Source: a phage
Length of the DNA: 64,000 bases
Sequence record: OZ346222.1
Strand: one strand, 5' to 3'
Shown: positions 1 through 64,000 of the stretch, in pieces
Position numbering within the stretch: position 1 is the stretch's first letter
Layout: each line of letters begins with the position of its first letter
The notes under the pieces: generated by a model
What the model was told of the DNA's origin: nothing
The model's database searches: none
Seen by the model: only the letters and a program-made list of their open reading frames with translations
Translations under genes and position numbers: made by a program

Positions 1-218
1 TGCCAGACCCGGAGTGCCGTGATTCTGATGTTGACTATTACGGATTTAGACAGATCACTGATGTGCATGTTTACCACAACGGTGAAGAGGTGGACTTCCA
101 CCAACTGCCAAACGATATTCGCCACTCAATTTACAAACGTGCAGCCCGTGAACTAGAGTCCTATCTGGATGCAGCGACGACAGCAGCTGCATTTGCCGAA
201 GAAGTGGGAGGTTTCTGA
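1..218 (+). CDS. hypothetical protein, C-terminal fragment (5' end outside window)
   Basis: Open frame from window edge to TGA at 216-218; stop overlaps next start (ATGA). Confidence 0.35.
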   Translation, partial: PDPECRDSDVDYYGFRQITDVHVYHNGEEVDFHQLPNDIRHSIYKRAARELESYLDAATTAAAFAEEVGGF

Positions 219-616
219 TGATTACAGGTGTGAAGATTCTCCAATACCACTTAACCAAATTGGAAGATGCTGAAAAAGAGCTTGCAGAAGTTCTGAATAG
301 TGGATATACTTTGCTATCATGCGCCTGCTCAGACACCTACGTTGTGTGGACACTTATCCGGAAGGAAGAGCCTGCAGGGATCTTGGTGCCAAACCCTAAG
401 ATTATTAGTGAGGTGGATGACTATTCCCAGGACGGCCTGCCAGAAGGCTGGGAAGTATGGGAAGGTGGTGAAAACCCTGCACCAGGTAAGTGGGTAAAAT
501 ATAAACTACGTAGTGGTGCACAGTACGCTGACTACTCTGATGACCTAGACTGGAGTCATTCTTCACCAGGATCGTCTGCAAGTTCATATGATATCGTTGC
601 TTTTCAGGAAGAATAA
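218..616 (+). CDS. hypothetical protein (132 aa)
   Basis: ORF in rightward gene array; start overlaps upstream stop; no recognised motif. Confidence 0.45.
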   Translation: MITGVKILQYHLTKLEDAEKELAEVLNSGYTLLSCACSDTYVVWTLIRKEEPAGILVPNPKIISEVDDYSQDGLPEGWEVWEGGENPAPGKWVKYKLRSGAQYADYSDDLDWSHSSPGSSASSYDIVAFQEE

Positions 617-628
617 GGAGATAGTGTT

Positions 629-1111
629 ATGTCAGCTTTTATGTGGAAAGTAGGTTACGCAGCTCCTGAAATGTGTGAGGCTTGCTTTGTGAAAATAGGC
701 CGCGAGGATATCGACAAAGTGATCCTTAAGTTTCGTGATGTGGCTGTGATCGGCAACCGAGTGCTTAAGCACTTAAAGAATTTGAAGCTCACCAAAAAGA
801 AATTCTTCGGGCTTTTCGAAGAGAAAGTTGATGCTTGGACCCATTGCATTCAGGAAGCTAAATCTCACTACAGCGCTATCGTTACCCCAGAACGGGTAGC
901 CAAGATGGAAGGATTCATCAACAGCACAGAGTTTGAGTGCCTGAAAGCTGCACTTGATAGTTATCCGAAATGCCTCAAGCACTTGGACAAGTATGTAGAA
1001 AAGGATGGGGAAATGTACCTAACCCTGGACGCATATTATGAGATGCAAGAAATTTTAAATTTAGATTTGACATTGGTATCCACCGAGTATACAATAGGTA
1101 TCCGGGTTTAA
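629..1111 (+). CDS. hypothetical protein (160 aa)
   Basis: ORF with AAGGAG RBS upstream; followed by hairpin/T-run terminator. Confidence 0.5.
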   Translation: MSAFMWKVGYAAPEMCEACFVKIGREDIDKVILKFRDVAVIGNRVLKHLKNLKLTKKKFFGLFEEKVDAWTHCIQEAKSHYSAIVTPERVAKMEGFINSTEFECLKAALDSYPKCLKHLDKYVEKDGEMYLTLDAYYEMQEILNLDLTLVSTEYTIGIRV

Positions 1112-1117
1112 CACTAG

Positions 1118-1145
1118 GCCCTGCCCGAAAGGGTGGGGCTTTTTG
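1118..1145 (+). terminator. rho-independent terminator (GAAA tetraloop hairpin + T-run)
   Basis: GCCCTGCCC-GAAA-GGGTGGGGC stem-loop followed by TTTTT; identical element at 11516. Confidence 0.6.
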
Positions 1146-1927
1146 CATTAGGAGACAGCAAATTGAAATTTATCTACAAAGAACACTACCACAAAGGTGT
1201 TGTGTGGAGCCTGTTTGACGGATCTGGTGGTGCAGTCATTGACTGGGCAAAAGCTGGGTATCTGTGCCTGTGCTTTAATGCAGAAGGTGCTGATCACGGC
1301 AGTTATGCAGAGGTGATAACCGATCATCCCAACATTCACTATGTGGATTATTGGATTGACCCATGGTTCCCTCAGGAAACTTTTTGCATGTACCCAGCTC
1401 CAGACTTTATTCTTGCATTTCCTCCGTGCACGCATTTAGCGGTATCAGGTGCTGCACATTTTAAGAAAAAGCTGGCTAAGGATCCTTTGATCCAAATTAA
1501 TGCTGTAAAGGATGCTCGGGTTGCGGAAGAGTTGGGAGAGATTTACGATTGCCCGTGGCATGTAGAGAATCCTGTAGGGGTTATGTCCACACTGTGGCGA
1601 AAACCTGATTACCGTTTTCATCCTTCGGATTATGGTGGGTATTTACCGGAGGATGATGTAAACCCCTGGTTTCCTGAATTTATAGCTCCACGTGATGCCT
1701 ATCCAAAAATAACTTGCGGCTGGATAGGCAATGGATTTATAATCCCGGCCACAAAACCTGTCCCGCAAATAGTTGACGCGGTTAGCGGGTATTCCATGCA
1801 ACACGCCAAGCTGGGTGGAAAGAGTGCAAGAACGAAGATGATCCGAAGCCTCACGCCACGTGGCTGGGCAAAAGCCGTATTCTTAGCAAACGAGCCTGTA
1901 GTAAGGAGCAGAATTAATGGGAAGTAA
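1133..1927 (+). CDS. DNA (cytosine-5) methyltransferase-like protein
   Basis: C5-MTase-like motifs: LFDGSGG (motif I), FPPCTHLAVSG (PC motif IV), VENPVG (ENV motif VI); only 264 aa; true start may lie downstream since 5' end overlaps terminator. Confidence 0.55.
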   Translation: MGLFALGDSKLKFIYKEHYHKGVVWSLFDGSGGAVIDWAKAGYLCLCFNAEGADHGSYAEVITDHPNIHYVDYWIDPWFPQETFCMYPAPDFILAFPPCTHLAVSGAAHFKKKLAKDPLIQINAVKDARVAEELGEIYDCPWHVENPVGVMSTLWRKPDYRFHPSDYGGYLPEDDVNPWFPEFIAPRDAYPKITCGWIGNGFIIPATKPVPQIVDAVSGYSMQHAKLGGKSARTKMIRSLTPRGWAKAVFLANEPVVRSRINGK

Positions 1928-3995
1928 ATTTATGGCATCTGCATACAACCGTTTCGGTGAGCCAAACCCGAAAGCAACTAAGTATAAAAGTGGGGGAAGT
2001 GTGAAACGAGACTATCGTGATGAAAAAGAGGTTGAAACTGTAGAGACTGTTTTAGAAAATACTAAAATCGTCCCTGTCCCACAACAAAATATCGGTCTGA
2101 TGGCTGCACAATATTTTGGTGTGCGATCAGCATTATCCCAAGAAGATGGTGTGACAGTCACTGCAACATATTTCCCATATTACGACCGCTACGGAAATCT
2201 GTCCGGTTTCAAAAAGCGTGACTGGACGATTCCTAAAGAGCAAAGAGGCCATTTCTCCGTTGTTGGCATAGTAAAGGCTAACTCTCAGATGTTTGGTCAA
2301 AAGCTGTGTGCATCTTCCAACAACCGTAAGCAGATTAACGTTTGTGAGGGAGAAGGTGATGTTATTGCAGCATGGCAGGCTGCATATCAGATACAAGTAA
2401 AAGGGATTCTCACCAACGCTAAAGCCCCGGCAAAGGTGAAACAGTGGGCTAAAGAGGTCCAGGACGGGATCGATGCAGTTATCAACGGTGGCGATCTGGC
2501 AGGAAAACCATGCCTGCCTTTTGTTGGAATTAACTGTGGATGTGCAAACGCAGTAGATACTTTTGCAAACAATGAGAAGTTTATCCGTAGCTATGGAACA
2601 GTTGTGCTGGCAATGGATAACGATGCAGCTAACGAGGTAGAGAAGCAAAAACACGTCATTAAAGGTGTTGAGGCCACGCACAATATCGCAGCATTTTTGA
2701 TGGCTGATAACGTTTACCACGTAGAATACCCTGGTGAAGTAAATGACCCTGACGGGGTAAAAGATATCCGTGACATGCTGAAGGCTAAAAAGCTGGAAGA
2801 TATTGTCAACATGTTCCGGCACCCTGTTAAATATGTGCCTGATGCTGTGTCGGATTTAGAAGACTTCTCTATCGAGTCTTTGCGGAAAAAGACTTCCAAC
2901 GGGGTAGATATCAGCGCAGAGTTCCCAAAACTGCAAAAAATGCTAAAAGGCTTGCACAAAGGGACACTCGTAATGCTTACAGGGCCATCAGGGGGCGGTA
3001 AAACAACTGTAGCTAAAAAACTGGAACATTGTATTGCAAGATACCTAATGGACCCGACATGCCCGAAGGCTGATGACTATGAAGAGGATGATCGTCTATG
3101 TATGATCCATCTTGAGGAGGACCCGGAGGAAGCAATTAACTCCTTGTATGCAAACCAGTTAGGGTTTGATGTTAAAGAGTTTGTTGAAGATCCTAGCCAG
3201 TTTTTAACTGATCAAGAACACGCAGAGATTCACCAATCATGGGCAAAAGCTGGAAAAATCAAAGTGTTCAAACATTTCGGATCTATTCCGGTGGACGAGT
3301 TGATTACCAAGCTTAAGCAAATGGTTTGCCTGTACCATTGCCGTTATATTGTGCTGGATCACCTGTCCATGGTAATTTCAGGGCTTAATGTTAAGGATGA
3401 GCGAAAAGAACTGGACATGGCTATGACTCAGCTGGCTGCGTTTTGTAAGCAGTTTAACGTGTTTATCTTAGTGATCGCTCACCTCAAACGTACAGAGATT
3501 GTGCCTCCTAAGGACAAGGATGGTAACCCGTTACCTTTCTGGTATCCTGTGCGAAAAGAGAATTTGCGAGGATCGGCGGGGCTTGAACAGTTGAGTTGGG
3601 TAGTCATAGGTGTCGAGGCCGAAGAAATGGTGGATCGTTCTCGTGGACGTGTCCGTCTGGTAGGTCTTAAAAACCGTCCAGCAAAAACTTTAGGTATTGC
3701 TGACACTTTGGTTATGGACCCGCACACAGGTAAGTTCCATGATGCCAGTAATTGGTACTGGGACAAAGAAATGCAAATGTTTACAGACGGAGAAGGTGGG
3801 GAGGTTGTTTGGAGACCTCAGGCTATGTTTGAGGATCAGGAGCATGCAGTTGTAGAAACACCTATGGGCAAGGTTGTGGCTGATAAGGTTGTAACTCCTA
3901 CTGTTAAGCCTGTTGACACGCAGGAAGACCTCCAGTACGATGATCCATCCTCTGACCCGGTCCCTGGTTTTGAGGATGATGAAACGCCTTTTTAA
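1917..3995 (+). CDS. DNA primase/helicase (TOPRIM primase + DnaB-like helicase, T7 gp4-like)
   Basis: TOPRIM-like CEGEGD and MDNDAA motifs; Walker A GPSGGGKTT; Walker B IVLDHLS; acidic C-terminus ending DDETPF. Confidence 0.8.
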   Translation: MGSKFMASAYNRFGEPNPKATKYKSGGSVKRDYRDEKEVETVETVLENTKIVPVPQQNIGLMAAQYFGVRSALSQEDGVTVTATYFPYYDRYGNLSGFKKRDWTIPKEQRGHFSVVGIVKANSQMFGQKLCASSNNRKQINVCEGEGDVIAAWQAAYQIQVKGILTNAKAPAKVKQWAKEVQDGIDAVINGGDLAGKPCLPFVGINCGCANAVDTFANNEKFIRSYGTVVLAMDNDAANEVEKQKHVIKGVEATHNIAAFLMADNVYHVEYPGEVNDPDGVKDIRDMLKAKKLEDIVNMFRHPVKYVPDAVSDLEDFSIESLRKKTSNGVDISAEFPKLQKMLKGLHKGTLVMLTGPSGGGKTTVAKKLEHCIARYLMDPTCPKADDYEEDDRLCMIHLEEDPEEAINSLYANQLGFDVKEFVEDPSQFLTDQEHAEIHQSWAKAGKIKVFKHFGSIPVDELITKLKQMVCLYHCRYIVLDHLSMVISGLNVKDERKELDMAMTQLAAFCKQFNVFILVIAHLKRTEIVPPKDKDGNPLPFWYPVRKENLRGSAGLEQLSWVVIGVEAEEMVDRSRGRVRLVGLKNRPAKTLGIADTLVMDPHTGKFHDASNWYWDKEMQMFTDGEGGEVVWRPQAMFEDQEHAVVETPMGKVVADKVVTPTVKPVDTQEDLQYDDPSSDPVPGFEDDETPF

Positions 3996-4053
3996 TGTTT
4001 AACAAAGAGTGGGAGGGGTAGTACAACCGCCTCCCCTTTAAGGAGAACTGTAT

Positions 4054-6447
4054 ATGAGTATGTGGTCTTTCGATTTTGAGTCATCCGGTTTGCTGGAAGA
4101 CCCAGATCTTTATTATCACTGCGGTCTGTTTAAAGAGCTGAATAAGAACCGTTTTATGCTGTTCCTTCCTCTAAATGACCGCACACACTACTCCGAGGAG
4201 GATATAGAAAAGGCTAAGAACTTCATTCTGTCAAAGAAAACTCTTTATAAAGATTTTGAAGTTCGCATAGCAGATTTTTCGGAGTTGGAAGGTTGGCTTA
4301 CAGGCAATTCTGACTGGTCACCAACAGCTTTGAACTGCCATAACTGCTACAGTTATGACTTTATGCTAATGGAAAGATTATCCGGTATTCATTTTGATAT
4401 GTTCCGTGATCCTAAATGCATGGGGACTATCAACGACCACCAGGTTAACCTGTTTGATACGTTGGCTATGAGCCGAATCTTGTGGCCTGATCGCCCTTTA
4501 CCAAAAGGTTGTCCGGACGCTGTATTCAACCCGGTTACTAAGAAAATGCAACCTGTTGGTCCTCACGGCCTTATGGCATGGGGCTACGCCCTTGGTAACC
4601 AGAAAGTTCAAATTGATGACTGGCGCGATCTTCCGTTGTGGAAGTATGTGGATCGTGTATTCGAGGACGTTATCATCCAGGAGCTGCTCTGGAAAGAGCT
4701 GGTAGCGGAATCAAAAGGTGTATTCTACGGCAAATCTGACATGCAGAACTTTATGTACGATCCAGCCAAAGAGAAGCCGAAAGGGTTCAAGAAGATCACC
4801 TGGAAGAACGCATTACGTCGAGGCATGCTGCAGCACTTCCTGATGGAGCTGCAGGCCCGTCAGGGTGTATACTTCGACATAGATGGAGCTATTGCTTTAC
4901 GTGACCGTTGCGATGCGTGGATGAAAGAAATCGCTGATCGTGTTGAACCACAACTACCTTTAAAAGAGCTGTCAATGTCTCAGCGGCCCAAGTTCCCTGA
5001 AAAGCCGTTTAACCAAGACGGGACAATCTCTAATAATGGTTGGAAATGGTTAAAAGATAAGCTTGGCTATCCTGTAGACATGAGTGCTTTAGAGTTCAAA
5101 GCCCCGCCTAAGCGAGCATTTACCTCTACAGGAGATGTCAGCAAGATGGGGATAAAATGGTGTGAAGAGATGGGCTGCAAAGACCCCGATAAGATGGCTG
5201 ATTTCTTGAGAGGCTATATTAAGGGCACCTCCACACCACAACCCTTACCTAAAGAGCTGATGGATCAGGCAATAAGTGATCTGCAGCAGAAGCGAATGCC
5301 TGACTGCAAGATACCTATGAAAATCAGCAATCAGGACGACATCAAGCGATACCTAATCAGTGCTGGTTGGCTCCCAACAATGTGGAGAACTAAAGATGTA
5401 ACTAAAGACAGCAAGAAGAAAGCTTTACCTGATGCAGATGTTGATGCACGAGTATATGCATATATGGACGAGCTTTTGGAGTCAGAGTATTGTGACCTAA
5501 TTATCAACTTCTGGAACAAAACTGATGCTAAGTTCCAGACAACCGTGCACAAGTTCCGAAGCTTTCCTAACTCCGAAAGGATTAAAAAGGAAGTATTCGG
5601 GAAAATACGTAGAAAAGCCAGGGCACTTATTACTTCTCCGCAACTGAAAGATACGTTTGGACACCTATGCCCAAATCTTGAAAAATTGAACGGAGAGATG
5701 GCTAAAGATATCGTCTTGTGGTTATCATTGCGAAACCGCAGATCGGTCCTTGATCCAATCAAGGAGGATAAGGTTGATACTGGTCTTCTTAATCACCCAC
5801 GTTTGAAGATTGACCATAAGCTTCCTGCTAAAAGCTCTGGATTAACAAACACTTCCAGACAGAAACACAGTATTTGTGCAAACATGCCTAAACCATCTCC
5901 TAAAGTGGTTATGGGTAAAGAGATGCGTAGTCTGTGGGGTGTTCCTCCGGGATACTTTGAGATCGGTATTGACGGGTCCAACTTAGAGCAGCTTATCGGG
6001 GCTTGGGGTGCCTTTGAGTTCGACAACGGCCTGTATTATGATGTTGTAAGTAACGGAGACGCACACCAAAACAATGCTGAGGCATATACAAAAGTGGCAG
6101 GCAGAGAGGTGTCCCGTAACGACGGTAAACCTATCACGTATGGGGTTATGTACGGGGCACAAAAAGATAAAGTTGCAGATATGTTGGACATCTCCCCAGA
6201 GTTGGGACAAAGGGTAATCGATGCACTCTGGGATGCCAACCCAGGTCTTAAGGGGCGCAAAGAGGATCTGGAGAAATTCTGGGAAGCAACAGGTAAGAAG
6301 TTTATCTACTCTTTTGATGGTCATGCTATCTGGACCCGATCTAAACACTCTTTACTTAATGCATACCAACAAAATGGCGGTGCATCGTTGTGTGACTTAG
6401 TTGGAATACTCATGCACCACCAGATGGTGAAGCGTGGGTGGTACGAT
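4054..6447 (+). CDS. DNA polymerase, family A (exon 1: 3'-5' exonuclease and polymerase motifs A and B)
   Basis: Exo I FDFESSG; motif A-like IDGSNLEQL; motif B-like KPITYGVMYGA; uninterrupted ORF runs to TAA at 6481-6483 but lacks the conserved C-terminal region; 3' boundary set at proposed 5' splice site. Confidence 0.75.
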
Positions 6448-6753
6448 GAAGGTGTTCGTCGTATTATTTATTACCATAAATAACATTGTGGCTTCATAGA
6501 GTAATCTATGTCGAATAACCTCTTTAACTGCGGGAAGCCTAAACCTTATGGCAAGGTAATCCGCAACGAAGCGCTCAAAAGAGCGAACGCTCAGAGGCCA
6601 TTCCGAAAGGAAGTAGACCAGCAAGTGCGGTCGAAATGGGAGGATTCCTGTGGTTGCTTATCATAGGAATATGAGATGGTCCGATCCTACGTGAAAACGT
6701 ATGGCTATGCACGTAATGGTGCGGGGTAGCTTAACGACCTACCTGAACTATTG
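6448..6753 (+). other. putative group I self-splicing intron (about 306 nt, no ORF) in DNA polymerase gene
   Basis: Four in-frame stops between two same-frame polymerase ORFs; P-like CTGCGGGAAG (6527-6537), Q-like AATCCGCAACG (6558-6568), R-like GTAGACCAGCAAG (6613-6625), S-like ATGAGATGGTCCGA (6671-6684) with R/S covariation; exon UACGAU (6442-6447) can pair with intron GUCGUA (6458-6463) giving U.G at splice site; G at 6753. Confidence 0.5.
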
Positions 6754-7107
6754 GATGAGTACCAACTTCAAGTGCCTGACACACCGAAGTATAAGACTGT
6801 GTACACCTTCGACACAATTGAAGAACTGGAAGCATTTAAGGCAGAGCAGGAAGCCAAACTTCATGTGTTCGACGGTCATAAGTACAAAAAGGCACGCAAG
6901 GATGAGGACGGAAACGAAGTGGTTGACAGAGACGGAAACACGGTGTACGATCCTATCCTGAACGATGACGGAAAGCTTGAACTTATCTGGAGCCCTGTGG
7001 GTGAAATGGTGGTACATTGCTTCTGGCAAGCTTCTAAAATGATGGGAGTCCCGTTCCAGATCACAGGTGAATACTTGTGTGGTCGTAATTGGGGTGATTG
7101 TCACTAA
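6754..7107 (+). CDS. DNA polymerase, family A (exon 2: C-terminal region)
   Basis: Same frame as exon 1; ends NWGDCH, closely resembling the T7 gp5 C-terminus NWAICH; begins DEYQLQV, which after splicing would give WYD-DEYQ (motif C-like). Confidence 0.55.
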   Translation, partial: DEYQLQVPDTPKYKTVYTFDTIEELEAFKAEQEAKLHVFDGHKYKKARKDEDGNEVVDRDGNTVYDPILNDDGKLELIWSPVGEMVVHCFWQASKMMGVPFQITGEYLCGRNWGDCH

Positions 7108-7156
7108 TGTAAACTATCAACACATGGAAGTGTTGTTGAGCAAAGAGGAGACTTTT

Positions 7157-7441
7157 ATGGTAGTAGAACCAACAAAAACATTTACATCCATGACTATCCC
7201 TGTTATTATGCAGGTGGAGTGTGTTCAGGTATCTCAAGTGTGGCCTGGCACCAAAATCCCAACAGGGCCTGATTTCTTTCAGGTTGGGAAAGTGTACAAT
7301 GTCTGGAAGGCACCAGATTGTTACCCTTTCATTAAAGATGACCGTGGGATGCTGTGGTATCTTGGAAATGACTTGACACTGCACCTTGGGAATGCTATTA
7401 TTGCAGTATTCAGACTTAACAAGAAGGAGACCGATCAATGA
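7157..7441 (+). CDS. hypothetical protein (94 aa)
   Basis: ATG with GAGGAG RBS; ORF-track start at 7067 probably too far upstream. Confidence 0.45.
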   Translation: MVVEPTKTFTSMTIPVIMQVECVQVSQVWPGTKIPTGPDFFQVGKVYNVWKAPDCYPFIKDDRGMLWYLGNDLTLHLGNAIIAVFRLNKKETDQ

Positions 7442-7665
7442 CGACTTTGGTTAAAGCCACCTTTGTAGAAGAAAAGATGACAGACATGTCATTCTTTAAA
7501 GAAGGAAAGACCTACGAGGTTTATTACGATAAAGCTCGTGCAAACAAAATGATTAAAGACGAGGAAGGGGTTGACTGGTATATCTCTCACCTGGCAAACG
7601 GTGAGTATCATATCTACGGAACCACTTTGCTTGCCAAGTTTGTAGTTGTTGAAGAGGACCTATGA
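7438..7665 (+). CDS. hypothetical protein (75 aa)
   Basis: ATGA start/stop overlap with upstream gene. Confidence 0.45.
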   Translation: MTTLVKATFVEEKMTDMSFFKEGKTYEVYYDKARANKMIKDEEGVDWYISHLANGEYHIYGTTLLAKFVVVEEDL

Positions 7666-7856
7666 AAGTAAAGTATCTTGCTGAAGGTATGAATAGGTAT
7701 TTTACCCTTGGTGAAGAATATTGGCCCTTTACAAACAACGGCGATGTCTACGTGAAAGATAATTTCGGCACGCCGTGGTTTCTGCACTCTAATGGGCTGG
7801 GATACTCCATTTACTGCGGTGCAGTGAACAACACAACTCTTGCAGAGTTCGTTTAG
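7662..7856 (+). CDS. hypothetical protein (64 aa)
   Basis: ATGA overlap; in gene array. Confidence 0.4.
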   Translation: MKVKYLAEGMNRYFTLGEEYWPFTNNGDVYVKDNFGTPWFLHSNGLGYSIYCGAVNNTTLAEFV

Positions 7857-7866
7857 AGGAGGTAGG

Positions 7867-8238
7867 ATGTTAGTAAAAGGTACCCACACAGTCAAACAAC
7901 GTATTGAAGTTGAGATTGATGATTGTGAGCTGAAGCATATTTTACGGTCATGCTCCAACGTTTTGCTCCTTAGTATTCTTCAGGAGCGAGCGGAGAACGA
8001 GTTCTTAAATGCATTGGCAGGCCGTCCCGGTGACTTCTGTGTGCGTAAGCGTGGTGACAACAAGTCGTGGTTGTGGGAGATCGATGCCGACTGGGATTAC
8101 CACAAAAATGAGGGTATAGATGAGCCTATTCGTGAACTGACGGACAAAGAGATTCAGATGTACAATGAAGTTTGTCATTGGGCAACACGCCAACAAATTT
8201 ACCTAGACCCTGTGTGGCTGATTGAAAATAGTCGTTGA
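7867..8238 (+). CDS. hypothetical protein (123 aa)
   Basis: ATG 5 nt after GAGGAGGTAGG RBS. Confidence 0.5.
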   Translation: MLVKGTHTVKQRIEVEIDDCELKHILRSCSNVLLLSILQERAENEFLNALAGRPGDFCVRKRGDNKSWLWEIDADWDYHKNEGIDEPIRELTDKEIQMYNEVCHWATRQQIYLDPVWLIENSR

Positions 8239-8263
8239 CAAGAAGTAAGGTTAGATGTAAGAT
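8235..8263 (+). promoter_or_regulatory. sigma70-type promoter
   Basis: TTGACA, 17-bp spacer, TAAGAT. Confidence 0.5.
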
Positions 8264-8314
8264 ACTCCTCACAAACAGAGTATTGATTGTTAAATAATTA
8301 AGGAGACCTCTAAG

Positions 8315-8569
8315 ATGAAAATCATGTTGAAACCAGAATGCGTTGCAAACGACCGAGCTTTTAAAGATTGCACACTTGGCGCTACTTATGAAGCAGAGTT
8401 TTGTGAGAACCCTTTGGTAAAAGCCCTTTTGGAAGAAGGGGCCCCTCTATCACAAGAAGAGCTTGATGAGCTGGAAAACTCAGCACAGTGCCTTACCTTT
8501 AAAGATGATGAAGGAGACTCTGTCTGGTGCACTGTTAACGAAGTAGTTTTTGTAAAAACTGAACATTAA
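8315..8569 (+). CDS. hypothetical protein (84 aa), paralog of 8633..8893
   Basis: AAGGAG RBS; shares AF(K/R)DCT and DD(E/N)GD.V(W/F)CT motifs with next gene. Confidence 0.5.
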   Translation: MKIMLKPECVANDRAFKDCTLGATYEAEFCENPLVKALLEEGAPLSQEELDELENSAQCLTFKDDEGDSVWCTVNEVVFVKTEH

Positions 8570-8572
8570 TAC

Positions 8573-8601
8573 TTGACAACAGCGATAGGACCTAATACAA
8601 T
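8573..8601 (+). promoter_or_regulatory. sigma70-type promoter
   Basis: TTGACA, 17-bp spacer, TACAAT. Confidence 0.5.
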
Positions 8602-8632
8602 GGTCCTATCAAAACGAAAGGGGACCACAGCA

Positions 8633-8893
8633 ATGACCAAACAATATCAACGAATTAAAGCCAAGGTTAAGCCAGACTATCTAGAGAAGGACTCTGCTTT
8701 TCGGGACTGCACAGCTGACAAAGTTTACACAGGGGCCGTCCTGTTGAACGATAAACTTGAAGTAGATGTGCTGGGTAAAGAGGCCGTTATCGAGGATGAC
8801 AACGGTGACTGTGTTTTCTGCACCACACGAGAGCTAGAAGTCTTAGAATATTTCGGTGAAATCTTCAACTCCTTAGACGACGAGGAAGCGTGA
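8633..8893 (+). CDS. hypothetical protein (86 aa), paralog of 8315..8569
   Basis: ATG downstream of promoter; ORF-track start at 8573 coincides with the -35 hexamer. Confidence 0.5.
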   Translation: MTKQYQRIKAKVKPDYLEKDSAFRDCTADKVYTGAVLLNDKLEVDVLGKEAVIEDDNGDCVFCTTRELEVLEYFGEIFNSLDDEEA

Positions 8894-9282
8894 TGAAAAA
8901 TATTTGGGATATCGATATCTTTGAAGCCTCTAAGCTTGACGGTGCTGATGGAGTGATTATGGTGTCTGATGGCAAGGCAACACTAACTTCCGGAGATATC
9001 ATCTATGCCTTGGACGAGCTGGCGCTTCTGAAATCTACCGGTAACACTTTGGAGGAGCGTCTTCAAGGATTCGCTTTCAAAGAAGGTACAAATACAGCCA
9101 TGATGTGCACCACACGGACAGTCCAGGTTGGTAACGGTGTCTATATGATTATTGCTGTGTGTCCTAAATTCAGCAACGTCAACAAAGATGATGCTGACGC
9201 GGTCAACGATGTGGTTGTTCTCTTCGTGGGTGACGCTATGGCAGATCTGATGAATGCAGGAGAAGCAGCAAATGAAGACTGA
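8890..9282 (+). CDS. hypothetical protein (130 aa)
   Basis: ATGA overlap; in gene array. Confidence 0.45.
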   Translation: MMKNIWDIDIFEASKLDGADGVIMVSDGKATLTSGDIIYALDELALLKSTGNTLEERLQGFAFKEGTNTAMMCTTRTVQVGNGVYMIIAVCPKFSNVNKDDADAVNDVVVLFVGDAMADLMNAGEAANED

Positions 9283-9574
9283 AAACATCACCCCAGCAGG
9301 GTTCTTAAAAGTATACCGTGAACTGCTATATACTACAGAGGACAGTGTTCTAGAGTATCCAGAATATCTTTTGCTGTATAAGTATCTGCAGGAGGCTGGT
9401 GAAAATCTGCCAGTTAGTGCAGAAGGTGGTCCAAACTGGATATACAGCGCATGGAGAAAGGTTGACATTCTCCCAAACCCAGGTAAAGATATGGTAGTTT
9501 GGCAGCTTATCAACAACATCGGGATTCCAATCTTTGATGAAGCTGTTAAAATCTATTTTGAACTTGACGATTAA
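9272..9574 (+). CDS. hypothetical protein (100 aa)
   Basis: ATG with AGGAGA RBS; overlaps upstream stop. Confidence 0.45.
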   Translation: MKTENITPAGFLKVYRELLYTTEDSVLEYPEYLLLYKYLQEAGENLPVSAEGGPNWIYSAWRKVDILPNPGKDMVVWQLINNIGIPIFDEAVKIYFELDD

Positions 9575-9591
9575 TATCAGGAGACCTTAAG

Positions 9592-9837
9592 ATGACTGAA
9601 GCAGTTGCTCGCGCAGGACAGAAAGTACGTTGTGTTGAAGTAGGTTTTGGTGGCAAAGGGTGTCAAAACTTGACTCAAGGCAAGGAATATGCTGTTATCT
9701 CTGGTGGTGGCGACGAAAGTATTGTGTTCGAGGGTCACATCCTGGATGCTGAAAACTTTGAAATCTTTGACGACGATGGGGATCCGATCACCTGCCTGCT
9801 GGACGGGAATTGGGGAACTTTCGAAGTGATTGGCTAA
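9592..9837 (+). CDS. hypothetical protein (81 aa)
   Basis: RBS CAGGAGA upstream. Confidence 0.45.
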   Translation: MTEAVARAGQKVRCVEVGFGGKGCQNLTQGKEYAVISGGGDESIVFEGHILDAENFEIFDDDGDPITCLLDGNWGTFEVIG

Positions 9838-9920
9838 CAAATACCTATTGTAATTTACAGAAGGGGATGCTAAAATAGTGTCTCCTTCTATGTTGTTCAA
9901 ATAAAATCGGAGATTCCATA

Positions 9921-10289
9921 ATGGAACAAATGAACGATCAAGAGTCGGTTGCGATGAACGAGCAAGAACAACCTCAAGAATTTTTCTTAGGGTTAAGTAA
10001 AGATCAAGTGTCTCTTTTGCTAGTGCTTTCTTCTTTCATGGGAAGACTTCAGGAGCTCACACAACAACCGGAGGCTGAACAATTATTTCAGGCTCTGCGT
10101 GAAGAAGAAAAATATCGTCGTTTGGACTATGCCTTAGGTTGGGTAGCTCAACAACGAGATATGCTGATGGCCCTCTCTGGGACCACAAGTTTTGCAATGG
10201 GCCTGTTGGCTCAAGTTCAGGACAAATTAATTCAAGCAGGGTTTGCACACACGGCAAACACTAACGAAGAACAAGGAGACAAAGAATGA
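9921..10289 (+). CDS. hypothetical protein (122 aa)
   Basis: RBS GGAGA upstream; stop overlaps SSB-like gene start. Confidence 0.45.
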   Translation: MEQMNDQESVAMNEQEQPQEFFLGLSKDQVSLLLVLSSFMGRLQELTQQPEAEQLFQALREEEKYRRLDYALGWVAQQRDMLMALSGTTSFAMGLLAQVQDKLIQAGFAHTANTNEEQGDKE

Positions 10290-11500
10290 GCGTTATTCAA
10301 CAATTCGCTAACCCGATGAATCCGCGTGAAACTGTTTTACTGGCTCACGGCATGATTAAACGCGTCAGCATCAAGCCTATCAAAGGTGCTGATCCTACAA
10401 CAGGTATTAAAACCACTGTGTGGCAAGGTAAGAAAATTGAATCCAGCCACACCATCTCTTTACTGATTTCTGAACTGGATTCCTCTGATAACCTACTTCA
10501 AGGTGGTGAAGAAGTTTGGATCAGTATGGGCGATAAGCTGCTTAAACCGGGTCATCAAGACTCTGTCTCTGTTAAAATTGATGACAAGTGGGAAACCGTA
10601 ACGCCAGGATGGATCGTAAATATTCCTTTGAAGGCAAACGAGCATAACGGTAAGACCTATTACAAAGGCTCACTGGCTAAGATGGTTAAGCTGGGTGTAG
10701 GAGAGGCTCCAGCAGCGACTCAGCAGCAAAAACAGCAACAAGGTGTACAATCACAAGGCCAGAAGCAGAATGCCAATCAGGACGTTTTACGCATCTATGG
10801 CGATGTGACTCAGATTGTTGGCAACGTGGTTACTGTCAATGACCACAAGATTGGCGAAGGTGCTATGGTTGTCACCGATGAGCAGCTTAAAGATCTGGTG
10901 GTAGGTGGTCGTGTTGCAGCCATTGTTGACAAAGACACCGGAAACATTATCAGTGGTTTCAAAGCCTACCCCCCTAAGGCAGAGAACGGCACTCAAGGCT
11001 CCGGTGGCAAGCGTAAATCCTCTTACGACCCTATCGGTGTGGAAACGGGGCATAGCATCAATGCGTTGCAGATCATCCTGGATCGCGGGTTTAAGGTAGA
11101 CGACCCACTGGGCGTGGCTAAAACACTGCACGTAGTCACCATTGAGCTTAAGAAAGAGTATGCTCAGGCCACCAACCGAACTGAAGATGAAGTAGGTGCC
11201 AGTGTCGGTAATGCGGTGTTGAACGCTTGTCGCCGTATTGACAAGAAAACGAAAGTTGATGATTTTGCAGCGGCAATTACTGCAGAAGCAAAAGATGTCT
11301 TGACTAATCTGGCTGAGCCGTTGTACGATTGGATCAAGAACGGTGCTGGGTCAACTGACCATCAAGAACCTCAGGCTACCAAACAGGAAGCAGCTCCACA
11401 GCAAAACACTGTAGACGCTCCTCCTGTAAATGATGAGGAAGATGACCCAATGGATCAGAATCCAGCACAGTACTCCTTTGATGATGACATCCCTTTTTAA
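10286..11500 (+). CDS. single-stranded DNA-binding protein-like, with host-SSB-type C-terminal tail
   Basis: C-terminus FDDDIPF matches the E. coli SSB tip; Gln-rich internal linker; adjacent to replication genes; OB fold not verifiable by eye. Confidence 0.55.
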   Translation: MSVIQQFANPMNPRETVLLAHGMIKRVSIKPIKGADPTTGIKTTVWQGKKIESSHTISLLISELDSSDNLLQGGEEVWISMGDKLLKPGHQDSVSVKIDDKWETVTPGWIVNIPLKANEHNGKTYYKGSLAKMVKLGVGEAPAATQQQKQQQGVQSQGQKQNANQDVLRIYGDVTQIVGNVVTVNDHKIGEGAMVVTDEQLKDLVVGGRVAAIVDKDTGNIISGFKAYPPKAENGTQGSGGKRKSSYDPIGVETGHSINALQIILDRGFKVDDPLGVAKTLHVVTIELKKEYAQATNRTEDEVGASVGNAVLNACRRIDKKTKVDDFAAAITAEAKDVLTNLAEPLYDWIKNGAGSTDHQEPQATKQEAAPQQNTVDAPPVNDEEDDPMDQNPAQYSFDDDIPF

Positions 11501-11515
11501 CAATTAGTTAACATA

Positions 11516-11545
11516 GCCCTGCCCGAAAGGGTGGGGCATTTTTAT
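11516..11545 (+). terminator. rho-independent terminator
   Basis: Same GAAA-tetraloop hairpin as at 1118, followed by T-run. Confidence 0.6.
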
Positions 11546-11562
11546 ATAAGGAGATCTGAAAA

Positions 11563-11979
11563 ATGACATTAGAAGATATCATTGTTAAACCTGAGAACTA
11601 TGACCAATACAACCTGTCAACTCAATCTGTAGACCTTGGATGCGCCACGGTCAGTGCGTGGCCGGTTAACGGAAAAGAGCTAGATAAATGCTTAGAAGCT
11701 CACATGTCTATTAACAAGTTTCTGGATGAAAATACTCACTGGCTTGAGGGTGCAGGAGTATATGCTTCATGGTTGGAGAGTATGGGATTCGACTACCAAT
11801 CTGAAGAAGGGTGGTGGAGCTATTTAGCTATCTGTCCAGAGACGCTACAATGCTTCATGAAATACTCTGAAGATTTAGAGTACCGGGCGGTGGTTGATAG
11901 TGCTATTGCCCGTTATAGCCGTAAACCTTTTTCCCACGACATTAAAACTGTGGAAGAGTTTGTTGAAGTTTTCTGTTGA
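11563..11979 (+). CDS. hypothetical protein (138 aa)
   Basis: AAGGAGA RBS. Confidence 0.5.
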   Translation: MTLEDIIVKPENYDQYNLSTQSVDLGCATVSAWPVNGKELDKCLEAHMSINKFLDENTHWLEGAGVYASWLESMGFDYQSEEGWWSYLAICPETLQCFMKYSEDLEYRAVVDSAIARYSRKPFSHDIKTVEEFVEVFC

Positions 11980-12004
11980 CACAGGTTGAAAGGTGTGCAA
12001 TTAT
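11976..12004 (+). promoter_or_regulatory. possible sigma70-type promoter
   Basis: TTGACA overlapping stop codon; weak -10 (AATTAT). Confidence 0.3.
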
Positions 12005-12075
12005 AACTTCATATGACTGGAGGACGTGATGAACGAAGAAAACTGGGATGTATAACTAACAGGAGGCCACTGCCC

Positions 12076-12273
12076 ATGATTTATCGAATCCGTGTAAGAG
12101 AAGATGCACCAGGCTGTTACTTTGACTGGCGTGGGTGGTGGTTTCTCCACCCAATGGATGGACTCACAGATAGAATGCTGGATGCTGCCCTTTATACAGA
12201 TACCGACATAGAGTATAATCTCTATCTGAAGGACGGTATAGATAACGGCCTGTTTGAAGCAATTCCTGTGTAA
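12076..12273 (+). CDS. hypothetical protein (65 aa)
   Basis: ATG 9 nt after AGGAGG; ORF-track start at 12013 likely too far upstream. Confidence 0.45.
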   Translation: MIYRIRVREDAPGCYFDWRGWWFLHPMDGLTDRMLDAALYTDTDIEYNLYLKDGIDNGLFEAIPV

Positions 12274-12341
12274 GAGACTGTGATAGCTATGTTTTATGAT
12301 CTTCCTGTAGCGCCACCACCTGTTGAACCCGGAGAACTAAG

Positions 12342-12767
12342 ATGATCTATGAAATGCCAAAACTGATTCGTGACGATGCCCAAAACGCTCACACCATTAT
12401 TATGGGCAAACGCATGGATATTATTTGTCATAAAGATTTCTGGGAAGGAAGTTACTTCACAGAGTATTTTGGTAAACTGGATAATGGTCTGCTGATCCAG
12501 TTCTACACCGATGCGGAAAACAACATTCCCTGGGAGTTCGAAACTGAAGATATTCATAAACTTTTCACCTTCCTCGATATTAAGGTTAAGGCCAAGTTTG
12601 AAGAGGGTGAGTGCGACGATTGTGGATTTTATGAGGTAACAGATTTCTATCTTCCAAGTGGTAAGAACCTTTACTATGAAAGCCACTTCGGTAACTCAAA
12701 TATGCCACAGTGCTGGACTGAGTTTTTTGAAATTGTGGAAGAGGAGCTGGCATATCGTGATTATTGA
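12342..12767 (+). CDS. hypothetical protein (141 aa)
   Basis: RBS GGAGAA; immediately upstream of macrodomain gene. Confidence 0.5.
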   Translation: MIYEMPKLIRDDAQNAHTIIMGKRMDIICHKDFWEGSYFTEYFGKLDNGLLIQFYTDAENNIPWEFETEDIHKLFTFLDIKVKAKFEEGECDDCGFYEVTDFYLPSGKNLYYESHFGNSNMPQCWTEFFEIVEEELAYRDY

Positions 12768-13215
12768 TACTGTAGAGGGAGATTTAATCTCCCTTTTTAA
12801 GAGCGGTGCTGGTCACCTGATCCACGGTTGTAACTGCTTCCACACAATGGGTAAGGGTGTAGCAAAACAGATTGCCCGTGAGTTCCCTCAAGCATTGGAA
12901 GCTGATAAAATGACTATGCACGGTTGCCTAAGTAAACTGGGCGCGTTCTCCCGCTGGGAGCACTTATCTCCGAGAGGTATTGTCTACGGAATAAATCTGT
13001 ATACTCAGTTCTACCCAGGGCCTAATGCTGAATATTTCTCAATACTGAAAGGCTTTGAGCGAGTCAATGAAGTATTTGAGGGGTCGATTTTACCATTCTA
13101 CATCCCTAAGATCGGGTGCGGCATAGGTGGTTTGAAGTGGGAACATGTAGAGGACATTATTAACCTTGCCACTTTTGATATAGATATTATCGTGGTGGAG
13201 TACAAAGAGTGTTGA
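12757..13215 (+). CDS. macrodomain protein, TARG1-like (putative ADP-ribose hydrolase)
   Basis: GDL, HGCNCFHTMGKGVAKQI and IGCGIGGLKWE segments resemble TARG1/C6orf130-type macrodomains; proposed GTG start after GAGGAG. Confidence 0.55.
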   Translation: MIIDTVEGDLISLFKSGAGHLIHGCNCFHTMGKGVAKQIAREFPQALEADKMTMHGCLSKLGAFSRWEHLSPRGIVYGINLYTQFYPGPNAEYFSILKGFERVNEVFEGSILPFYIPKIGCGIGGLKWEHVEDIINLATFDIDIIVVEYKEC

Positions 13216-13240
13216 CAGCTATATTTTAAGATGGTATAGT
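13212..13240 (+). promoter_or_regulatory. sigma70-type promoter
   Basis: TTGACA, 17-bp spacer, TATAGT. Confidence 0.5.
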
Positions 13241-13269
13241 CGCCACAACGATTAAGACAGAGGAGCACT

Positions 13270-13464
13270 ATGGAGACTAAAATCTTAATTCTAGCTGTGA
13301 TAGATACAACAGAAGGAGCCATGTTTGAATCTGCAGGAGGGTATTTCTACCTGCCCTATGGAAAAAGAACTTCCGAGCCGAGTAAAGATTCAATCCTTAA
13401 AGTGTTCCCGTGTGCTTTCTGGCTGGAGATCTTGGTAGAAGATTGCAGAGGACTAGGGAGATAA
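13270..13464 (+). CDS. hypothetical protein (64 aa)
   Basis: RBS AGAGGAG. Confidence 0.45.
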   Translation: METKILILAVIDTTEGAMFESAGGYFYLPYGKRTSEPSKDSILKVFPCAFWLEILVEDCRGLGR

Positions 13465-13466
13465 TT

Positions 13467-13661
13467 ATGAGAAACAAGAAAGAGCTTTACTCTGGTGAGT
13501 GGATAAACGATCAACAGGTAGGAGAGGTAACCTGCTTCCGGTGCTTTACTAGGTACAATCTTAAAACTGCACCAAAAAGTGTTCCAAAGACTGACGGTTA
13601 TTACATAAAAGAACCTCATTGCCCAAAATGCAAATGCCGATTATACTGGAGTAACCTGTAA
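13467..13661 (+). CDS. zinc-ribbon protein (64 aa)
   Basis: CFRC ... CPKCKC cysteine pairs; ATG after GGGAGATAA. Confidence 0.45.
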   Translation: MRNKKELYSGEWINDQQVGEVTCFRCFTRYNLKTAPKSVPKTDGYYIKEPHCPKCKCRLYWSNL

Positions 13662-13665
13662 AAGA

Positions 13666-13693
13666 TTGACATCTGAAAACTGCGGTGTATAAT
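13666..13693 (+). promoter_or_regulatory. sigma70-type promoter
   Basis: TTGACA, 16-bp spacer, TATAAT. Confidence 0.55.
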
Positions 13694-13724
13694 ATAAACA
13701 TAAACTAGCAGAGAGTGATATATT

Positions 13725-13916
13725 ATGGTAATTTTTAATCGAGACGGTATCATAGTTAGACAGCACCCATTCCTTGAATACTATCAAATTGAGCAATGGT
13801 GCTACGGGGATTGCAGTCACTCCTATGGGCAAAGTTGGGGATATCGCACAGTTTTTGAATCAACAGATCTTGATAAGGTAAGACAGAAAGTTTTAGAACT
13901 TATTAACAACAAGTGA
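13725..13916 (+). CDS. hypothetical protein (63 aa)
   Basis: Downstream of promoter. Confidence 0.4.
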   Translation: MVIFNRDGIIVRQHPFLEYYQIEQWCYGDCSHSYGQSWGYRTVFESTDLDKVRQKVLELINNK

Positions 13917-13923
13917 GTATGAT

Positions 13924-14259
13924 ATGGTAACATTAGAAAGACGTAAAGCTATCGCCGCCACACTGGCAGACATCTTTTGGGAGTGCAATTTAAAAGATAC
14001 CCGATATTGTGGCGCATCTGTAGATGCATTATTCCCACGGCCCACTATTGTTGCAATGGGAAACCTGTCAAACGTGGTGTATGGAGCATGGGACAAAGAA
14101 GGTGGATTTTATATCTGGCAACCTGACTACGGGACCTGGAAAGAGGTAAGGGGTGCGGATGACTTTGGGCCTGCAGTTGCCAAAACGATGGATGGCTGGA
14201 AAATCTATGTCGGTAACGACATGAAGCTGAAAGGCGAGATTGTTTACTGGTTACCTTAA
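13924..14259 (+). CDS. hypothetical protein (111 aa)
   Basis: In gene array. Confidence 0.45.
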   Translation: MVTLERRKAIAATLADIFWECNLKDTRYCGASVDALFPRPTIVAMGNLSNVVYGAWDKEGGFYIWQPDYGTWKEVRGADDFGPAVAKTMDGWKIYVGNDMKLKGEIVYWLP

Positions 14260-14280
14260 TAAAACGCAGGAGATAAAGTT

Positions 14281-14526
14281 ATGAACAAAGGGTGGACATT
14301 TGTAGACGGCGTTAAAAACATGCCTCTAGGAAAGTATATTGTAGCCATGGCAGATGAGAATGGCAAGGTGGATTTCGGAGTTTGCGAGGTTGTTCTTGCA
14401 GGATCTGGTGACTATGCTCACAAAACTGGGATAATTAACGGTCATTTCTACTTTGATTACAACCCTGTTGTGGCGTATATGGCTATGCCAGAGTTCGAGC
14501 TCCCAAAGGAGGGTGCGGATGTTTAA
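14281..14526 (+). CDS. hypothetical protein (81 aa)
   Basis: RBS GCAGGAGA. Confidence 0.45.
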   Translation: MNKGWTFVDGVKNMPLGKYIVAMADENGKVDFGVCEVVLAGSGDYAHKTGIINGHFYFDYNPVVAYMAMPEFELPKEGADV

Positions 14527-14716
14527 GCTTAAATCTGCATGGAACATCGCTGTGGGGGACGAGATCCGCATCCCAGGTGGAAAGACCATTATGAAGATAT
14601 CTCGTATCGAGTACGAAGGTGATCGTGTATTTCATATCTTTGCAGAAGATGGTCGAGAAATTTATATACAGGCAGGCTCTCACATCTATATTCGTAAGAA
14701 AGGGGACGACAAATGA
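14519..14716 (+). CDS. hypothetical protein (65 aa)
   Basis: ATG after GGAGGGTG; overlaps upstream stop. Confidence 0.4.
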   Translation: MFKLKSAWNIAVGDEIRIPGGKTIMKISRIEYEGDRVFHIFAEDGREIYIQAGSHIYIRKKGDDK

Positions 14717-15042
14717 CAGAGATCATCATTTCAACTGCAGGGTATGTGTTCCTGACAATCATTGCACTGACCATTCTGGTGGTGGTATATGGAATTGTTA
14801 TTCTCCCTATTCTTGAGACAATTAGTTTGTGTCGGTGTTGGAGAAAGGCTTACGGTCCACAGCCGTGGAAGGACTGGCCCCACCTGGTGCACATAGCGTT
14901 CTCTTATGCTTATGATCACGCCAGCAGTGCATGCATAACCGGGTATCACGCCCACAACTGGAGCTGGGAAGGGTTGAGGAAATGGAATGTTACAAAGACC
15001 ATACCTCTGCGCATGTACAAACCTAAAAACAAAGACAGCTGA
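14713..15042 (+). CDS. membrane protein (109 aa)
   Basis: N-terminal hydrophobic segments; ATGA overlap. Confidence 0.45.
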   Translation: MTEIIISTAGYVFLTIIALTILVVVYGIVILPILETISLCRCWRKAYGPQPWKDWPHLVHIAFSYAYDHASSACITGYHAHNWSWEGLRKWNVTKTIPLRMYKPKNKDS

Positions 15043-15071
15043 TACTTGAAAATCCCTGGCATATCAAGTGT

Positions 15072-15110
15072 AAGGAGGATTTCTAAAATGGATTTCCTCC
15101 TTTTGATATT
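15072..15110 (+). terminator. rho-independent terminator
   Basis: AAGGAGGA ... TCCTCCTT hairpin followed by T-rich run. Confidence 0.5.
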
Positions 15111-15355
15111 TCACCGGGCCAGATATTTTAAAATTCTTAGAAAATCAGAAAATGGATCGAAAACTAAAATGGATTTTTCAAGACAGGCACGATAAGATGT
15201 GCTGCTCATTCTATCGTTCGCACCGTACTTTAAGTCACTATTCCAGATTTTTCCGCACATACTCTCACCCTTCTACCAGAACTTTCCCAGCTTACCTCTG
15301 ACCTTTTATAACAATAAGTCCATTATTATCAGAAAGTTTCGGCACATCTCTTTCG

Positions 15356-15550
15356 GTACTCGATCTGTTTTTCATTTCAAAGACCTGATTTTCTGAAAAT
15401 TTTTCTCGATAAATTTCTTAGTACTCGATCTGTTTTTCATTTCAAAGACCTGATTTTCTGAAAATTTTTCTCGATAAATTTCTTAGTACTCGATCTGTTT
15501 TTCGTTTTCTGAATCGGATTTTCTGGAAATCGTTCCAGCTCTCGACCTGA
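15356..15550 (+). repeat. tandem direct repeat, about 65-bp unit, 2 perfect copies plus 1 degenerate
   Basis: GTACTCGATCTGTTTTTCATTTCAAAGACCTGATTTTCTGAAAATTTTTCTCGATAAATTTCTTA repeated head-to-tail; within a 1.1-kb ORF-poor island. Confidence 0.8.
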
Positions 15551-15744
15551 AATTTTTGGGGACGAAATCGATTTTTCGTTTTCAGAAATGGATTTTTAAA
15601 ATTTCTATATGGGAATATTTTATGGGATACTGTTTTATAGGAAATTGTTACGGAGGGTAATTAGCATGCTAATTAAATTTATTAAATGCGAGGAGTTCTC
15701 ATTTAGAATTTTGAATGATAATCATTCTCGTTTGCAGAATAACG

Positions 15745-15915
15745 GGCAGGCCCGGTGATTGTCTCCCGGCCCCTACTGCCCCGGCTTGTTATTATAGTAT
15801 CACACAGGACAAAGAAAGCAAGGATTTTTTGCATAAATTTTTAAATGATAATGATAACCGTTCTCATTTTATGCAGCGCCCATCCCCGGTGGTTGTCTCC
15901 CCCGTCACCGGTGCC
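15745..15915 (+). repeat. GC-rich dispersed repeat pair (GGCAGGCCnGGTGATTGTCTCCC-like)
   Basis: Two related copies about 150 bp apart, each preceded by GATAAT ... TGCAG; inverted copy at 25520-25545. Confidence 0.5.
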
Positions 15916-16123
15916 TGCCGTCCTTTCGATAGGTATATCGTGCCACCTGGCGGGGCCGCTGTCAACACTTTTCAAAAAATTTTTCTAACCTGATGCGCTA
16001 ACCGCTGCAACCTGGCGGGGTCAGCCTGGCAGGACCTAACTGACCGGGTAGGAGAGAATGAAGGCTTGTAAACCTGGTGGGCCTATGCTACAGGATAGGT
16101 AACAATTGAAGAGGAGGTACAAA

Positions 16124-16297
16124 AATGAAAGGTAATATGATCCCCCTAGAAAATGTAGCTATTAATGACGCTGAGGCTATCGCCCTGGTTGAAAAGGCTA
16201 TGGCGGGAGCGTTGGAACATAAAGAAGAGTACGAAAAATGGTGGTTAACCTGGCGGGGGCGGCAGGTGGATTCTATCATAAAAATAATTTAAAATAG
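16124..16297 (+). CDS. hypothetical small protein (about 57 aa)
   Basis: ATG 5 nt after GAGGAGGT; below ORF-track threshold; hand translated. Confidence 0.35.
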
Positions 16298-16300
16298 TCG

Positions 16301-16328
16301 TTGACAACAAGGTTAATCATGGTATTAT
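16301..16328 (+). promoter_or_regulatory. sigma70-type promoter
   Basis: TTGACA, 16-bp spacer, TATTAT. Confidence 0.5.
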
Positions 16329-16378
16329 TACCCTACAAGGTGAACAACACCGCACTAACCAGTAAAGAGGATAAATTT

Positions 16379-16576
16379 ATGAACGCATACGGGATCAAAG
16401 TACGTCGCAACACTCGCCAGGTGGTCACCAATCAAGTGATTTGCCGGGTGGATGTAACCATCAACAACGGGCAAGGCCTTTATAAATTTCGTCGCGGTCA
16501 TAGCTATACCCTGCAACAGCTTAATCGTTGCGCCCTGACAAAAGGTCAGATCAACCATTGGTTTAATAAAAAATAA
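16379..16576 (+). CDS. hypothetical protein (65 aa)
   Basis: ATG after GAGGATAAA; ORF-track start at 16301 coincides with the -35. Confidence 0.45.
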   Translation: MNAYGIKVRRNTRQVVTNQVICRVDVTINNGQGLYKFRRGHSYTLQQLNRCALTKGQINHWFNKK

Positions 16577-16579
16577 GTA

Positions 16580-16608
16580 TTGACATACAGTCCGACACCA
16601 AATACACT
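16580..16608 (+). promoter_or_regulatory. sigma70-type promoter
   Basis: TTGACA, 17-bp spacer, TACACT. Confidence 0.5.
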
Positions 16609-16640
16609 AAAAGCACAAAAGACACTAAGAGGATAAAATC

Positions 16641-17039
16641 ATGAAAACCACTACCTTTAATTTTGATAATGCAGACTTTTCTTTTTCTGATGTCAAGAAC
16701 TGCCGCCGTGATCGTGGATTTTACAAGGCTTATAATCTGGTGGGCCTGGACGATGACAATAATTTGCACGAAGTAGCTGAGATCCGGTATTATGCCGCCG
16801 CCAGCGGTAACACTAACTACTGCGTTTTTTGGATACACGACAACAAGAACAATAAGTACGGTTATACTGGTGGCAAGGCGAGCGGTCACGGTTACGATAA
16901 AGCTAATGCAGCACTTGAGAGCGCATTAAATGCTATGGGGATCACTGCCAACGGCTGGATCTATGAAGAAGAGTTTTTGTCGGCACTTGCTGACCACCTG
17001 GGCTATAAAAAGCACATTGTAACATGCGCCCACGAATAA
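16641..17039 (+). CDS. hypothetical protein (132 aa)
   Basis: RBS AAGAGGATAAAATC-ATG. Confidence 0.5.
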   Translation: MKTTTFNFDNADFSFSDVKNCRRDRGFYKAYNLVGLDDDNNLHEVAEIRYYAAASGNTNYCVFWIHDNKNNKYGYTGGKASGHGYDKANAALESALNAMGITANGWIYEEEFLSALADHLGYKKHIVTCAHE

Positions 17040-17045
17040 AAATTG

Positions 17046-17073
17046 TTGACACGCTGCAAAATTCAAGTAAACT
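17046..17073 (+). promoter_or_regulatory. sigma70-type promoter
   Basis: TTGACA, 16-bp spacer, TAAACT; followed by 5' leader hairpin. Confidence 0.5.
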
Positions 17074-17121
17074 AGTCACAAAAGGCGGGAATGTTTCCCG
17101 CCAACACAAAGGAAAAAGATC

Positions 17122-17526
17122 ATGAATAAGAACGTACGCCGCATCATGAACGAACTGGCAAACGATGAAAAAATTATTGACATGCATTTGATCAACATTT
17201 GCCGCCGTTGTGTAACATACAACAACCGCGCCGCAAAAGCGCGTGAGATGAACGCAAAAGGCACCTTAAAGCCATTCCAGGTGGTGGTAAAGGCCATTAA
17301 AGATGTAACTAATACGGCAAACCAGGTACAGGGGAACACCAACGAGAGTACCAATATTGATCCGGCTTACATCATGAAACGGATCCGGACCTGCAAGAAC
17401 AAAGAGCAAGTGTATAATGTCATAGACTGGTTGGATTCTATGGGCGATGTGGTGTACAATAGATTCTCGGCAGCTATTGAGATCCAGCTTGACAGGTTAG
17501 ACGGTAAAGTACTTAAAACTTACTAA
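17122..17526 (+). CDS. hypothetical protein (134 aa)
   Basis: Conserved leader/RBS ACAAAGGAAAAAGATC-ATG. Confidence 0.5.
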   Translation: MNKNVRRIMNELANDEKIIDMHLINICRRCVTYNNRAAKAREMNAKGTLKPFQVVVKAIKDVTNTANQVQGNTNESTNIDPAYIMKRIRTCKNKEQVYNVIDWLDSMGDVVYNRFSAAIEIQLDRLDGKVLKTY

Positions 17527-17533
17527 ATTTATT

Positions 17534-17572
17534 TTTAGATGGCCTTGACTCCAGGGCCATCAATAAAGTAAA
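17534..17572 (+). repeat. promoter-like stem-loop repeat element, copy 1
   Basis: GATGGCC-TTGACTCCAG-GGCCATC hairpin with TTGACT in loop and TAAA(G/T)T about 17 bp downstream; T-run precedes hairpin. Confidence 0.6.
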
Positions 17573-17606
17573 TTAATCTCAGCTAAGCGAAAAAGGGGGC
17601 TTTAAG

Positions 17607-17726
17607 ATGAGCACTACACGCCAATACACAAAGGTAACTATTATCGCCTGCGTTGTCGGTTACATCCTGGCGCAAATGTTAATGAGTAGCGCTAACAGTT
17701 TTGCAAAATTTTTCTTAAATTTTTAA
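17607..17726 (+). CDS. small membrane peptide (39 aa)
   Basis: ATG after AAAAGGGGG; hydrophobic core; below ORF-track threshold. Confidence 0.35.
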   Translation: MSTTRQYTKVTIIACVVGYILAQMLMSSANSFAKFFLNF

Positions 17727-17754
17727 TTGACAAGCTAACTTAGATTGATATACT
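17727..17754 (+). promoter_or_regulatory. sigma70-type promoter
   Basis: TTGACA, 16-bp spacer, TATACT. Confidence 0.5.
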
Positions 17755-17805
17755 TAAACACGTAAACGGGAAAACTTCCCAGAACACACAAAAGGAGAAA
17801 ACACC

Positions 17806-18147
17806 ATGACTACTATGGCCGCCGCAGAAAAAGCTATTCAGATCGCCGCACTGAAAAAACAGATCGCAGACCTTGAGAACAAGATCGATAACTTTGAAAT
17901 CGACGAGGACAAGTACGACGAAAACTATGATGAATGGTTAGACGAGATCTACGGCGAAATTATGATCGGAAACATTTCTTTTCTTCCGTCGCGTATCCTC
18001 AAGGAGCTAGATCCTATCGCTTACCGCTGCGGATTTAGCGACTACATCGACAGCCTGGATATTGAGGACGATGAAGAATACCAGGAATTACAGACAGAGT
18101 TAGAAGAAGCAAAAGAAGAGCTTGCAGAACTGGAAGAAAACGAGTAA
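17806..18147 (+). CDS. hypothetical acidic coiled-coil protein (113 aa)
   Basis: Conserved leader/RBS; Glu/Leu-rich C-terminus. Confidence 0.5.
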   Translation: MTTMAAAEKAIQIAALKKQIADLENKIDNFEIDEDKYDENYDEWLDEIYGEIMIGNISFLPSRILKELDPIAYRCGFSDYIDSLDIEDDEEYQELQTELEEAKEELAELEENE

Positions 18148-18154
18148 GATTATT

Positions 18155-18193
18155 TTTAGATGGCCTTGACTCCAGGGCCATCAATAAAGTAAA
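18155..18193 (+). repeat. promoter-like stem-loop repeat element, copy 2
   Basis: Near-identical to 17534-17572. Confidence 0.6.
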
Positions 18194-18236
18194 CTTTATA
18201 CTGTTAACACTGAACTAATGCATAGGAGTTAAAACC

Positions 18237-18482
18237 ATGGCAGCACTAATCACCAAATATTATGCCCCTACCAACACCAAAAGCGCCCGTATCATGGTAA
18301 AAGGCTTCGGACGTAAAAAGGTGTACACCTGGGATTATGCCTTAGACACGGAAGACAACTACACCAACGCGATGACCGATTTTATTAATGATCTGAACAC
18401 GCGGATCTTGACAAATTATAAAATTACCGATATTGCCTATATAGGGGAAGGCGGGATCTGTTTTGTCGGTATCGTCAAATAA
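18237..18482 (+). CDS. hypothetical protein (81 aa)
   Basis: RBS TAGGAG. Confidence 0.45.
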   Translation: MAALITKYYAPTNTKSARIMVKGFGRKKVYTWDYALDTEDNYTNAMTDFINDLNTRILTNYKITDIAYIGEGGICFVGIVK

Positions 18483-18485
18483 GCT

Positions 18486-18530
18486 GTTTTTTCGGTGGTC
18501 CTGGTAGCAGGGCCATCTATAAAGATAGTT
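18486..18530 (+). repeat. promoter-like stem-loop repeat element, divergent copy 3
   Basis: GGTCCTG ... CAGGGCC hairpin with G.U, followed by ATCTATAAAG. Confidence 0.4.
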
Positions 18531-18557
18531 TATCAATACAATGAAAGGAGAAAGTAC

Positions 18558-18911
18558 ATGATCAGCGGGGCAAGTTTTATTATTGGCGCTATTGCTACGG
18601 CTTTAATTGTAAACAAGATCCAATCTAAAAACGAAAAAGATAGCAACGCCCTTACAGAATACCCGTTTTGGGTATTCAACGACAATGAAGACTATATTAT
18701 CAAGTACAAGAATGAGAAGGGCGACCAGGTAACACCGCGACCGATCCCGGCTTACAAGATGCAAGAAACACTATACCGCCTAAAGGCTGGAGGCGCAAAA
18801 ATCGTAGACTTTTGGGGATACGATCACACAGATCAGGAAGTTATAAAGCGCCGTATCCGGGCTATTCAGGCCAATATTGAAGTTAGCAAGGGGGGAATAT
18901 ATGAAGATTAA
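18558..18911 (+). CDS. membrane-anchored protein (117 aa)
   Basis: ATG after AAAGGAGAAAG; N-terminal TM helix. Confidence 0.45.
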   Translation: MISGASFIIGAIATALIVNKIQSKNEKDSNALTEYPFWVFNDNEDYIIKYKNEKGDQVTPRPIPAYKMQETLYRLKAGGAKIVDFWGYDHTDQEVIKRRIRAIQANIEVSKGGIYED

Positions 18912-19098
18912 TTTTGAGAAGATTGTAAAGCGATCTCATGCTTCCGAAGAGCTGCCGGAACGCCGCCAGCGCAACAATAAACTGAATAAGCCAAAAAGAT
19001 TTGGGAAGATCTGGCGGAATCATTATGATCGCAAATTACCGGGCCTGCTTTTGGAACGTGAACGACAGGCGGAACGATACCGCCACAAAGGCAAATAA
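18901..19098 (+). CDS. hypothetical basic protein (65 aa)
   Basis: ATG after AAGGGGGGAA; overlaps upstream stop. Confidence 0.4.
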   Translation: MKINFEKIVKRSHASEELPERRQRNNKLNKPKRFGKIWRNHYDRKLPGLLLERERQAERYRHKGK

Positions 19099-19106
19099 CA
19101 ACCAAC

Positions 19107-19135
19107 GCCCCGCCATTGTGCGGGGCTTTTTATTT
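19107..19135 (+). terminator. rho-independent terminator
   Basis: GCCCCGC ... GCGGGGC hairpin followed by TTTTTATTT. Confidence 0.65.
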
Positions 19136-19256
19136 CTATCCTACGAATAGCGCCCCTGGTTGGCCCTGTAAGCGCCAAAAAGGCCCCACCTATGCAATCG
19201 CCCACCTTTAACCTGAAAACATCGCTTAGGGCCGTTTTATGGCGTTAAAAATATCA

Positions 19257-19307
19257 TTGACAGTGATTTTATTTAAAGCTTGACATCTTAAACAGGTTAG
19301 CTATACT
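19257..19307 (+). promoter_or_regulatory. sigma70-type promoter with tandem -35 hexamers
   Basis: TTGACA at 19257 and 19280; 16-bp spacer; TATACT. Confidence 0.5.
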
Positions 19308-19341
19308 AACCACATCAAAGAGAGAGAAAGGAGTAAACGCC

Positions 19342-19602
19342 ATGCGTAAATTAAAAAATTTTGATAAAGTTGATGTTGTCCTGAATAATTTTTACTACTG
19401 CAACAACAAGGCCATTTGGTGGCGTGATAGTTCCACCGATAAAGTCAAGGCGCGCTTTCTCCAGGGGCACTGGCAAGGCCGCCCAGTGATTAAAATCATG
19501 GGGCAATTGGTAGCGTTTAAAAATTGCCGCCGTGTTGATGACGTTGAAGAGATCTTGAATATTTTACGCCACAATAATTTAAAAAATAGTGTTGACAAGT
19601 AA
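19342..19602 (+). CDS. hypothetical protein (86 aa)
   Basis: RBS AAAGGAG. Confidence 0.5.
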   Translation: MRKLKNFDKVDVVLNNFYYCNNKAIWWRDSSTDKVKARFLQGHWQGRPVIKIMGQLVAFKNCRRVDDVEEILNILRHNNLKNSVDK

Positions 19603-19619
19603 ATCTCAATAAGTATACT
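19592..19619 (+). promoter_or_regulatory. sigma70-type promoter
   Basis: TTGACA, 16-bp spacer, TATACT; followed by GCGGGAAGTTTTCCCGC leader hairpin. Confidence 0.5.
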
Positions 19620-19676
19620 TAAGCACACAGGCGGGAAGTTTTCCCGCCACTAACAAAGAAAATAGGAGAAAATATC

Positions 19677-20300
19677 ATGACCACCGTTAACATTACCACA
19701 GGTTGCAATTTATCTTTCGACGTGCTGACCGACGAACAAAAAGAAAAAGCTGTTGAAATGGTCCGCGAAAGAGAAGAACACAGCGGGGATAACTTTTTTG
19801 CAGAAAGTGTAATTGAATACTATAAAGAATATGTTTTTCCAGAGTACGGGCTTGAAGATACCAAGGTACAGTGGTCCGGCTTTTGGTGTCAAGGCGACGG
19901 CGCATCAATTAGCGCTGAAAATGTAAACTTAGAAAAATTCTTGCGTAAGGTTAAAGCGCTTACAAAATTTCGCTCAATTAGACACTTGTTCGGCACAATG
20001 CACGATGGCGAACTATCAGCCAGCGTTGAACGTATCCCGTTTAGCCATTATCATCACGAAAACACAATAGGCGGGTGCATCGATACCAACTGGCTAGACC
20101 TGACCACCAAGCAAGAGGATAAAATTGAAGAGCTGGAAGAGCTGATCACCGAGACGGTACGGGAGCTATCCCGCAAGGTTTACGTAGACCTGGAGCAGGC
20201 CTATCTTGAACAATTCACTACCGAAAACCTGATCGGCCTTATCGAGGCCAATGATTGGCGGTTTGATGTGGATGAGTATGGCGAGATGACTTTTTCATAA
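19677..20300 (+). CDS. hypothetical protein (207 aa)
   Basis: Conserved leader/RBS. Confidence 0.5.
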   Translation: MTTVNITTGCNLSFDVLTDEQKEKAVEMVREREEHSGDNFFAESVIEYYKEYVFPEYGLEDTKVQWSGFWCQGDGASISAENVNLEKFLRKVKALTKFRSIRHLFGTMHDGELSASVERIPFSHYHHENTIGGCIDTNWLDLTTKQEDKIEELEELITETVRELSRKVYVDLEQAYLEQFTTENLIGLIEANDWRFDVDEYGEMTFS

Positions 20301-20308
20301 ATAAAGTG

Positions 20309-20336
20309 TTGCAATAACCTAAAAACCTGCTATATT
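20309..20336 (+). promoter_or_regulatory. sigma70-type promoter
   Basis: TTGCAA, 16-bp spacer, TATATT. Confidence 0.45.
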
Positions 20337-20389
20337 AAAACTCAAGGGGCAAGACGTTTGCCCCCACACAAAACAAAGAGGAAAACATC

Positions 20390-20770
20390 ATGAAAAACAC
20401 TACTAAAGCTATTGACACCGTTATGTTTAACCTGGTTACCTTTCGCGAGGATATGAAAGATCTTCCACGTGAAACAGTGTGCGATCACATTGAAAACTAT
20501 CGCAAACTAATCAAAGAGTTGCCTTTAAAACGTGACCAGTATGCGGCTAACGCCATGCTTAATGCCATGATCAAAAAGATGATTCAGTGTGATTTAACTC
20601 TGGCCTATGACTATGCGGGTGGTCGTTTTGCAGTATACAATCAGCCCGTGCCCGGTATGGGCACCACCGAAGAATTGCACGCGCTCAATCTAAAACAAGA
20701 CGTATGGGATAACATGCCCCGCGTGGTGGTGTGGGCAGAAAGCGGAAAGATTTACGGCGATAATTTTTAA
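20390..20770 (+). CDS. hypothetical protein (126 aa)
   Basis: Conserved leader hairpin plus RBS. Confidence 0.5.
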   Translation: MKNTTKAIDTVMFNLVTFREDMKDLPRETVCDHIENYRKLIKELPLKRDQYAANAMLNAMIKKMIQCDLTLAYDYAGGRFAVYNQPVPGMGTTEELHALNLKQDVWDNMPRVVVWAESGKIYGDNF

Positions 20771-20780
20771 TCAGGTAACA

Positions 20781-20806
20781 GGCGGCATATTTGCCGCCTT
20801 ATTGTT
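20781..20806 (+). terminator. rho-independent terminator
   Basis: GGCGGCA ... TGCCGCC hairpin followed by T-rich run. Confidence 0.55.
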
Positions 20807-20834
20807 AAACAGAGTTGCAAAAGAGGTACATAGA

Positions 20835-21206
20835 ATGGAATTTATTATTTTGGCTGTAGTAGTTGCCTTGTTCAACGCCTGGATCGCTGGCAAGATGGGT
20901 AGATCCGCCTTTTTATGGTTTATTATATCTATTTTCCTGGGGGTGGTTGCAACTATTGTACTTGTTATCCTTGCAATTGTTGACAAGGGGAATAATAGAA
21001 AGGGTAAAGTATTTTCAGACCTGTACGACGCTCAAACGTTTGTCAACGCCTATTATAGTGATCTTCCAGTCTCCCTACGCTGCAGCCTGGCACAACAAGT
21101 TTTCGATGAGGCTAAAACCAGAGATCAAGCCCATGAGATATGTTTAACTGAGGCGGATCGCCTATTTGAGAGGAATAGAAAATATGTGGGCCAACCGTTT
21201 AAATAA
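20835..21206 (+). CDS. membrane protein (123 aa, two predicted TM helices)
   Basis: ATG after AAAGAGG; hydrophobic N-terminal half. Confidence 0.45.
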   Translation: MEFIILAVVVALFNAWIAGKMGRSAFLWFIISIFLGVVATIVLVILAIVDKGNNRKGKVFSDLYDAQTFVNAYYSDLPVSLRCSLAQQVFDEAKTRDQAHEICLTEADRLFERNRKYVGQPFK

Positions 21207-21429
21207 TGCCACGTTAATTAATCCCTTTAGTGAAGATTTGAAGCCAGCCGCCTGGCGTGATGGATTCAATAACGAACGCTTTATTTTCAAGCCTGATCTT
21301 GAGGAATTTTATAACAATGGATCGAACAACAGCGGAGATAATTTTTCTTGGGATGTGCGTGGTGATGGTACTCCTGGGGGCCATTGTAAACCACGTCACT
21401 ACTACCAGGAGGAAAGAGGGAGACGATGA
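21184..21429 (+). CDS. hypothetical protein (81 aa)
   Basis: ATG after GAGGAA; alternative overlapping frame (21257..21442) also open. Confidence 0.3.
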   Translation: MWANRLNNATLINPFSEDLKPAAWRDGFNNERFIFKPDLEEFYNNGSNNSGDNFSWDVRGDGTPGGHCKPRHYYQEERGRR

Positions 21430-21549
21430 CAACCAAGGATAAGCCCCGTACCGATAAGGCGCGCCGGGTTATGGTATGGCTTGAGATCATCGCCCTTGAA
21501 ATATTGCTAGGCGTAGGGATGTACTTTATCGCTGTAAGTAACTAAGAGC

Positions 21550-21578
21550 GGCCCCCGATCATGGGGGCCTATCTTTTA
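21550..21578 (+). terminator. rho-independent terminator
   Basis: GGCCCCCGATCATGGGGGCC hairpin followed by TATCTTTT. Confidence 0.6.
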
Positions 21579-21599
21579 AAAAATTTTTCTTCCGGGGTG

Positions 21600-21627
21600 T
21601 TGCAATCCGGTCCGGAATGTGGATAAT
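21600..21627 (+). promoter_or_regulatory. sigma70-type promoter
   Basis: TTGCAA, 16-bp spacer, GATAAT; similar to element at 22763. Confidence 0.45.
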
Positions 21628-21683
21628 AACAATCAACGGGGAGCTAATCCCCACCACCACAAAAACCAGAAAGGAGAAACAAA

Positions 21684-21884
21684 ATGAGCAACAATATCCG
21701 CGTTATTAACTTCAAAAAAGAAGAAAAAATTGCCGTGCTGATTGACGGTCAAGAAATCTTCAAGGGCGACTATGAAGATCATCAAACGGCGATTAGTATC
21801 ACTCGCGTGATTGGTTATCATAATTTCTACCCCCAAGGCGCTGAGGCAGCAGTTAAACGAATCAAAGAGATTGTAGGCCTGTAA
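21684..21884 (+). CDS. hypothetical protein (66 aa)
   Basis: Conserved leader/RBS. Confidence 0.45.
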   Translation: MSNNIRVINFKKEEKIAVLIDGQEIFKGDYEDHQTAISITRVIGYHNFYPQGAEAAVKRIKEIVGL

Positions 21885-21891
21885 AATTTAT

Positions 21892-21931
21892 TTTTAGATG
21901 GCCTTGACTTCAGGGCCATCGATAAAGTAAA
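21892..21931 (+). repeat. promoter-like stem-loop repeat element, copy 4
   Basis: GATGGCC-TTGACTTCAG-GGCCATC; near-identical to copies 1 and 2. Confidence 0.6.
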
Positions 21932-21977
21932 TTTAAACCCTGTTAAAATACCACGCAGTTAACAAGGAGTGATAGAC

Positions 21978-22277
21978 ATGTTTATCCAGGCTAATAATCT
22001 TTATTTCTTTGATGGTCAGATCGTAGATGGTGTGGAAGTGGAGATCACCGGGTGCCCTGGCGGTCAGGCTATGACTTTTCGGAATAATGCCTTTGATGAT
22101 TCTCATATCGTTATGAGAATGGAAGTTACGAAGCTGGACGACAAGAAAACACTTATTGACTATTCTGTGAAAGATCATCCAGACTACCGCATGATCCATG
22201 GTGATTTGTGCATTGTTGACCGTGACAAGGTGGGCGGCATTGTGATCGCTATTGTGAACGATGTTTTCTCAAACTAA
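21978..22277 (+). CDS. hypothetical protein (99 aa)
   Basis: ATG 8 nt after AAGGAG. Confidence 0.45.
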   Translation: MFIQANNLYFFDGQIVDGVEVEITGCPGGQAMTFRNNAFDDSHIVMRMEVTKLDDKKTLIDYSVKDHPDYRMIHGDLCIVDRDKVGGIVIAIVNDVFSN

Positions 22278-22294
22278 TTTCAGCAGGCGATTTT

Positions 22295-22645
22295 ATGAAA
22301 GTCAAACTATATTACCTTAATGAGCTTAACCCCCTTGCCCAGGTCCGCGCCCTAGCTAATACCTTGATTTGTGAGAAATCTGTATATTGTGTTGAGCTTA
22401 ACGCCATGCGTGAACGTCTCAAAGGTGGTTACTTTGACATCCATGCTGCAATCAACGGCCTGAATATGGAATTTATACGCTTACGTAACAGCCGCCGGAA
22501 TCTGGCAAGAATGGAACAAGATCCGGCCCACCTTCGTAAGCTGGTTATTGAAAATCATCTGATGTTTAATGCCGAGGGTGATTATTACCATTTTCACCGC
22601 AAACGCTGGTACCGTGGCGGCAATACAGGCAAGAATGCAAAATAA
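22295..22645 (+). CDS. hypothetical protein (116 aa)
   Basis: In gene array; followed by hairpins. Confidence 0.45.
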   Translation: MKVKLYYLNELNPLAQVRALANTLICEKSVYCVELNAMRERLKGGYFDIHAAINGLNMEFIRLRNSRRNLARMEQDPAHLRKLVIENHLMFNAEGDYYHFHRKRWYRGGNTGKNAK

Positions 22646-22680
22646 GGCCCCTAGCAGGGCCTGCAGCAATATAATCACAT

Positions 22681-22714
22681 AAAGGCCATGCGGTTGCATG
22701 GCCTTTATTATTTT
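22681..22714 (+). terminator. rho-independent terminator
   Basis: AAGGCCATGC-GGTT-GCATGGCCTT hairpin followed by T-rich run. Confidence 0.6.
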
Positions 22715-22762
22715 GGCGTTACAACGGCATACGGGGCGCTTAAAAAATTTTTAAAGAAGTAC

Positions 22763-22790
22763 TTGCATCATTCCCGACAATATGGATAAT
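22763..22790 (+). promoter_or_regulatory. sigma70-type promoter
   Basis: TTGCAT, 16-bp spacer, GATAAT. Confidence 0.45.
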
Positions 22791-22847
22791 AAGAGTTGTC
22801 GAGGGGGAGGCCCCCAATCGTTGACCAGATAGATAGGAGTTAAAATC

Positions 22848-23132
22848 ATGGCTATTGTTACCGCTGGCGATGTAGTAGAAATGGAAGCAAAATACTTAAA
22901 AGCGGGTATGCACATCCTACGGAATGATCAAGAGCTATTATTAACGATGGTTGACTATAATCACGGCCAGGATTATCCAAGCATCGACTACTTTTTTGAG
23001 TATGTTGATGAAGAGTTGAAAGAGGATGAGGCCTATTGCGGTGAGTTCTGCAACTTCTTTTGTCCTGATGAGGTTGTAAAGGTTATTTATCAACCTGGCG
23101 TAGCTTTCCCGCTGCACGCTATCAATAAATAA
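22848..23132 (+). CDS. hypothetical protein (94 aa)
   Basis: RBS TAGGAG. Confidence 0.5.
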   Translation: MAIVTAGDVVEMEAKYLKAGMHILRNDQELLLTMVDYNHGQDYPSIDYFFEYVDEELKEDEAYCGEFCNFFCPDEVVKVIYQPGVAFPLHAINK

Positions 23133-23187
23133 ACCTGGCGGGGCCGAAAAGGCCCCCAATTATGAAAATAAAGAGAGGCAAATCATC

Positions 23188-23421
23188 ATGATGGAACAAA
23201 TTAAACGCGCCGAGGCTATTAATGGCAACGTGATCTATTTTGTCAGCAAAAACGAAAAAGGCGTACCATATGCGGCAGTAATAGTACAACCTGACGGCGA
23301 TTATTGGTTTACTGTGTACGGCGCTTATTCTTTTGGGCGTCCAGTGCATGATAAAATTTTGAAAGTAGCGAACCCTACCGGGAAGAATATCACAGCAGAA
23401 AAATTTTTTGAAAATAGTTGA
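23188..23421 (+). CDS. hypothetical protein (77 aa)
   Basis: RBS AGAGAGG. Confidence 0.45.
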   Translation: MMEQIKRAEAINGNVIYFVSKNEKGVPYAAVIVQPDGDYWFTVYGAYSFGRPVHDKILKVANPTGKNITAEKFFENS

Positions 23422-23445
23422 CATGACCATATAAGACTGTAATAT
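23418..23445 (+). promoter_or_regulatory. sigma70-type promoter
   Basis: TTGACA overlapping stop codon; 16-bp spacer; TAATAT. Confidence 0.5.
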
Positions 23446-23496
23446 ATAAATCAAAGGGGGCAACGAACCCCACCAACTACAAAGAGGATAAAAATC

Positions 23497-23676
23497 ATGG
23501 CTATTATTGCAAAGACTGAGATCATAGGCTTAGATTCTATTCTCCTCGCATATGAGGAAGCTATAGAAATGTATGTGGTTTCCTATGGTGAGTATATCCG
23601 TGAATATAAATCTATTGATCTGGCTTTTGAATGTTATATCCGCCAGGTTAATAAAGCGTACGATGATTATCGTTAA
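23497..23676 (+). CDS. hypothetical small protein (59 aa)
   Basis: Conserved leader/RBS; below ORF-track threshold. Confidence 0.4.
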   Translation: MAIIAKTEIIGLDSILLAYEEAIEMYVVSYGEYIREYKSIDLAFECYIRQVNKAYDDYR

Positions 23677-23682
23677 AATAGT

Positions 23683-23711
23683 TTGACAACAGCCATCTTA
23701 CAAAGCATAAT
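23683..23711 (+). promoter_or_regulatory. sigma70-type promoter
   Basis: TTGACA, 17-bp spacer, CATAAT. Confidence 0.5.
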
Positions 23712-23763
23712 ACATAAGGCGGTGGAATGGTCCGCCACCTGGAACAAAGAAGAGGTAAACACC

Positions 23764-24009
23764 ATGAAAAGCAATAAAGGTTATAACGGTTACAAAAACA
23801 AAACTCATTGGAATGTAAGCCTTTGGATTAATAACGATGAGTCATTGTACCGGTTGGCCCAAGGCTTTATTAACGCCAATGCTAATCGTAATGATGCGGC
23901 GCGGGATATGATGCTTTTTCTGGAGCTAACCGGACAAGATAAGACCCTGGACGGCTTCAAGTACAGCACTACGGCGATCCGTGCCGCGATGGTTGGAATG
24001 AAACACTAA
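23764..24009 (+). CDS. hypothetical protein (81 aa)
   Basis: ATG after conserved AGAGGTAAACACC leader. Confidence 0.45.
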   Translation: MKSNKGYNGYKNKTHWNVSLWINNDESLYRLAQGFINANANRNDAARDMMLFLELTGQDKTLDGFKYSTTAIRAAMVGMKH

Positions 24010-24086
24010 AAGCACATAGCTGCCTTACCCTGGGGCTGTGGTAGCGGCCCCATGAATAAGGTTACTAACAGAAGAGAATAAACACC

Positions 24087-24191
24087 ATGAAACAGAAATT
24101 AATCGATGCAGTGATCTTGGTTATTGCCCTGGGTATTGGCCTGATTGCAACCATGTCTAATATGATCTTGTCTTCCAACGGTATCGGGTGA
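24087..24191 (+). CDS. small membrane peptide (34 aa)
   Basis: ATG after AGAGAATAAACACC; single hydrophobic helix; hand translated. Confidence 0.3.
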   Translation: MKQKLIDAVILVIALGIGLIATMSNMILSSNGIG

Positions 24192-24200
24192 GGTTGGCAA

Positions 24201-24416
24201 ATGATCACTAACAAAACAGGCAAAACGGAATTTTTACGCAACTTACAGATCGGCAAGCCTGAGATCTGGTACTGCACTAAAACACCGCGTGACGAAATGA
24301 AAGACTTCACCGCCACGCTGCAACGGGTAAAGATATCTATCACGCAGAAAAAGGCCTTACTAGTGGTGGAAGGGGAGATCCCCCAAACCGTTGTTATAGT
24401 TGATCGTACAGCATAG
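24201..24416 (+). CDS. hypothetical protein (71 aa)
   Basis: RBS GGTGAGG. Confidence 0.4.
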   Translation: MITNKTGKTEFLRNLQIGKPEIWYCTKTPRDEMKDFTATLQRVKISITQKKALLVVEGEIPQTVVIVDRTA

Positions 24417-24507
24417 TTTAATTTATACAGATACCTGAAAATTAACCAACAAAGCATAAACAGGCGGTTACCGCCGCCTTAAACGTAGCAGAAAGAGGAT
24501 AGGCACA

Positions 24508-24792
24508 ATGAAAAAGATGATCGCAGTGGTTACCCTGGTTGTTGGACTTAATGCGCCTGTAATGGCTAAAGAGCTGGCAAAAGAGGTTAATCTAACGGAT
24601 ATTCATGCCGTCAATCAAATCGGGGTTACTTATCGCTTATGCCTTGCCGCTAAAACTTTTAAGGACGGCACAACAGAGTACTACGGATTCGAGGGTATCC
24701 GGTGCGGTGAGCTTGCTCGCGACCTTAAGGAAGATCCAGACCTGGAGGATCTGCCCATAACCGTGAACGGGAAAACTTACGTGAACCGTTAA
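24508..24792 (+). CDS. secreted/periplasmic protein (94 aa, N-terminal signal peptide)
   Basis: MKKMIAVVTLVVGLNAPVMA signal-like N-terminus; AGAGGATAGG RBS. Confidence 0.45.
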   Translation: MKKMIAVVTLVVGLNAPVMAKELAKEVNLTDIHAVNQIGVTYRLCLAAKTFKDGTTEYYGFEGIRCGELARDLKEDPDLEDLPITVNGKTYVNR

Positions 24793-24794
24793 CC

Positions 24795-24929
24795 ATGAGA
24801 AAGATAATTATTACCATGGGGATCGTGGCGGCAATGTTGGCGATCTTTCCCTTTATGGTTAGGTATGTGCTGATTAATGTTGTCCTGGTAGTCAGCGATC
24901 TGGTGTTATATATTAACTCATTGTTTTAG
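24795..24929 (+). CDS. small membrane peptide (44 aa)
   Basis: Hydrophobic throughout; hand translated. Confidence 0.3.
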   Translation: MRKIIITMGIVAAMLAIFPFMVRYVLINVVLVVSDLVLYINSLF

Positions 24930-24937
24930 GCGCGATA

Positions 24938-25129
24938 ATGACAGCGGAAGAAGTTAAAAAAGTACTGGCGGTACTGCGTTATCATAATCATTGCAAGGTG
25001 AAGAATGATCCTGATTATCTTGATTCATCCCTTGAAGAGGATACACTACAAGCCATAAGCAACATGCAAGAATTGCTTAAGCGTATGACAGAGAAAAACC
25101 GACCGGACTACATAGGGGGTAAAATATGA
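24938..25129 (+). CDS. hypothetical protein (63 aa)
   Basis: In gene array. Confidence 0.4.
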   Translation: MTAEEVKKVLAVLRYHNHCKVKNDPDYLDSSLEEDTLQAISNMQELLKRMTEKNRPDYIGGKI

Positions 25130-25437
25130 TCGCTATTACGCCAACCGTTTTAGATTGGTATCGGCAACGCATAGCGCCTCCGCTGGCTATCTTCAAAGAT
25201 GCGGAAGCAAAACAACGCCGGATCTCAATACATGAGATCATCAACCTTAACGCTGGAGGCACACCATACCGCCCAGGACCTGGCCGTGAGATGGACAATA
25301 CATTGGCGATCCTGAAGATACGCCGTAAACGGTCCTCCCTTACGCTGGATTCATTACACACAATGCAGTCTCCGTTCCAGGTGACTGGGAAACGGATCGC
25401 CAGGTCCTGGACAAAGGCCAATGACCGGACCGTATAA
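25126..25437 (+). CDS. hypothetical protein (103 aa)
   Basis: ATGA overlap with upstream gene. Confidence 0.4.
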   Translation: MIAITPTVLDWYRQRIAPPLAIFKDAEAKQRRISIHEIINLNAGGTPYRPGPGREMDNTLAILKIRRKRSSLTLDSLHTMQSPFQVTGKRIARSWTKANDRTV

Positions 25438-25572
25438 ATAAAAAGTGTTTTGGTACTGATTTTGGGGTTGACTTGTTCGGCCCCTTTTGCTATTCTTATT
25501 AAACGGGCGGCACTTGGGAACAGGGGGAGACAATCACCAGGCCTGCCTGTCATATAAGAACTATAAAAACCG

Positions 25573-25601
25573 TTGACATCTGCCAGGGGGTGGGGTAACA
25601 T
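25573..25601 (+). promoter_or_regulatory. sigma70-type promoter
   Basis: TTGACA, 17-bp spacer, TAACAT; followed by leader hairpin. Confidence 0.5.
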
Positions 25602-25655
25602 TTATCTTGAAGGGGCAAAGGTGCCCACACAACAACCAGAAGAGAGGAAAACACT

Positions 25656-25928
25656 ATGTCAAGCTGGATTAATCAAGAAGTCGAATCACGTTTTAATGCT
25701 ATTTGGGATCTCATCGAAAAAGAAGACGGCACATCAAGCCCCTACCTCAACAATTTGGAATTCCATTTTGTGGAAGCGATGAACGCAGAACATGATCACG
25801 AAGGTGGTGCGGACGAGTTCGCTAAAGGGTATGGCTTCAACAATGCCAACGAAATGATCGAGGCGGTTGTACTCCAGGCTGAGGAAGATTATCAATTAAA
25901 AACGCTTGAATTCTGCCGCCGCAAGTAA
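25656..25928 (+). CDS. hypothetical acidic protein (90 aa)
   Basis: Conserved leader/RBS. Confidence 0.5.
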   Translation: MSSWINQEVESRFNAIWDLIEKEDGTSSPYLNNLEFHFVEAMNAEHDHEGGADEFAKGYGFNNANEMIEAVVLQAEEDYQLKTLEFCRRK

Positions 25929-25988
25929 TAAGATAATGACACGGGCCGGGAGGCCCACTAATCAGAACCACACAAAGAGGTAAACATC

Positions 25989-26252
25989 ATGAAACGTCTT
26001 GATCAGCTTAAACTAGTTCAGTACATGGCCTACAAAGTTCTTGAAGTCCAAAAAGGTAGCAAAAAAGAGGTTTGCGAGAAAGCGTACAAGATCTTTACCC
26101 GTAAAAAAGATGATTGGATGTTACGCCAGACCAAAAAAGCCGATATCTTGGGGTACCTGGAAGAAGAGATCCGACTTGAAGAGCAAGAAGAGATCCGCCG
26201 CAGTGAGGCAGATTATCAGGCAGCCTGGGAAAACTGGATGAGCAACAAATAA
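25989..26252 (+). CDS. hypothetical protein (87 aa)
   Basis: Conserved leader/RBS. Confidence 0.5.
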   Translation: MKRLDQLKLVQYMAYKVLEVQKGSKKEVCEKAYKIFTRKKDDWMLRQTKKADILGYLEEEIRLEEQEEIRRSEADYQAAWENWMSNK

Positions 26253-26319
26253 TACAACAAGTTGCACGATCAGGGGGCAATAAAGCCCCTTGATCACATA
26301 AAAATTATGCTATCCTTGG

Positions 26320-26348
26320 TTGACAAGGATCGGCAGTTTTGCTATATT
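26320..26348 (+). promoter_or_regulatory. sigma70-type promoter
   Basis: TTGACA, 17-bp spacer, TATATT. Confidence 0.5.
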
Positions 26349-26396
26349 CTTTTTGAAGGGAAGTTGTAAGAAAATTAACTAAGAGGTAAAAACACC

Positions 26397-26816
26397 ATGA
26401 ACATTAAATCTAATAATCCGGCATATAGCTTTGATAACGCTTTTTGTCACGGTCCGGCGGCGAAAGGATTCGAAATCGATGGTAAACTAATTATTGTCAA
26501 TGTTGACGGGGAAGAGGTTGCAGTATATCCGGTGGCAGACGTAAAAAGCCGTTTACAATGCCGCATGGATGTTACCGCCTATCAGCTTGATCCGGTCCGC
26601 ATAGTTGCCCTGGTCCTGGAAGAAGAAATTAAAGCCATGCACCATAGCAACAGATTTATTGGTGACGCGCAGGATAATATGAAAGTATGCCGCCATAAAG
26701 TTAATGAAGTGCTTAAAGAGTACGGCTATAAAGATCTTATGATCAAACGTGAGGAAAAATTCCGCTACCGTAACGACCTGGCAAATCGGATTTTTGAAAT
26801 ATACGAATCATTATAA
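26397..26816 (+). CDS. hypothetical protein (139 aa)
   Basis: RBS AAGAGG; last gene of rightward block. Confidence 0.5.
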   Translation: MNIKSNNPAYSFDNAFCHGPAAKGFEIDGKLIIVNVDGEEVAVYPVADVKSRLQCRMDVTAYQLDPVRIVALVLEEEIKAMHHSNRFIGDAQDNMKVCRHKVNEVLKEYGYKDLMIKREEKFRYRNDLANRIFEIYESL

Positions 26817-26834
26817 TTTTTTAACTGAATTATC

Positions 26835-26860
26835 AAGGGGCTTAGGCCCCTTTCTTTTTG
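26835..26860 (+). terminator. rho-independent terminator
   Basis: AAGGGGC-TTAG-GCCCCTT hairpin followed by TCTTTTT. Confidence 0.6.
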
Positions 26861-27477
26861 TCTGCTCTTCCCCCTACCATAAACGGCCCTACCTGGCAAG
26901 TGGAATAATTGACGAGCCATCAATCCCACACACTGTACAAATATACATGTAAAATAACTATTGCATAACCTTTCATTGTGTGGTAGCGGTGCTATTTTTT
27001 ACCTGTTTTCCTTCCAAAATTGCACGTAATGCAGCTATTGCACAAAATTTAACCTGATGCACATCTCCAATATCCTGTCAACAACTAAAAATCTTTATAA
27101 GTCATACACTTACACAGCATCGAAAGCGTGTTCTACGCGAAAAATCGAGTATAACTATAGCCGCCAGATCTCAGAATTCACGTACGCACGCCATTCTATA
27201 GCCTGCAAAGTATTTATTCCAACCACAGAATAACGGAATAGTCAATACCTGAATAAAATAATTATTCGTTTAAACTGCATAACATAAATCAGCTCAGGTG
27301 TCAACATTTTTCGTAAACAGTCTGAAATTGTCACTGTGAGTTATCATAAACAGAGAAATCTTTAGTCGTATAATGTTTACTGTACGTTACTATACTGACT
27401 GGAATCATTAGATGACTAATAGAAAGATAAGAAATAATTAACAATACAATTATTTTACCTGTAACAATAAGACAACT

Positions 27478-27726
27478 ATGCAAACGAATGGCATGGCGCG
27501 ACGGAGTCGCGACATAATATAAAAGCAGTAACCATCACCCCCGTGATGGTTTGTCTGCAATCTATTAATCAGATCATAGTTGCCTTGTATTCAGTTAATC
27601 ATGACATAATAAGCAAGGCAACTATAGATCTGCTAATAGTTGCCCTGCTTTTATATTATGTCATATATTATTAACTTGTTAATTGTTAACTTGCTAATTG
27701 TTTTCATGCAAACGAATGTCATGGCT
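27478..27726. repeat. palindrome-rich module flanked by 21-bp direct repeats
   Basis: ATGCAAACGAATG(G/T)CATGGC at 27478 and 27706; perfect 18-bp inverted repeat GACATAATATAAAAGCAG / CTGCTTTTATATTATGTC (27510/27645); 12-bp inverted repeat CATAGTTGCCTTG / CAAGGCAACTATG; several short hairpins. Confidence 0.75.
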
Positions 27727-27734
27727 TATCCTAT

Positions 27735-27805
27735 CTGTGTAAACAGTTAAGGTGTAAACTATCCAGGCGTAAACAGTCTATGCGGGAACAATCTATACGT
27801 GAACA
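27735..27805. repeat. iteron-like array of GT(A/G)AACAG octamers
   Basis: GTAAACAG / GTAAACTA / GTAAACAG / GTGAACAG spaced 10-20 bp; further copies near 27313, 28078, 28790. Confidence 0.6.
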
Positions 27806-28357
27806 GTGAAACATGAAATAATAACAGTCGTTATTGTGTCGAAAGTGTATAAGGTGTCAGACAAGTTTTTCTCCTCTTTGTCAAGTGCTGCATGAAAAAT
27901 TTACAAGCTTGTATGGTAGCATTTTTGCGGCCCTGTTTACATTCAGCGATGTATGTATAATCCTTGTTGTGTGGGCGTTTAGACGTCTAGACGGTCAGAA
28001 GTCTGCAGGTTAATACCTAATCTATCGGCTGCTAACTATATCCCACACAAATAGTAAGAAATATAATTGTTATGTGCGTAAACAGTAACTCATGTTATCA
28101 ATCCCTGTATGTATCGCCAGTGGTGCGCATAATGGGTATTATGTTAAATTGCCCGTAATGATAACTATTCTCACAATGATAGGTATTCTCATTCACTCCC
28201 ACAAGATAGGTTGCAAATGTTGTGCCACTGTGTGAACGGCCTAACCTATTAATTTGCCTCACTGCCTCGATATTTGAGAATTGTTATAAGAATGAGAAGT
28301 ATTCCCATTTCGTCCGCCTGGCAGCACTCCAGTCGCTACCGCTCATGACAGGGCAGA

Positions 28358-29610
28358 ACTAGACCCTCTTCAGATATTTCTGGCTGACTCTTCAGGTCTG
28401 TGTGGGAAAAGCCAACCTCTCCGGCGGCGGGGAGGGGGTCAATTAAAAAAAATTACGTGGTGCATGAAGCGCTCTTCAGGTAAGGCATGTGTTATGGGAT
28501 GAAACCCTCTTCAGGCAATGATATTTGTGGGTGTGATATTTGCTGGAAAGCCAGATATGACGGGACTCCTGGCGGGGCAGGGGTAGTACAGACAGGGAAA
28601 ATATGGGGGATGTAGTTGGGGAAATTGATCAGACAGGTAGAGTATGGAATATGTTACAAGTATGTTAAATAGGGAGGATGAATATCTGCAGGATTTGTGT
28701 GTAAAATCAAAGACTTAAGTGGTGTTGTGGTATTTTCTATAAATAATTCAAGTTTAATAGGTAATATTTGTCTCTATCCACTTTGTGTGGTAAACAGATT
28801 CAGATGAAATTGGTTTACAAGTGTATACATAATATACAAATTAAAGATACAAGAAACCCCCCTCCCCCTTCGGCTACCATTCACCTTTTCCTCTGACTGG
28901 TACTTAAACACTTATTCAGACTCTTCAGGTTATCACCCATATATCATATGGCAGTGACTGGTGTCCTCCGGCCCCTCTTTCGTCACCCGTCCGCTTCGCC
29001 ATGCTAATGCCATAGCCAATGGTTCGGTTGTTCACTCTGTTCACTCAGGTGTATCTCCATACCCCTTCAAACCGAAGAGAACAGAAAACCCGAATTACTC
29101 GGTAAAAGAAAAGAGAAGAACTTAATTTTATCAGGATAGGCAAGAATGTCAAGGCATGACTGCTCACTAAACAAGCAAACAGTCATGTGTGGAAGGTAAG
29201 TGATTGTGGTGGTGGGAAATTTAGTTGAAAGATGTGTTATAGGTGCGCTTCCAGCACTTTGGCCGGGCAGCTAATTGTGTGTCAGTCCAGCGGTTCATCC
29301 TCTACTTCACTGAAATCAATGTTCATGGTCTCCTCCCAACCATCGATCTCAGCACAAGAGTGGAGTTCTTTAGGGTTTACTCCCAAAGCCTCAGCAACAG
29401 AGTCTATATTTAACACCTCTGGCAGGTATGATTCATCGAATTCAAGGTAAATCAGGCCACGAGTGTTGTCAGCTCCACCAAATATCTCTATCTTCATGAA
29501 ATCTCCTCTGGAAATGAGAGTGTGAACAGGGTTTTATACGTTCTAATGCACAGGAATTATACACGTTTGCCTCTTCAGGCCATGCTTTAGCATGAGGAAC
29601 CTGTGTGGGC
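28358..29610. repeat. dispersed CTCTTCAG(G) motifs, often followed by TGTGTGGG
   Basis: Six copies on the same strand (about 28358, 28388, 28465, 28505, 28918, 29567) within a G/T-rich non-coding stretch. Confidence 0.6.
29282..29497 (-). CDS. hypothetical acidic protein (71 aa)
   Basis: Last gene of leftward block; begins MKIEI like several paralogs. Confidence 0.45.
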   Translation of the reverse strand: MKIEIFGGADNTRGLIYLEFDESYLPEVLNIDSVAEALGVNPKELHSCAEIDGWEETMNIDFSEVEDEPLD

Positions 29611-29618
29611 TCGGTGCT

Positions 29619-29831
29619 TCATAGTCTACCACCTCTGAACTCTTCGTGCTCAGGCATAATAGAGAACCAGATATCTACGATGTCCTCCCACGTCAGGTCA
29701 TCAGCCTCAGGATCTGTCTGGGACGAAGATGAAGAGTCCTCAGAATCTAAGTTTTCCTCTTTAACTGGCTCATCCAAGGGACATATGGTCACTCCTTCGG
29801 ATGTCTCTTCAGATGCATGTGTGTTGATCAT
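29619..29831 (-). CDS. hypothetical highly acidic protein (70 aa)
   Basis: Asp/Glu/Ser-rich. Confidence 0.4.
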   Translation of the reverse strand: MINTHASEETSEGVTICPLDEPVKEENLDSEDSSSSSQTDPEADDLTWEDIVDIWFSIMPEHEEFRGGRL

Positions 29832-30191
29832 GTTCCCCCCGTGAGTATTCCGGCAACAGCCGCTATGGAAGTAATGATCATCAGGATCACCACTAAAACT
29901 TCAGACAATGTTCTCATTGTGTATTCCATATTCTCCAAACTGTGTGTGGATACTATCACGGGAGCGGTAATGTGTCAACAGCAACGCCGCGAGGGTTTGG
30001 TTAAAATCCGAGCGTATGGTGATTTGGGTCAAAACGGACGTGCGTTCTCGCTACGCTCGAAAGAGAGACTTGTTTGTAGAAAGCTCTTAAACGCTCTGTA
30101 ACGAGATTATCTGTCCAAGGTATGCAATCGTGCACCAGATAAAGAAAAGGACGCCACAGAGCGTCCTAGGTGTCTTAAATTTGATATTTTG

Positions 30192-30491
30192 CTATACCCA
30201 TGAGGGCTTATCAAGGTTGGAGTAGCTGAAAGGTGTCAAAAGGTGACTGTCAAAATCCCTCAAACTATCCAAATCTTTTTCCTCGTCCTGACACCATCTG
30301 TGCCTACATTTATTGTTGTAGTGCATAGAATGCATAGCGTTCTGCAACTTAACAGGTACAAGTGATTCAGGAGTAGATAGTATTGTTGGGTATGCCAGAA
30401 TCACCTCAAACAGTGGAAACACATCGAAACTAAAGTCTATCTCTGCAGAGGTTGATGGCATATAGGAGTATTTAGCCGCCTTTGTAGACAT
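30192..30491 (-). CDS. hypothetical protein (99 aa)
   Basis: ATG after GAGGTGG; upstream stop overlaps RBS. Confidence 0.45.
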   Translation of the reverse strand: MSTKAAKYSYMPSTSAEIDFSFDVFPLFEVILAYPTILSTPESLVPVKLQNAMHSMHYNNKCRHRWCQDEEKDLDSLRDFDSHLLTPFSYSNLDKPSWV

Positions 30492-30499
30492 AATCCACC

Positions 30500-30673
30500 T
30501 CACACAGGTTTGATAATACCTTTACCGAATAATTCTTCGTATCTAATCTTATCCGGATCCCACTCTTGGATAATTTCGAAGACAATATCCAACCCAGGGA
30601 TAATCACTTCTCCAGTGTCAAGTTTGGCAAGAACAAAACCAGAAGGCTGAATGGTTTCCCAGTTGTGCTTCAT
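30500..30673 (-). CDS. hypothetical protein (57 aa), or 3' part of a frameshifted gene
   Basis: Open frame overlapping 30618..30827 by 56 nt in another frame. Confidence 0.3.
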   Translation of the reverse strand: MKHNWETIQPSGFVLAKLDTGEVIIPGLDIVFEIIQEWDPDKIRYEELFGKGIIKPV

Positions 30674-30827
30674 TGGAATAGAAGACCTCGAAAATATCGC
30701 CGACCTTTATCTGTTGATCAAGATGTTCAAGATTCTCTTTCATATAGACGCAGCGGATTTTTCGTGCAGGCCAGAGACCACCTGCATCACGTTCATTTAG
30801 CTCTTTTACAGTAATCGGTATACCCAT
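30618..30827 (-). CDS. hypothetical protein (69 aa), or 5' part of a frameshifted gene
   Basis: ATG after terminator/promoter region. Confidence 0.4.
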   Translation of the reverse strand: MGIPITVKELNERDAGGLWPARKIRCVYMKENLEHLDQQIKVGDIFEVFYSNEAQLGNHSAFWFCSCQT

Positions 30828-30848
30828 CTCAAATCTCCTTCATAGATA

Positions 30849-30880
30849 GTAAAAAGAGGGGCCCAAGCCCCCCTCTTTGT
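30849..30880 (-). terminator. rho-independent terminator (leftward)
   Basis: GC-rich hairpin (AAAGAGGGG ... CCCCTCTTT) followed by T-run on minus strand. Confidence 0.5.
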
Positions 30881-30882
30881 CA

Positions 30883-31188
30883 TTATTCTACAGAGCGTTT
30901 GAACAGAATGTCTGCCTCAGACATGTGCTCAACCTCTTCTTCGATTTTAGCGCGACGTTTTTCAGCCTCATAGCGAATATCGAACTCGGTAGCCACCAGA
31001 GATTTGATGAATTTAGGAGAATACAGGTGATCCTGCTTCTCAACGAGAATGATATCCTTAATGGCATCTTTCAGATCTTTAATCTGAAGTTGGAGTTCTA
31101 CCAGTTCTTCGATTGTTTTGCGAAGGCGATCACGCTCTGCAGTGTCAGAAGGAAGAGAGGTGAACAGTTCAACTTTAGATTTAGCCAT
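30883..31188 (-). CDS. hypothetical coiled-coil protein (101 aa)
   Basis: Heptad-like charged sequence. Confidence 0.45.
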   Translation of the reverse strand: MAKSKVELFTSLPSDTAERDRLRKTIEELVELQLQIKDLKDAIKDIILVEKQDHLYSPKFIKSLVATEFDIRYEAEKRRAKIEEEVEHMSEADILFKRSVE

Positions 31189-31216
31189 AGTAAGAGTCTC
31201 CTTATGTTGTTTTAAA

Positions 31217-31468
31217 TTAACGTTCTACAAAAATACCGTTCAGTTCAATAACCAGGAATTTCTGGTCTTCACTATCGTCTCGTGCCAGCACCTCACAGAC
31301 GTATCGGTCATCCCCATCATCATCGCAGTCAAATACAAGACTGAGGACTTTATCATGGTAAACCTTCGCCACTACCGCCTCGTAAGTATTGCCGATTGTG
31401 AATCCAAGATAATCTCCGATGCATTTGACAACAACATGGTCTCCAGCATTTAAGTCAATCTTCGTCAT
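31217..31468 (-). CDS. hypothetical protein (83 aa)
   Basis: ATG after AAGGAGCG; ORF-track start likely too far upstream. Confidence 0.45.
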   Translation of the reverse strand: MTKIDLNAGDHVVVKCIGDYLGFTIGNTYEAVVAKVYHDKVLSLVFDCDDDGDDRYVCEVLARDDSEDQKFLVIELNGIFVER

Positions 31469-31623
31469 TACTGCGCTCCTTGGGTAATAATACTGTATGT
31501 AAAACTTTAACCAGAGATGTGAATAACGCCCCAAAACACACCGATAGCGCTAAAACAGACAAGGCCATCATTAAAGCTTCAGTAAAATCAGTCATTCCTC
31601 ACCTCTTGTTAGTCACTGTACTA

Positions 31624-31887
31624 TCATTTATCCTTGTCGTCAAGAACTTTTTTAAATCTTTCAGGGATATCTCCCGTTCTTAGATAGTTCATGACCTCGC
31701 AAGGTTCCCACTTGAATTTCTTACAGAGCAGGGCGGCTGAGATTGTTTCATTGCGAAAAGAAAGGATATTAATATCCCACTCTGAGAACCCCAACTTCCG
31801 AAGGGTAGCTACAGAAATCCTCACCGCAACCCAGCAGCAAAAACATGCAACAAACGCCACTGCTACAACCCACATCAGGATGTTCAT
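31624..31887 (-). CDS. membrane-anchored protein (87 aa)
   Basis: N-terminal TM helix. Confidence 0.45.
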   Translation of the reverse strand: MNILMWVVAVAFVACFCCWVAVRISVATLRKLGFSEWDINILSFRNETISAALLCKKFKWEPCEVMNYLRTGDIPERFKKVLDDKDK

Positions 31888-31976
31888 ATAAGCACCTTAC
31901 TGAAATACAAGACACAGTGTTAAGGTTACTGACCAGCAAATAATTAACAGTGCCGTTGCAACCTTTGCAAGATTTA

Positions 31977-32264
31977 TCATAGTGCCTCTAAGATTTCATA
32001 TCCTTCGGGTCGGAATACAAGCCACTCCGTGGCTCCGTTTGGTCGATACGCTTTATACAGAACAACCTGGTCTCGGCACATGCACATGGCTACATAGTTT
32101 TCATCCACACCTGCAGCCTGCATTGCATCTTCTTCTCCGGCAACTGCTTTGCTTACAACTTCCTTGGTAGGCAGGTGTGCGATCAGCTCGTCACCATCAT
32201 TAATTCCAAAATGGCTGAGTTCGCCGTTGGTATCTTTAATCTTAATCTTAACCAGATCTTTCAT
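31977..32264 (-). CDS. hypothetical protein (95 aa)
   Basis: Stop/start overlap with neighbours. Confidence 0.45.
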   Translation of the reverse strand: MKDLVKIKIKDTNGELSHFGINDGDELIAHLPTKEVVSKAVAGEEDAMQAAGVDENYVAMCMCRDQVVLYKAYRPNGATEWLVFRPEGYEILEAL

Positions 32265-32593
32265 TAGTCTTCCCCCAGGTTCAAAGGTCCTAAGATTTCA
32301 TATGCCAGATTAGAAGTTACAAGAGGGTCTTCTGCGTCTTTAGTATTATACCACCCGTGAATAACCAGAGTCCCACTTTGTTTCATGTCCAACTGGAACT
32401 CTTCTGCCGTTTCCTCATCCAGCTCCAAGATTTCCATAAGGTATTTGATGTTAGGGAGGTATGCAGCTGTTACAGTCCCCTCTACCAGACCTTCAGGCCA
32501 ACCTACATCTGGATGACAAGTAGGAACCAGGTTGGTCAGCTTAATGGTGTACGCTTTTTCTGCACGAGCCTTCAGTAACGGGTCAATCTTCAT
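32264..32593 (-). CDS. hypothetical protein (109 aa)
   Basis: Stop/start overlap with neighbours. Confidence 0.45.
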   Translation of the reverse strand: MKIDPLLKARAEKAYTIKLTNLVPTCHPDVGWPEGLVEGTVTAAYLPNIKYLMEILELDEETAEEFQLDMKQSGTLVIHGWYNTKDAEDPLVTSNLAYEILGPLNLGED

Positions 32594-32943
32594 TATTCGT
32601 CCTCCTCTTCGGTACCTGCTTCCAGTAATAAGTTAAGAATATCTTCTGCACAAGGTTCATAGAACTCTTGGCCTTCATTATCGATGATTTTGTAGTCATC
32701 TCCACGAATAATCAGGGGATCACTATCAAAATTATCGAGACCTTTAACAACGACAACACGATCGATTGCCATCATTGTAAGAACTTTATCGACATCTTCC
32801 TCTGCTACACCATACTGCAGCAGAATGTCTTTGGTAGGAGGAACAGCATCCACCACAACGCCGTTACCAAAACCTTCTGGAAGTTTAGCTAAAATATCTT
32901 CCGGAACCACATTCACATCAAAACCGGTAATTTCTACTTTCAT
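32593..32943 (-). CDS. small acidic protein (116 aa), family B paralog
   Basis: MKVEITG N-terminus; acidic C-terminus. Confidence 0.5.
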   Translation of the reverse strand: MKVEITGFDVNVVPEDILAKLPEGFGNGVVVDAVPPTKDILLQYGVAEEDVDKVLTMMAIDRVVVVKGLDNFDSDPLIIRGDDYKIIDNEGQEFYEPCAEDILNLLLEAGTEEEDE

Positions 32944-33204
32944 TTACAGCACCTCTTCGTCAACTACTTCATAAAAATGGCCTGGGATTGCAATAGCGTT
33001 CTCACCTTCACCTACAAACACAGTTCCGTCAAGAATCAACATCATAAGAATTTCTGTAATATCCTCTTCCGGAACGTTGCCAAAACCTTTAATCAGCTCG
33101 TAGGTTGGAATATTTACCTCTAAGATGTCACCATCTTTAGAACGGAAATCAACACCGTCCTGAATCTCTGCCGTTTCAAGGTTTTTCAATTTAATCTTCA
33201 TCAA
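32944..33204 (-). CDS. small acidic protein (86 aa), family B paralog
   Basis: MKIKL N-terminus; ends FYEVVDEEVL. Confidence 0.5.
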   Translation of the reverse strand: MMKIKLKNLETAEIQDGVDFRSKDGDILEVNIPTYELIKGFGNVPEEDITEILMMLILDGTVFVGEGENAIAIPGHFYEVVDEEVL

Positions 33205-33280
33205 TCGGTCCCCTGTCTTGTTAAGATGAAGGTATTATTTCACACAGGGTTGGCGTTGTCAACACCTGTGTGCAAGAAAA

Positions 33281-33676
33281 TTACTGAAACAGTGCGGATA
33301 AATTACCTTCTGGTGGGAACTTATCTGCCAAAAACGGTGTTAGCACAGTAGCCTTCTGAAGATCTGGGGTCCACTCGTTGTTCAGAACATCCCAGTAGTA
33401 CGCAATGTTGCTGTGTGGGTGCCGCATTACGAACTTTTTCCCTTCGTAGTCATCTGAAACCTCTACAGAAGAAATAACAACAGAATCTTCAAGGGTTTCT
33501 TCATAGAAAGATCCACCTTCAAATTTCCAACGAGATGCAAGAGCCCCTGCCTTGAACGCTGCAGATAACGGACTGTCGGCAAGAACATACATTTCTTGCA
33601 CTCTGTCGCTGCGATCTTTGCTTCTTACGTTGTATACAGTATCTGAGCTATACTCAACACGGTATAGTCTTACCAT
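33281..33676 (-). CDS. hypothetical protein (131 aa), family C paralog
   Basis: Shares V..HP.S...YW...WTP...LTPFL pattern with 35482..35880. Confidence 0.5.
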   Translation of the reverse strand: MVRLYRVEYSSDTVYNVRSKDRSDRVQEMYVLADSPLSAAFKAGALASRWKFEGGSFYEETLEDSVVISSVEVSDDYEGKKFVMRHPHSNIAYYWDVLNNEWTPDLQKATVLTPFLADKFPPEGNLSALFQ

Positions 33677-34008
33677 TACCGCACCTCCTCAATAACTTCC
33701 ACATCTGAACCCACCACAAATGCAAAAGGACAGGTTTCATGAAAGACATCCGGATCTCCGCCAAGCTTGCTAACAATTTCTCCACCACTAATAAACACAA
33801 GCTCACCGATATTCATCAGATTGCTGAAATAGTATCCATAATGATTAAAGAATGCAGCAGGGTCAGGTAGACTAGTAGCCTCAAGTTCTACATCGGTTGA
33901 GATTACTTTCTTATCATAACCTCTCGCCTTCTGAGATGCAAGATCCGCAGAATCTTCAGGCGACCTGAGATGCACAGGAATTGTTTCACCAATAAAGCGT
34001 ACTTTCAT
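33676..34008 (-). CDS. small acidic protein (110 aa), family A-like paralog
   Basis: MKVRF start; ends VEVIEE; ORF-track start is an upstream TTG. Confidence 0.45.
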   Translation of the reverse strand: MKVRFIGETIPVHLRSPEDSADLASQKARGYDKKVISTDVELEATSLPDPAAFFNHYGYYFSNLMNIGELVFISGGEIVSKLGGDPDVFHETCPFAFVVGSDVEVIEEVR

Positions 34009-34012
34009 ATTA

Positions 34013-34276
34013 TCACCCAACAACCATAGCTTCAAAAGGGGTCATGAACGAATAAACGGCATCATCATCTGCTTCAGGGAATGCTCCCAAAGACTTCATG
34101 TCTGAGCCCTTGACAAATACAAGGTTTTGATCAAAAGCTTCTTGGGGATCAATCCGATACATATTTCGTAGAATATCGCTTACCTCCTCATCAAGAGGTG
34201 AGTATGCTGTGCACGTTTTTCCGATCAAGCTTTGAGAATCAGGGTATCCACCTGAAGTTTTAAAATAAACAATCAT
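34013..34276 (-). CDS. small acidic protein (87 aa), family A paralog
   Basis: GYPDSQSLIGK and VFVKGSDMKSLGAF align with 39795..40028. Confidence 0.5.
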   Translation of the reverse strand: MIVYFKTSGGYPDSQSLIGKTCTAYSPLDEEVSDILRNMYRIDPQEAFDQNLVFVKGSDMKSLGAFPEADDDAVYSFMTPFEAMVVG

Positions 34277-34366
34277 ATAGTATCACCTCTGGTAAGAGAT
34301 GGGATTCCTTTCCCACAAATAATTACAAACCTTCCTTATCGAGGAAGTATGCTAATCCAAGCAGGA

Positions 34367-34636
34367 TTATTCCTCTACAATCTCATACACATCAGGAGTT
34401 ACAATCAACTCTTCTCCGTTACCCGGTGCAATAAACACCACCAAACCTTCAGGTGTGTGCTTTTTAGCCATCTCGATAACATCTTCCCGCAGGGCTGGCT
34501 CCATCAGATCAAAACCTTCACCCAGGGCATCACGAACCACCTTCATATAGTCCACTGGTTGTGCTTCAACAATCATGCCTTCAACCAGACCACAATTTTT
34601 GTCTGCCAGCTCAGTTTTGAATAATTTAATTTTCAT
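34367..34636 (-). CDS. small acidic protein (89 aa), family B paralog
   Basis: MKIKLF N-terminus; ends VYEIVEE. Confidence 0.5.
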   Translation of the reverse strand: MKIKLFKTELADKNCGLVEGMIVEAQPVDYMKVVRDALGEGFDLMEPALREDVIEMAKKHTPEGLVVFIAPGNGEELIVTPDVYEIVEE

Positions 34637-34773
34637 TTAGAGGTCTCCTCAATTATTTGATATTAATAGCCGTAACCTAACACATTAACTACAACTGCGA
34701 TTGCAAACATAATTTCAAAGCATGCAATCTCTACATTTGGGACTAATTTCTTGATCACACCCATTGTAGCACC

Positions 34774-35091
34774 TCATTCTCTAAAGTCAATCTTTACTTT
34801 GCCTTTCCCCTTACCTTTCTTTCCACCGCATTTAGCCAGTTGACGTGCTGCAACATCTACCATACGGTCAGTTGCCTCGTAAGCATCACTGCCTTTAGCT
34901 TTGGCAATAACTTCTTTTCCAGAATTGTCAAAAATGAACGCCATAACTTCCTGGTGATCATTTTCAACTTTTACACTCACACGTGCATAGTTGGCAGAGG
35001 GATGCAAACGCTCCAGCTTAGACATTTTGTGGGAAATGAAAGACACCATACCTTCAGTGATTTCTACGTTGCCAGTGATTTCAATTTGCAT
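34774..35091 (-). CDS. hpf: ribosome hibernation promoting factor (HPF/YfiA family) homolog
   Basis: MQIEITGNVEITEGM ... RVSVKVEN ... AKAKGSDAYEATD ... RQLAK closely parallels E. coli HPF (MQLNITGNNVEITEAL ...); lysine-rich tail. Confidence 0.7.
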   Translation of the reverse strand: MQIEITGNVEITEGMVSFISHKMSKLERLHPSANYARVSVKVENDHQEVMAFIFDNSGKEVIAKAKGSDAYEATDRMVDVAARQLAKCGGKKGKGKGKVKIDFRE

Positions 35092-35173
35092 AACGTGTTC
35101 CTTTTAAAGAAGAGGGAACCAAACCCTCTTTGAAAACAATGATACTAAATCTGAAGCGTTGTGTCAACAGTTT

Positions 35174-35464
35174 TTACAGATTGTTGTCGATAGTTTTTAA
35201 AATATCCACAGCAAGATCTGCCATTTTTCGAACATACTCTGCAAACTCAACAGGATCCTTGATCAAAGAATTCACAGGGTCGTACCCTAGAGCGTTCAAA
35301 ATGGCTGCAGCATCTACAACCTTCTCATCATTTGCGAAGATCTCTCCATCAAACTTGTAGGTCCATTTTGAGTCAATCTTGGCAGGGAATGATTGGTCAA
35401 CGCTTGTTACACCATCCTTTTTAAACGCTCCGGTGTTATCAGTGTCTAGAACTAAATCCATCAT
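35174..35464 (-). CDS. hypothetical protein (96 aa)
   Basis: In leftward gene array. Confidence 0.45.
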   Translation of the reverse strand: MMDLVLDTDNTGAFKKDGVTSVDQSFPAKIDSKWTYKFDGEIFANDEKVVDAAAILNALGYDPVNSLIKDPVEFAEYVRKMADLAVDILKTIDNNL

Positions 35465-35481
35465 GTTAGTACCTCACCGTT

Positions 35482-35880
35482 TCAGTTTAGCTTTTCTTCA
35501 ACAACCCCATAGCTCGGGACAGAGTCAAGAGCTTTCTGGTTTAAAAGTGGTGTAGCAGAATCTGCAAACGGTGTCCAAGTTTTTGTTCTGGCGTTCCAGT
35601 AATGCTTCACTCTGGAATCTGGATGCACTATAACAAAAACTTTTTCACTTGTCAACACATTAATTTCTTCCACACCCCTGCTGATAATTTCTCCGTCATA
35701 TCCCCCGGTCTGGTATCCTTCGTACCAGGTTCTTGCATAGGCATAGCCAGCCTGCCAGCATGCAGCCTCCTCCGAGGTGGAGACTACGTAGAAGTCTTTC
35801 TCAAATTCTGGGATACGCCCTTGCTTTACGCTCCAAGCTCCGCGAATTTTCATTGTAACTTTGAATAGTTTATTTTTCAC
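35482..35880 (-). CDS. hypothetical protein (132 aa), family C paralog
   Basis: Paralog of 33281..33676. Confidence 0.5.
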   Translation of the reverse strand: MKNKLFKVTMKIRGAWSVKQGRIPEFEKDFYVVSTSEEAACWQAGYAYARTWYEGYQTGGYDGEIISRGVEEINVLTSEKVFVIVHPDSRVKHYWNARTKTWTPFADSATPLLNQKALDSVPSYGVVEEKLN

Positions 35881-35892
35881 AACGGTTACCCA

Positions 35893-36147
35893 TCACAGTT
35901 CTACAATATCTGCATCTGACCCTGCCCCAAAGGCATAATAGGACTCTTCCCCGAAATAATATTCCGGTGCACCAGCAGCGATCAGGTCTGATCCCAAAAT
36001 GAATACCACGTTGTGGCCTACATAGCTGTGATTTTGCCGCACAGGATCATCCCACGGCAACCCTTCGAAGTATACCGCAGGGACGACCTTTCCTTTCAGG
36101 AAGGATTGCCCCAAGTAGACGTTAGAATCAAGAATTTTAACCTTCAT
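35893..36147 (-). CDS. small acidic protein (84 aa), family A paralog
   Basis: MKVKILDS and DLIAAGA motifs. Confidence 0.5.
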   Translation of the reverse strand: MKVKILDSNVYLGQSFLKGKVVPAVYFEGLPWDDPVRQNHSYVGHNVVFILGSDLIAAGAPEYYFGEESYYAFGAGSDADIVEL

Positions 36148-36364
36148 GATCGTCCTCCACTATCTCTACATCCTCACCTAGGGCAAAGTTGTAGGTCCAC
36201 TGACTGTCAAAGCATTCCTGAGATGCACCAGCGGCAATAAGATCTGCCCCTTTTATTTTTAAAAGGTCAGGGTAATCTTCGTTAGGGACAGCAGTAAACA
36301 CTTTCCCTACTAAAGGCTCCTGACCAATATAGAAGCTTGAATCTAAAACTTTAACTTTCATCAA
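36137..36364 (-). CDS. small acidic protein (75 aa), family A paralog
   Basis: MKVKVLDS and DLIAAGA motifs; ends VEIVEDDHEG. Confidence 0.5.
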   Translation of the reverse strand: MMKVKVLDSSFYIGQEPLVGKVFTAVPNEDYPDLLKIKGADLIAAGASQECFDSQWTYNFALGEDVEIVEDDHEG

Positions 36365-36648
36365 CGGTCTCCATCAGGTGGTTGTGGGACGTAAACACTG
36401 TTACGAATATCGTCCGCAGTATAGTAATAAGTGTCTCCAACCCTATCTCTGGCTGCAATGTACTCTGCTATACCAATAAGTGCCATTGATTTGGTGGCGT
36501 ATCTTCCCCACTCGTTAGCTCCCCAGTAGAATTTAGACCAGTAGGGAATAATACCGAACAAATATACCTTTTGACGAACTTCCCAGTAAGTGCCTTTTCC
36601 GACAAGTTTAAACTCTACTTCACTACTGTTAATCTTTTTCATTATCAA
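36361..36648 (-). CDS. hypothetical protein (95 aa)
   Basis: Overlapping stop/start. Confidence 0.45.
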   Translation of the reverse strand: MIMKKINSSEVEFKLVGKGTYWEVRQKVYLFGIIPYWSKFYWGANEWGRYATKSMALIGIAEYIAARDRVGDTYYYTADDIRNSVYVPQPPDGDR

Positions 36649-36941
36649 TCTCCCTCTACCGTGGTCGGATTGTCAGTAAGAAATTGAGCATTGGCTGGAG
36701 GCACGCCTGACATTTTCCACACAACCATAAGTTTGTAACCAGGAACTCTATTAAGTGCAGATCGAGTAGAGTTTGTGCACGTATACTTTCGCTTTCCAAA
36801 CCCGTTCTCCATCATAATCCAGTACCCAGTATCTTTGTCACCAGGTATCGGTAGACCACCTTCATCAACCCACTGAATGGACCACGGCACGATGGCTACA
36901 GCTTTATATTTAAACTTTTTAAACCACTCAAAAAGTTTCAT
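36645..36941 (-). CDS. hypothetical protein (98 aa)
   Basis: Overlapping stop/start. Confidence 0.45.
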   Translation of the reverse strand: MKLFEWFKKFKYKAVAIVPWSIQWVDEGGLPIPGDKDTGYWIMMENGFGKRKYTCTNSTRSALNRVPGYKLMVVWKMSGVPPANAQFLTDNPTTVEGD

Positions 36942-37036
36942 AATTCAGCCTCGCATAGACATAATCACTATAAACAGGCAAACAATGAATCCGAATGCCA
37001 CGCCACCCATAAACGTTAATATTGATGCAATCATAG

Positions 37037-37234
37037 TCAATCAGCCTCGCTTGGCAACTCTTCTACCTTAACATGCCGAAAAGTGTTACCGTAATGGTTG
37101 ATCCATGACATCAGCTCGCTTTCTTGCTCTTCCTCTGGGATGAACTCTCGAATGCTGACAAGTTTTAAGAAAACCCAATCACAATCTGCACCCATTCTAC
37201 CAGACAGGCAATAGTGCTTCATAAAACCCCCCAC
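37037..37234 (-). CDS. hypothetical protein (65 aa)
   Basis: In gene array. Confidence 0.4.
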   Translation of the reverse strand: MGGFMKHYCLSGRMGADCDWVFLKLVSIREFIPEEEQESELMSWINHYGNTFRHVKVEELPSEAD

Positions 37235-37239
37235 CTGGT

Positions 37240-37434
37240 TTAGAATATTGCTTCTTCCATTGCACCTGAGAGCAACAAAGAGGTGATCTGGCTAACATTC
37301 ATCTCAGACTCTACTTCCTCCCCTTTGAAAGGTTCGCGGCAGAATAGGACTGTTTCAGGACTTTTACTTCGAACAATATAATACAAATCATTCAATGTGT
37401 TGTAGTAATAAGTGTTAAAACGTAAGTTTTTCAT
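37240..37434 (-). CDS. hypothetical protein (64 aa)
   Basis: In gene array. Confidence 0.4.
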   Translation of the reverse strand: MKNLRFNTYYYNTLNDLYYIVRSKSPETVLFCREPFKGEEVESEMNVSQITSLLLSGAMEEAIF

Positions 37435-37718
37435 TTTCTAGTCCCCTTCTTAGATTTTTGTGTAGAAACGCTTTCTGCAATACGAGACAAACGTTCTTCT
37501 GAAGCCTTGCCTATTCCAGGTTTTTTGAGTGGGTTATCTTTATGACCACAATCCAATTGGATATTGGATACCTCTCCAACCTTGTAAGTCAATTCTAGCA
37601 AAAGGTTGTCGTCCTTGTCAAATGTTCTTACGATAAATTTTTTATCGTTCTCCTGAACTTCGTATCGGGTACCCGCAGTATACAGCATGGTGCCATCCGC
37701 ATAGGATATCCAGATCAT
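37431..37718 (-). CDS. hypothetical basic protein (95 aa)
   Basis: Overlapping stop/start. Confidence 0.45.
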   Translation of the reverse strand: MIWISYADGTMLYTAGTRYEVQENDKKFIVRTFDKDDNLLLELTYKVGEVSNIQLDCGHKDNPLKKPGIGKASEERLSRIAESVSTQKSKKGTRK

Positions 37719-38062
37719 TGAACCTCCTTCTGCTGCAACAGCATTAACTCTTTGTTGGAGATTTTTACTGCTGTTTTTATTGTTCCATCTTCACGAAACC
37801 ACGACCAGAACTCTACAGTGTCACCACTATCAAGTAAAGCATGCCCATGGTAAAAATCTTTGTCCTTAGACAGTTTCTCATCTATATCTGCATCAACACA
37901 TTCGTGATCCATAGCATTTTGCCTGAACGCATCGGTTATGCCAATGCACGCCTTGCTCTCAAGACTGGTATATCCGATATCTTTTAATTCAGTTTCCCAA
38001 GTCCAGTACCCTATAAAAGCTAAAACAGCTACCCACAGTAATAACGTTTTAATCTTTGGCAT
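37715..38062 (-). CDS. membrane/secreted protein (115 aa)
   Basis: N-terminal hydrophobic helix LLLWVAVLAFIGYW. Confidence 0.45.
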   Translation of the reverse strand: MPKIKTLLLWVAVLAFIGYWTWETELKDIGYTSLESKACIGITDAFRQNAMDHECVDADIDEKLSKDKDFYHGHALLDSGDTVEFWSWFREDGTIKTAVKISNKELMLLQQKEVQ

Positions 38063-38124
38063 TCTCTCTACCTCTTTCTTAGTTTATTTCACTATGGCAC
38101 ATCCTTTGTGCCATATCTCAACTA

Positions 38125-38283
38125 CTACTTAAATAGTAGTTCAAAATAGTGCAAAATTAACAGAAGTTGAACTACACCTAGTGCAACGGCGAGTATGTTA
38201 ATCTTAGAATCGAAAAACTTCTTAACTTTTACTCTAAAAGGTTCCTTAATGTCCTTTACGATCCTATCTATAGATGACCTCAT
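38125..38283 (-). CDS. small C-terminally anchored membrane protein (about 52 aa)
   Basis: Internal ATG chosen to limit overlap with upstream gene; uncertain. Confidence 0.3.
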   Translation of the reverse strand: MRSSIDRIVKDIKEPFRVKVKKFFDSKINILAVALGVVQLLLILHYFELLFK

Positions 38284-38596
38284 ATCTCTGATTACCATCC
38301 TGAACATTAAAGACGGATGCTCCCCCCATCTCTGTAACGGAATCAAAAACATACTCTCTTCGGTCATAAGGGCCGCCAGCTCTGCGTATTAACCTCTCCA
38401 CAGAGACTTCGAACGTCACACCTGTAACGTAATCATCTATAACAAGTCGTGACGGGTCTTTACCTTTACTATCAAGAGGTATCAAAGTTATCTTTCCAGA
38501 TTTTGTTAAAATTTCCCCTTTTTCAAGCAAGGTGTACCAATGCTCTCTGCCAAGACTGTTGAGGCACGTTTTTACATATTTAACAAACATCGTCAC
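38264..38596 (-). CDS. hypothetical protein (110 aa)
   Basis: In gene array. Confidence 0.45.
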   Translation of the reverse strand: MTMFVKYVKTCLNSLGREHWYTLLEKGEILTKSGKITLIPLDSKGKDPSRLVIDDYVTGVTFEVSVERLIRRAGGPYDRREYVFDSVTEMGGASVFNVQDGNQRYEVIYR

Positions 38597-38796
38597 CCCT
38601 CATCGCACGTCTGATATAACCACTCTATAAAATCTTGATACCATTCGCCCTCTGAGCGCTCCGTAGGCCAATAATCTTCACCCTCTCGTGCATTAAAATC
38701 TGAGTATTCAACTTTCCACTCCTTTACCAGCTCGTGGAGAAGGTTTTCAGCCTGCTCTAAAGATTTATTTTTTACCATTGCTGTCTCCTTTTTCAA
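38593..38796 (-). CDS. hypothetical protein (67 aa)
   Basis: RBS AAGGAGACAGC. Confidence 0.45.
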   Translation of the reverse strand: MKKETAMVKNKSLEQAENLLHELVKEWKVEYSDFNAREGEDYWPTERSEGEWYQDFIEWLYQTCDEG

Positions 38797-38861
38797 GATA
38801 GTTATACATCAGAACTGCACCACCTAAGATGGCTACCAGTAACAATACCCCAGATAGCATC

Positions 38862-39014
38862 TCAATAAACATGGCTTGAAACACTGGAAGGCCTCCCTAA
38901 ATTAACGCACCATTTTAAATACATGCTCTTTTCCCATAAAGGTGCCTGGCTAAGATCTGCGTAGAACGCAATCTCTTTAAGAACAGTATAAACAGTTTTA
39001 GGTGCGGTCTCCAT
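38862..39014 (-). CDS. hypothetical small protein (about 50 aa)
   Basis: ATG after AAGGAGGGTAGGG; uncertain. Confidence 0.3.
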   Translation of the reverse strand: METAPKTVYTVLKEIAFYADLSQAPLWEKSMYLKWCVNLGRPSSVSSHVY

Positions 39015-39234
39015 CCCTACCCTCCTTTTTCTCCTTCCTGATATTCTTGTAGTAATCAACTAGGCACATTATTACGATGAAGATAACAACAGGCCAAAAA
39101 GGTGCAGCAGTGATGATGGTGATAAAATCATCAAACTTCACCCTTCGTCTGGACACGATGCATACACCTGTCAAGAATACCGCTGTTATAACGGACATTA
39201 CCAGGTAACCTATTAGCACAACATTTATACTCAT
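38998..39234 (-). CDS. membrane protein (78 aa, two TM helices)
   Basis: Hydrophobic segments; basic C-terminus. Confidence 0.45.
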   Translation of the reverse strand: MSINVVLIGYLVMSVITAVFLTGVCIVSRRRVKFDDFITIITAAPFWPVVIFIVIMCLVDYYKNIRKEKKEGRDGDRT

Positions 39235-39264
39235 TGGTCCTCCCTTTGTAGGTTAAATTGTATA

Positions 39265-39798
39265 CTACAAATGGTCGCTGAGGGTGTCAAGAAAATTATC
39301 CCGTTCTTTCTCAGAGTTTTCATGTGTGTAGCTGAAAAACATATCGAGAATAACCTTATTGATATATTCCAGCTCCTCTGTGTTCAGATGCTTAGCAGGA
39401 TCTACAATGACATCCCAAATATCATACAGACCACACTCATGATACCCATAACGCCACTCAATTGTCAAGCTGAGCGGCAAATCTTTACCTTCACAAACAA
39501 CCTTCCATCTACATATGTTGGTATCTGGTCGTACCTGTGCACGGTACACCTGCACAAAATCCAATTTGAATTTGAGGTACTCGTCATACAATTTAAGCAC
39601 AAAGCTCTCGATTTGTGGAGACACTTTTGCAGCAAACTGTGCGTATTTGTACTTGCACTGGATGATCTTTCTGCGTTTTGCAGTTAAATTTTTTGCCGCC
39701 AGTTGTTCTTCAGTGTATCTCCACCTACGATCAACAAACGCAACAGGGTCTTTGTCCCCATAGAGGTCTTCCCAGTTAATCAGAAGCATACCTGTCAC
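39265..39798 (-). CDS. hypothetical protein (177 aa)
   Basis: In gene array. Confidence 0.5.
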   Translation of the reverse strand: MTGMLLINWEDLYGDKDPVAFVDRRWRYTEEQLAAKNLTAKRRKIIQCKYKYAQFAAKVSPQIESFVLKLYDEYLKFKLDFVQVYRAQVRPDTNICRWKVVCEGKDLPLSLTIEWRYGYHECGLYDIWDVIVDPAKHLNTEELEYINKVILDMFFSYTHENSEKERDNFLDTLSDHL

Positions 39799-40028
39799 TC
39801 CTCCACAACTTCAAGGCCTTTACCGCCTCGCTCTGGCAGATTACTTAAAGATAGGTAATACATATAATCAGGAGAGATCCTGCCAGACTCTGCACCTGCA
39901 GCTAGTAAATCCTTCCCTTTAACCAGGACAACATTCTCGTTTGCAGATAGCCGTTTTGCTTCCACAATTTTACCAACACAGTCAACCAAGGAAGGGTACC
40001 CTAAATCTGTAAGAAATTTAACTTTCAT
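39795..40028 (-). CDS. small acidic protein (77 aa), family A paralog
   Basis: MKVKFLTD and DLLAAGA motifs; ends LEVVEE. Confidence 0.5.
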   Translation of the reverse strand: MKVKFLTDLGYPSLVDCVGKIVEAKRLSANENVVLVKGKDLLAAGAESGRISPDYMYYLSLSNLPERGGKGLEVVEE

Positions 40029-40065
40029 GCTACCTCCTACCTACCGTCCCTGGTAAGATAAATTA

Positions 40066-40464
40066 TTACTGAACAGAGCGCGGTGCTGGGAAGGATAACT
40101 CTTCTAAAGAGAAGATTTCATTTCCTACCACCCAAGTTGCTGGGTCATCTGGATCAACAGGTTGGATAATCATTACCTCATCCGCCTCGCACACACGTTT
40201 CCCACCCATAGTAGCGTCAGCCACTAACATACGCGGCTCTTCAGAAATGCACAGGTAGCCACCTCGGCCCACTGTTCCTTCCACGGGATCCTGCCCTTTG
40301 ACCACAATGAATACCTTCTCTCCTGTGGAGATATTACTTTTCACACTAACAGTTTGACCAACTTTAGATGTACCGATCTTGGTGGCTTCAAACATTAAAT
40401 CCCGAATTACTGTTGCATAGTTGCCGGACACTTTCTTACCTTCTTTAGTAATCTCAATCTTCAT
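40066..40464 (-). CDS. hypothetical protein (132 aa)
   Basis: Begins MKIEIT. Confidence 0.45.
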   Translation of the reverse strand: MKIEITKEGKKVSGNYATVIRDLMFEATKIGTSKVGQTVSVKSNISTGEKVFIVVKGQDPVEGTVGRGGYLCISEEPRMLVADATMGGKRVCEADEVMIIQPVDPDDPATWVVGNEIFSLEELSFPAPRSVQ

Positions 40465-40736
40465 AATCTAGGCTCCTTAAATGAATCTATGTAATCAATT
40501 AAATCCCAAGCATCGCGATGGGCTGTCAGAGGGTATACTTCTCCGAGAGGGATCATAGCAATAAGTCTATCAAAAACCCAGTCTGGACGCAACATTTTAT
40601 GGTGATATTCCCACTCACCTTCCACAGATTTTTTCTGAGTGATCAGGATCTCTGTGTAGTGTTTCGCCTGTCTTGAGTAGATTGAAAATGACTTGTACAT
40701 AAATGACCCCCTCTTGTTGAAAACAACAATACACAA
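40461..40736 (-). CDS. hypothetical protein (91 aa)
   Basis: Overlapping stop/start. Confidence 0.45.
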   Translation of the reverse strand: MCIVVFNKRGSFMYKSFSIYSRQAKHYTEILITQKKSVEGEWEYHHKMLRPDWVFDRLIAMIPLGEVYPLTAHRDAWDLIDYIDSFKEPRL

Positions 40737-41051
40737 CTACCAGGTTACTGTCAAGTAGGCAACCGTATTATTTTTCTCTGGGGAGATGCCAACAACATCT
40801 ACCTGCAGACCTCCTGCCCTTAAATCTCCAACAATGTGCGGGAAGTAATCTGAGAGATGCGAGGGTAGATTTATCGAAAATCCGCACCCCAGAAAGCCTG
40901 CTAACGCTTTATTTTGTATCTCCCCTACAATCGCATCATAAATGGAGTTAAGCTCGTCAGGGAGTGTTACAGGGCGTTTTAGCGCTAGCTGGTGTAATTT
41001 GTCCTTAGCACTCATTTTCATTTCAGGTCTACCTCTGGGGGTGCCAACCAC
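40737..41051 (-). CDS. hypothetical protein (104 aa)
   Basis: In gene array. Confidence 0.45.
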   Translation of the reverse strand: MVGTPRGRPEMKMSAKDKLHQLALKRPVTLPDELNSIYDAIVGEIQNKALAGFLGCGFSINLPSHLSDYFPHIVGDLRAGGLQVDVVGISPEKNNTVAYLTVTW

Positions 41052-41551
41052 ATAAACGGCGGCAAGTCTAAACGGTTTTTCTTATCCCACACAAAATATG
41101 CATATGCTTGCCCGTCAGTTCTGCCGTTTGATTGAAATGATGGACGCTTAGATATTGTGATCACAGTAGTAGGTGCATTATCAAGCCACCATTCAAATCT
41201 GGCTTTGCTTTCCAGAAAATTAAGACGCAAAAGCATAATAACTACGTCAGCATCTTTCAACGCCTTGTCTACAAACTCACGAGCCAGGCTGTATGGTGGG
41301 TTGGTGATAATACAGTCAACATGGTTGTATTCTGTATTCAGATAGTCAACACCTTCTTGTATTTCTCCCCATGCAGATCCTAACGGCATACGGGAGTAGA
41401 ACACACCTGAGGCACTATTCCTGCAAGGCTCTAAGTAGGTCCAGTCTTCTGGGAACGGAATAAGGTCATACAGCCCTTCTGCACACCACTCCGGTGTCAC
41501 ATACTCATCGTAGGCGTTACGTTGTTCATCAGGTTTTCTAGCACAAGTCAT
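41018..41551 (-). CDS. DNA amino-methyltransferase (N6-adenine/N4-cytosine type), small
   Basis: Motif IV IITNPPYS. Confidence 0.55.
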   Translation of the reverse strand: MTCARKPDEQRNAYDEYVTPEWCAEGLYDLIPFPEDWTYLEPCRNSASGVFYSRMPLGSAWGEIQEGVDYLNTEYNHVDCIITNPPYSLAREFVDKALKDADVVIMLLRLNFLESKARFEWWLDNAPTTVITISKRPSFQSNGRTDGQAYAYFVWDKKNRLDLPPFMWLAPPEVDLK

Positions 41552-41564
41552 GCAAATCTCCAGA

Positions 41565-41592
41565 TCATAAAAGCCCTCCGAAGAGGGCTTTA
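41565..41592 (-). terminator. rho-independent terminator/attenuator (leftward)
   Basis: AAAGCCCTC-TTCGG-AGGGCTTT hairpin followed by T-run on minus strand, between protease and MTase genes. Confidence 0.5.
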
Positions 41593-41602
41593 GAATTAAT
41601 GT

Positions 41603-42652
41603 TTAAGCTTCTTCGACAATTCCTGCACCCAGGATTTTTTCATTGAGCTCTTTTGCTGTTTTAATAATATTGTCCACCAGACGCTTGCGAGTCTTATCTT
41701 TCACCTTAACCTCTTCACCGCCGTTCAGAGTAGTCTTCAATTGAGACAGAATATCCTGAAGTTCAACGACAGAGAATCTCTGCAGATCTTCTGAAGTAAT
41801 CTCACTCAGGGCAATTCTGACGGTCTCGCCACTTTCCATCTGCAGATTCAGGAACACAGTGTGAACATCACCTTTCGAACCACCCGCTTTTGCAGATTCA
41901 ACAGCATGAACTAACTCATCTAAAGATGTGCACTGGTGAATCTCCGGAAGACCTGCTTCACCTAACACGCCTTCTTCATCACCTTTTGCCAGAAGCTTTT
42001 TCGGTTTTTGTCCGTTCTGGATGCGTTGTATGTTGCCTTCATCCAGAATAATAGCTCCAGTGCGTGCTGCCAGCTCTTCTCCGTCCAACCACACTTCGCC
42101 ACCAGCTGTGATGGATGCGATCTCATCTTCTGTCAGCACCCCACCGTAGTATTTTTCGATCAGGCGTTCAAAACGTTTTTTCCAGTAGCTGACCTGAGTA
42201 TTCATGTTCACACCGTTACCATAAGTGCCACCTTGATAGTAGTGGAACATAAACTCTGTGTCCGGAGCCACAGTACGTTCTTTACAACCAAGCCATAAGA
42301 TTGTTCCAGCAGAGCAGCACATCCCTTCAGCATGTGCAACAACGCTTGCCTGAGACTCTCGGAATGCCTGCAGATAAGCCATTGCAATGTGCACGCAACC
42401 CCCAGGGCTATTGATGATCACCCGAATGCTTTCTTCCGGCTGAGCCATACGGATCGTCTGCAGACGAGACATATGATCTTGTAAGTCTTCCAAATCGTCG
42501 ATATAAAGAACGTGGTCAACAACAGGTGTTGGGTAGCTGTATGTTTCCATGATACCGCCCGGCATACCAAACATTTTATTACTCATAGGTTCGAAACCGT
42601 TCTGTTTTTCTTTCATGCCGTGCACCATGGTTCTGCGAGGTGTTAAATTCAT
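41603..42652 (-). CDS. ClpP/S14-family serine protease-like protein with C-terminal extension
   Basis: INSPGGCVHIAMA (ClpP INSPGG-like), GMCCSAG (catalytic Ser context), FMFHYYQ (His motif); about 150-aa C-terminal domain. Confidence 0.6.
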   Translation of the reverse strand: MNLTPRRTMVHGMKEKQNGFEPMSNKMFGMPGGIMETYSYPTPVVDHVLYIDDLEDLQDHMSRLQTIRMAQPEESIRVIINSPGGCVHIAMAYLQAFRESQASVVAHAEGMCCSAGTILWLGCKERTVAPDTEFMFHYYQGGTYGNGVNMNTQVSYWKKRFERLIEKYYGGVLTEDEIASITAGGEVWLDGEELAARTGAIILDEGNIQRIQNGQKPKKLLAKGDEEGVLGEAGLPEIHQCTSLDELVHAVESAKAGGSKGDVHTVFLNLQMESGETVRIALSEITSEDLQRFSVVELQDILSQLKTTLNGGEEVKVKDKTRKRLVDNIIKTAKELNEKILGAGIVEEA

Positions 42653-42712
42653 GAGAAATCCTTAATATTGGAAGTTGAAAGCTATTTATTTAAACCTGAT
42701 TCACATTTACCT

Positions 42713-43024
42713 TTATTTAGCAATCACTATGGAATACTTACGATTGTCAGAAGCATCACAACTCAATGATTGCCAGTCTACCACATACCACGTATCATTG
42801 TCAACAATTACTTTATCGCCTGTTCTGTAGCAAGTGCTGCTTTCAATAATTCGAGACTCGATAAAGAATCTGTGTCGGCGCTCACGTAGCAACGCTAAGT
42901 TAATTATATTACCACCGCTGTCCTTGGTCCACACATTCTTGGATCCCTTATTTGCCAAAATTGTCTCGCCGTTATAGACAAACAGGCAGTATATTTTATT
43001 CAGTTTCTCTTGTATTGTAGCCAT
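42713..43024 (-). CDS. hypothetical protein (103 aa)
   Basis: In gene array. Confidence 0.45.
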   Translation of the reverse strand: MATIQEKLNKIYCLFVYNGETILANKGSKNVWTKDSGGNIINLALLRERRHRFFIESRIIESSTCYRTGDKVIVDNDTWYVVDWQSLSCDASDNRKYSIVIAK

Positions 43025-43125
43025 ACTGTCCTTCTCTCTGTTTTGTCCGATAATAATATCTAAAGCTTACCTATTTGTCAACAACTGTTTTAGATATTTA
43101 AGGGTGGAATAACCACCCTTCTGTA

Positions 43126-43914
43126 TTACTCGGAAACAGGGGTCCAAATATGATTTGCACGATCCTCAATAAGATTGAGTGCGATCTGACGACCCAACCC
43201 AGAACGAACGACATCGTCTGGACTATCAAAGCTGATCATTCCAACCTCAGGATCTGGATGACGAGTAAAGAAATCCGTCACCCATGCAAGGCCAGATTTA
43301 CCAGGGATGTCACGTTGGCTATTATCACCCATAATTACAAGGGTGGCTTGATCAGAGATCCTTGTGATAATTGACAACATTTCTTCAGGGTTAGTTTGCT
43401 GTGCCTCGTCAATCAGGACAAAGCATCGCTCATCGAAACTACGACCACGAATGCTTTCAACTTCACAAATCTCGATACGGCTGTTCTGACCGTCTCCCAG
43501 CATTGCGGCAAAAGCACCTTTGCCAACACGACGACAAATCGTGTCCATCATGCTTCGAAGATAGGGCCACAGTTTCTGCATTGCATTTCCAGGTTTAAAT
43601 CCTGAAGTCTTTCCTGTCTGAACGTAAGGACGTGCAACAATAATCTTATCAATCTCGTTCTTACGCAGAAGATCACCTGCATATGCAGATGCCATGAATG
43701 TCTTACCGGATCCAAACACACCGTTTACAATAATAATCTTACGTGACCCTAGATAATCAAGATACTTTTGCTGCTTCTTATTCATTGGTCGGAGAGCTGG
43801 AGCGGTGTGCTCTCTTTCGTCAGCAAATTTCTCAGCAGCCTTACGCAGGCGATCAGATTTGCGAGCCTCTCTAGCTTCATCACGCATGCGTTTTGTTTCT
43901 TTAGCTCGACCCAT
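43126..43914 (-). CDS. phoH: PhoH-like ATPase
   Basis: Walker A GVFGSGKTFMA; RPYVQTGKTSGFKPG and LIDEAQQT segments typical of PhoH. Confidence 0.75.
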   Translation of the reverse strand: MGRAKETKRMRDEAREARKSDRLRKAAEKFADEREHTAPALRPMNKKQQKYLDYLGSRKIIIVNGVFGSGKTFMASAYAGDLLRKNEIDKIIVARPYVQTGKTSGFKPGNAMQKLWPYLRSMMDTICRRVGKGAFAAMLGDGQNSRIEICEVESIRGRSFDERCFVLIDEAQQTNPEEMLSIITRISDQATLVIMGDNSQRDIPGKSGLAWVTDFFTRHPDPEVGMISFDSPDDVVRSGLGRQIALNLIEDRANHIWTPVSE

Positions 43915-43952
43915 GTTGGGACTCCTTTCAGATTGAGATGTGCCAAGTACTT

Positions 43953-44303
43953 TTACTGCAACAGTTTTTCAATAGCCGCTTCCATGCTGCTTGCAACAGC
44001 CTGAACTCGGATATTCATCTCTTCTTGGTGGATCAGCTCCTTAAGCTCTTTAATGGTAAATTCTTTAGAGAAACCTTCCACCATAATCTTGTGCAAGGCT
44101 TCTTGCGTGTCTACTTGCAAGAACTTTTCCAGTTTGTTGGCAGAGGCTTCTAAATCAGCCCGAATACGAGGGTCATCTGTGCGATTCAGCATTAGGCGTA
44201 AGCCATCAAGATTAGTAGAAATAGCATCTGCATGTTGAGTAACTAACCGTGGCAAAATGAGATCTACAAACTTATTAGCCAAATCGATACGTTCTTGTGT
44301 CAC
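43953..44303 (-). CDS. hypothetical helical protein (116 aa)
   Basis: GTG start in ORF track. Confidence 0.4.
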   Translation of the reverse strand: MTQERIDLANKFVDLILPRLVTQHADAISTNLDGLRLMLNRTDDPRIRADLEASANKLEKFLQVDTQEALHKIMVEGFSKEFTIKELKELIHQEEMNIRVQAVASSMEAAIEKLLQ

Positions 44304-44413
44304 TGTTGCACCCCCTCTTCATCTTCATGATGTTTCTTTTCACGCTTGTGTTTTTTCTTAAGCTCAAGCGCAATCTCTTTCTTGTACGCCTTCTTCAAGG
44401 CTTTTTTAGCCAT
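44300..44413 (-). CDS. small lysine-rich basic protein (37 aa)
   Basis: ATG 5 nt after GGAGGTG; MAKKALKKAYKKEIALELKKKHKREKK. Confidence 0.35.
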   Translation of the reverse strand: MAKKALKKAYKKEIALELKKKHKREKKHHEDEEGVQQ

Positions 44414-44475
44414 TTGGCACCTCCTCTGCTTTCATTACGGCAATTATAACCAACTCAACAAAGCTTTGTCAACAA

Positions 44476-44949
44476 CTAGTCTACCTGAACCCAACCGCCT
44501 GATACTTTTTTAAACATTCTTTGGTTATCACTGCCTCGGAACGGTTTCTTGGTTGGTAAATCTTTTACATACTTACCGTCAATGATGATATCAGCCAGTT
44601 TAAGAACATCACTAGAGATATGGTCAAATGTGAACCCAGTATATACAAGAATAGTTTTCTTGTCACCAAATTTTTCCTTAATTTTCTCCATCAGGCTAAT
44701 AATATCTGGCTCATTATAGTATGCTAAGGGTTCTCCACCCAGTAGAGAGATACCGCACACAGACGGGTTATCTAAATCTGACAAGATTTTTTGCAAGTCT
44801 TCTTCAGTGAACTTCCTCCCCTTATCTTTTGACCAAAATGCCTGATTAAAGCAACCAGGGCAATCGTGTGGGCACCCAGATACCCACAAGGCAGTTCTAA
44901 TACCTGGTCCTTCGGTGTAAGATATTTCTGTGTATCCAGCAATGTTCAT
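44476..44949 (-). CDS. nrdG: anaerobic ribonucleotide reductase activating protein (radical SAM)
   Basis: CPHDCPGC (CxxxCxxC) cluster; adjacent to nrdD. Confidence 0.8.
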   Translation of the reverse strand: MNIAGYTEISYTEGPGIRTALWVSGCPHDCPGCFNQAFWSKDKGRKFTEEDLQKILSDLDNPSVCGISLLGGEPLAYYNEPDIISLMEKIKEKFGDKKTILVYTGFTFDHISSDVLKLADIIIDGKYVKDLPTKKPFRGSDNQRMFKKVSGGWVQVD

Positions 44950-45062
44950 AGATACTCCGCATCACATTTAGGGCAATGCCAAATAAAATCGTCTAGTGCC
45001 TTGCACCAACGAAGATTACAACTACAGCCGCACTTGCAAATTTTATAAATACCTGATGACAT
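44946..45062 (-). CDS. small cysteine-rich protein (38 aa) between nrdD and nrdG
   Basis: ATG 5 nt after AGGAGGTG; CKCGCSC ... CPKC; stop overlaps nrdG start. Confidence 0.4.
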   Translation of the reverse strand: MSSGIYKICKCGCSCNLRWCKALDDFIWHCPKCDAEYL

Positions 45063-45125
45063 ACTGCACCTCCTAGCTCACTGTGTGTCAATAATATGCC
45101 ACATCCTTGTGGCTTTTGTCAAGAA

Positions 45126-47249
45126 TCAGCAACCACAACTTCCGTAGTGCTTAACTCGCTCGATAACTTCCGCTTGCTTACCTTTATTGTAAGGACGGGA
45201 GTTAGGACTGGAAAGGTATCCAGACACACGTCGAATTACACTGATCGTTCCCTCTTCATGGTTTCCACACTCTGGGCATACAAAGCCTTTAGCTGTTGCA
45301 CTGAACTCACCAGAGAAACCACACTTGAGACATTTATCCACAGGTTGGTTAATACCAAAATACATAATGTGTTTATACCCGAAGTCAACAAGAGCCTCTA
45401 AAGCATCCAGGTTGTTTTTCAGGTTAGGTGTTTCTACGTATCCGATGTTGCCACCAGAGGAGATCATAGCAAAACCTTCCTCATACTCCCACTTATCAAA
45501 AGGAGAGCTATTTATCCATACTGGCTGATGGAAACTGTTGGTGAGATATTCATGCTCGTGCTTCAACACTTCCGGATATTCACGATCCAGACAGGTTGCA
45601 GCTTTATAGCATAGACTCTCAGAAGGAGTGCCGTACAAGCTAAATGCTAGTCTACTTTCCTTCTTGTATCGCTCACAAGCATCTCTCATGTGCTGAAGGA
45701 TTCCAAGAGCTAAAGCCTTGTCACCCTCTCTGCCCAAAATCTGACAGGTTTCATACACACCGATATACCCAATACTGATGGAAGCGTACCCGTCATAGAA
45801 GAGTTTATCAATACTCTCTTCAGGATCCAGGCGAGCAAGAGCGCCTTCACACCACATGATGGGGTTCTGCCCTGCCTTTGTTCCTTTTAGACGATTAACC
45901 CTTACAAGGTGAGCCTCGTATGCAAGATCCAAGTATTCGTCAAGAACTGCAAAGAAATCAACACCTTCCGTCTTAGCTTTTGCCGCAATCATTGGCAGGT
46001 TAAGGCTAACAACGCCTAAGTTAAATCTGCCAAGGTATTTCTCCTCGCCTGTTTCCAAGTCATTGTATTTGCTAAGAAAACTCCTGCAACCCATGCTAGT
46101 TACTTTGCCATCTGTCGAGCCTGTCACTTTTCTATTTAGTGGTACAGATACGAAGTCAGGATAGATACGTTCTGCACAGCATTCCAGAGCTAATCGTTTC
46201 AAATCATAGTTAGGATCCCCAGGGTTCATGTTGACACCCTCTTCCAGGAAGAACAGCACTTTAGGGAACACAGGTGTGATACGTTCTTCACCAAGACCCA
46301 TTTTGTGGACTTTCAGGTAGTTTTTGGTAATCATTCTACCAAAGACCGAGGTATCCAGTCCTAAACTCAATGTGATGAATGGAGTTTGCCCGTTGACAGA
46401 AGTTAACGTGTTGATTTGATAGAGCAAAGTCTGCATGCTGTCAAATACGTCTTTATCTGTCATTTGCATTGCAACAGTTTCAGCATCCGGCAACCAATGT
46501 TCCTGGCAAAATTTAAGGTTCTTCTCATAGGTTGCTTCAGCATACTGTGCCAGATAATGATCAATATGGCTCATAGTCTGACCACCATATTGAGCACTAG
46601 CTACCGCACTAGAGATTTGGCTAAGGATTGTTGTTGCAACCCCTATTGACTTCGGCTTACTGACATGGGCGTTACCAATGTTGAATCCGTTTTCCAACAT
46701 ATCTGGATAATTTACCAAACAACAGTTTGTTAACGGACTGATCAAGTAGTCAAGATCATGCACATGGATGAATCCTTTATTGTGCTCTTCGGAGACACGG
46801 TCTGGCAGGATCTGTGTTGATGCAAGGTGTTTGCTAAGAATACCTGCAAGCAGGTCGCGATGAGTGTGTACATGATTAGTAGGCTTATTTGCGTTTTCTT
46901 TTGTAAATTCATCACAAGTTCGATCCAAGAAGCCACTAATATCTGCAAGCAGTTTTCCACCTGCCTCTCTGTTATTATCTCTTGTCTGTCTATACTGGAT
47001 GTATTCTCTGGCTGCACATTTTAAACCCATATCCATAAGAGCATCTTCAACAAGGATATGGATATTTTTTACAGAGATCGTGCACTGGTCGGTTGGTAGA
47101 TTGTTAGCAACAACTTCATTAACCGCGCAGGCGATCCGGTAAGCTTCTTCTTCAGTATGTCCAGACTCAAGTAAGGCGGACTCTGCCGCCTTGATCACCT
47201 TAATTCCGTTATAGAACTCTTCTCTACCGTCCCGTTTTACAACTTTCAC
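45126..47249 (-). CDS. nrdD: anaerobic ribonucleoside-triphosphate reductase (class III)
   Basis: 707 aa; C-terminal glycyl-radical motif RVSGYL and Cys-rich zinc ribbon. Confidence 0.85.
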   Translation of the reverse strand: MKVVKRDGREEFYNGIKVIKAAESALLESGHTEEEAYRIACAVNEVVANNLPTDQCTISVKNIHILVEDALMDMGLKCAAREYIQYRQTRDNNREAGGKLLADISGFLDRTCDEFTKENANKPTNHVHTHRDLLAGILSKHLASTQILPDRVSEEHNKGFIHVHDLDYLISPLTNCCLVNYPDMLENGFNIGNAHVSKPKSIGVATTILSQISSAVASAQYGGQTMSHIDHYLAQYAEATYEKNLKFCQEHWLPDAETVAMQMTDKDVFDSMQTLLYQINTLTSVNGQTPFITLSLGLDTSVFGRMITKNYLKVHKMGLGEERITPVFPKVLFFLEEGVNMNPGDPNYDLKRLALECCAERIYPDFVSVPLNRKVTGSTDGKVTSMGCRSFLSKYNDLETGEEKYLGRFNLGVVSLNLPMIAAKAKTEGVDFFAVLDEYLDLAYEAHLVRVNRLKGTKAGQNPIMWCEGALARLDPEESIDKLFYDGYASISIGYIGVYETCQILGREGDKALALGILQHMRDACERYKKESRLAFSLYGTPSESLCYKAATCLDREYPEVLKHEHEYLTNSFHQPVWINSSPFDKWEYEEGFAMISSGGNIGYVETPNLKNNLDALEALVDFGYKHIMYFGINQPVDKCLKCGFSGEFSATAKGFVCPECGNHEEGTISVIRRVSGYLSSPNSRPYNKGKQAEVIERVKHYGSCGC

Positions 47250-47524
47250 TTTTTCTCTCCAAAACCATTCTTAACAAAAGAGATGAAATCGTCGGCACCG
47301 CCTATATGGACACTGTCAAGATCGCTTTCTAAGAAGATCTGTGGCAACGTTCTGGGGACAATTGGACTGCACTTCTCAATAAGCTCTTCTTTTGTGTAGC
47401 CCTCGCCAAGTGTCTTATATACAAAAGGCAGACCTTTGCTGATTGCAAATTCTTTTGCTCTGACACAATGTGGGCAGTTATCCTTACCGTAAATGATGAT
47501 GAAAAAAGATTTTTCGCAGCTCAT
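47246..47524 (-). CDS. glutaredoxin/NrdH-like redoxin
   Basis: CPHC active-site motif; 92 aa; between nrdB and nrdD. Confidence 0.75.
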   Translation of the reverse strand: MSCEKSFFIIIYGKDNCPHCVRAKEFAISKGLPFVYKTLGEGYTKEELIEKCSPIVPRTLPQIFLESDLDSVHIGGADDFISFVKNGFGEKK

Positions 47525-47527
47525 ATA

Positions 47528-48676
47528 TTAAAACTCCCAAATTTCTTCTTCAGCGTCGTTAACAGTTGTGTTGACGCGGTAGTCAGTGTTCGACATTTCT
47601 TGGTTCGCCGTCTGTTGTAATGAAGGTTTCATCCACACCTGCATAAACGGTAGCGGGTCCTTTGTTGGCGGCACAAAGTCTTTGTCGATGTCGTAGTAAT
47701 CATAAATCGGTGAGCAGTTATAGTCAACCCACTCTTTAAGCAACGGTGAGTTAAGACCTATAATCGCTCTTCCTTCGCTGAAAATATAGTCACTCCAACC
47801 GTACTCTTTGGTTCGTACTTCATCAAGAATCTCTTTTAACTCCCCCTTTATCTCAAGGAAGCTTTTCTCCCATGCGGGATCATTAAGCAAGATATCAATG
47901 ATGGCAAAATCACCTTTCGAATGTAGCATTTCGTCAAGCATGATTTTTTGAACAAGCTGCGCCACCTGAACAAAGATACCCTGTTCAGCTACTGCGAAAG
48001 TGCATGCAAAACTTGCAATAAACTCAATACTTTCCAGAGCTAAAAGCGCAAAAAGCGCTCTAAGAATGCATTTCCGCACAATATCTTCTTCAACACTAGA
48101 AGGATCCAGGCGGTATTTTGCACCAATAACCTCAAGCTCTTGCATGTATTTGACAATAACGCCGGATCTGCTCAGAACGTTTTGGTTTTCCTGAATCTCT
48201 TCTATAATCTCACGGGCATTGGGGAGGCATTGTCTAACAATCTCTGAGTAAGTTAGTGCGTGAAGAACTTCAATCTCTGACTGTTTCATCAATAGAGTGA
48301 AAAGCTCACTATTAGTGATGAATGGTGAAAAGAGGCAGATGATCGATCTTGCCGCAACGCTATCAGCCTCCCATTGCCACATCAAGGTCTGCACCATCAC
48401 GTCATAAGTTGACTTTGAGCATGTTACAAAATCTGAAATAGATTGCGACAAATCCACTTCATCCTCTGCCCAATCTTGCTCTTTTTGTTTTTTGTATAGT
48501 TCAAACAGTTGTGGATATTTTTTGTTGATAGAGTCGTACATACCCATTTGCTGTCCCAGAAACAGCGGATAGTCACCAGTTTTATGAGCGGTGTTCTCAG
48601 CATTAAATACAGCCATTATTCTACCTCTAAAATGGGGCCGAAGCCCCTTTAAAATTATAGTGCACAGCTTTCGCAA
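47528..48676 (-). CDS. nrdB: ribonucleotide reductase class Ia small subunit
   Basis: Di-iron ligand motif EVLHALTYSEI; 382 aa; adjacent to nrdA. Confidence 0.8.
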   Translation of the reverse strand: MRKLCTIILKGLRPHFRGRIMAVFNAENTAHKTGDYPLFLGQQMGMYDSINKKYPQLFELYKKQKEQDWAEDEVDLSQSISDFVTCSKSTYDVMVQTLMWQWEADSVAARSIICLFSPFITNSELFTLLMKQSEIEVLHALTYSEIVRQCLPNAREIIEEIQENQNVLSRSGVIVKYMQELEVIGAKYRLDPSSVEEDIVRKCILRALFALLALESIEFIASFACTFAVAEQGIFVQVAQLVQKIMLDEMLHSKGDFAIIDILLNDPAWEKSFLEIKGELKEILDEVRTKEYGWSDYIFSEGRAIIGLNSPLLKEWVDYNCSPIYDYYDIDKDFVPPTKDPLPFMQVWMKPSLQQTANQEMSNTDYRVNTTVNDAEEEIWEF

Positions 48677-50970
48677 TACGGATCTTCAACTGAACTATCT
48701 GCAATCAAAGGATAGTTCTTTCTGGTTTCATCTTCAGCCTGTTTCTTGGCATGAAGTTCCTCTGCCAAGGAGTCACCAGCACCAACCCTAGAGTTTAAAT
48801 AATACCATGTCTTCATCCCGAATTTAGTGGCACGGATAAGGTACCCTAACTGCTCCTTCATTGAAATTTTACCATCTTTCAACTTGGTGTAGTCTATGTA
48901 TAAATCCGCGCTGATTGCCTGACCTGTGAATTTTTGAATCACGGCATACATATCGATCATGTCGTTAGTATCAACGTCCCAAGCCGAGGTGTAATACTCT
49001 TTCAACTCATCATAGTCAGGAACGATAAACAGCACCTGCCCTTGTGGCGACTTTTTAAAGATAATGTGCTCACGGACAGGATAAACCCCGTTAGTGGTGT
49101 TTGTTGCCAGCGAAGAGCTTTCATTAGGCATATATGCTTCAAGAACGCTATTACGTAGCCCACCATTCTCAATGATTTCTTTACGTAACCCTTCCCAATC
49201 CTGTTTAAGAGAAGGATCTTTCACCACGCTATCGACCTCTTTGTTATAGGTGTCGATTGGTAACCAACCTTCTGGATATTTTGTTTTATGCATCCACTCG
49301 CAGACACCACGCTCTTTTGCCAACCGTAAACTTGCCTTATGCAAGCTGTAGCTGTGAAGTTCTGCAAGATCGTGAACGAGCTGTTTACTTTCAGGAGACC
49401 CGTAAGTAACCTTGTGGCTGGCAATAAAATGTGCAACATTGGTAAGGCCAACCCCGATGGATCTGCGTTTTTTAACTGTGCTTTCCATATTTTCATACGG
49501 ATATGTCATGATTTCCATAACATTGTCAATCATAAGCACCGTATAGTATGCAACATCCTCATACTCCTCTGGAGTAACCCTCCCAGCTACAAGAGATGAC
49601 AGGAAGCACAATGCAACCTCTCCATCATCAGCATCGTACTTGAAGATATTACGCATATCTGAATAGCCTTTTGTCGGGAGGGCTATTTCTGCACACAGGT
49701 TGCTTGAATAGATCACATCTTTAAAAGGTGTATGTCTATTCATCTCATCTGTCCAGTATACGTACAGCCTTCCCACCTCAGTGCGCTGCGTGATCAGTTC
49801 AACAGCAAGATCTCTAGCTCGGATCCATGTTTTAGGAATACTGTCATCTTTAGCAATACGATCAACCTCTGCATCAAACTCCTCCATAGACATGGTGAAG
49901 ATACCCTCATGCAGTTGAGGCGCGTGCTTATAAGAAACAAGCATCCAATCTAAATTCTTAGCCACACGGTTGATAAACGACCTATTAATACCGATGGAGT
50001 AGTCCATGGTGTTGATTCTTTTTGAAGCAACAGTCATAGGGTTTCTCAAACGGATTAGCTCATCAATCTGCGGGTCCAGTGCAAGGAATGATACTGTTGC
50101 AGAACCACCACGTGATTGTTGTCTGTTCTCCTTAACCCCAGCATCAATACCTCGATAATATGGAATCTTACCCATATGTTTAATAGTGTTACCACGAACA
50201 CCATCGCCTGCAGATCTTGAGGATAAGTAGTAGCCGATACCTGCTTGGTTAACCGTCATTGTGTACGCAACTTCACGTGCCACACCAATAGATTTTGCTG
50301 TATCGTCAGCTTTTATTACACAACAAGATGCATACCCTGTCTTACCTGTGCGCAGCCCGTTTAAGTACGGTGTTGGGGCATTGATCTTTAAGTCGGACAG
50401 ATAAGTGTATAATTTTACAACATCGTTGATACGACGTTCTTTCGGCATATTCTTCATGACAGCCATTGCTATCCCCATAAACATCATCTGGGGAGATTCA
50501 AACAAGGTGTCTTTAAGAGTATCCTTGATCCCGTATTTGTCGCGAAACTGTTTAAGGACTGCATAGCCATAACCGAGATCTTTACTGTGGTCAATAACAG
50601 CGTCTAAAGTGTTTAGCTCGGTAAAGCTATAACCCATATCCTCCCAATAACCTTTCTCAACCATGTCATTGTAAAATGATGGTAAGGAAGGGATCTTTGT
50701 AAACCCTCCAAAAGCCTCTTTATAGATCTGACCAATAAGAACACGACCAGCCATACGGGAATGTGCTTCGTCTTTACGGCTAACACAAGAGTCTATAATA
50801 GCTTGGTTAACTTCTTTGGTTGTACATCCATCATACAACCGCTTGTAGGCATCCAGTGCAATATGTGACCAATTGCCGTTACCATCGTCACCGAAAATAG
50901 CTGCCTTATTTAAACGTTCTGGATCGAATGCCACTTCACATCCGTTGCTTTTAATTACCTTGGTGATCAA
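48655..50970 (-). CDS. nrdA: ribonucleotide reductase class Ia large subunit
   Basis: 771 aa; active-site NLCAEI; C-terminal CESCAL redox cysteines. Confidence 0.85.
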   Translation of the reverse strand: MITKVIKSNGCEVAFDPERLNKAAIFGDDGNGNWSHIALDAYKRLYDGCTTKEVNQAIIDSCVSRKDEAHSRMAGRVLIGQIYKEAFGGFTKIPSLPSFYNDMVEKGYWEDMGYSFTELNTLDAVIDHSKDLGYGYAVLKQFRDKYGIKDTLKDTLFESPQMMFMGIAMAVMKNMPKERRINDVVKLYTYLSDLKINAPTPYLNGLRTGKTGYASCCVIKADDTAKSIGVAREVAYTMTVNQAGIGYYLSSRSAGDGVRGNTIKHMGKIPYYRGIDAGVKENRQQSRGGSATVSFLALDPQIDELIRLRNPMTVASKRINTMDYSIGINRSFINRVAKNLDWMLVSYKHAPQLHEGIFTMSMEEFDAEVDRIAKDDSIPKTWIRARDLAVELITQRTEVGRLYVYWTDEMNRHTPFKDVIYSSNLCAEIALPTKGYSDMRNIFKYDADDGEVALCFLSSLVAGRVTPEEYEDVAYYTVLMIDNVMEIMTYPYENMESTVKKRRSIGVGLTNVAHFIASHKVTYGSPESKQLVHDLAELHSYSLHKASLRLAKERGVCEWMHKTKYPEGWLPIDTYNKEVDSVVKDPSLKQDWEGLRKEIIENGGLRNSVLEAYMPNESSSLATNTTNGVYPVREHIIFKKSPQGQVLFIVPDYDELKEYYTSAWDVDTNDMIDMYAVIQKFTGQAISADLYIDYTKLKDGKISMKEQLGYLIRATKFGMKTWYYLNSRVGAGDSLAEELHAKKQAEDETRKNYPLIADSSVEDPYCESCAL

Positions 50971-51275
50971 TTTGCTTCCTCCACTTCACTAACGTATTTA
51001 TCAAGGCAGGTATCAGTATCTTGCTGGATAAAAGTATCCTCTTCTACAGAGATATTTATAATTTTACCTGTATACTCGTCATAATAGACATCATCATACA
51101 TTTTAATATCGTTTGTCAGGCCATTGAACCAAAGCCAACCAACATACTCTGCCCGACTTGCAAAACCAAGATCCTTCCACTTGGAGTTATGACTCATCTT
51201 CACCACCTTAGCTTTCAATACCGAATAATTTTTCCAGGCGATGCAGATCTTCAAAATTGAAAGGTTCATCAACAA
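50967..51275 (-). CDS. hypothetical protein (102 aa)
   Basis: Overlapping stop/start. Confidence 0.4.
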   Translation of the reverse strand: MLMNLSILKICIAWKNYSVLKAKVVKMSHNSKWKDLGFASRAEYVGWLWFNGLTNDIKMYDDVYYDEYTGKIINISVEEDTFIQQDTDTCLDKYVSEVEEAN

Positions 51276-51708
51276 TATGAATATCTTCAGCCTTTTCAGA
51301 TTGTTTTGTATACTTTCTTACATTAACACGATCCTCTACGGGGATATCATACGGGAGATCTTGAACAAGCATTGCCTCACCAGGTGCTTTATCTACATCT
51401 AAAATATCTACACCGTTATACATTTGTGGGTATCTAAAGTCTGCACGCATGACACCAGCAAATACATCTGCCTTTCGATAATGTGTTGGCTTATTTTTGC
51501 ATCGAACGTTTTTTCCACGAAGAACATCAATACTTTTTAAATCAAACCCTACGGCAAAGAGTGCAGCTCGGAGACCGTTTCGTGTGCGAACGTTAAACCC
51601 GGGGACGGTAGATAGAAAATCTAAAGTAACTGAAATAAATGTCTTTTTAGGAATCATAACATTACTCATATCTGTCTCCATTTCTGGCTCACCAACAAAG
51701 TGAGCCAT
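51208..51708 (-). CDS. hypothetical protein (166 aa)
   Basis: In nucleotide-metabolism cluster; no motif recognised. Confidence 0.45.
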   Translation of the reverse strand: MAHFVGEPEMETDMSNVMIPKKTFISVTLDFLSTVPGFNVRTRNGLRAALFAVGFDLKSIDVLRGKNVRCKNKPTHYRKADVFAGVMRADFRYPQMYNGVDILDVDKAPGEAMLVQDLPYDIPVEDRVNVRKYTKQSEKAEDIHIVDEPFNFEDLHRLEKLFGIES

Positions 51709-51767
51709 TATTATAGATTATCTAATACTATTAGTCAACACAAAAGTTACCTATCGCTGTGATAGGA

Positions 51768-52751
51768 TTAACCTTTCACGAAGTGGTTATTAAGCAGTTG
51801 TCTGTGCTGAACCCACCCACAAAAGTTGGCAGACCAGAATTTACCATCACGGTCTTGATGGGTTACACCTTCCTGCCAAGTACTGATGTCTTGTGTGATT
51901 TCACATGAAGACAGGTAGTAGTTTAAACGTTCCATTGCGTTATCGTGATCCATAGGTGTTGCCTGGTGCTCGTAAGGGCTTGCATGAATACGATCCCCAC
52001 CAATCAATTTTTTAGCCACACTATCTGCCTTTTCAAACGTGCTGTCAATATTTCGATAAGATACTTGTGCACAGCAACTAGCACTGATAGACAGAGCTTC
52101 TTTAGTATCGAGAATGCAGAGCTTTCCTTCTGTGTCACGTACAGCGTAGTTAAACTCTCCGTCCAAATAAACGTGCTCTACATATGGGGTGTGCCATTGA
52201 CCCGGTTTAAGGATTTCAGGAGTGCTATTCTCAAGAGCCTCCCACATACAATTAGCTAACATCTGAATCGTAGGATCCGCATCGTGCCAGCAACGGAGGT
52301 GGAAAAAATTATTCCACTCGGTGCTTGTTACAACTGTTTTCATGCGCTGGAACGGCTCCACTAAGCGGTTACATACTTGCTTATGGTAACCAGCAAGGGC
52401 GAACTTCTCTGCATGCCAAGCGGCGTTTTTTGCAGCTTCTTTCCAAAACTCTTCAGGAGTTAGCTCCATGTCAGTGTACTCTACACGGATCTTTTGATCG
52501 TGTTCCCCACCATCTTCCATTCCTCGCTTATTTACACCGAAGCGAACTGGCATTGCCGGATTCTCCACAATCTGTTGCAGCATCTTGCCGACAGGTACTG
52601 CACGGGAAGACATGGCGTTTCGGCTGAACACTCGGTGCGTCATAAGCTCTGAGTGAATAATTCGAGGATACTCTAGTTCAAAAGTGGTGATACGCTTACC
52701 TTTCTCGGAAATGCTGTCAGCAATAATCTTTGCAGTGCACAGTTTTAGCAT
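51768..52751 (-). CDS. thyX: ThyX-like flavin-dependent thymidylate synthase family protein
   Basis: THRVFSRNAMSSR resembles the ThyX RHR-x7-S signature with R to T at first position; 327 aa. Confidence 0.55.
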   Translation of the reverse strand: MLKLCTAKIIADSISEKGKRITTFELEYPRIIHSELMTHRVFSRNAMSSRAVPVGKMLQQIVENPAMPVRFGVNKRGMEDGGEHDQKIRVEYTDMELTPEEFWKEAAKNAAWHAEKFALAGYHKQVCNRLVEPFQRMKTVVTSTEWNNFFHLRCWHDADPTIQMLANCMWEALENSTPEILKPGQWHTPYVEHVYLDGEFNYAVRDTEGKLCILDTKEALSISASCCAQVSYRNIDSTFEKADSVAKKLIGGDRIHASPYEHQATPMDHDNAMERLNYYLSSCEITQDISTWQEGVTHQDRDGKFWSANFCGWVQHRQLLNNHFVKG

Positions 52752-52951
52752 TATTTAGCTCTCCTTGTTTTAATTTTGGAAATTTCGTCTGGGTTTATGT
52801 TGGCCTTAAATGCAAGGTATCTGTTGAACATGTCAGAGCACATATCTTGGGTGATCCTAGAGGCATACACTAGCTTACCTCCTAGATCATACACCTCTAG
52901 CCAGTCACCGTATCTGACTACAGGATCGCCACCTTTAGAACATCTGCCCAT
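52751..52951 (-). CDS. hypothetical protein (66 aa)
   Basis: Overlapping stop/start. Confidence 0.4.
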   Translation of the reverse strand: MGRCSKGGDPVVRYGDWLEVYDLGGKLVYASRITQDMCSDMFNRYLAFKANINPDEISKIKTRRAK

Positions 52952-52952
52952 T

Positions 52953-53546
52953 TCAAATACCTTCTAAAAATTTTCCTATTTTATACCAGCTATTAGCGGT
53001 ATAGTCAACACTGACCTTTAACTCCTCGAATTGCTCATAAGGCGTATCTTTTAGGATTTTAATAACTTCAGGTCGTGAAGCGAATTGGTTCAGGTATTCA
53101 TGCCTGTCGTCAATTATAACATCTACAGCCACATTCCCTTTGAAATGTGTGGCGTAGAAGCCGTGGCCCTGGGTGTGATCGTCCAGATCCATAAAATCAC
53201 TGGTCCAACGCTTTAAGAACCTTGATTTAGATGCAAGGTGACCTTTCTTGCATACCGAGATAAATGCAAGCTTGTGACCACGAGCCACCAAATCTTTCAT
53301 AACCTCAATAGCCCCCTCTTCAGGCTTAAGGAAGTCGTAGAGGAACGGATCACTCCAGAAATCAAAAGGTCCTATGATGTTTTCTTTGGGACGATCAGGC
53401 CAATACTTTGACAGATCGTAATACATTAGCCCATTAGAAGGTTTAGCTACTGTCTTACTGGCTGGACCATACAAACGCTCCAACCACTCCCACCATGCTG
53501 TTCCTGAATCTACCAGTGTCAAATCTACATCAATTCCGATTAACAT
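52953..53546 (-). CDS. HAD-superfamily hydrolase, putative 5'(3')-deoxyribonucleotidase
   Basis: N-terminal IGIDVDLTLVD (HAD DxDxT motif); within nucleotide-metabolism cluster. Confidence 0.5.
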   Translation of the reverse strand: MLIGIDVDLTLVDSGTAWWEWLERLYGPASKTVAKPSNGLMYYDLSKYWPDRPKENIIGPFDFWSDPFLYDFLKPEEGAIEVMKDLVARGHKLAFISVCKKGHLASKSRFLKRWTSDFMDLDDHTQGHGFYATHFKGNVAVDVIIDDRHEYLNQFASRPEVIKILKDTPYEQFEELKVSVDYTANSWYKIGKFLEGI

Positions 53547-54157
53547 TCTTCTTGGGCCTCTTTAGCATCAATATACTTGAACACAATCTCCGATGCACAC
53601 TCCCAAGGTGCACCTTCAGGGTTTACAACATCAAACTCAACCCCTTTTATTCCGTTCTTTTCCAGACTTAGATAGGTTCTGGAATCATTTCCCCAGTCAT
53701 ATCCTACACGGTGAATACGGAACAACAACAGATCTCCACCTGTGCTGTATGCGTACTCGCTAAGGCATGCCAGCTCCTCTTTGAATCCACCATCGGAGTA
53801 AACAACAGCCCCTTTACCTTCAGGGAAATCTTTCTTCAAAGATGCGACTGCGGCTTTACCGAAAGCATCTTCACCAAAGATAGGTTTAATCAGATTTTCA
53901 CTACAATGGATCATCCATTCTCGCGGAGAAACATGCTTGCCGTCTATCATTAAGAAAGGGCAAGGCTCTTCTTTGTAGTGGCGGTCATAAAGTGCATTCC
54001 AGAGTTGAGGAGTTACACCAGCTGCCTTAATTGCCACACTGAAGAGCATCTCCTTAACCTCACGGTGGTGTGAGTTAGGAATAGCTTCCAACAAGAGATC
54101 TGCAATGTGATCCTTACCACTGCTAGGTGGGGCGTTAAGAACAATAATATCCATCAA
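53540..54157 (-). CDS. putative deoxynucleoside monophosphate kinase (P-loop)
   Basis: LNAPPSSGKDHIADLL resembles the T4 gp1 P-loop (RSGKDTTADF). Confidence 0.5.
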   Translation of the reverse strand: MMDIIVLNAPPSSGKDHIADLLLEAIPNSHHREVKEMLFSVAIKAAGVTPQLWNALYDRHYKEEPCPFLMIDGKHVSPREWMIHCSENLIKPIFGEDAFGKAAVASLKKDFPEGKGAVVYSDGGFKEELACLSEYAYSTGGDLLLFRIHRVGYDWGNDSRTYLSLEKNGIKGVEFDVVNPEGAPWECASEIVFKYIDAKEAQEEC

Positions 54158-54357
54158 AAACCTCCGTGGTATTCTTCAACTGCATCAATAATACTTTTAC
54201 ACTTATCTACCAGCTCGTTAGCCACTACAGCATCGTCTTCCCAAACAGCTTCCTCAATCTGATCAAGCAATGATCGCATCTTACCCATCATTTCTGGGAT
54301 AAAGTTTTCTGAAAAGCTGTCTGGAATTGTTAACTTTAGTGTCATTGTGGTCTCCAA
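54154..54357 (-). CDS. hypothetical protein (67 aa)
   Basis: Overlapping stop/start. Confidence 0.4.
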   Translation of the reverse strand: METTMTLKLTIPDSFSENFIPEMMGKMRSLLDQIEEAVWEDDAVVANELVDKCKSIIDAVEEYHGGF

Positions 54358-54372
54358 TCATACTATGCGTTA

Positions 54373-54831
54373 TTAGAAGTTTGTTTTTACACGTCCCTTC
54401 TCATCAACCTCGTTGTTAGCTAAAAGCGTTACAAAGTCTGTGAAACGAACATGAAGAACCCTTTTCTTATCAAGGTATCCTAAAGCCACCCCTGAGAAAT
54501 TTAGCATCAAAGGGGCTAAAGAAGCTCTGGCACTGAAATGCTGTTGTTCTACCCTTCCAACACCCTTAGTGTAGGATGGGTTAAGATTGTAAGTTCTGAA
54601 TCCCAGTTTTGTTGGAGCTTTAGAATTAAAAACGACTTTATAGCGTTTCTTACTCAACTTATGCTCCAGGATAAGCATTCCCTTATCACCTTTGATAAGT
54701 TGAAAATCTGTAAAGTGCTCTTTTAAGACGAAAGGTAGTGCCAGTCCCATCGCCTGTCCTCTTTGTACCGCTGTCTCACCAAAAGCTTTTGCATCAGTAA
54801 GTTCTTTGGTCAAGTCTATGCTTTTGATCAT
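54373..54831 (-). CDS. hypothetical protein (152 aa)
   Basis: In gene array. Confidence 0.45.
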   Translation of the reverse strand: MIKSIDLTKELTDAKAFGETAVQRGQAMGLALPFVLKEHFTDFQLIKGDKGMLILEHKLSKKRYKVVFNSKAPTKLGFRTYNLNPSYTKGVGRVEQQHFSARASLAPLMLNFSGVALGYLDKKRVLHVRFTDFVTLLANNEVDEKGRVKTNF

Positions 54832-55642
54832 ACCTGGTCTCCAAAATGTATTGTAGTTCTTTCTTACCTATACTCTTCATTCCAGCAGTCTTACCTGCTT
54901 CTTCTTGAAAAGAAGAATAGCATTCAGCAAACACTCTGTCAACACCGTTAACTAAAGATTTTATGAAATATGTTGATTCTTCAGATTTTGGGTCATCATC
55001 CCCCAATACTTTTCCAGCATTATACCCAACACGTCTTACACAGAAGTCGTAGTCATCTGGTGTGCTAAAAGAAAATAACTTATTCTCTCCAATCTCTACA
55101 GGATCCCTATTGCACGCCTTTTTCTCCCAAATTTGGAAAACACATGGCACGTCATAAGGTTTGCCATTAAGTAAAAACGAATTCTTAGGGCACCTTTCGC
55201 TGTAGACAAGGTGCATCGACATGTCCAGTTTGTTTGCAAAAAATATTTTTTCAAATGTCCGTGGCAAGATGAAGGCTATAGCCCCTCCAAGCTCTAGCAA
55301 TGATGCACAATGGTTAAAGAATTTGCAAGCTAAGGATGAATTCTTGCCAAATGGTGGGTTACCTATGAAGACATCTGCCTTGGGATGCACCTCCAAGAAG
55401 TTTGCCTGAATGCACGGTGTTGGTCCTTCAAATTCAGGATCTGGTACTAAATCGTACGACAGTATCTCTGAAAATAGTTTTGAAAAAGAACCCCTTCCAG
55501 CAGAAGGCTCAACGTATGCACAATTCCCATACTTATCTTTTACTTTACCAACAAGATATTCTGCATACTCAGGGTTTGTGTAGTATTTGTCGTTGGACTC
55601 TTTCTTGCTCAAAGTGCCTCCAAAAGGAAAAGGGAGGCGCAA
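54794..55642 (-). CDS. DNA N6-adenine methyltransferase-like
   Basis: Motif I VEPSAGRGSF; motif IV FIGNPPFG. Confidence 0.65.
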   Translation of the reverse strand: MRLPFPFGGTLSKKESNDKYYTNPEYAEYLVGKVKDKYGNCAYVEPSAGRGSFSKLFSEILSYDLVPDPEFEGPTPCIQANFLEVHPKADVFIGNPPFGKNSSLACKFFNHCASLLELGGAIAFILPRTFEKIFFANKLDMSMHLVYSERCPKNSFLLNGKPYDVPCVFQIWEKKACNRDPVEIGENKLFSFSTPDDYDFCVRRVGYNAGKVLGDDDPKSEESTYFIKSLVNGVDRVFAECYSSFQEEAGKTAGMKSIGKKELQYILETRYDQKHRLDQRTY

Positions 55643-55657
55643 GCCTCCCTATAATTG

Positions 55658-56641
55658 TTAGATTATCTGAATCAGGGTATTTTTCATTTCTTCTCTGGTG
55701 CGGATGTTGTTACGGTCACGAACAACAGATCCACAACCTTCGCAGCGGTATGTTTTAAATGCACTCAGTTGAGTATACGCCAAAGCTTCTTCCTCGTGAA
55801 GGTGTTCTCCACCACAGCGTGGGCAACGAACTTTTGGCTCCTCATCCTGGTAGTACAATGACATGTTGGGGTGCTGCTTAGCAAACGGGCGAGCCAGCAA
55901 ATACAGGCCTTCCAGAGATAGGATATCGCCAACATTGTACTCCCGCATCTGTTTAAACGCCTCAAGATCACCGTGAACACACTTGATCCACATTTCAAAT
56001 GTGTGGTCAATCAGTTTCTGTCGGGCAAGTTGGAAGTATTTGCATGCATACTCCAAAGTGTTTGCATTCAAACGGAATGCCTTCTTGATCATTTTAAGGG
56101 TGTCAACCTCTTTGTAGGGGCTTGTTGGAGGCAATCCGTGAAATGCAAATCGTTGGTTGGCCCACCCACAGTCAAAACCTGAATTGTGGGCTACTGCGAC
56201 ATCACATTTATCCAGATAATACCACAAATCCTGAATCAATTCGAGATCATTGTGAATATCCTCATCCCACATTTTGTAATCAGGAAGAGCGCAGTCAACC
56301 ACACTAGGACTGTCTAACCACTTACCTGCGAAAGTTAGCATGTAGGGCATAATTTCAATACCGCAGGTTTGAATGTTGGTCTTATAGTGCCCAAAGAACC
56401 AGCCGTTTGTTGGAGATGTCTCTGTATCATACACCCAAACTTTAGCACCTTTGTGCTCTTCAAGGAAGCGCTCCGTTGCTTCTCCTACAATCTCTGACAT
56501 ATTCTCTTGTGCACGTTTAAGCTGTAGTCGGATCCAGCTCTCACGTGACTCACGGCCTAAAAATTCACGAGCAATTTGTCTATTAGTGTATCCCTGTTGC
56601 TTTAGTGTTAAAATTTGCTCAAGAGTTAACTTTGTCATCAT
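55658..56641 (-). CDS. DnaQ-like 3'-5' exonuclease with N-terminal HTH and C-terminal zinc ribbon
   Basis: Exo I VYDTETS; Exo II AHNSGFD; CPRCGG ... CEGCG. Confidence 0.55.
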   Translation of the reverse strand: MMTKLTLEQILTLKQQGYTNRQIAREFLGRESRESWIRLQLKRAQENMSEIVGEATERFLEEHKGAKVWVYDTETSPTNGWFFGHYKTNIQTCGIEIMPYMLTFAGKWLDSPSVVDCALPDYKMWDEDIHNDLELIQDLWYYLDKCDVAVAHNSGFDCGWANQRFAFHGLPPTSPYKEVDTLKMIKKAFRLNANTLEYACKYFQLARQKLIDHTFEMWIKCVHGDLEAFKQMREYNVGDILSLEGLYLLARPFAKQHPNMSLYYQDEEPKVRCPRCGGEHLHEEEALAYTQLSAFKTYRCEGCGSVVRDRNNIRTREEMKNTLIQII

Positions 56642-56653
56642 CGTTAAGATTCC

Positions 56654-56875
56654 TTAGTAAAACTGAAGAATGTCTTTTAAAGCGAAGTCACGATATTCGC
56701 CCTTGTCTACATCGAAGGCACGCATCAACCACTGCTCTTCTTTATGATACTCTGTAGAGCCAAACCATAAATTAGGCTCAGTAACGCAGCGATCTGCAAC
56801 AACACCTTTCCAGTTACGGTATTTCATCCTGATCAGAACTGAATCGCAAGGATTGAATACCTTTTTCATCCCCAT
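56654..56875 (-). CDS. hypothetical protein (73 aa)
   Basis: In gene array. Confidence 0.4.
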   Translation of the reverse strand: MGMKKVFNPCDSVLIRMKYRNWKGVVADRCVTEPNLWFGSTEYHKEEQWLMRAFDVDKGEYRDFALKDILQFY

Positions 56876-57419
56876 AGAAATCTCTCTCCTCAGTTTTCTT
56901 TATAAACTCCTGCATGTAGAACTCAATAGCCTCATGCTTGGTGCACTCCGGATTAATGACAAGATTGAGATCTGATTCTGCTCGTGCAATGATCGTAGCT
57001 TTAGAGCATCTCCTCAAGAACTTTGTCATATCATCTCTGTAGTTTTTGTGGAGCGGGAAGTCGCTGTAGTCTTTCTCCAAATAGTCAGCCATCCGGCGCA
57101 ACGCCTCTGATAAACTGCAATCTGTATACTCGTTACAGTATTTCATCCAGTATTTAAGCACATACCCCTCAAAGGTATTAGTGCATTGGGACAAAACACC
57201 CCTGCAACGACCAGTCAGATGGTCATGATCCAAACAAGGCTTACGAAGTGGCTCGCACAAGATAGGATCAAGACCATCCTGCTCCTCTGACAATTCTTTT
57301 CGAAAGTTGGCTATGTCCTTAGAATCTTTTAACCACCCGTTATGAACGGGGGCTTTGACAGCTTTCTTTCTTATTTTACGCTTTGCGATAATCCCTCCAG
57401 ATGCGCCCTGCCTATCCAA
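56814..57419 (-). CDS. endonuclease VII-like junction-resolving nuclease
   Basis: LDHDHLTGRCRGVLSQCTN matches the endonuclease VII family signature; start uncertain due to overlaps. Confidence 0.5.
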   Translation of the reverse strand: MDRQGASGGIIAKRKIRKKAVKAPVHNGWLKDSKDIANFRKELSEEQDGLDPILCEPLRKPCLDHDHLTGRCRGVLSQCTNTFEGYVLKYWMKYCNEYTDCSLSEALRRMADYLEKDYSDFPLHKNYRDDMTKFLRRCSKATIIARAESDLNLVINPECTKHEAIEFYMQEFIKKTEERDFYGDEKGIQSLRFSSDQDEIP

Positions 57420-58000
57420 TAAGCATCTGCGAGATCGGCCTTACCTTGTACCAAATTGATCCCATCTAGGAACCCAGGTTCAGATACTTCGCAGGCCTTA
57501 ACCATCAACTTTTTATCCATCGTAACAGGTTTCTTCACAGTATGCTCTTTACCTGTCTTTTTGTCAAGCTTTTTCTTCTCCTCGAAAGCAAGTTCCTCAG
57601 GAAGATGACCACGAGCAAACTTTTTGGCAGTTGTTGGTGTCACTGTGTGGACCTTAAACAGGCCGTCATTTTCACAATCCGCTAAGGCATCCCAAAGCAT
57701 AACTTCAAGACCGTAAAACAACCCAGCCAGTTCACGTGTGGCATCCCCGCGTGATCCAAAGGAAAGCCCTTCCATAACTACAGTGTCAACGCCGTGCGTG
57801 TGGATATAATATCTGACCTGTTTGCAGATCCAGTCAATACGCTCAGCAGCTGTTGCAAAAGAAACCGTCCCTGGTTTCTTCTCTTTTGCAGATGAGCTTT
57901 GAGTTCGTAACACAACCTTATGAACAGGCTTTCCATCGTCCCATACAACGCAAGCTGTGTGTGTCAACGACTGGTCTATGGATAATAGACGCTCTCTCAT
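57371..58000 (-). CDS. RuvC-like Holliday junction resolvase
   Basis: N-terminal LLSIDQSLTHTACVV and VVMEGLSFGSRGD resemble RuvC-family catalytic segments. Confidence 0.45.
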   Translation of the reverse strand: MRERLLSIDQSLTHTACVVWDDGKPVHKVVLRTQSSSAKEKKPGTVSFATAAERIDWICKQVRYYIHTHGVDTVVMEGLSFGSRGDATRELAGLFYGLEVMLWDALADCENDGLFKVHTVTPTTAKKFARGHLPEELAFEEKKKLDKKTGKEHTVKKPVTMDKKLMVKACEVSEPGFLDGINLVQGKADLADAYWIGRAHLEGLSQSVK

Positions 58001-58332
58001 GCTTCCTCATCCTCCTCTCCTTCATCAGGAGCATAAGCCTTATCTTTGAACAATACGAGAGAGCAAAGCTTAACATCTGTTTCCACACTGGTGAACATGC
58101 ATAACCGCTCGCCCTCAATCAGCTCACAATCCTCTTTTAAAACAGCAGACCATACACGGTCATCTGCGTAATCATCCGTGTACAGGATGTATGAAATGGT
58201 GTCATCTTCATACAACCGCCACATACCTGTGGCAACAACGAATGTATTTTTTGTTTTAAGTGTCCCTGTTGTGTGATCATCCTCAAAAACAGCTTCCATA
58301 ATTGCGTTATCTACAGAATTTTTAGTCATCAA
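57997..58332 (-). CDS. hypothetical acidic protein (111 aa)
   Basis: Overlapping stop/start. Confidence 0.45.
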   Translation of the reverse strand: MMTKNSVDNAIMEAVFEDDHTTGTLKTKNTFVVATGMWRLYEDDTISYILYTDDYADDRVWSAVLKEDCELIEGERLCMFTSVETDVKLCSLVLFKDKAYAPDEGEEDEEA

Positions 58333-59468
58333 ATTGCTCCAACATTTCTAAGAACGTTAACAAGTTTTGTTTGATCATTGAATGTTCGCTTCATATACAA
58401 ACAGTCAAAAATTATACTCATCCATTGACCTACGGAGATTCTACGATCAATACCATTGAAGTCAGTATACTTAACAACACCTTTCGGGAACCACTTCTTG
58501 TACTGATCAATAATAGCCACCCACATCTCCTTTGGAGTGCTGCACTGAGACAGTAGGTAGAATGCTGAGGCATCTCCGAACTTACCCTTACCGATAAGTC
58601 CTTGATACGGCTTGATGTTGTCAGCAGAGTCACCACACAGCATTTGGTATCCGAAGAACAGCATTCCGTAACCACCAACCTCTCCATTAGGCTTCATGAA
58701 GATGTTCCCCATACCGTTATCGATCAGCATAGGGGTTTCCCTTACAAAATCTCCCTTATCGTTTCGCATGGGATCGAACACAAGCCCCGGTAGTGTTCTT
58801 TGGTCCTTATCAATAGAGATAATAAACTTGTTGAACTTACCTGTTTTTTGGTAGTGGTTCCAACCTTCAAATTGCTGGATAGCTAACCAGTCATCAGCCT
58901 CGATACCGTTGATCACTTGAGCATTATACTGCTTTTGGAGATACTGTCTTGCATCTCCAAGCAGCAGTGGTCGAAGAGTATTGTTACGGTTGGCTTTGTA
59001 TCTTTCCGGCATTGGAAGATCTAGTCTGAAGTTACCTGTGCCTCCCAACACCCCGACACATCGCTCTTCCGGAATACCAAGATAGTTAAGAACTGCATTT
59101 GCCTTACATTTTATTGTGTGCAAGCAGTTCTCTACAGGGTCAGGTGTTTGGATATCCAAGACATCAAAATCTTCACGTGTCCACGGAATAAACTCCTTAC
59201 CAGACTTTTTACATGCGGCTTCACGGTTGGTATTCTCAGCTTTTAGCCAACCACCAACGGTGTTCTTCTGCCGCCCCCAGAACTCTGTTCGTGTTTTAAA
59301 CATCTTCTTACGTCCGGAGGCTTTGTGTGTTACCTCAATTGTCCTTTTTTCACAACTTGCTGCAGCTTGATATGCAACCTGATCGAAGTCATAATAAACT
59401 ATAGCGTCAGGTTCAAGAAGATCAGCCAGACAATCTATGGACTCAATAAGTGGATATTCTCTACTCAA
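58329..59468 (-). CDS. 5'-3' exonuclease / flap endonuclease (FEN family)
   Basis: GIEADDWLA (GxEADD motif), ISIDKDQ, GDSADNIKP. Confidence 0.7.
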   Translation of the reverse strand: MSREYPLIESIDCLADLLEPDAIVYYDFDQVAYQAAASCEKRTIEVTHKASGRKKMFKTRTEFWGRQKNTVGGWLKAENTNREAACKKSGKEFIPWTREDFDVLDIQTPDPVENCLHTIKCKANAVLNYLGIPEERCVGVLGGTGNFRLDLPMPERYKANRNNTLRPLLLGDARQYLQKQYNAQVINGIEADDWLAIQQFEGWNHYQKTGKFNKFIISIDKDQRTLPGLVFDPMRNDKGDFVRETPMLIDNGMGNIFMKPNGEVGGYGMLFFGYQMLCGDSADNIKPYQGLIGKGKFGDASAFYLLSQCSTPKEMWVAIIDQYKKWFPKGVVKYTDFNGIDRRISVGQWMSIIFDCLYMKRTFNDQTKLVNVLRNVGAI

Positions 59469-59769
59469 AGACCCTCCTGTTAGTTATTCTGCAAGATGGT
59501 TGGATGCTGTAATGGAATGCATCATCACTCTCTGCAATAAGTGACTCAACATCCCAATACTTTTCAAAAAGGAACGGATTAGACCCCCAGTGGTGGGTTA
59601 TTTTCATCAAGGAGTCTGGTATCATATAACCACAGATCTTAATTACATCGCCAGGTTGAATTGTGTTTTCATGAAGGTTGCTTGCCTTCTTCAGAATCAT
59701 ACCTTTATGATTCTCGTTTGCATACAACTGGACAATATCTTTATCTTCAACAATAAAAATTTTAAGCAT
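59461..59769 (-). CDS. hypothetical protein (102 aa)
   Basis: Overlapping stop/start. Confidence 0.45.
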   Translation of the reverse strand: MLKIFIVEDKDIVQLYANENHKGMILKKASNLHENTIQPGDVIKICGYMIPDSLMKITHHWGSNPFLFEKYWDVESLIAESDDAFHYSIQPSCRITNRRVFE

Positions 59770-59828
59770 ACCTAGTTCTCCTAGTTTATAGATATCTGAC
59801 CGATAATATCAGATTAATAACACTTTTG

Positions 59829-60122
59829 TCAAGACTTTTTAGTCTTTCTTGGAGAGCTTTTTGTTGATCTTTTCCTTTTGTGGTAGATTCCAAGTGCAGC
59901 GTTTTCTTGGGCGCACGTTTTAACAGTTCTCAGACAAGAGCTTTCAGCTTTAGGCAGGTTTAACTCCCACCAACCAAGCCAGTAAAGTTCTGATTCAGAC
60001 AACTGCTCAGATTCAGCCTTCCGATACAAGGCTTGCATACCCCTGATGATATCGTCCAGAGGTGTATCGAATACAAAAGCTGTCTTATCGAATTTCTCTT
60101 TTACAGATCTCTTAGCCATCAA
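59829..60122 (-). CDS. hypothetical basic protein (97 aa)
   Basis: In gene array. Confidence 0.4.
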   Translation of the reverse strand: MMAKRSVKEKFDKTAFVFDTPLDDIIRGMQALYRKAESEQLSESELYWLGWWELNLPKAESSCLRTVKTCAQENAALGIYHKRKRSTKSSPRKTKKS

Positions 60123-60576
60123 GGTAACCCTCTATCCACGAAAAGTCAGTCTTCCATTCTGGAACTTTACTAAGCTCGCGCCACTCTGCAAAGCAGTCTC
60201 GGTAATACGCCTCTGCCATACCTCTGGTGATCTTATTCACCTTAGCCAACTGATTAACTGCCTGAGCATACTTTCCACGGATATTTGCTAATCCAGGATG
60301 TACCGATGTGTGACAATCTGGGCACAACGCTATCAGTCCGACAAGCCGGATCACTCCCTCTTCGAAAGTGTAAAGTTCATGACACTCCACTGGATGTTTG
60401 CTGCCTTTACCGCCGCACACCTCGCAAGTGTAGTTTGCCTCTCTGTAGCACTTCTTACGGATCTTATCCCACTCACTCTTCTTCACAGCGTTTCGGAGGT
60501 TATTATACCAAGCTGTTTCTGGGATCAGTTGCACAATAAGCCTGCGTTCAGACCTCATTAAACGTCCGTCTTCCAC
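60112..60576 (-). CDS. HNH endonuclease-like protein
   Basis: CEVCGG ... ECHE ... LCPDCHTSVH (CxxC ... LCxxCHxxxH). Confidence 0.45.
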   Translation of the reverse strand: MEDGRLMRSERRLIVQLIPETAWYNNLRNAVKKSEWDKIRKKCYREANYTCEVCGGKGSKHPVECHELYTFEEGVIRLVGLIALCPDCHTSVHPGLANIRGKYAQAVNQLAKVNKITRGMAEAYYRDCFAEWRELSKVPEWKTDFSWIEGYLDG

Positions 60577-60585
60577 GTATCCCCC

Positions 60586-60792
60586 TTATTCAAAGAAATG
60601 GGTGCGAGGGCAGGAACCTGCCTCGCCTTGTTTCACAAGCTCGTAGAGCTCACCTTGGCTTGTCTCATAAAGGCAAATACGTTTACCATTGTCCCGATAC
60701 ACATCGACAAGATACGCTGTTTCACCTGCAAACACGACACCACAGGCCAGACATGCTGCCATGAACAAAATTGCCAACAGAAAATCTTTCAT
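60586..60792 (-). CDS. small secreted protein/lipoprotein (about 68 aa)
   Basis: MKDFLLAILFMAACLACGVVFA signal-like N-terminus with possible lipobox; immediately downstream of endolysin. Confidence 0.4.
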   Translation of the reverse strand: MKDFLLAILFMAACLACGVVFAGETAYLVDVYRDNGKRICLYETSQGELYELVKQGEAGSCPRTHFFE

Positions 60793-60855
60793 GGTTAAAC
60801 ACTCCATAACATTTTATGAGGTAACAATACCACGTCCGTGTGGTTATGTCAATGA

Positions 60856-61326
60856 TCAATCCAGGACAATGCCGCCTGCCTTTTTAAACACCTCGATCAA
60901 CTTCTCGATCTTCTGTTCATGCTGACCATATCCAGCGCCGGGTAACGAAGCCCAGCGGGAACGGCATTTGCGGATAGCTTCGTGGATACGCCCTTCGTCA
61001 ATGTCGGCGAGAGCCTTGCACTCACGGATCAGTTGCAACGCAATCTTGTCCTGACTGGCAGGGCCAAAATCTGGTAATCCTAGCTGTTTCATGTAGTGTT
61101 TAGCAAACTTCTCCAAAACCTGGTAACGACCAGCAGCGGAGGAGGTAAGTTTAGCATTTAGCTTAACGTAAACACCTGGATGCTTGCTGTAATCGCTGAA
61201 CAGCTTGCCGCCGACTATGACATCGTACCCCCGATCCTTGGTAGGTTGTCTACCATTATCTGTTCCTTCCGAATATGCGATCATATCCAAGAAAGCTTTT
61301 CGTTGAACATTTTTATCAAGTTTCAT
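60856..61326 (-). CDS. endolysin, lambda R-type lytic transglycosylase
   Basis: QRKAFLDMIAYSEGTDNGRQ ... GYDVIVGG ... AGRYQ ... WASLPGAGYGQHE closely parallels phage lambda R; start set at internal Met (156 aa). Confidence 0.85.
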   Translation of the reverse strand: MKLDKNVQRKAFLDMIAYSEGTDNGRQPTKDRGYDVIVGGKLFSDYSKHPGVYVKLNAKLTSSAAGRYQVLEKFAKHYMKQLGLPDFGPASQDKIALQLIRECKALADIDEGRIHEAIRKCRSRWASLPGAGYGQHEQKIEKLIEVFKKAGGIVLD

Positions 61327-61449
61327 TTTCATACTCTCCAGTTTGCTCATAACTAACCCGATCAACAACACTGCATAGTGTGGTTATGTAGGTGCCAATT
61401 GAAAAACCATCATTCAATTGGCTACCGTTACCTACTAAACCATCCTACA

Positions 61450-62733
61450 TCATTCCAGAACCTCCCAAGTATCTGGGTTAACATTTCGGACGCAGATACC
61501 GACAGGGAATTGGTAGTTGTTGTCTTCTGTCCTTGCTTGATATTTGAAGGTGACAAACTTGCCGATCATTTCCTGCATCCTGTCATAGCTACGCTCCTCG
61601 TGCGTGCCTTTCATCTTCATTTTAACAACAACACCTTCCTTGTCAACACAGATAAGAACACCTTCATCATTCTTATCTTTCTCAACGTCAATAACTTTCA
61701 CCTCTGCGTCGTTGAACTTTTTCCATTTCAATGCTTCAGATGTTCGCTGACCATACTCATATTTACCACAGAAGTTACGCATAATGGTACCTTCATATCC
61801 TTCAGACATAAATATACCAACAGACTCTTCGCACCGATCAACCGTATATGCAAGCTCTGCATCAACAACCTTAATATGATCAAGCATCAAAGAAGTAATA
61901 GCACCGTTTGCCTCCATAAGATCCTTACAGCGACCAGACTCTGTTTCAGGATCCCACCACACCTTATCGCTAGGAATATCGAAAATATGATACTCTAAGT
62001 CGTAGCTGCAGTACCCTTCGTAACGCAAATCATCACGAACAGGCTCAACATCAACAGGAATGTCCACCTTGTTGAAGTTTTTGTATGTTGCTAAACCTGC
62101 TTTAATCGCAGCCTGACGGCGTTTTTTATCTGCCTTGTAGTCTTTATCGATCTCGGCCTGAATTTCTTCCTGTGTGCGCCACCGTTTAGCAAGAGACACT
62201 ATTTTCTGCAGAGGTAGACCATGAATATAGAGCTCTCCGTCGAGCTGTTTAATCCCGGTGGTTAGGTGGAAAGAGCGAAGTTGCTCCAGAAGCTTTCCTT
62301 GAATAGGGTAGGACTTATTACCACGGGAAATAAATTTAGGCTCACCATTCTGGAAAACAACAAGTAGACGAAGGCCATCTAACTTACGCAAGATCCAGCA
62401 AGGTAATTTAAGTGCCTTGCCACGCTTCAGGTAGTCATGCACCAACATGGGTAAAAGATCAACACCTTGCTCACAATCTTCCATACTCTCCACGTACCCG
62501 AGTCGGACCTGTTTTTCCCACTTACTGATCGCTTCCAGCTCGGCCTGTTGCTCAGCTGTAGTTTCATTGGCGCGACCCACGTTCTTAGGTGTGCAGATCG
62601 TCTCTTTGTATTGCAGTTTACCATCAAGCTTGCCAAACTCTACGATAACCTTATCACCATCCGTGAATACTTTCCACTGTTGGTAGCTGCCATCTTTGTT
62701 CAGTGCGTACAGTGTTGTTTTGATTTGATGCAT
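61450..62733 (-). CDS. ATP-dependent DNA ligase
   Basis: Adenylation motif I KLDGLR; 427 aa. Confidence 0.75.
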   Translation of the reverse strand: MHQIKTTLYALNKDGSYQQWKVFTDGDKVIVEFGKLDGKLQYKETICTPKNVGRANETTAEQQAELEAISKWEKQVRLGYVESMEDCEQGVDLLPMLVHDYLKRGKALKLPCWILRKLDGLRLLVVFQNGEPKFISRGNKSYPIQGKLLEQLRSFHLTTGIKQLDGELYIHGLPLQKIVSLAKRWRTQEEIQAEIDKDYKADKKRRQAAIKAGLATYKNFNKVDIPVDVEPVRDDLRYEGYCSYDLEYHIFDIPSDKVWWDPETESGRCKDLMEANGAITSLMLDHIKVVDAELAYTVDRCEESVGIFMSEGYEGTIMRNFCGKYEYGQRTSEALKWKKFNDAEVKVIDVEKDKNDEGVLICVDKEGVVVKMKMKGTHEERSYDRMQEMIGKFVTFKYQARTEDNNYQFPVGICVRNVNPDTWEVLE

Positions 62734-63002
62734 TACTCGGCCTCTTCCTTAAAAATTTTAAACATCTCTTCTTTACTCATTACCAACCAGTCCCCCATAA
62801 AATCAACAAGCCAATCACCCTGGTACAAGACTAGGTTACCAAACGGCTCTACAAGCTCACACATGCGACGAAGATCTCTGGTCCGAACAGGTGACGATGT
62901 AAACACACCTGTATCAATCCACCGTTGCAGATCAGATACTGATGAAGAGCTTCCGTCAAACTGGTGTGCTTCTACAGGTTTAGCAAGATTAAATAACGGC
63001 AT
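62733..63002 (-). CDS. hypothetical protein (89 aa)
   Basis: Overlapping stop/start. Confidence 0.45.
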   Translation of the reverse strand: MPLFNLAKPVEAHQFDGSSSSVSDLQRWIDTGVFTSSPVRTRDLRRMCELVEPFGNLVLYQGDWLVDFMGDWLVMSKEEMFKIFKEEAE

Positions 63003-63327
63003 TGCAGTCCTCCTTATCTAATAGATCTTTTATTGGGTAAACAAGCAGGTGTGGATCGTAATAATTTATAGTTTTATTCTGCCACACTATGAACTTAATT
63101 ACAACTAAATTTACCACATCTTTATCTCCATGTAGTCCAACACACAGATTTGTCCATATTTTGTGGTTGAATACTTTGCTGTCGATGTAGATCTTAGTGT
63201 CAAACTTATCCTCTATCCTGCCTATAAGTTTAACCAACTCTTTCATCTGATCCCCAAACACAGCATCGTTTTCAAGATCTCTAGAGTGCTTGTACATAAC
63301 TATCTGCCTCACTTGCATACTTTCCAC
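62989..63327 (-). CDS. hypothetical protein (112 aa)
   Basis: In gene array. Confidence 0.45.
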   Translation of the reverse strand: MESMQVRQIVMYKHSRDLENDAVFGDQMKELVKLIGRIEDKFDTKIYIDSKVFNHKIWTNLCVGLHGDKDVVNLVVIKFIVWQNKTINYYDPHLLVYPIKDLLDKEDCNAVI

Positions 63328-63360
63328 AACAAGTAAAGCCGGGTAATCCCGGCCATGTTG

Positions 63361-63999
63361 TTAAATATACTCTGCTACATCCTTGAAGCTCGAAGGCTTC
63401 ATGATCTTACCTTTACTGTCAAGGAATATGATAACTTTATTACCGTTGTAGAATTCTTCCTTAGCAACAAAACCTTCATATCGACCATCAAAGCGTCGCT
63501 CAAGATCTTTAATCTCCAACTCTATGAGTTGTTCAGCAGGCATATCTGCACTGGCACCGTGTGAATACCGTAGATGGTTGACCCGTGCAAACTTGCTGTC
63601 ATTCGATTTGAGAACCTTACGCATCATCCCGCACACATCGCCGCGAAGCTGGAACAGCAAAGCTGTTGACAACTCCGCTAAACGGTAAGCTGACGCTCTT
63701 TGCTTGGATGTGTTTTTCGCAGCGATCAGTGTGTCATAGAACTCACCGATCTTGAACTTAAGACCTCGTGGATTATCAAACAGGTTTGACCACTTTTCGT
63801 GATTGTCATTAACAAGATAAGCTGCATAACTTGTGACAACGTGAAGATCGCAGGCCTCCTTTAGCAGGTGATCTCCACCATCACCTTTCTCCAGCTCTTC
63901 CAAAACTTCATTGAACTCTTCCTCAATGAAGCTAAGCTGTAATTCGAATGGTGTGTATGATTTTTTCACTTTAGCTGCCACACGGTTCCAGTTTTCCAC
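63361..63999 (-). CDS. MazG-like nucleotide pyrophosphohydrolase domain protein
   Basis: N-terminal FIEEEFNEVLEELEKGD ... LLKEACDLHVV resembles MazG EExxE/ExxD metal-binding helices; start at window edge. Confidence 0.4.
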   Translation of the reverse strand: MENWNRVAAKVKKSYTPFELQLSFIEEEFNEVLEELEKGDGGDHLLKEACDLHVVTSYAAYLVNDNHEKWSNLFDNPRGLKFKIGEFYDTLIAAKNTSKQRASAYRLAELSTALLFQLRGDVCGMMRKVLKSNDSKFARVNHLRYSHGASADMPAEQLIELEIKDLERRFDGRYEGFVAKEEFYNGNKVIIFLDSKGKIMKPSSFKDVAEYI

Positions 64000-64000
64000 C

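Follow-up and report, generated by a model that had tools for sequence, protein, structure and literature searches.

What does a ClpP-like serine protease do in a phage when its gene stands apart from the genes that build the head? The question is raised by a 64,000-nt stretch of DNA, hereafter the window, which comes from an rV5-like Escherichia coli phage (Vequintavirus) and is collinear with the region from about 85 to 126 kb of the phage AlexBoehm genome. The evidence set out below makes it probable, in our judgment, that the product of the gene is a serine peptidase of ClpP fold with no structural role and no dependence on Clp ATPases, that it is expressed with nucleotide-metabolism genes, and that it carries a lineage-specific C-terminal domain. 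The coordinates of the gene, its parts and its neighbors are given in Table 1.

Table 1. Features of the ClpP-like protease locus, in window coordinates
Feature	Position	Strand	Basis or remark
ClpP-fold serine peptidase gene, 349 aa	41603..42652	-	ATG start; orthologue of rV5 ORF122 / rv5_gp117; phrog_5410
Shine-Dalgarno sequence AAGGA	42659..42663	-	6 nt 5' of the protease ATG; read from the sequence
N-terminal segment, aa 1-44, predicted disordered, variable	42521..42652	-	pLDDT <50 for aa 1-42; alignment
ClpP-fold catalytic core, aa 45-215	42008..42520	-	Foldseek, hhalign, residue mapping
Ser114 codon	42311-42313	-	within core
His137 codon	42242-42244	-	within core
C-terminal domain, aa 243-343	41624..41926	-	helix, beta-hairpin, two long helices; AlphaFold2 models and alignment
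103-aa ORF, phrog_5456	42713..43024	-	between PhoH and protease; immediately upstream of the protease gene
Sigma-70-like promoter, TTGACA-17-TATTAT (11/12)	43053..43081	-	precedes both the 103-aa ORF and the protease gene; equivalent of rV5 promoter P121
PhoH-like ATPase, 262 aa	43126..43914	-	Pfam PhoH, 3.6e-47; conserved upstream neighbor (synteny census)
Putative DNA methyltransferase, 177 aa	41018..41551	-	phrog_799, 8e-67; conserved downstream neighbor (census)

The gene is not a new element. It shares 99.9% DNA identity with genes already annotated in slur16, rV5_ev147, AlexBoehm/Bas56, nimi and others, and the same 119-record count was obtained for phage records carrying it at ≥80% and at ≥95% identity; the labels in these records are 'ClpP-like protease', 'ATP-dependent protease' or 'hypothetical'. 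The rV5 orthologue, a protein of 349 aa and 38,541 Da, was listed in 2013 as 'ClpP (ATP-dependent) protease subunit'. The match to the phrog_5410 profile ('ATP-dependent protease') is full-length, with aa 24-345 aligned to profile positions 4-322 of 323 (E=2e-155). Because the gene is already annotated in >100 phage genomes, and because large lytic phages often carry non-structural ClpP-like genes (946 records), it is less unusual than it first appeared. The literature on phage ClpP-like proteins (rV5, Vequintavirus, ICP1 and phages in general) yielded annotation-level mentions and no functional study. As to the start codon, a shorter protein beginning at Met32, as in Seunavirus-type proteins, is disfavored because the first ATG carries a good ribosome-binding site.

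The ClpP-type motifs and the C-terminal extension described in the initial annotation are both present. The INSPGG motif occupies aa 80-85, Ser114 lies in a CSAGT context and His137 in MFHxYQGG, and Pfam CLP_protease (PF00574) matches aa 59-168 (E=2.1e-12; 47.7 bits, cut-off 20.2); the extension, put at 150 aa, measures about 135 aa after the core in an AlphaFold2 model. In that model, a monomer built on 34 family sequences, a disordered N-terminus is followed by a ClpP core (pLDDT ~90); a linker predicted with low confidence then leads to a distinct C-terminal domain (pLDDT 73-85). Foldseek comparison with ClpPs in the PDB gave E~5e-10 and a TM-score of ~0.7 (normalized to target) over 160-175 columns at ~20% identity; the best 50 matches were all ClpP, with target-normalized TM-scores of 0.56-0.73 and the handle helix included. 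Profile alignment (hhalign) to E. coli ClpP, using a reference sequence identical to that of PDB 3MT6, pairs Ser114 with the catalytic Ser97 and His137 with His122. Both residues are invariant in the family (34/34), as are the INSPGG loop and the positions flanking the nucleophile, even in sequences down to 40% identity. The position of E. coli Asp171 is held by Gln in 30 of the 34 sequences and by Glu in the other four, which include the window protein (Glu186), so that the canonical Ser-His-Asp triad is not found. At the N-terminus, the first ~30 aa are missing from Seunavirus-type relatives in the alignment, and neither the AlphaFold2 model nor the hhalign comparison with E. coli ClpP showed anything in this segment that corresponds to helix A or to the axial loops of ClpP.

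When 1.84 billion representative proteins were searched with a profile of the C-terminal domain, it turned up in the rV5-type family only, in five clusters, two of which are fragments. Its conserved core (aa ~265-345) consists of a β-hairpin and then two long helices, with F293, E297 and R322 invariant, and the rV5 clade carries an additional insert of ~30 aa. Comparison with the PDB gave neither a sequence-profile match nor a fold match, a Foldseek search of viral models returned a single marginal match that is probably a family member, and ICP1 gp211, which has a C-terminal extension of its own, did not match in that region. A 144-aa protein (P0043) considered as a stand-alone version of the domain was rejected, since it begins inside the last core helix and hence is a fragment.

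Full-length relatives (304-355 aa, 40-69% identity) occur only in large Vequintavirinae-type phages or contigs of ~120-150 kb, among them rV5-like, 4MG/PVP-SE1-like, Klebsiella, Cronobacter and Erwinia phages. Core-only homologues are more distant and far more widely distributed; the matching phage records number 946 in all and include ICP1, PaP1/PAK_P1-like phages, T5-like Klebsiella phages and Rheinheimera Barba phages, and the core-only contexts that were inspected are non-structural. The nearest relatives outside the family are the stand-alone 'ATP-dependent protease' genes of phrog_1827 (E=2.6e-40), which comprise ICP1 gp211, with 36% identity over the core, PaP1 gp041, and the T5-like Klebsiella and Barba genes. 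They resemble the rV5-type gene in their non-structural context, often downstream of PhoH, but are mostly core-only proteins of 180-240 aa, many of which retain the triad Asp. The catalytic Ser and His were universal among 65 distinct phage ClpP-fold proteins sampled. The long forms in that sample (head-maturation proteases and protease-capsid fusions, as classed by PHROGs) mostly have Glu or Gln at the Asp171 position, like the rV5 family, and most of the short forms retain Asp.

A misplaced prohead protease was one reading put forward in the initial annotation, which also noted that the gene lies away from structural genes. The latter point stands, for homologues of portal, capsid, scaffold and terminase genes were found nowhere in the 64,000 nt of the window. 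The curated, complete AlexBoehm genome has a head module in which the terminase gene is followed by that for portal (2331-3887); next come genes for a 139-aa 'prohead protease' (3955-4374), for scaffold and decoration protein, and finally for the major capsid protein (5810-6817). The ClpP-like gene of that phage (105,304-106,353) is ~31 kb from the module on the circular map and thus adjoins neither portal nor capsid genes. The 139-aa protein (bas56_0005), encoded between portal and scaffold, belongs to Pfam Peptidase_S78_2/XkdF (PF14550; 65 bits, cut-off 24), and virions of the Vequintavirinae phage W70 were found to contain its orthologue, under the name 'capsid maturation protease' (PMC11370258). 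Capsid maturation in rV5-like phages is accordingly assigned to the XkdF/S78-type enzyme next to the portal gene. This enzyme, which has counterparts in the rV5 head module and in ICP1 (gp125), is like the ClpP-like protein a phage-encoded serine protease, but it belongs to an unrelated fold family (herpesvirus/HK97-type), has only 139 aa, occupies the position expected of a prohead protease, and is expressed late in ICP1. Its gene is present at ≥99% identity in 118 records, against the 119 that have the ClpP-like gene at ≥95%; the two proteases are therefore carried together.

Expression and virion composition bear on the same question. Kropinski et al. placed rV5 ORF122 in the transcription unit spanning genes 82-163, which serves nucleotide metabolism and replication, and the late genes 27-66 in a separate unit with a T4-late-like promoter motif (PMC3606486). 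RNA-seq of ICP1 assigned the ClpP-like gp211 to the 'Middle-late' class, itself not far from late, together with nrdA, nrdB and PhoH (gp208), and assigned the capsid cluster gp122-126, which includes the protease gp125, to the late class (PMC7567579). ORF122 was not among the 19 proteins detected by mass spectrometry of rV5 virions. Little weight attaches to its absence, since a prohead protease would usually have left the capsid. An rV5 protein known as 'gp133', an unexpected and abundant virion component, was considered as a possible product of the protease gene and discarded, since ORF133 is rv5_gp128, a 151-aa protein encoded 3 kb downstream. With an S78/XkdF protease beside the portal gene, the ClpP-like gene ~31 kb away within a nucleotide-metabolism unit, and its ICP1 homologue co-expressed with nrdAB and PhoH, the product is most likely not a misplaced prohead protease, and that reading was rejected as the main one.

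A related alternative is that the protein serves in head assembly as an accessory or second protease, made from a gene outside the head module, and that its C-terminal domain targets procapsids or acts in a scaffold-like manner; we regard this as unlikely, although several observations fit it. The best curated match is to NF045542, 'ClpP-related head maturation protease', at 60.3 bits, which is half of the cut-off of 120, and four PHROGs annotated as head maturation proteases (phrog_1684, 94, 2976 and 133) match the protein at 1e-14 to 1e-22. Proteins of these families share with the rV5-type protein the lack of the Clp ATPase docking pocket, a C-terminal extension after the core and, mostly, Glu or Gln at the Asp171 position, which is also the state in most confirmed head-protease fusions. 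They are often fused to scaffold or major capsid protein, and a protease core with a helical region at its C-terminal end is reminiscent of the protease-scaffold fusions. About 3 kb downstream of the protease gene, in the same transcription unit, is a homologue of rV5 ORF133, whose small product was detected by mass spectrometry in rV5 virions. Unlike the head maturation proteases, however, the rV5-type gene is outside the head module, in another transcription unit, and its C-terminal domain shows no relationship to proteins of the scaffold or capsid; the phage's own head scaffold aligns to it with an hhalign probability of only 0.2%. An S78 protease and a scaffold are already supplied by the complete head module, the ICP1 homologue is expressed with nrdAB and PhoH and not with capsid genes, and virion mass spectrometry did not detect the protein. 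The head-maturation model NF045542 does outscore the cellular ClpP models, and Glu or Gln at the Asp171 position is common to most long prohead-protease fusions; because the family shares this feature with those fusions, some probability stays with an assembly-related role.

Very little probability attaches, in our view, to the protein being what its usual name says, a true ATP-dependent ClpP subunit whose rings would redirect ATP-dependent proteolysis in the infected cell by docking ClpX or ClpA of the host or by mixing with its ClpP. The ClpP fold does span nearly the whole subunit, handle helix included, the Pfam CLP_protease match is above threshold, and the annotation is widespread. Against this stands the state of the hydrophobic pocket that docks the IGF/LGF loops of ClpX and ClpA, which we take to be formed in E. 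coli ClpP by Y60, Y62, F82, I90, M92, F112 and L114. Mapping of the pocket by sequence alignment, as distinct from the structure of a complex, indicated that all seven positions are replaced, five of them by invariant polar or charged residues: Y60 by R, F82 by E, I90 by H, M92 by E and F112 by T, each in 34/34 sequences. The other two are variable, with V or I for Y62 and S or A for L114. The Arg170 sensor position is Gly in 34/34, so that with the change at Asp171 the Arg170/Asp171 sensor is absent, and the predicted disordered N-terminus supplies no axial loop or helix A. NCBIfam models for ClpP score far below their cut-offs, at the equivalog and subfamily levels alike: 33.2 versus 308.6 bits for TIGR00493, 38.2 versus 249 for NF001368, and 39.2 versus 228 for NF009205. 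Of the ClpP models, only the broad Pfam domain PF00574 scores above its cut-off. Thresholds for SppA/S49 and SDH-type proteases were likewise not reached (SppA_dom, 14.4 versus 155; Clp_like_SDH, 24 versus 250; Pfam SDH_protease, 15.7 versus 31.3). Because the docking surface and sensor residues are gone and the curated ClpP scores fall below threshold, the 'ATP-dependent Clp' label is unsupported, and the name 'ATP-dependent Clp protease proteolytic subunit' is, to judge from the sequence, probably wrong in its functional implication.

None of the 65 sampled phage ClpP-fold proteins has kept the aromatic docking pocket. Cellular ClpP (MEROPS S14; E. coli ClpP, PDB 1TYF/3MT6) and the rV5-type protein have in common a fold over ~165 residues with the handle helix, the INSPGG motif, and the catalytic Ser and His. 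The rV5-type protein differs in being only ~20% identical, in having Gln or Glu for Asp171, Gly for Arg170 and a polar docking pocket, in lacking a homologue of the axial loop and helix A, and in its additional C-terminal part of ~135 aa. Sequence comparison thus places it within a ClpP-fold peptidase radiation specific to phages, to which true prohead proteases also belong, and does not mark it as a recently captured host clpP.

The surroundings of the gene suggest another possible partner. The initial annotation had the gene between PhoH and a methyltransferase and followed by small genes; the two neighbors are indeed there, as are many small ORFs downstream past the methyltransferase, but the 103-aa ORF that separates PhoH from the protease gene had been overlooked. 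Pfam matches of the putative methyltransferase are below threshold. Among 19 fetched Vequintavirinae-type loci, the 103-aa ORF and the methyltransferase are kept in all 19, and PhoH is found 0.5-2 kb upstream on the same strand, with 0-3 small genes between, in 18. PhoH also precedes the ClpP-like gene in ICP1 (in the order nrdAB, PhoH, two small genes, ClpP-like gene), in Rheinheimera Barba phages, where it directly adjoins a ClpP-like gene of ~25% identity that is followed by a methylase, and in two metagenomic contigs (125-178 kb). There is no PhoH near the ClpP-like gene in PaP1, in T5-like Klebsiella phages or in ~45 marine loci. Since backbone genes are common to rV5 and ICP1 (their S78 proteases, for example, are ~40% identical), the synteny may be no more than an inherited module order; alternatively, it may reflect a functional link.

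A functional link would be expected if the protease and the upstream PhoH-like ATPase, perhaps with the 103-aa ORF product, formed an ATPase-peptidase pair, a proposal that we consider improbable. The string of PhoH, small ORF and ClpP-like gene would then encode a phage proteolytic machine, a pocket-less ring driven or gated by PhoH, by the C-terminal domain or by both, and not by a Clp AAA+ unfoldase; this fuller version is equally doubtful. The recurrent same-strand gene order agrees with such a pairing, as does the expression class that PhoH and the ClpP-like gene share in ICP1, and the former docking surface carries an invariant polar set (R77, E99, H107, E109 and T127) that suggests a conserved interaction surface. 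The possible inheritance of the gene order and the loci that have no PhoH count against it. PhoH is, moreover, not an AAA+ unfoldase, and we know of no protease-coupled PhoH. Last, it is extremely unlikely that the protein is an inactive ClpP look-alike whose role is to poison or titrate a host factor, even with the canonical triad Asp missing, since Glu or Gln can still orient the catalytic His, and since the invariance of Ser114, His137, the INSPGG loop and the surroundings of the nucleophile is the pattern expected of an active enzyme.

The reading that best accommodates these observations is the non-structural, Clp-ATPase-independent peptidase named at the outset. Its gene would be expressed together with the genes of nucleotide metabolism and replication, and not with head genes, and the enzyme would act through the Ser114-His137 pair, with Glu186 (Gln in most relatives) in the third position. 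We infer that it most likely self-assembles into a ring and acts as a peptidase with no need of a Clp unfoldase, and that the lineage-specific C-terminal domain may supply recognition of partners or substrates, or control of assembly. Proteins or peptides of the host or of the phage itself would be its presumed targets, in mid-infection. Of the two readings offered in the initial annotation, the other one, a protease acting on host or phage regulatory proteins, would then be the better.

To a specialist the gene itself will be unsurprising; the class of ~950 genes to which it belongs probably carries a misleading name. The most obvious explanation, a prohead protease, is made unlikely on genomic, transcriptional and proteomic grounds, and 'ATP-dependent Clp protease subunit', the name passed on from record to record, probably misleads as to function, given the loss of the docking surface and sensor residues. 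Non-structural ClpP-fold peptidases are present in ~950 phage records, including the well-studied ICP1, PaP1-like and T5-like phages, and for the rV5-type family a lineage-restricted C-terminal domain and a recurrent linkage to PhoH are now defined. Were the idea of a PhoH-driven machine to prove true, it would give a concrete role to phage PhoH, a long-standing marker gene.

The S78/XkdF prohead protease, which lies between portal and scaffold genes in the complete rV5-like relative AlexBoehm (L002 3955-4374), is assigned to phrog_1530, a family labelled 'DNA methyltransferase', and several GenBank records therefore misname it as a DNA methyltransferase or a DNA-binding protein (matches H81, H83, H95, H96, H104). 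This naming is a propagating annotation error. Eighteen 'Campylobacter phage' records (host C. jejuni; GenBank MG065635-MG065684), represented among the ClpP-like gene matches by H3, H4, H8-H12, H17, H18 and H22-H24, share 99-99.9% identity with E. coli rV5-like phages across this gene, and their genomes are rV5-like in size. These records probably represent E. coli phages, either mislabelled or present as contaminants.

Two genes in the window differ in structure from their counterparts in relatives (see table). The rV5 ORF133 homologue is split because 4 nt are inserted into a G-run (~38325-38328), together with an additional in-frame 6-nt insertion, both relative to rV5 and AlexBoehm. The split could stem from an error in sequencing or mark either a pseudogene or a site of frameshifting; mass spectrometry of rV5 virions reported ORF133 as a small protein of unexpected abundance. 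The nrdD gene is intact in the window, and AlexBoehm has ~257 bp extra at the matching point (L001 16005-16261), its nrdD being annotated as a joined CDS; an intron-like insertion is thus present or absent between close relatives.

Features in the window
Feature	Position	Strand	Remark
rV5 ORF133 (rv5_gp128, 151 aa) homologue, split	38125-38596	-	Overlapping 110-aa and 80-aa ORFs
nrdD, anaerobic ribonucleotide reductase	45126-47249	-	Single intact 707-aa ORF
Sigma-70 consensus promoter, TTGACA-18-TATAAT	44443-44472	-	Perfect 12/12; 5' of small ORFs preceding PhoH

GC skew, at first positive, becomes negative near 30 kb (window ~28000-32000), a sign change that marks the switch from plus- to minus-strand genes, a convergent transcription boundary. 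The perfect promoter upstream of the PhoH region is the counterpart of rV5 promoter P118.

A recurring gene order was found in which PhoH is followed by zero to three small genes and then the ClpP-like gene, often with a DNA methyltransferase next (window 41018-43914, minus strand; loci L004, L005, L008, L025 and L026). The PhoH/ClpP-like order extends to phages as distant as Vibrio phage ICP1 and the Rheinheimera Barba phages (~25% identity), and RNA-seq of ICP1 placed both genes in the 'Middle-late' class (PMC7567579). Such recurrence may reflect a functional link between PhoH and the ClpP-like protein or inherited synteny.

Follow-up and report, generated by a model that had tools for sequence, protein, structure and literature searches.

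The ribonucleotide reductase operon of an rV5-like coliphage and the small cysteine-rich gene between its nrdD and nrdG

The nrd cluster and its genes

The DNA analyzed here, a stretch of 64,000 nucleotides from a phage (sequence record OZ346222.1; hereafter the window), comes from a Vequintavirus, an rV5-like coliphage, with 99.9% identity to ECO111 5-P, rV5_ev147 and JohannBauhin and 97–99.9% identity to many deposited genomes. On its minus strand, nrdA, nrdB, a glutaredoxin gene with a CPHC active site, nrdD with the motif RVSGYL, a 38-aa ORF and nrdG follow one another (Table 1), in agreement with the JohannBauhin annotation. A sequence-only reading had described this leftward cluster and named its members as class Ia nrdA/nrdB, a CPHC redoxin, nrdD and nrdG; all features lie on the minus strand where it placed them, and family-profile and PDB matches bear out the identities, the class I pair being probably of Ia type. 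As a gene set, the RNR cluster of this rV5-like phage of E. coli is ordinary and was annotated before. The region would represent the standard deoxynucleotide-supply operon of Vequintavirus, in which an aerobic arm, class Ia-type NrdA/NrdB supplied with electrons by a glutaredoxin-like protein of its own, probably works beside an anaerobic arm composed of the glycyl-radical reductase NrdD and the radical-SAM activase NrdG. Stop/start overlaps chain the genes at three points (TTGA, GTGA and ATGA).

Table 1. Features of the nrd cluster (positions are those of the window)
Feature	Coordinates	Strand	Remarks
nrdA, class I RNR large subunit, 771 aa	48655..50970	-	TTG start; TTGA overlap with stop of upstream ORF
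nrdB, class I RNR small subunit, 362 aa	47528..48616	-	ATG start at 48616
Glutaredoxin-like redoxin, 92 aa	47246..47524	-	Stop overlaps GTG start of nrdD (GTGA)
nrdD, class III (anaerobic) ribonucleoside-triphosphate reductase, 707 aa, uninterrupted	45126..47249	-	GTG start
Sigma-70-like promoter match TTGACA-18-CATATT, preceded by TG	45093..45122	-	nrdD/small-ORF spacer; consensus scan only
Shine-Dalgarno AGGAGG	45069..45074	-	6 nt 5' of small-ORF ATG; direct reading
38-aa Cys-rich ORF, zinc-ribbon-like	44946..45062	-	ATGA overlap with nrdG start
nrdG, radical-SAM activase of NrdD, 157 aa	44476..44949	-	ATG overlaps small-ORF TGA
Perfect-consensus sigma-70 promoter match TTGACA-18-TATAAT	44443..44472	-	Immediately 3' of nrdG

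The coordinates of nrdA are the same as in the JohannBauhin annotation, and its product, which ends in YCESCAL, matches Pfam Ribonuc_red_lgC (2e-100) and lgN (7e-14) and scores 499.7 bits against TIGR02506 NrdE_NrdA (cut-off 341). Among subfamily models, class 1a fits best (PRK09103, residues 4–744 aligned), with a score of 520 that lies below the cut-off of 813. For NrdB (Pfam Ribonuc_red_sm, 8e-30), the best NCBIfam match is likewise to class Ia (beta, PRK09101), again below the cut-off (150.6 vs 346), and the best-matching PDB entries belong to class Ia R2 proteins, E. coli R2 among them. The alignment with the best of these, 7mdi_E, has identical columns at DS, E..H...Y, LE and DE.LH, which we take to be the metal ligands and radical tyrosine of E. 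coli R2 (D84, E115, H118, Y122, E204, E238 and H241). The most likely start of nrdB is the ATG at 48616, from which JohannBauhin has 362 aa annotated; the TTG at 48676 simply marks how far the frame stays open. By these matches, NrdA and NrdB are probably a divergent phage version of the class Ia type. The redoxin, with its CPHC at residues 17–20 (47476–47465), exceeds the cut-off of Pfam Glutaredoxin PF00462 (34.1 vs 22.9 bits) and matches PHROG 22 (thioredoxin domain), and its matches to the NCBIfam GrxA and Grx3 equivalogs all fall under their cut-offs.

NrdD comprises an ATP-cone (residues 1–91), a Zn ribbon (CLKCG...CPECG) followed by the glycyl-radical motif (45230–45213), whose radical residue we count as Gly677, and a tail GSCGC that is specific to Vequintavirus. 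It matches Pfam NRDD (1.2e-160), Gly_radical (2.9e-23) and ATP-cone (4e-13), scores 534.7 against TIGR02487 (cut-off 326), and reaches 825.3 bits against NF006732 (cut-off 657), with residues 1–702 on positions 3–706 of the 712 in the profile. This end-to-end alignment, together with an Rfam search of 44476–50970 that returned no matches, Intron_gpI included, upholds the earlier remark that no intron is apparent. Congeners have Intron_gpI matches inside nrdD, with or without an HNH ORF, at insertion sites that map to 46389/46390 and ~46080–46089 of the window; the window nrdD is an intron-less allele.

NrdG carries the cluster motif C26-x3-C30-x2-C33 (C26-PHD-C30-PG-C33) and matches TIGR02491 (149.1 bits; cut-off 126.1), Fer4_12 (1.3e-42) and Radical_SAM (1e-9). 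NrdG occurs in the genus as two alleles with 53% identity, and the window carries the slur16/JohannBauhin type; codons 1 to ~118 (44594–44941, by blastn boundaries) form a mosaic segment that is strongly unlike the rV5-type allele.

Promoter-like sites in the region are as numerous in the consensus scan as expected from shuffled sequence. The match predicted in the nrdD/small-ORF spacer, which a 6-bp hairpin (45113–45098) overlaps, is present in rV5 and is not kept in the uncultured sister clade of Vequintavirus. The rV5 record lists an equivalent of the perfect match 3' of nrdG as promoter P118. From its position, this predicted promoter would serve the genes that follow (44300–44413 and 43953–44303), so that the nrd transcription unit likely extends no further 3'.

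A conserved gene for a 38-residue protein

The small ORF encodes MSSGIYKICKCGCSCNLRWCKALDDFIWHCPKCDAEYL, a mini-protein of ~4.4 kDa that matches PHROG 20137 (4.7e-30) and is already in GenBank as a hypothetical protein (for example, bas53_0180). The strong ribosome-binding site ascribed to it is present, and a Shine-Dalgarno-like purine run precedes every copy examined, podophage copies included. Two cysteine knuckles, C9-x-C11-G and C30-P-x-C33, are accompanied by three further conserved cysteines (C13, C15 and C20). All seven are invariant across the aligned sets, apart from one minor variant, P0007 (3 contigs), that has C20R. His29 was ruled out as a conserved ligand, being H or Y among relatives.

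Selection has acted on the protein. Pairwise dN/dS is 0.01–0.33, with dS often saturated, and among 11 distinct copies the variable sites at codon positions 1, 2 and 3 number 9, 5 and 20 of 28. The nonsynonymous deficit is significant by a binomial test both between the window and L014 of the sister clade (P = 1.6e-7) and between the copies L003 and L008 (P = 3e-6). In the sister clade, the core of the small protein is 89–93% identical to that of Vequintavirus, against 70–79% for NrdD and 48–55% for NrdG. Conservation extends to stretches other than the cysteines (LRW, DDFIW and EYL). By this pattern of substitution, the ORF is evidently a genuine, strongly conserved gene under purifying selection; absence of conservation in relatives was the outcome that the sequence-only reading had named as speaking against its proposal, and the ORF is conserved. 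The idea of a chance frame or annotation artefact, with conservation owed to nucleotide signals (promoter, terminator or nrdG RBS), could appeal to the shortness of the ORF, to the other frame annotated there in the original rV5 record (ORF114) and to the promoter-like match and hairpin just 5' of it. It is hardly credible given that the protein is kept while synonymous sites are near saturation, that variation falls mostly at third codon positions, that the other sense frames contain stops and the window has just a truncated ORF114 frame, and that the ORF was transferred to podophages without flanking sequence. On this sequence evidence, we regard the chance-frame idea as effectively refuted.

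The family is narrow, comprising Vequintavirus, the uncultured sister clade and a few SP6-like podophages of the ACG-C91 type. In all myophage genomes examined, sister clade included, the gene lies directly 3' of nrdD and 5' of nrdG, and this synteny is strict in ~121 Vequintavirus records and in the sister-clade contigs L012–L014. The translational coupling to nrdG proposed earlier holds for the window lineage, where the ATGA overlap is found, as it is in L013 and L014, but it is not genus-wide: rV5-type genomes have ORF115 and ORF116 interposed (~33 records with ORF116). There, and in L012, a TAA stop closes the small ORF and no gene is coupled to it, and its conservation is just as high. 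In the nearest phages with nrdD and nrdG outside the clade the small ORF is absent, nrdG follows nrdD directly in other phages, and most nrdDG-carrying phages are without it.

In Vectrevirus of the ACG-C91 type, the small ORF lies between a nucleotide kinase gene and a DNA ligase gene, with the same ATGA overlap, here with the ligase. A tblastn search of the whole ACG-C91 genome with the five RNR-cluster proteins found no homologue, only short chance matches of 10–41 aa (best E 0.009). The ORF moved into these podophages alone, without its flanks, and the slot that it occupies holds interchangeable cassettes with identical boundaries: K1E has an unrelated 38-aa CxxC..CxxC ORF and vB_EcoP_C a 57-aa ORF, and each of the three unrelated ORFs overlaps the ligase start identically.

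Searches of Pfam and NCBIfam with the small protein gave no match, and a PDB profile search gave none that was significant (E at least 0.19). An AlphaFold2 model of mediocre confidence (pLDDT 65) has strands at residues 16–20, 25–30 and 35–37, and its top Foldseek matches are zinc ribbons (ribosomal proteins, RPB9, a NUDIX N-terminal domain and ZifS), none significant (E at least 1.6). In the sister clade, the first knuckle takes the canonical form CxxCG, and CPxC is present as well. A CDGSH iron-sulfur domain (C-x-C-x2-(S/T)-x3-P-x-C-D-G-(S/A/T)-H) was rejected; the PDB match is at chance level (E 5.4), the protein has neither the Pro nor the DG(S/A/T)H, and the C-x-C spacing is C-x2-C in the sister clade. 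We infer from the motifs and the model that the protein fits a zinc ribbon plus three extra cysteines. It would fold as a three-stranded ribbon in which C9/C11 and C30/C33 hold one metal ion, and C13, C15 and C20 may be free for a second metal site, dimerization or contact with a partner.

What the small protein may do

The position of the gene in myophages invites the reading that its product is a dedicated class III accessory factor, since location between nrdD and nrdG is a classic signature of a functional link. Such a factor would have as its binding partner NrdG or the C-terminal domain of NrdD with the glycyl radical and Zn ribbon, whether of phage or host, and might help activation by donating metal or Fe-S, by carrying electrons to the radical-SAM cluster as a rubredoxin does, or by stabilizing the NrdD–NrdG complex. 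In its favor are the strict synteny, the ATGA overlap that couples the ORF to nrdG in L013, L014 and genomes of the window type, and the cysteine-rich protein with its knuckles of rubredoxin or zinc-ribbon type. Podophage copies could act on the host enzymes, as E. coli has its own nrdDG. The suggestion of the sequence-only reading, a small zinc-ribbon accessory factor, nonetheless survives mainly in its structural half. The zinc-ribbon-like motifs are there, but the accessory role is weakened by the presence of the gene in RNR-less podophages, with DNA ligase as the coupled gene, by the lack of coupling to nrdG in L012 and the rV5-type genomes, and by the absence of the gene from the nearest nrdD–nrdG phages and from the great majority of phages that carry nrdDG. 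Nor does the small protein follow the two NrdG alleles, being nearly identical alongside either, and the GSCGC tail of NrdD is not co-conserved with it. The E. coli and T4 enzymes, to our knowledge, function without such a factor. A subunit specific to NrdDG fails by co-occurrence, and because the ORF is also found in phages without such a reductase, the small protein probably has no role dedicated to the anaerobic enzyme; we consider the accessory-factor reading unlikely, though not negligible.

Much less probable, in our judgment, is that the ORF acts mainly in cis as a leader, with a dispensable peptide, its strong RBS loading ribosomes that reinitiate at nrdG or the ligase gene and its seven Cys codons perhaps tying that delivery to cysteine supply. 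An ATGA overlap with the downstream gene in two unrelated contexts, and the ligase-start overlap shared by the three unrelated ORFs of the podophage slot, are what such a leader would predict. Purifying selection on the amino-acid sequence, non-Cys residues as well, speaks against a dispensable peptide, as does the equal conservation of TAA-ending, uncoupled copies.

We lean, with slightly more confidence than doubt, toward a standard RNR operon that includes a portable, metal-stabilized binding mini-protein and not an NrdG-specific subunit. In the window lineage the ORF is probably translated from its own strong RBS, and ribosomes that end at its TGA may restart at the overlapping nrdG ATG, so that it would feed nrdG expression. 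It appears to be a self-contained, horizontally exchangeable gene of nucleotide- and DNA-metabolism operons in unrelated coliphages, and its product most likely binds a partner available to both phage types, for instance an E. coli factor or a shared component of replication or nucleotide metabolism. Against this portable mini-protein reading, both contexts of the gene are nucleotide-metabolism operons, which is compatible with a role in dNTP synthesis.

Comparison with known systems

The aerobic and anaerobic RNR subunits of rV5 have been listed before (Kropinski et al. 2013, PMC3606486). The nrd genes of rV5 and other Vequintavirus (gp109–112 and gp117) are the same as those of the window in content, order and sequence, except that rV5 has two ORFs before nrdG, where the window has direct coupling, and an NrdG of the other allele; the Cys-rich frame was not called in its record.

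The ATP-cone, NRDD barrel, C-terminal Cys4 zinc ribbon and glycyl-radical loop of the window NrdD are common to the T4 and E. coli enzymes, as is the CxxxCxxC motif of NrdG. The glycyl-radical motif of E. coli and T4 NrdD is RVCGYL, whereas that of the window is RVSGYL, and the GSCGC tail is extra. T4-like phages have nrdG immediately after nrdD or with an intervening homing-endonuclease gene, and we know of no small Cys-rich ORF in the characterized T4/E. coli system. Group I introns of the T4 nrdD/I-TevII type have counterparts in the nrdD of congeners but not in that of the window.

The K1E ORF (AQY55013.1) resembles the small ORF in its size of 38 aa, in its zinc-ribbon character with two knuckles (CPNCG...CHSC), and in occupying the identical kinase/ligase slot, with the identical ATGA overlap, as the ACG-C91 copy. 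It has four cysteines in contrast to seven, and hhalign found no demonstrable homology between the two, aligning one 8-residue knuckle. Generic zinc-ribbon or rubredoxin-knuckle domains (RPB9, ribosomal eL43 and T. thermophilus ZifS) differ from the small protein in that its first knuckle is CxC in most copies and its three extra cysteines have no counterpart, but they share with it the pattern C-x(1-2)-C-G...C-P-x-C and the three-stranded sheet predicted for it.

The ribonucleotide reductase cluster and its introns

The sequence-only reading described a cluster of aerobic and anaerobic ribonucleotide reductase (RNR) genes, and our analysis agrees on every gene that it named: nrdA, nrdB, a redoxin (grx), nrdD, a small Cys-rich ORF and nrdG all lie on the minus strand (table below). 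The nrdA TTG start shares TTGA with the stop of the ORF upstream, the grx stop shares GTGA with the nrdD GTG start, and the TGA of the small ORF overlaps the nrdG ATG in ATGA, so that the cluster is chained by overlaps. NrdD scores above its equivalog cut-off (825 vs 657 bits) and carries ATP-cone, NRDD barrel and Gly_radical domains, while NrdG exceeds the TIGR02491 cut-off (149 vs 126) and contains the CxxxCxxC motif. The redoxin is above the Pfam Glutaredoxin cut-off and NrdA above that of TIGR02506. Class Ia is the best subfamily model for both NrdA and NrdB, yet both score below the equivalog cut-offs. The best PDB alignments of NrdB are to class Ia R2 proteins, including E. coli R2, and the printed alignment with the best match has identical motif columns in query and target, which we take to be the iron ligands and the radical tyrosine of E. 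coli R2.

Coordinates of the cluster genes in the window and of the ORFs in the podophage slot
Feature	Sequence	Coordinates	Strand	Description	Basis
nrdA	window	48655-50970	-		ORF list and sequence
nrdB	window	ATG at 48616 (most likely start)	-	362 aa	JohannBauhin annotation and start of the family-profile alignment
redoxin (grx)	window	47246-47524	-	92 aa, CPHC	ORF list and sequence
nrdD	window	45126-47249	-	RVSGYL	ORF list and sequence
small ORF	window	44946-45062	-	38 codons	ORF list and sequence
nrdG	window	44476-44949	-		ORF list and sequence
small-ORF copy in Vectrevirus slot	ACG-C91 (L003)	3998-4108		36 aa	
K1E slot ORF	K1E (L015)	769-885		38 aa, unrelated CPNCG...CHSC zinc ribbon	
vB_EcoP_C slot ORF	vB_EcoP_C (L016)	769-942		57 aa, Cys-free	

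The enzyme part of the finding is correct and ordinary. Over the 2.9 kb that surround nrdG-nrdD, the window shares 99.9% identity with Escherichia phages ECO111 5-P, rV5_ev147/ev156 and JohannBauhin; 122 phage records match this segment at an identity of at least 90%, almost all of them from the genus Vequintavirus (rV5-like myophages). Both the aerobic and the anaerobic RNR subunits appear in the published description of the rV5 genome (PMC3606486). Although the finding is accurate, the operon itself adds nothing new: its annotation exists in over 100 deposited genomes of rV5-like phages, a well-sampled genus. Among the database records, 18-19 GenBank MG0656xx entries named as "Campylobacter phage" (C12, C14, D1, A142 and others) share 95-100% identity with Vequintavirus over the region; probably their host labels are wrong or the preparations were mixed. 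Directly after nrdG, at 44443-44472 (-), there is a perfect-consensus sigma-70 promoter match (TTGACA-18-TATAAT), followed by a 37-aa Lys/Glu-rich ORF (44300-44413, -; PHROG 7670) that overlaps the next ORF (43953-44303).

The earlier statement that the nrd genes lack introns is right for the window, since Rfam found none in 44476-50970 and nrdD matches its profile over the whole length; the window nrdD is the intron-less (empty) allele. In slur16-type relatives, nrdD is interrupted exactly at window 46389/46390 by 797 bp that include an HNH endonuclease ORF (3491-4287 in the slur16-type sequence L002); this insertion has a weak Intron_gpI match (28.8 bits). The nrdD of an IMG/VR relative (L004) is interrupted at two sites (1044-1300 and 1572-1811) by insertions of some 257 bp that contain no ORF, with Intron_gpI scores of 27.4 bits at the slur16-type site (46389/46390) and 70.5 bits at about 46080-46089, and in the uncultured sister-clade contigs (L012-L014) HNH/NUMOD4 ORFs split nrdD into two to four pieces. 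Rfam searches of the relatives' insertions at the gathering threshold gave no match; targeted E-value searches revealed the group I introns. Elsewhere in the window, a group I catalytic intron (6468-6703, +; Rfam 64.7 bits, full-length model) lies at the 3' end of an 809-aa ORF (4054-6483). Given this position and the ORF's weak DNA_pol_A match, the intron probably splits a family-A DNA polymerase gene.

The small ORF as a conserved gene

The small ORF between nrdD and nrdG is a real gene. An AGGAGG sits 6 nt upstream of its ATG in the window, and every copy has a Shine-Dalgarno-like purine run upstream. The alternative sense frames across it carry stops, and the frame of ORF114 in the rV5 record is truncated in the window. 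Across 28 core codons of 11 distinct copies, drawn from the window, congeners, the sister clade and podophages, the variable sites number 9, 5 and 20 at codon positions 1, 2 and 3. Conservation in relatives is borne out by these copies, with Nei-Gojobori dN/dS values of 0.01-0.33 in every pair (synonymous sites are often saturated) and a deficit of nonsynonymous changes with binomial P values of 1.6e-7 (window vs L014) and 3e-6 (ACG-C91 vs rV5). In comparison with the sister clade, identity is 89-93% for the core of the small protein as against 70-79% for NrdD and 48-55% for NrdG, making it the most constrained of the three and among the most strongly conserved proteins of its segment.

NCBI already contains the identical 38-aa protein (for example, hypothetical protein bas53_0180), which is found on dozens of contigs and corresponds to PHROG 20137, whose label, "ribonucleotide reductase", appears to have been propagated from misannotated records. 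At present it is best described as a conserved hypothetical protein whose PHROG carries a wrong label. The protein had no match in Pfam, NCBIfam or PDB sequences, and our literature search found no paper on the ORF, its accessions or its PHROG, nor Vequintavirus expression data that cover it.

Seven Cys residues (C9, C11, C13, C15, C20, C30 and C33) are conserved and do not vary in the aligned sets; a minor variant on 3 contigs carries C20R. L17-R18-W19, D24-D25, I27-W28, P31 and E36-Y37 are likewise invariant in both alignments, and position 29 is His or Tyr. The pattern C-x(1-2)-C-G ... C-P-x-C is of the zinc-ribbon type. AlphaFold2, run with a 13-sequence alignment, predicts three strands (pLDDT 65), and a Foldseek search of the PDB with this small model of modest confidence gave no significant match, with zinc ribbons at the top of the list. 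The three extra conserved Cys may serve a second metal site, dimerisation or contact with a partner. We rejected a CDGSH-like assignment suggested by the C-x-C-x8-C spacing, as similarity is at chance level (E 5.4) and the motif incomplete. The C-terminus of Vequintavirus NrdD (window 45126-45140, ...RVKHYGSCGC) has an extra Cys pair (GSCGC) that is absent in L012-L014 and in the sequence L005; we rejected a pairing of this tail with the extra Cys of the small protein, since in the sister clade the small ORF is present without the tail.

Distribution and genomic contexts

The family is narrow. Searches by tblastn of 50,697 phage records, by profile of 5.8 billion proteins and by index-free HMMER scan of 1.84 billion cluster representatives found only three close groups: (i) Vequintavirus (38 aa); (ii) the uncultured sister clade L012-L014 (41-54 aa), with a canonical CxxCG first knuckle and, in some, a Lys/Glu-rich N-terminal extension; and (iii) ACG-C91-type SP6-like podophages of the genus Vectrevirus (36 aa). 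Degenerate DNA pattern scans of IMG/VR returned ACG-C91 and two Vequintavirus contigs, nothing else. Among the protein-search matches, P0043 and P0044 were rejected as repeat artefacts. Two others, encoded on short metagenomic contigs, are chimeras of the small ORF: P0013 (70 aa, 523-bp ENA contig), joined after CPKCD to an unrelated CDNCG-containing tail, and P0042 (62 aa, 1473-bp ENA contig), which continues after RWC with the C-terminal half of ORF116 of the rV5 record. Either they arose by recombination or deletion, or they are artefacts of assembly.

In the podophages, the small ORF is flanked by a nucleotide kinase (DUF3310) and an ATP-dependent DNA ligase, with an ATGA overlap. Only the small ORF is homologous, the flanks being unrelated; it has been exchanged, as a cassette of exactly one gene, between a myovirus and a podovirus lineage of E. 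coli phages. Three alternative small ORFs occupy this Vectrevirus slot within the same boundaries (TAATATG ... ATGAATAT), two of them encoding Cys-knuckle proteins of 36-38 aa that have no detectable homology to each other.

The junction with nrdG is also variable. The strong ribosome-binding site and the coupling to nrdG proposed from the sequence stand for the window, but coupling is not general: in rV5, Alma and L012 the small ORF ends in TAA, and ORF115 and ORF116 (or an analogue) come between it and nrdG. The rV5-type insert (1633-2005 in rV5, at window 44946-44949) comprises ORF115 (34 aa) and ORF116 (78 aa; PHROG 3249). ORF116 is carried by about 33 phage records, is itself ATGA-coupled to nrdG and has homologues at 56-71% identity in Rtp-like siphophages. 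Two nrdG alleles with 53% protein identity occur in the genus. Their divergence is confined to 44594-44941 (codons 1 to about 118), a mosaic segment whose start coincides exactly with the small ORF stop and whose end falls within nrdG; over the final 27 or so codons, window-type and rV5-type share about 91% nucleotide identity.

Candidate functions of the small protein

We lean towards a model in which the product of the small ORF is a zinc-ribbon mini-protein, stabilised by metal, that serves as a binding module rather than a dedicated NrdG subunit. It would be translated from its own strong ribosome-binding site, and in this lineage termination at the small ORF would also supply reinitiation at nrdG. 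The mini-protein would bind a target common to two coliphage families, whether a host factor or shared nucleotide/DNA-metabolism machinery. The suggestion of a small zinc-ribbon accessory factor fits the zinc-ribbon-like Cys pattern and is weakened as to a dedicated NrdG role, as copies occur in podophages that have no RNR.

That the protein is nonetheless an NrdG (NrdDG) accessory factor is a live rival, though an unlikely one, and we keep it because every myophage copy sits strictly between nrdD and nrdG and the podophage copies could act on host NrdDG. Against it, the ACG-C91-type copies lie beside the ligase and occupy a slot of interchangeable cassettes, and tblastn of the complete ACG-C91 genome with NrdA, NrdB, NrdD, NrdG and Grx found no homologue, only short chance matches (best E 0.009, 20 aa). 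Nor is the association with nrdG tight among myophages: the rV5, Alma and L012 copies are uncoupled from it, the small protein is nearly unchanged with either nrdG allele rather than co-varying with them, and it is absent from the nearest other nrdD-nrdG phages, where the two genes are directly adjacent. The NrdD/NrdG systems of E. coli and T4, too, are not known to need such a factor. A further reading, which we regard as quite improbable, makes the seven-Cys mini-protein a portable metal-centre protein with a part in glycyl-radical RNR activation. In the manner of a mini-rubredoxin it might donate electrons or metal to the radical-SAM cluster of NrdG, or it might clamp the zinc-ribbon/glycyl-radical domain of NrdD; action on the phage or the host enzyme would explain its use by podophages without their own RNR.

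The small ORF is a modest lead, a conserved hypothetical micro-protein with an interesting history of horizontal transfer. Should it turn out to modulate a host factor or the anaerobic synthesis of dNTPs, it would offer a compact and easily testable example of a phage micro-protein. The K1E zinc-ribbon ORF, which occupies the same podophage slot, is analogous and not homologous to the small ORF, as hhalign aligns one knuckle only.

Follow-up and report, generated by a model that had tools for sequence, protein, structure and literature searches.

The window, a stretch of 64,000 nucleotides from sequence record OZ346222.1, belongs to a Vequintavirus, an rV5-like coliphage. Its minus strand carries, at 51768..52751, a complete ORF of 327 amino acids, read directly from the sequence, whose product is a candidate flavin-dependent thymidylate synthase of a permuted, ThyX-like class. 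The neighboring features are as follows:

45126..50970, minus strand: ribonucleotide reductase (RNR) block, from ORF translations with which the phage Murica annotation agrees, consisting of nrdD (45126-47249), glutaredoxin (47246-47524), nrdB (47528-48676), and nrdA (48655-50970)
51768..52751, minus strand: ThyX-like gene, 327 aa
52751..52951, minus strand: 66-aa ORF upstream of the ThyX-like gene, unassigned function (PHROG_4903)
52761..52766, minus strand: ribosome-binding site AAGGAG, 9 nt 5′ of the ThyX-like ATG, read directly
52953..53546, minus strand: NT5C-type HAD 5′-(deoxy)nucleotidase-like protein (Pfam PF06941, 27.1 bits; PHROG_420)
53540..54157, minus strand: deoxynucleoside monophosphate (dNMP) kinase, which would turn dTMP into dTDP (PHROG_139, E 2e-44)

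The ATG of the ThyX-like gene shares one nucleotide with the TAA of the 66-aa ORF, an overlap by which the two genes appear to be translationally coupled. Within the window, the gene has the RNR genes on one side and the dNMP kinase on the other. A reading of the sequence alone had named as adjacent genes the kinase and the HAD nucleotidase, which are indeed close by, and a MazG-like gene, which is found some 10.6 kb off, where the window ends (63361-63999); the product of the latter gives only a weak PRA-PH match and is annotated in Murica as “nucleotide pyrophosphohydrolase”. Of the three methyltransferases that it had also counted, the two that were checked (41018-41551 and 54794-55642) harbor an NPPF motif and resemble, by weak matches, the N6-adenine DNA methyltransferases EcoRI methylase, Dam, and Eco57I. 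They were considered as nucleotide-modifying partners and rejected on account of this adenine DNA methylase character.

The protein matches the Pfam Thy1 profile (PF02511) with 38.1 bits against a gathering cutoff of 24.8 (E 1.7e-9), with only positions 60-191 of the 191 in the profile being matched, by aa 23-179. The NCBIfam thyX equivalog (TIGR02170) scores 39.5 bits, below its trusted cutoff of 87.9. The AF2 model (pLDDT 91.9, pTM 0.90) has the three-dimensional ThyX fold: all Foldseek matches in the first 50 listed rows of the PDB search are ThyX or PolB, and of the 31 best named BFVD matches (ranks 1-31), all but two uncharacterized proteins are thymidylate synthases. The initial description of the protein as ThyX-like is thus borne out by both profile and fold. 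A tblastn search with Thermotoga maritima (Tm) ThyX misses the gene, even at E 10, and neither the single phage sequence nor a profile of its close relatives finds a ThyX chain in the PDB. A wider family profile retrieves solely canonical ThyX, at E values of 0.003 and above. The PDB holds no solved structure for any member of the permuted subclass, and neither a biochemical or genetic account nor any description of the subclass was found in the literature searched.

The segment E35-L-M-T38-H39-R40-V-F-S43-R-N45-A-M-S48-S49-R50-A51 corresponds to the canonical R78-H79-R80-x2-S83-x-N85-E86-x-S88-G89-R90-Y91. The core H-R-x2-S-x-N-x2-S-x-R is shared with the canonical ThyX proteins (T. maritima TM0449, PBCV-1 A674R, Mycobacterium tuberculosis Rv2754c, and Helicobacter pylori; PF02511, TIGR02170). 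The full signature, R-H-R-x7-S followed by G/R-R-Y, is altered at two positions, its first Arg being Thr, as the sequence-only reading had seen, and its Tyr being Ala. That reading had taken the substitution for an oddity of a single gene, a view contradicted by the relatives. Among 133 diverse family members, chosen as representatives at 50% identity, the conservation of T38, H39, R40, S48, R50, and A51 is 96%, 99%, 83%, 99%, 99%, and 99%, respectively. A scan of species-representative genomes yielded at least 516 confirmed relatives, and in the best 80 of these cellular homologues, Thr is found at this position in 78, while the other 21 checked signature positions are kept almost without exception. 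Thr38 as a lineage quirk is therefore rejected. Only five of the 133 have Lys or Arg at position 38, and all five keep the candidate compensating residues R30, H187, and R317, so that they give no information on compensation.

The arrangement of the segments along the protein is the following:

52203..52736, minus strand: ThyX core (aa 6-183), a β hairpin, the motif helix, and helices and a strand corresponding to Tm ThyX residues ~60-204 (hhalign, Pfam Thy1, DSSP of the model)
52599..52640, minus strand: altered ThyX signature T38-H39-R40-x2-S43-x-N45-x2-S48-S49-R50-A51 (direct reading, family conservation, residue mapping)
52458..52574, minus strand: family-specific insertion (aa 60-98) at the canonical active-site loop, with invariant G77-M78 (hhalign gap against Tm ThyX; conservation)
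52110..52202, minus strand: β-rich linker (aa 184-214) from the core to the relocated segment, with invariant W186-H187-x-P189 (DSSP, conservation)
51963..52109, minus strand: relocated segment (aa 215-263), helices with C-A-Q-V-S231-Y and H256-A-S258-P-Y-E261-H262 (family profile against the PDB, hhalign)
51771..51962, minus strand: tail at the C-terminus (aa 264-327), specific to the family, in which N309, Q315, and R317 are invariant (conservation)

In canonical ThyX, β1-2 is followed by α1-α2 with H-x-S/T-P-F-E-H, the motif helix, and the core. This order is not followed here, as the α1-α2 segment that precedes the core in the canonical enzymes comes after it in the phage protein. Two significant hhalign alignments to canonical ThyX are non-colinear with each other: residues 12-183 align to Tm 52-204 (probability 89%, E 2.5e-6), and residues 204-272 align to Tm 5-69 (probability 93%, E 3e-7). 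The family profile likewise places aa ~215-263 on residues 11-61 of Tm ThyX (E 0.003), and the top 14 PDB matches are all ThyX-family chains (13 ThyX and one PolB paralogue). When the Tm sequence is doubled, a single family-HMM domain crosses the junction from C- to N-terminus, covering Tm 177-220 and then Tm 1-61. On the basis of these alignments, the relocated segment is homologous to the N-terminal α1-α2 of canonical ThyX, with its “AARVSF … H53-E-T55-P-F-E58-H59” motifs. PolB (PDB 4P5A) is colinear with canonical ThyX, in contrast to the phage protein.

The sequence-only reading had correctly remarked that the protein is longer than typical ThyX (327 aa versus 216-275 aa in the seven canonical proteins compared) but overlooked the cause, which is the non-colinear, permuted order of the ThyX segments together with insertions. 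The extra length is due to the relocated helical segment, the enlarged active-site loop, and the conserved C-terminal tail; relative to canonical ThyX, the loop insertion amounts to 35-40 aa and the tail to 65 aa. In the DSSP assignment of the AF2 model, the insertion is mostly loop with short strands, and the linker contains strands at 192-196, 199-205, and 211-214; H187 and P189 of the linker are 100% conserved. The tail has no significant match in canonical ThyX (third hhalign alignment, probability 0.4%), and its R317, Q315, and N309 are conserved at 100%, 98%, and 96%, respectively, and are kept in all 80 of the best cellular homologues of at least 516. In some relatives, inteins are placed exactly in the active-site motifs, including the relocated one, with one site at H256|S257. 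Relatives of doubled length (520-680 aa) were considered as tandem ThyX fusions that might explain the permutation and were rejected, as they contain inteins instead.

Tandem duplication is the usual origin of circular permutations, and the rearrangement is not a clean circular permutation because, in the DSSP assignment of the model, a strand (aa 6-15) remains in front of the core and the relocated helices have short strands ahead of them. Both points would suit a ThyX core with a partial second repeat that has decayed behind it; the C-terminal H-x-S-P-F-E-H would then be a relic outside the active site, and flavin and folate would be bound in a fundamentally different manner. This is, however, quite unlikely. 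The conservation of S231, H256, S258, E261, and H262 is 96-100% among about 130 representatives and in the 80 cellular homologues (~100% for S231, H256, and H262), which is unexpected for a relic; inteins home into H256|S257 in several lineages, as is typical of active-site motifs; and the N-terminus holds no alternative copy of the flavin- and folate-binding motifs.

The catalytic inventory of ThyX, in which the roles of S30, H53, R78, and S88 follow published work (PMC11940539, PMC6514825), is largely retained. In the core, H79, R80, N85, S88, R90, R147, N169, and R174 of the Tm enzyme correspond to H39, R40, N45, S48, R50, R129, N148, and R153, while in the relocated part, S30, H53, T55, E58, and H59 correspond to S231, H256, S258, E261, and H262. 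The contacts that appear to be shared with canonical ThyX are the equivalents of S30, H53, T55, E58, H79, R80, N85, S88, R90, R147, N169, and R174. Most of the kept residues are 96-100% conserved, those equivalent to the uracil-reading arginines R90 and R174 at 99-100%, and about 40 positions are near-invariant in the family, among them nearly all substrate and cofactor contacts.

In contrast, four residues are replaced family-wide, namely Arg78 (T38), Tyr91 (A51), Glu86 (Ala or Ser), and R74; E86 and R74 are invariant in the seven canonical sequences. Arg78, of the RHR motif, stabilizes the anionic reduced flavin in canonical ThyX, and mutation of Tyr91, the lid residue after S-x-R, is reported to slow flavin oxidation about 1000-fold in the T. 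maritima enzyme (PMC11940539). The chemistry of the family may therefore differ in detail. Arg78 and Tyr91 may have been replaced by R30, by the enlarged loop that contains G77-M78, by W186-H187, or by R317, all of them candidates; the C-terminal tail may possibly compensate for the lost active-site residues.

The family comprises approximately 5,000 clusters at 50% identity, and the sequenced phages that carry a member number over 1,000, among them rV5-like, ICP1, PAK_P1-like, N4-like, and phiCbK-like groups. Chromosomal family genes are found in Saccharibacteria, Eremiobacterota, and Pseudanabaena; in Eremiobacterota, the syntenic flanks establish that the gene is chromosomal. In Saccharibacteria, the gene comes after the nusG/L1 cluster and is followed by dCTP deaminase in five of five loci and then by thymidylate kinase in four of the five. 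In phages, the family gene is one ORF away from nrdB-nrdA in Pakpunavirus, 1.5 kb from dCTP deaminase in the N4-like phage Moo19, and 3 kb from an RNR gene in ICP1. The family gene is accordingly associated with the dTTP pathway. In one counter-example to its being the sole thymidylate synthase gene, on a Nanosynbacter MAG contig, it adjoins a classical thyA-folA pair; the permuted gene and classical thyA-folA can thus co-occur.

In a complete Vequintavirus genome, tblastn for ThyA, canonical ThyX, FolA, Dut, and Dcd, with E. coli queries for the enzymes other than ThyX, gave no significant hit for any of these five (all E > 0.7), and a single thymidylate synthase is listed in the rV5 paper (PMC3606486). 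The ThyA family and the phage dUMP/dCMP hydroxymethylases carry out the same step, in which a one-carbon unit is transferred to C5 of a pyrimidine dNMP, and ThyA-family genes in phages commonly adjoin RNR and dNMP kinase genes, as is the case here. However, ThyA has an unrelated fold and mechanism and depends on DHFR, and this phage genome has no ThyA or DHFR homologue. As with canonical ThyX, for which no DHFR is needed, the phage gene keeps company with genes of dNTP synthesis.

The sequence-only reading had further left room for a pyrimidine-modifying role other than plain dTMP synthesis. Spelled out, the enzyme would produce a pyrimidine nucleotide modified at C5 in another way (e.g., 5-hydroxymethyl-dUMP) or would use another substrate (UMP or dCMP), and a non-canonical base would enter the phage DNA with the help of the nucleotidase, the kinase, and the MazG-like protein. 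The family-wide loss of Tyr91 (lid/general acid), Arg78, and Glu86, which shield or activate the reactive center, would be compatible with such a change, as would the score below the thyX equivalog cutoff. A ThyX paralogue of altered specificity does exist in PolB, which methylates UMP/dUMP in polyoxin biosynthesis (PMC5954106; 4p5a), although PolB is encoded in a Streptomyces antibiotic gene cluster and the phage gene in a context of phage DNA metabolism. In two contexts, which were uninformative as to function, metagenomic phage relatives also lie near MazZ-like pyrophosphohydrolases and glycosyltransferases.

Against these points, the uracil-reading arginines are retained along with most of the flavin- and folate-contact residues, and the same signature occurs in the chromosomal dCTP deaminase/thymidylate kinase clusters of Saccharibacteria, while relatives in unrelated phages adjoin RNR or dCTP deaminase genes. 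In the phage genome, tblastn turned up neither a second thymidylate synthase nor a DHFR. Known 5-hmdU pathways rely on ThyA-family enzymes (PMC8989533). Thymidine hypermodification would call for a ThyA-family dUMP hydroxymethylase, a 5-hmdU DNA kinase, transferases, and restriction-resistant DNA; tblastn finds no ThyA homologue in the genome, and enzymes of those pathways are unannotated in the Murica region and in the parts of APECc02 examined. In PMC8594841, the Vequintavirinae are called “exceptionally susceptible” to restriction-modification, which counts against a protective DNA hypermodification. The two methyltransferases checked lend the modification idea no support, given their resemblance to adenine methylases. 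A modified pyrimidine product is thus quite improbable, and the genomic context favors ordinary dTMP synthesis. A catalytically dead or regulatory protein that binds nucleotide or flavin, and that would for example act as a dUMP sink or modulate the thymidylate metabolism of the host, would fit the absence of two residues whose importance for catalysis is reported for Tm ThyX (PMC11940539). It is scarcely credible, however, in view of the near-invariance of nearly all substrate and cofactor contacts and the conservation of the gene on the chromosomes of Saccharibacteria, which have small genomes, in a cluster of the dTTP pathway. In many phages that carry RNR genes, moreover, the protein is the one candidate for a thymidylate synthase.

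The gene probably encodes a genuine flavin-dependent thymidylate synthase of a distinct, rearranged ThyX/Thy1 subclass. The enzyme would catalyze the reaction dUMP + CH2-THF + NAD(P)H -> dTMP + THF. The catalytic core (aa 6-183, T-H-R-x7-S-S-R-A) comes first, and the former N-terminal helical segment (aa 215-263), placed after it, is predicted to reach the same active site and to contribute the Ser that binds flavin O4 and, from H-x-S-P-F-E-H, the His that stacks on flavin and folate. The active-site loop is enlarged (aa ~46-98) and the conserved tail (aa 264-327) added. During infection, the enzyme would supply dTMP by a ThyX-like route with no need for DHFR, and the neighboring dNMP kinase would pass this dTMP on, in company with the ribonucleotide reductases of the phage.

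A further, only tentative proposal is that the permuted T-H-R…S-S-R-A clade constitutes a mechanistically distinct class of flavin-dependent thymidylate synthases that operates without Arg78 and the Tyr91 lid/general acid. Their functions would then fall to residues recruited from the loop insertion, from the W-H-x-P linker, or from the added tail (e.g., R317), and the subunit arrangement or inhibitor sensitivity might be different. The radical version, in which the phage enzymes would yield another product instead of dTMP, is very unlikely.

ThyX is an antibacterial drug target under study as well as a model of flavin-mediated methylene transfer, and its mechanistic models rest on few colinear enzymes, those of T. 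maritima, M. tuberculosis, H. pylori, and PBCV-1. The gene in this window is most likely the ordinary dTMP synthase of the phage and no marker of exotic DNA chemistry. Moderate interest attaches not to the gene, which is ordinary, but to the rewired enzyme class. This would be a very large and little-described sister class of ThyX, with the active site mostly kept, a different order of segments, and Arg78 and Tyr91 absent. If it is indeed mechanistically distinct, it would be the thymidylate synthase of a large part of the virulent phages of Gram-negative bacteria, as well as of Saccharibacteria, Eremiobacterota, and Pseudanabaena. One characterized member would test how essential Arg78 and Tyr91 are, reveal how the active site is assembled between subunits in a permuted ThyX, and provide an experimental ground for the routine annotation of such phage genes as “thymidylate synthase”.

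The window derives from a Vequintavirus, an rV5-like E. coli myophage, and its translation confirms that the ORF of the ThyX-like protein is real.

51768-52751, minus strand: ORF of the ThyX-like protein, 327 aa

The ATG of this gene is preceded at 9 nt by an AAGGAG ribosome-binding site and shares one base with the stop codon of a 66-aa ORF upstream. The long minus-strand block harboring it comprises nrdD, glutaredoxin, nrdB, nrdA, two small ORFs, and the ThyX-like gene, followed by the 66-aa ORF, an NT5C-type HAD phosphatase, a dNMP kinase, small ORFs, a DNA methyltransferase, and a polymerase exonuclease subunit. The counterpart in phage slur16 is 100% identical, and Murica gp181, annotated as "FAD-dependent thymidylate synthase", is 99.7% identical.

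The exonuclease subunit (55658-56641, minus strand; PHROG_403) is a separate 327-aa protein with a C-terminal zinc-ribbon, which indicates a split polymerase arrangement. Two predicted methyltransferases (41018-41551 and 54794-55642, both minus strand) resemble N6-adenine DNA methyltransferases, with weak EcoRI-methylase, Dam, and Eco57I matches and an NPPF motif in the latter; a "putative adenine methyltransferase" annotated in phage APECc02 ends just upstream of the window start. The GC skew flips from positive to negative at ~29000-30500 of the window, where plus-strand coding also switches to minus-strand coding, and the cumulative skew peaks near 29-30 kb. The orthologue in Escherichia phage ECP26 is annotated as two pieces of 245 and 97 aa (BFVD A0A4Y5TVX3 and A0A4Y5TVY4), and an HNH homing endonuclease is annotated beside or inside the ThyX-like gene region of phage AV124; mobile-element activity or sequencing frameshifts may account for these annotations.

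Clustering at 90% leaves more than 7,400 relatives of the protein, and when representatives at 50% identity are searched exhaustively, 5,050 match at E<1e-3. Among phages, 1,036 records carry a relative; rV5-like, ICP1, Pakpunavirus, N4-like, phiCbK-like, Cellulophaga, Flavobacterium, and Campylobacter phages are all represented. Canonical ThyX in phages forms a separate population of 2,682 records, chiefly actinophages and cyanophages. The sequence-only reading had noted a Thr in place of the first Arg of the ThyX signature, and this holds well beyond the window: position 38 is Thr in 96% of 133 diverse representatives, in which H39, S48, R50, and A51 are each 99% conserved. Thr38 and the altered signature are thus a family trait rather than a quirk of a single gene.

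Active-site residues were mapped by hhalign, with a manual check of the equal spacing of H79-R90 in Thermotoga maritima (Tm) ThyX and H39-R50 in the family. In the signature region, Q75, H79, R80, S83, N85, S88, and R90 of Tm ThyX correspond to E35, H39, R40 (83%), S43, N45, S48, and R50, and in the rest of the core, R147, N169, and R174 correspond to R129, N148, and R153. A relocated segment retains S30, H53, T55, E58, and H59 as S231, H256, S258, E261, and H262. In contrast, R/K78, Y91, E86, and R74 are replaced family-wide by T38, A51, A/S46, and A/S34, respectively. In ThyX, R78 is aimed at N1/C2=O of the reduced flavin, S30 and S88 bind the flavin O4, and H53 stacks against the flavin or the folate pterin; Y91 hydrogen bonds to H53 and R90, and flavin oxidation is slowed ~1000-fold when Y91 is mutated (PMC11940539). 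The first Arg of the RHR motif also contacts dUMP, and the Tyr acts as a lid over C5/N5 (PMC6514825). On the basis of this mapping and these roles, the family appears to keep the residues that bind uracil and folate and most of those that bind flavin, but it lacks R78 and Y91, both important in current mechanistic models. An invariant R30, eight residues ahead of the motif, occupies the position of the dUMP-binding Arg66 of Helicobacter pylori and Arg87 of Mycobacterium tuberculosis (PMC6514825).

When the family profile is compared with the PDB, ThyX is matched only through the C-terminal region of the profile: residues ~215-263 (C-A-Q-V-S-Y-R ... H-A-S-P-Y-E-H) align to Tm 11-61 (A-A-R-V-S-F ... 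H-E-T-P-F-E-H), whereas residues 22-50 align to Tm 62-90. An hhalign profile-profile comparison with seven canonical ThyX proteins places profile residues 204-272 on Tm 5-69 (probability 93%, E 3e-7) and 12-183 on Tm 52-204 (89%, E 2.5e-6); both alignments are significant and mutually non-colinear. Against a doubled Tm sequence, a single HMM domain runs uninterrupted from Tm 177-220 into Tm 1-61. Thus the alpha1-alpha2/H-x-S-P-F-E-H segment, which precedes the core in known ThyX, follows it in the family. The length beyond typical ThyX, also noted from sequence, is confirmed at 327 aa and stems from the reordered segments together with three additions.

aa 60-98: insertion of 35-40 aa in the active-site-loop-equivalent region, with invariant G77-M78
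Beta-rich linker: carries W186-H187-x-P189
C-terminal tail, 65 aa: invariant N309, Q315, and R317

A clean circular permutation is disfavored, as a strand at the N-terminus (aa 6-15) remains paired with the first strand of the core in the predicted structure model; a transposed segment, which probably arose via partial duplication, is therefore the better description. Conservation, rather than model coordinates, suggests where the relocated helices would lie.

That the C-terminal motif is a non-functional leftover of duplication is improbable, since it is conserved almost totally and even hosts an intein site. The C-terminal half, lacking in canonical ThyX, is as well conserved as the core, with H187, P189, S231, H256, and R317 at 100%, H262 at 99%, and S258 and E261 at 96% of the 133 representatives. 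Long members (520-654 aa) carry inteins of the Intein_splicing plus HNH or LAGLIDADG type (relatives P0126, P0131, P0137, P0146, P0150, P0155, P0161, P0180, P0200, P0209, P0214, P0215, P0230, P0249, and P0266). At least five insertion sites, H33|C34, after R40-x-L, S48|S49, ~3 aa after R153, and H256|S257, all fall within the most conserved motifs, the relocated one included. Crude ORF extension gives frames of 916 and 695 aa around the ThyX-like match in two Eremiobacterota loci (L040 and L082), which might reflect a fusion, an intein, or an artefact of the start codon.

The family extends beyond phages, with at least 516 relatives confirmed in species-representative genomes. Pseudanabaena, Eremiobacterota, and Saccharibacteria are well represented among the best 80 of these. 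At the T-for-R position, 78 of the 80 have Thr, one has Ser, and one has Ala, and the other 21 checked signature positions are nearly always kept. In Eremiobacterota, synteny of the flanks (xanthine-dehydrogenase-like, M48 peptidase) extends over 6-8 of 8 species, and the gene is therefore chromosomal there. In Saccharibacteria, including a complete 1.04-Mb genome, nusG/rplA precede the gene, dCTP deaminase directly follows it in 5/5 loci, and thymidylate kinase comes next in 4/5, a textbook dTTP-pathway cluster.

L095:10004-12248 (also loci L044, L049, and L075): conserved Saccharibacteria cluster of ThyX-like, dCTP deaminase-like (PF22769), and thymidylate kinase (PF02223) genes, a short way downstream of the nusG and ribosomal protein L1 genes

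On a 3.5-kb Candidatus Nanosynbacter MAG contig (JARKOR010000180.1; L036:1305-3498), the family gene directly adjoins folA and a classical thyA whose product is 48% identical to E. coli ThyA. As a caveat, both synthase types can thus co-occur, here as a rare case; such co-occurrence is known in some bacteria (PMC2826268).

The window and the remainder of phage APECc02 together cover a complete 136-kb Vequintavirus genome, in which tblastn detects no ThyA, canonical ThyX, DHFR, dUTPase, or dCTP deaminase (all E>0.7). The rV5 paper lists a single thymidylate synthase (PMC3606486), and a lack of DHFR agrees with ThyX chemistry. In unrelated phages, too, the gene is linked to dNTP genes: nrdB-nrdA lie one ORF away in Pakpunavirus, dCTP deaminase 1.5 kb away in the N4-like phage Moo19, and an RNR gene 3 kb away in ICP1. 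Distant members on metagenomic phage contigs (L009-L012; P0277, P0369) have contexts unlike the RNR context of the window, near PF18909 (dGTP_diPhyd_N, MazZ-like pyrophosphohydrolase) genes, several glycosyltransferases, sugar-nucleotide enzymes, and a faint DUF1599 match.

Vequintavirinae are described as exceptionally susceptible to restriction-modification systems (PMC8594841), which disfavors a protective thymine hypermodification. A product or substrate other than in dUMP to dTMP conversion, raised earlier as a pyrimidine-modifying role, could draw on the loss of the lid Tyr and Arg78 and on the PolB precedent, but it is very unlikely: the uracil-binding arginines are conserved, the gene has a dcd-tmk context in cells, and this restriction sensitivity also speaks against it. 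A dead or regulatory protein is very unlikely with ~40 near-invariant positions. Several independent lines, namely the single thymidylate synthase candidate, the dNTP linkage, the chromosomal clusters, and the restriction sensitivity, make ordinary dTMP synthesis most likely, and the protein is with good probability a working flavin-dependent dTMP synthase.

By fold and profile, the protein belongs to the Thy1 superfamily and most likely works like ThyX. It is no canonical ThyX: it falls below the equivalog threshold, lacks the full RHR...S-x-R-Y signature, and is not colinear with canonical members. GenBank routinely annotates the gene as "thymidylate synthase", and the probable function is therefore not new. 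PDB sequence and profile searches yield no solved structure that represents the class, and full-text literature searches returned no description of a permuted ThyX or T-H-R variant; the rearranged, Arg78/Tyr91-less architecture and its breadth thus appear to be undescribed so far. Within its phage group the window gene itself is ordinary; the enzyme class behind it merits biochemical and structural study.
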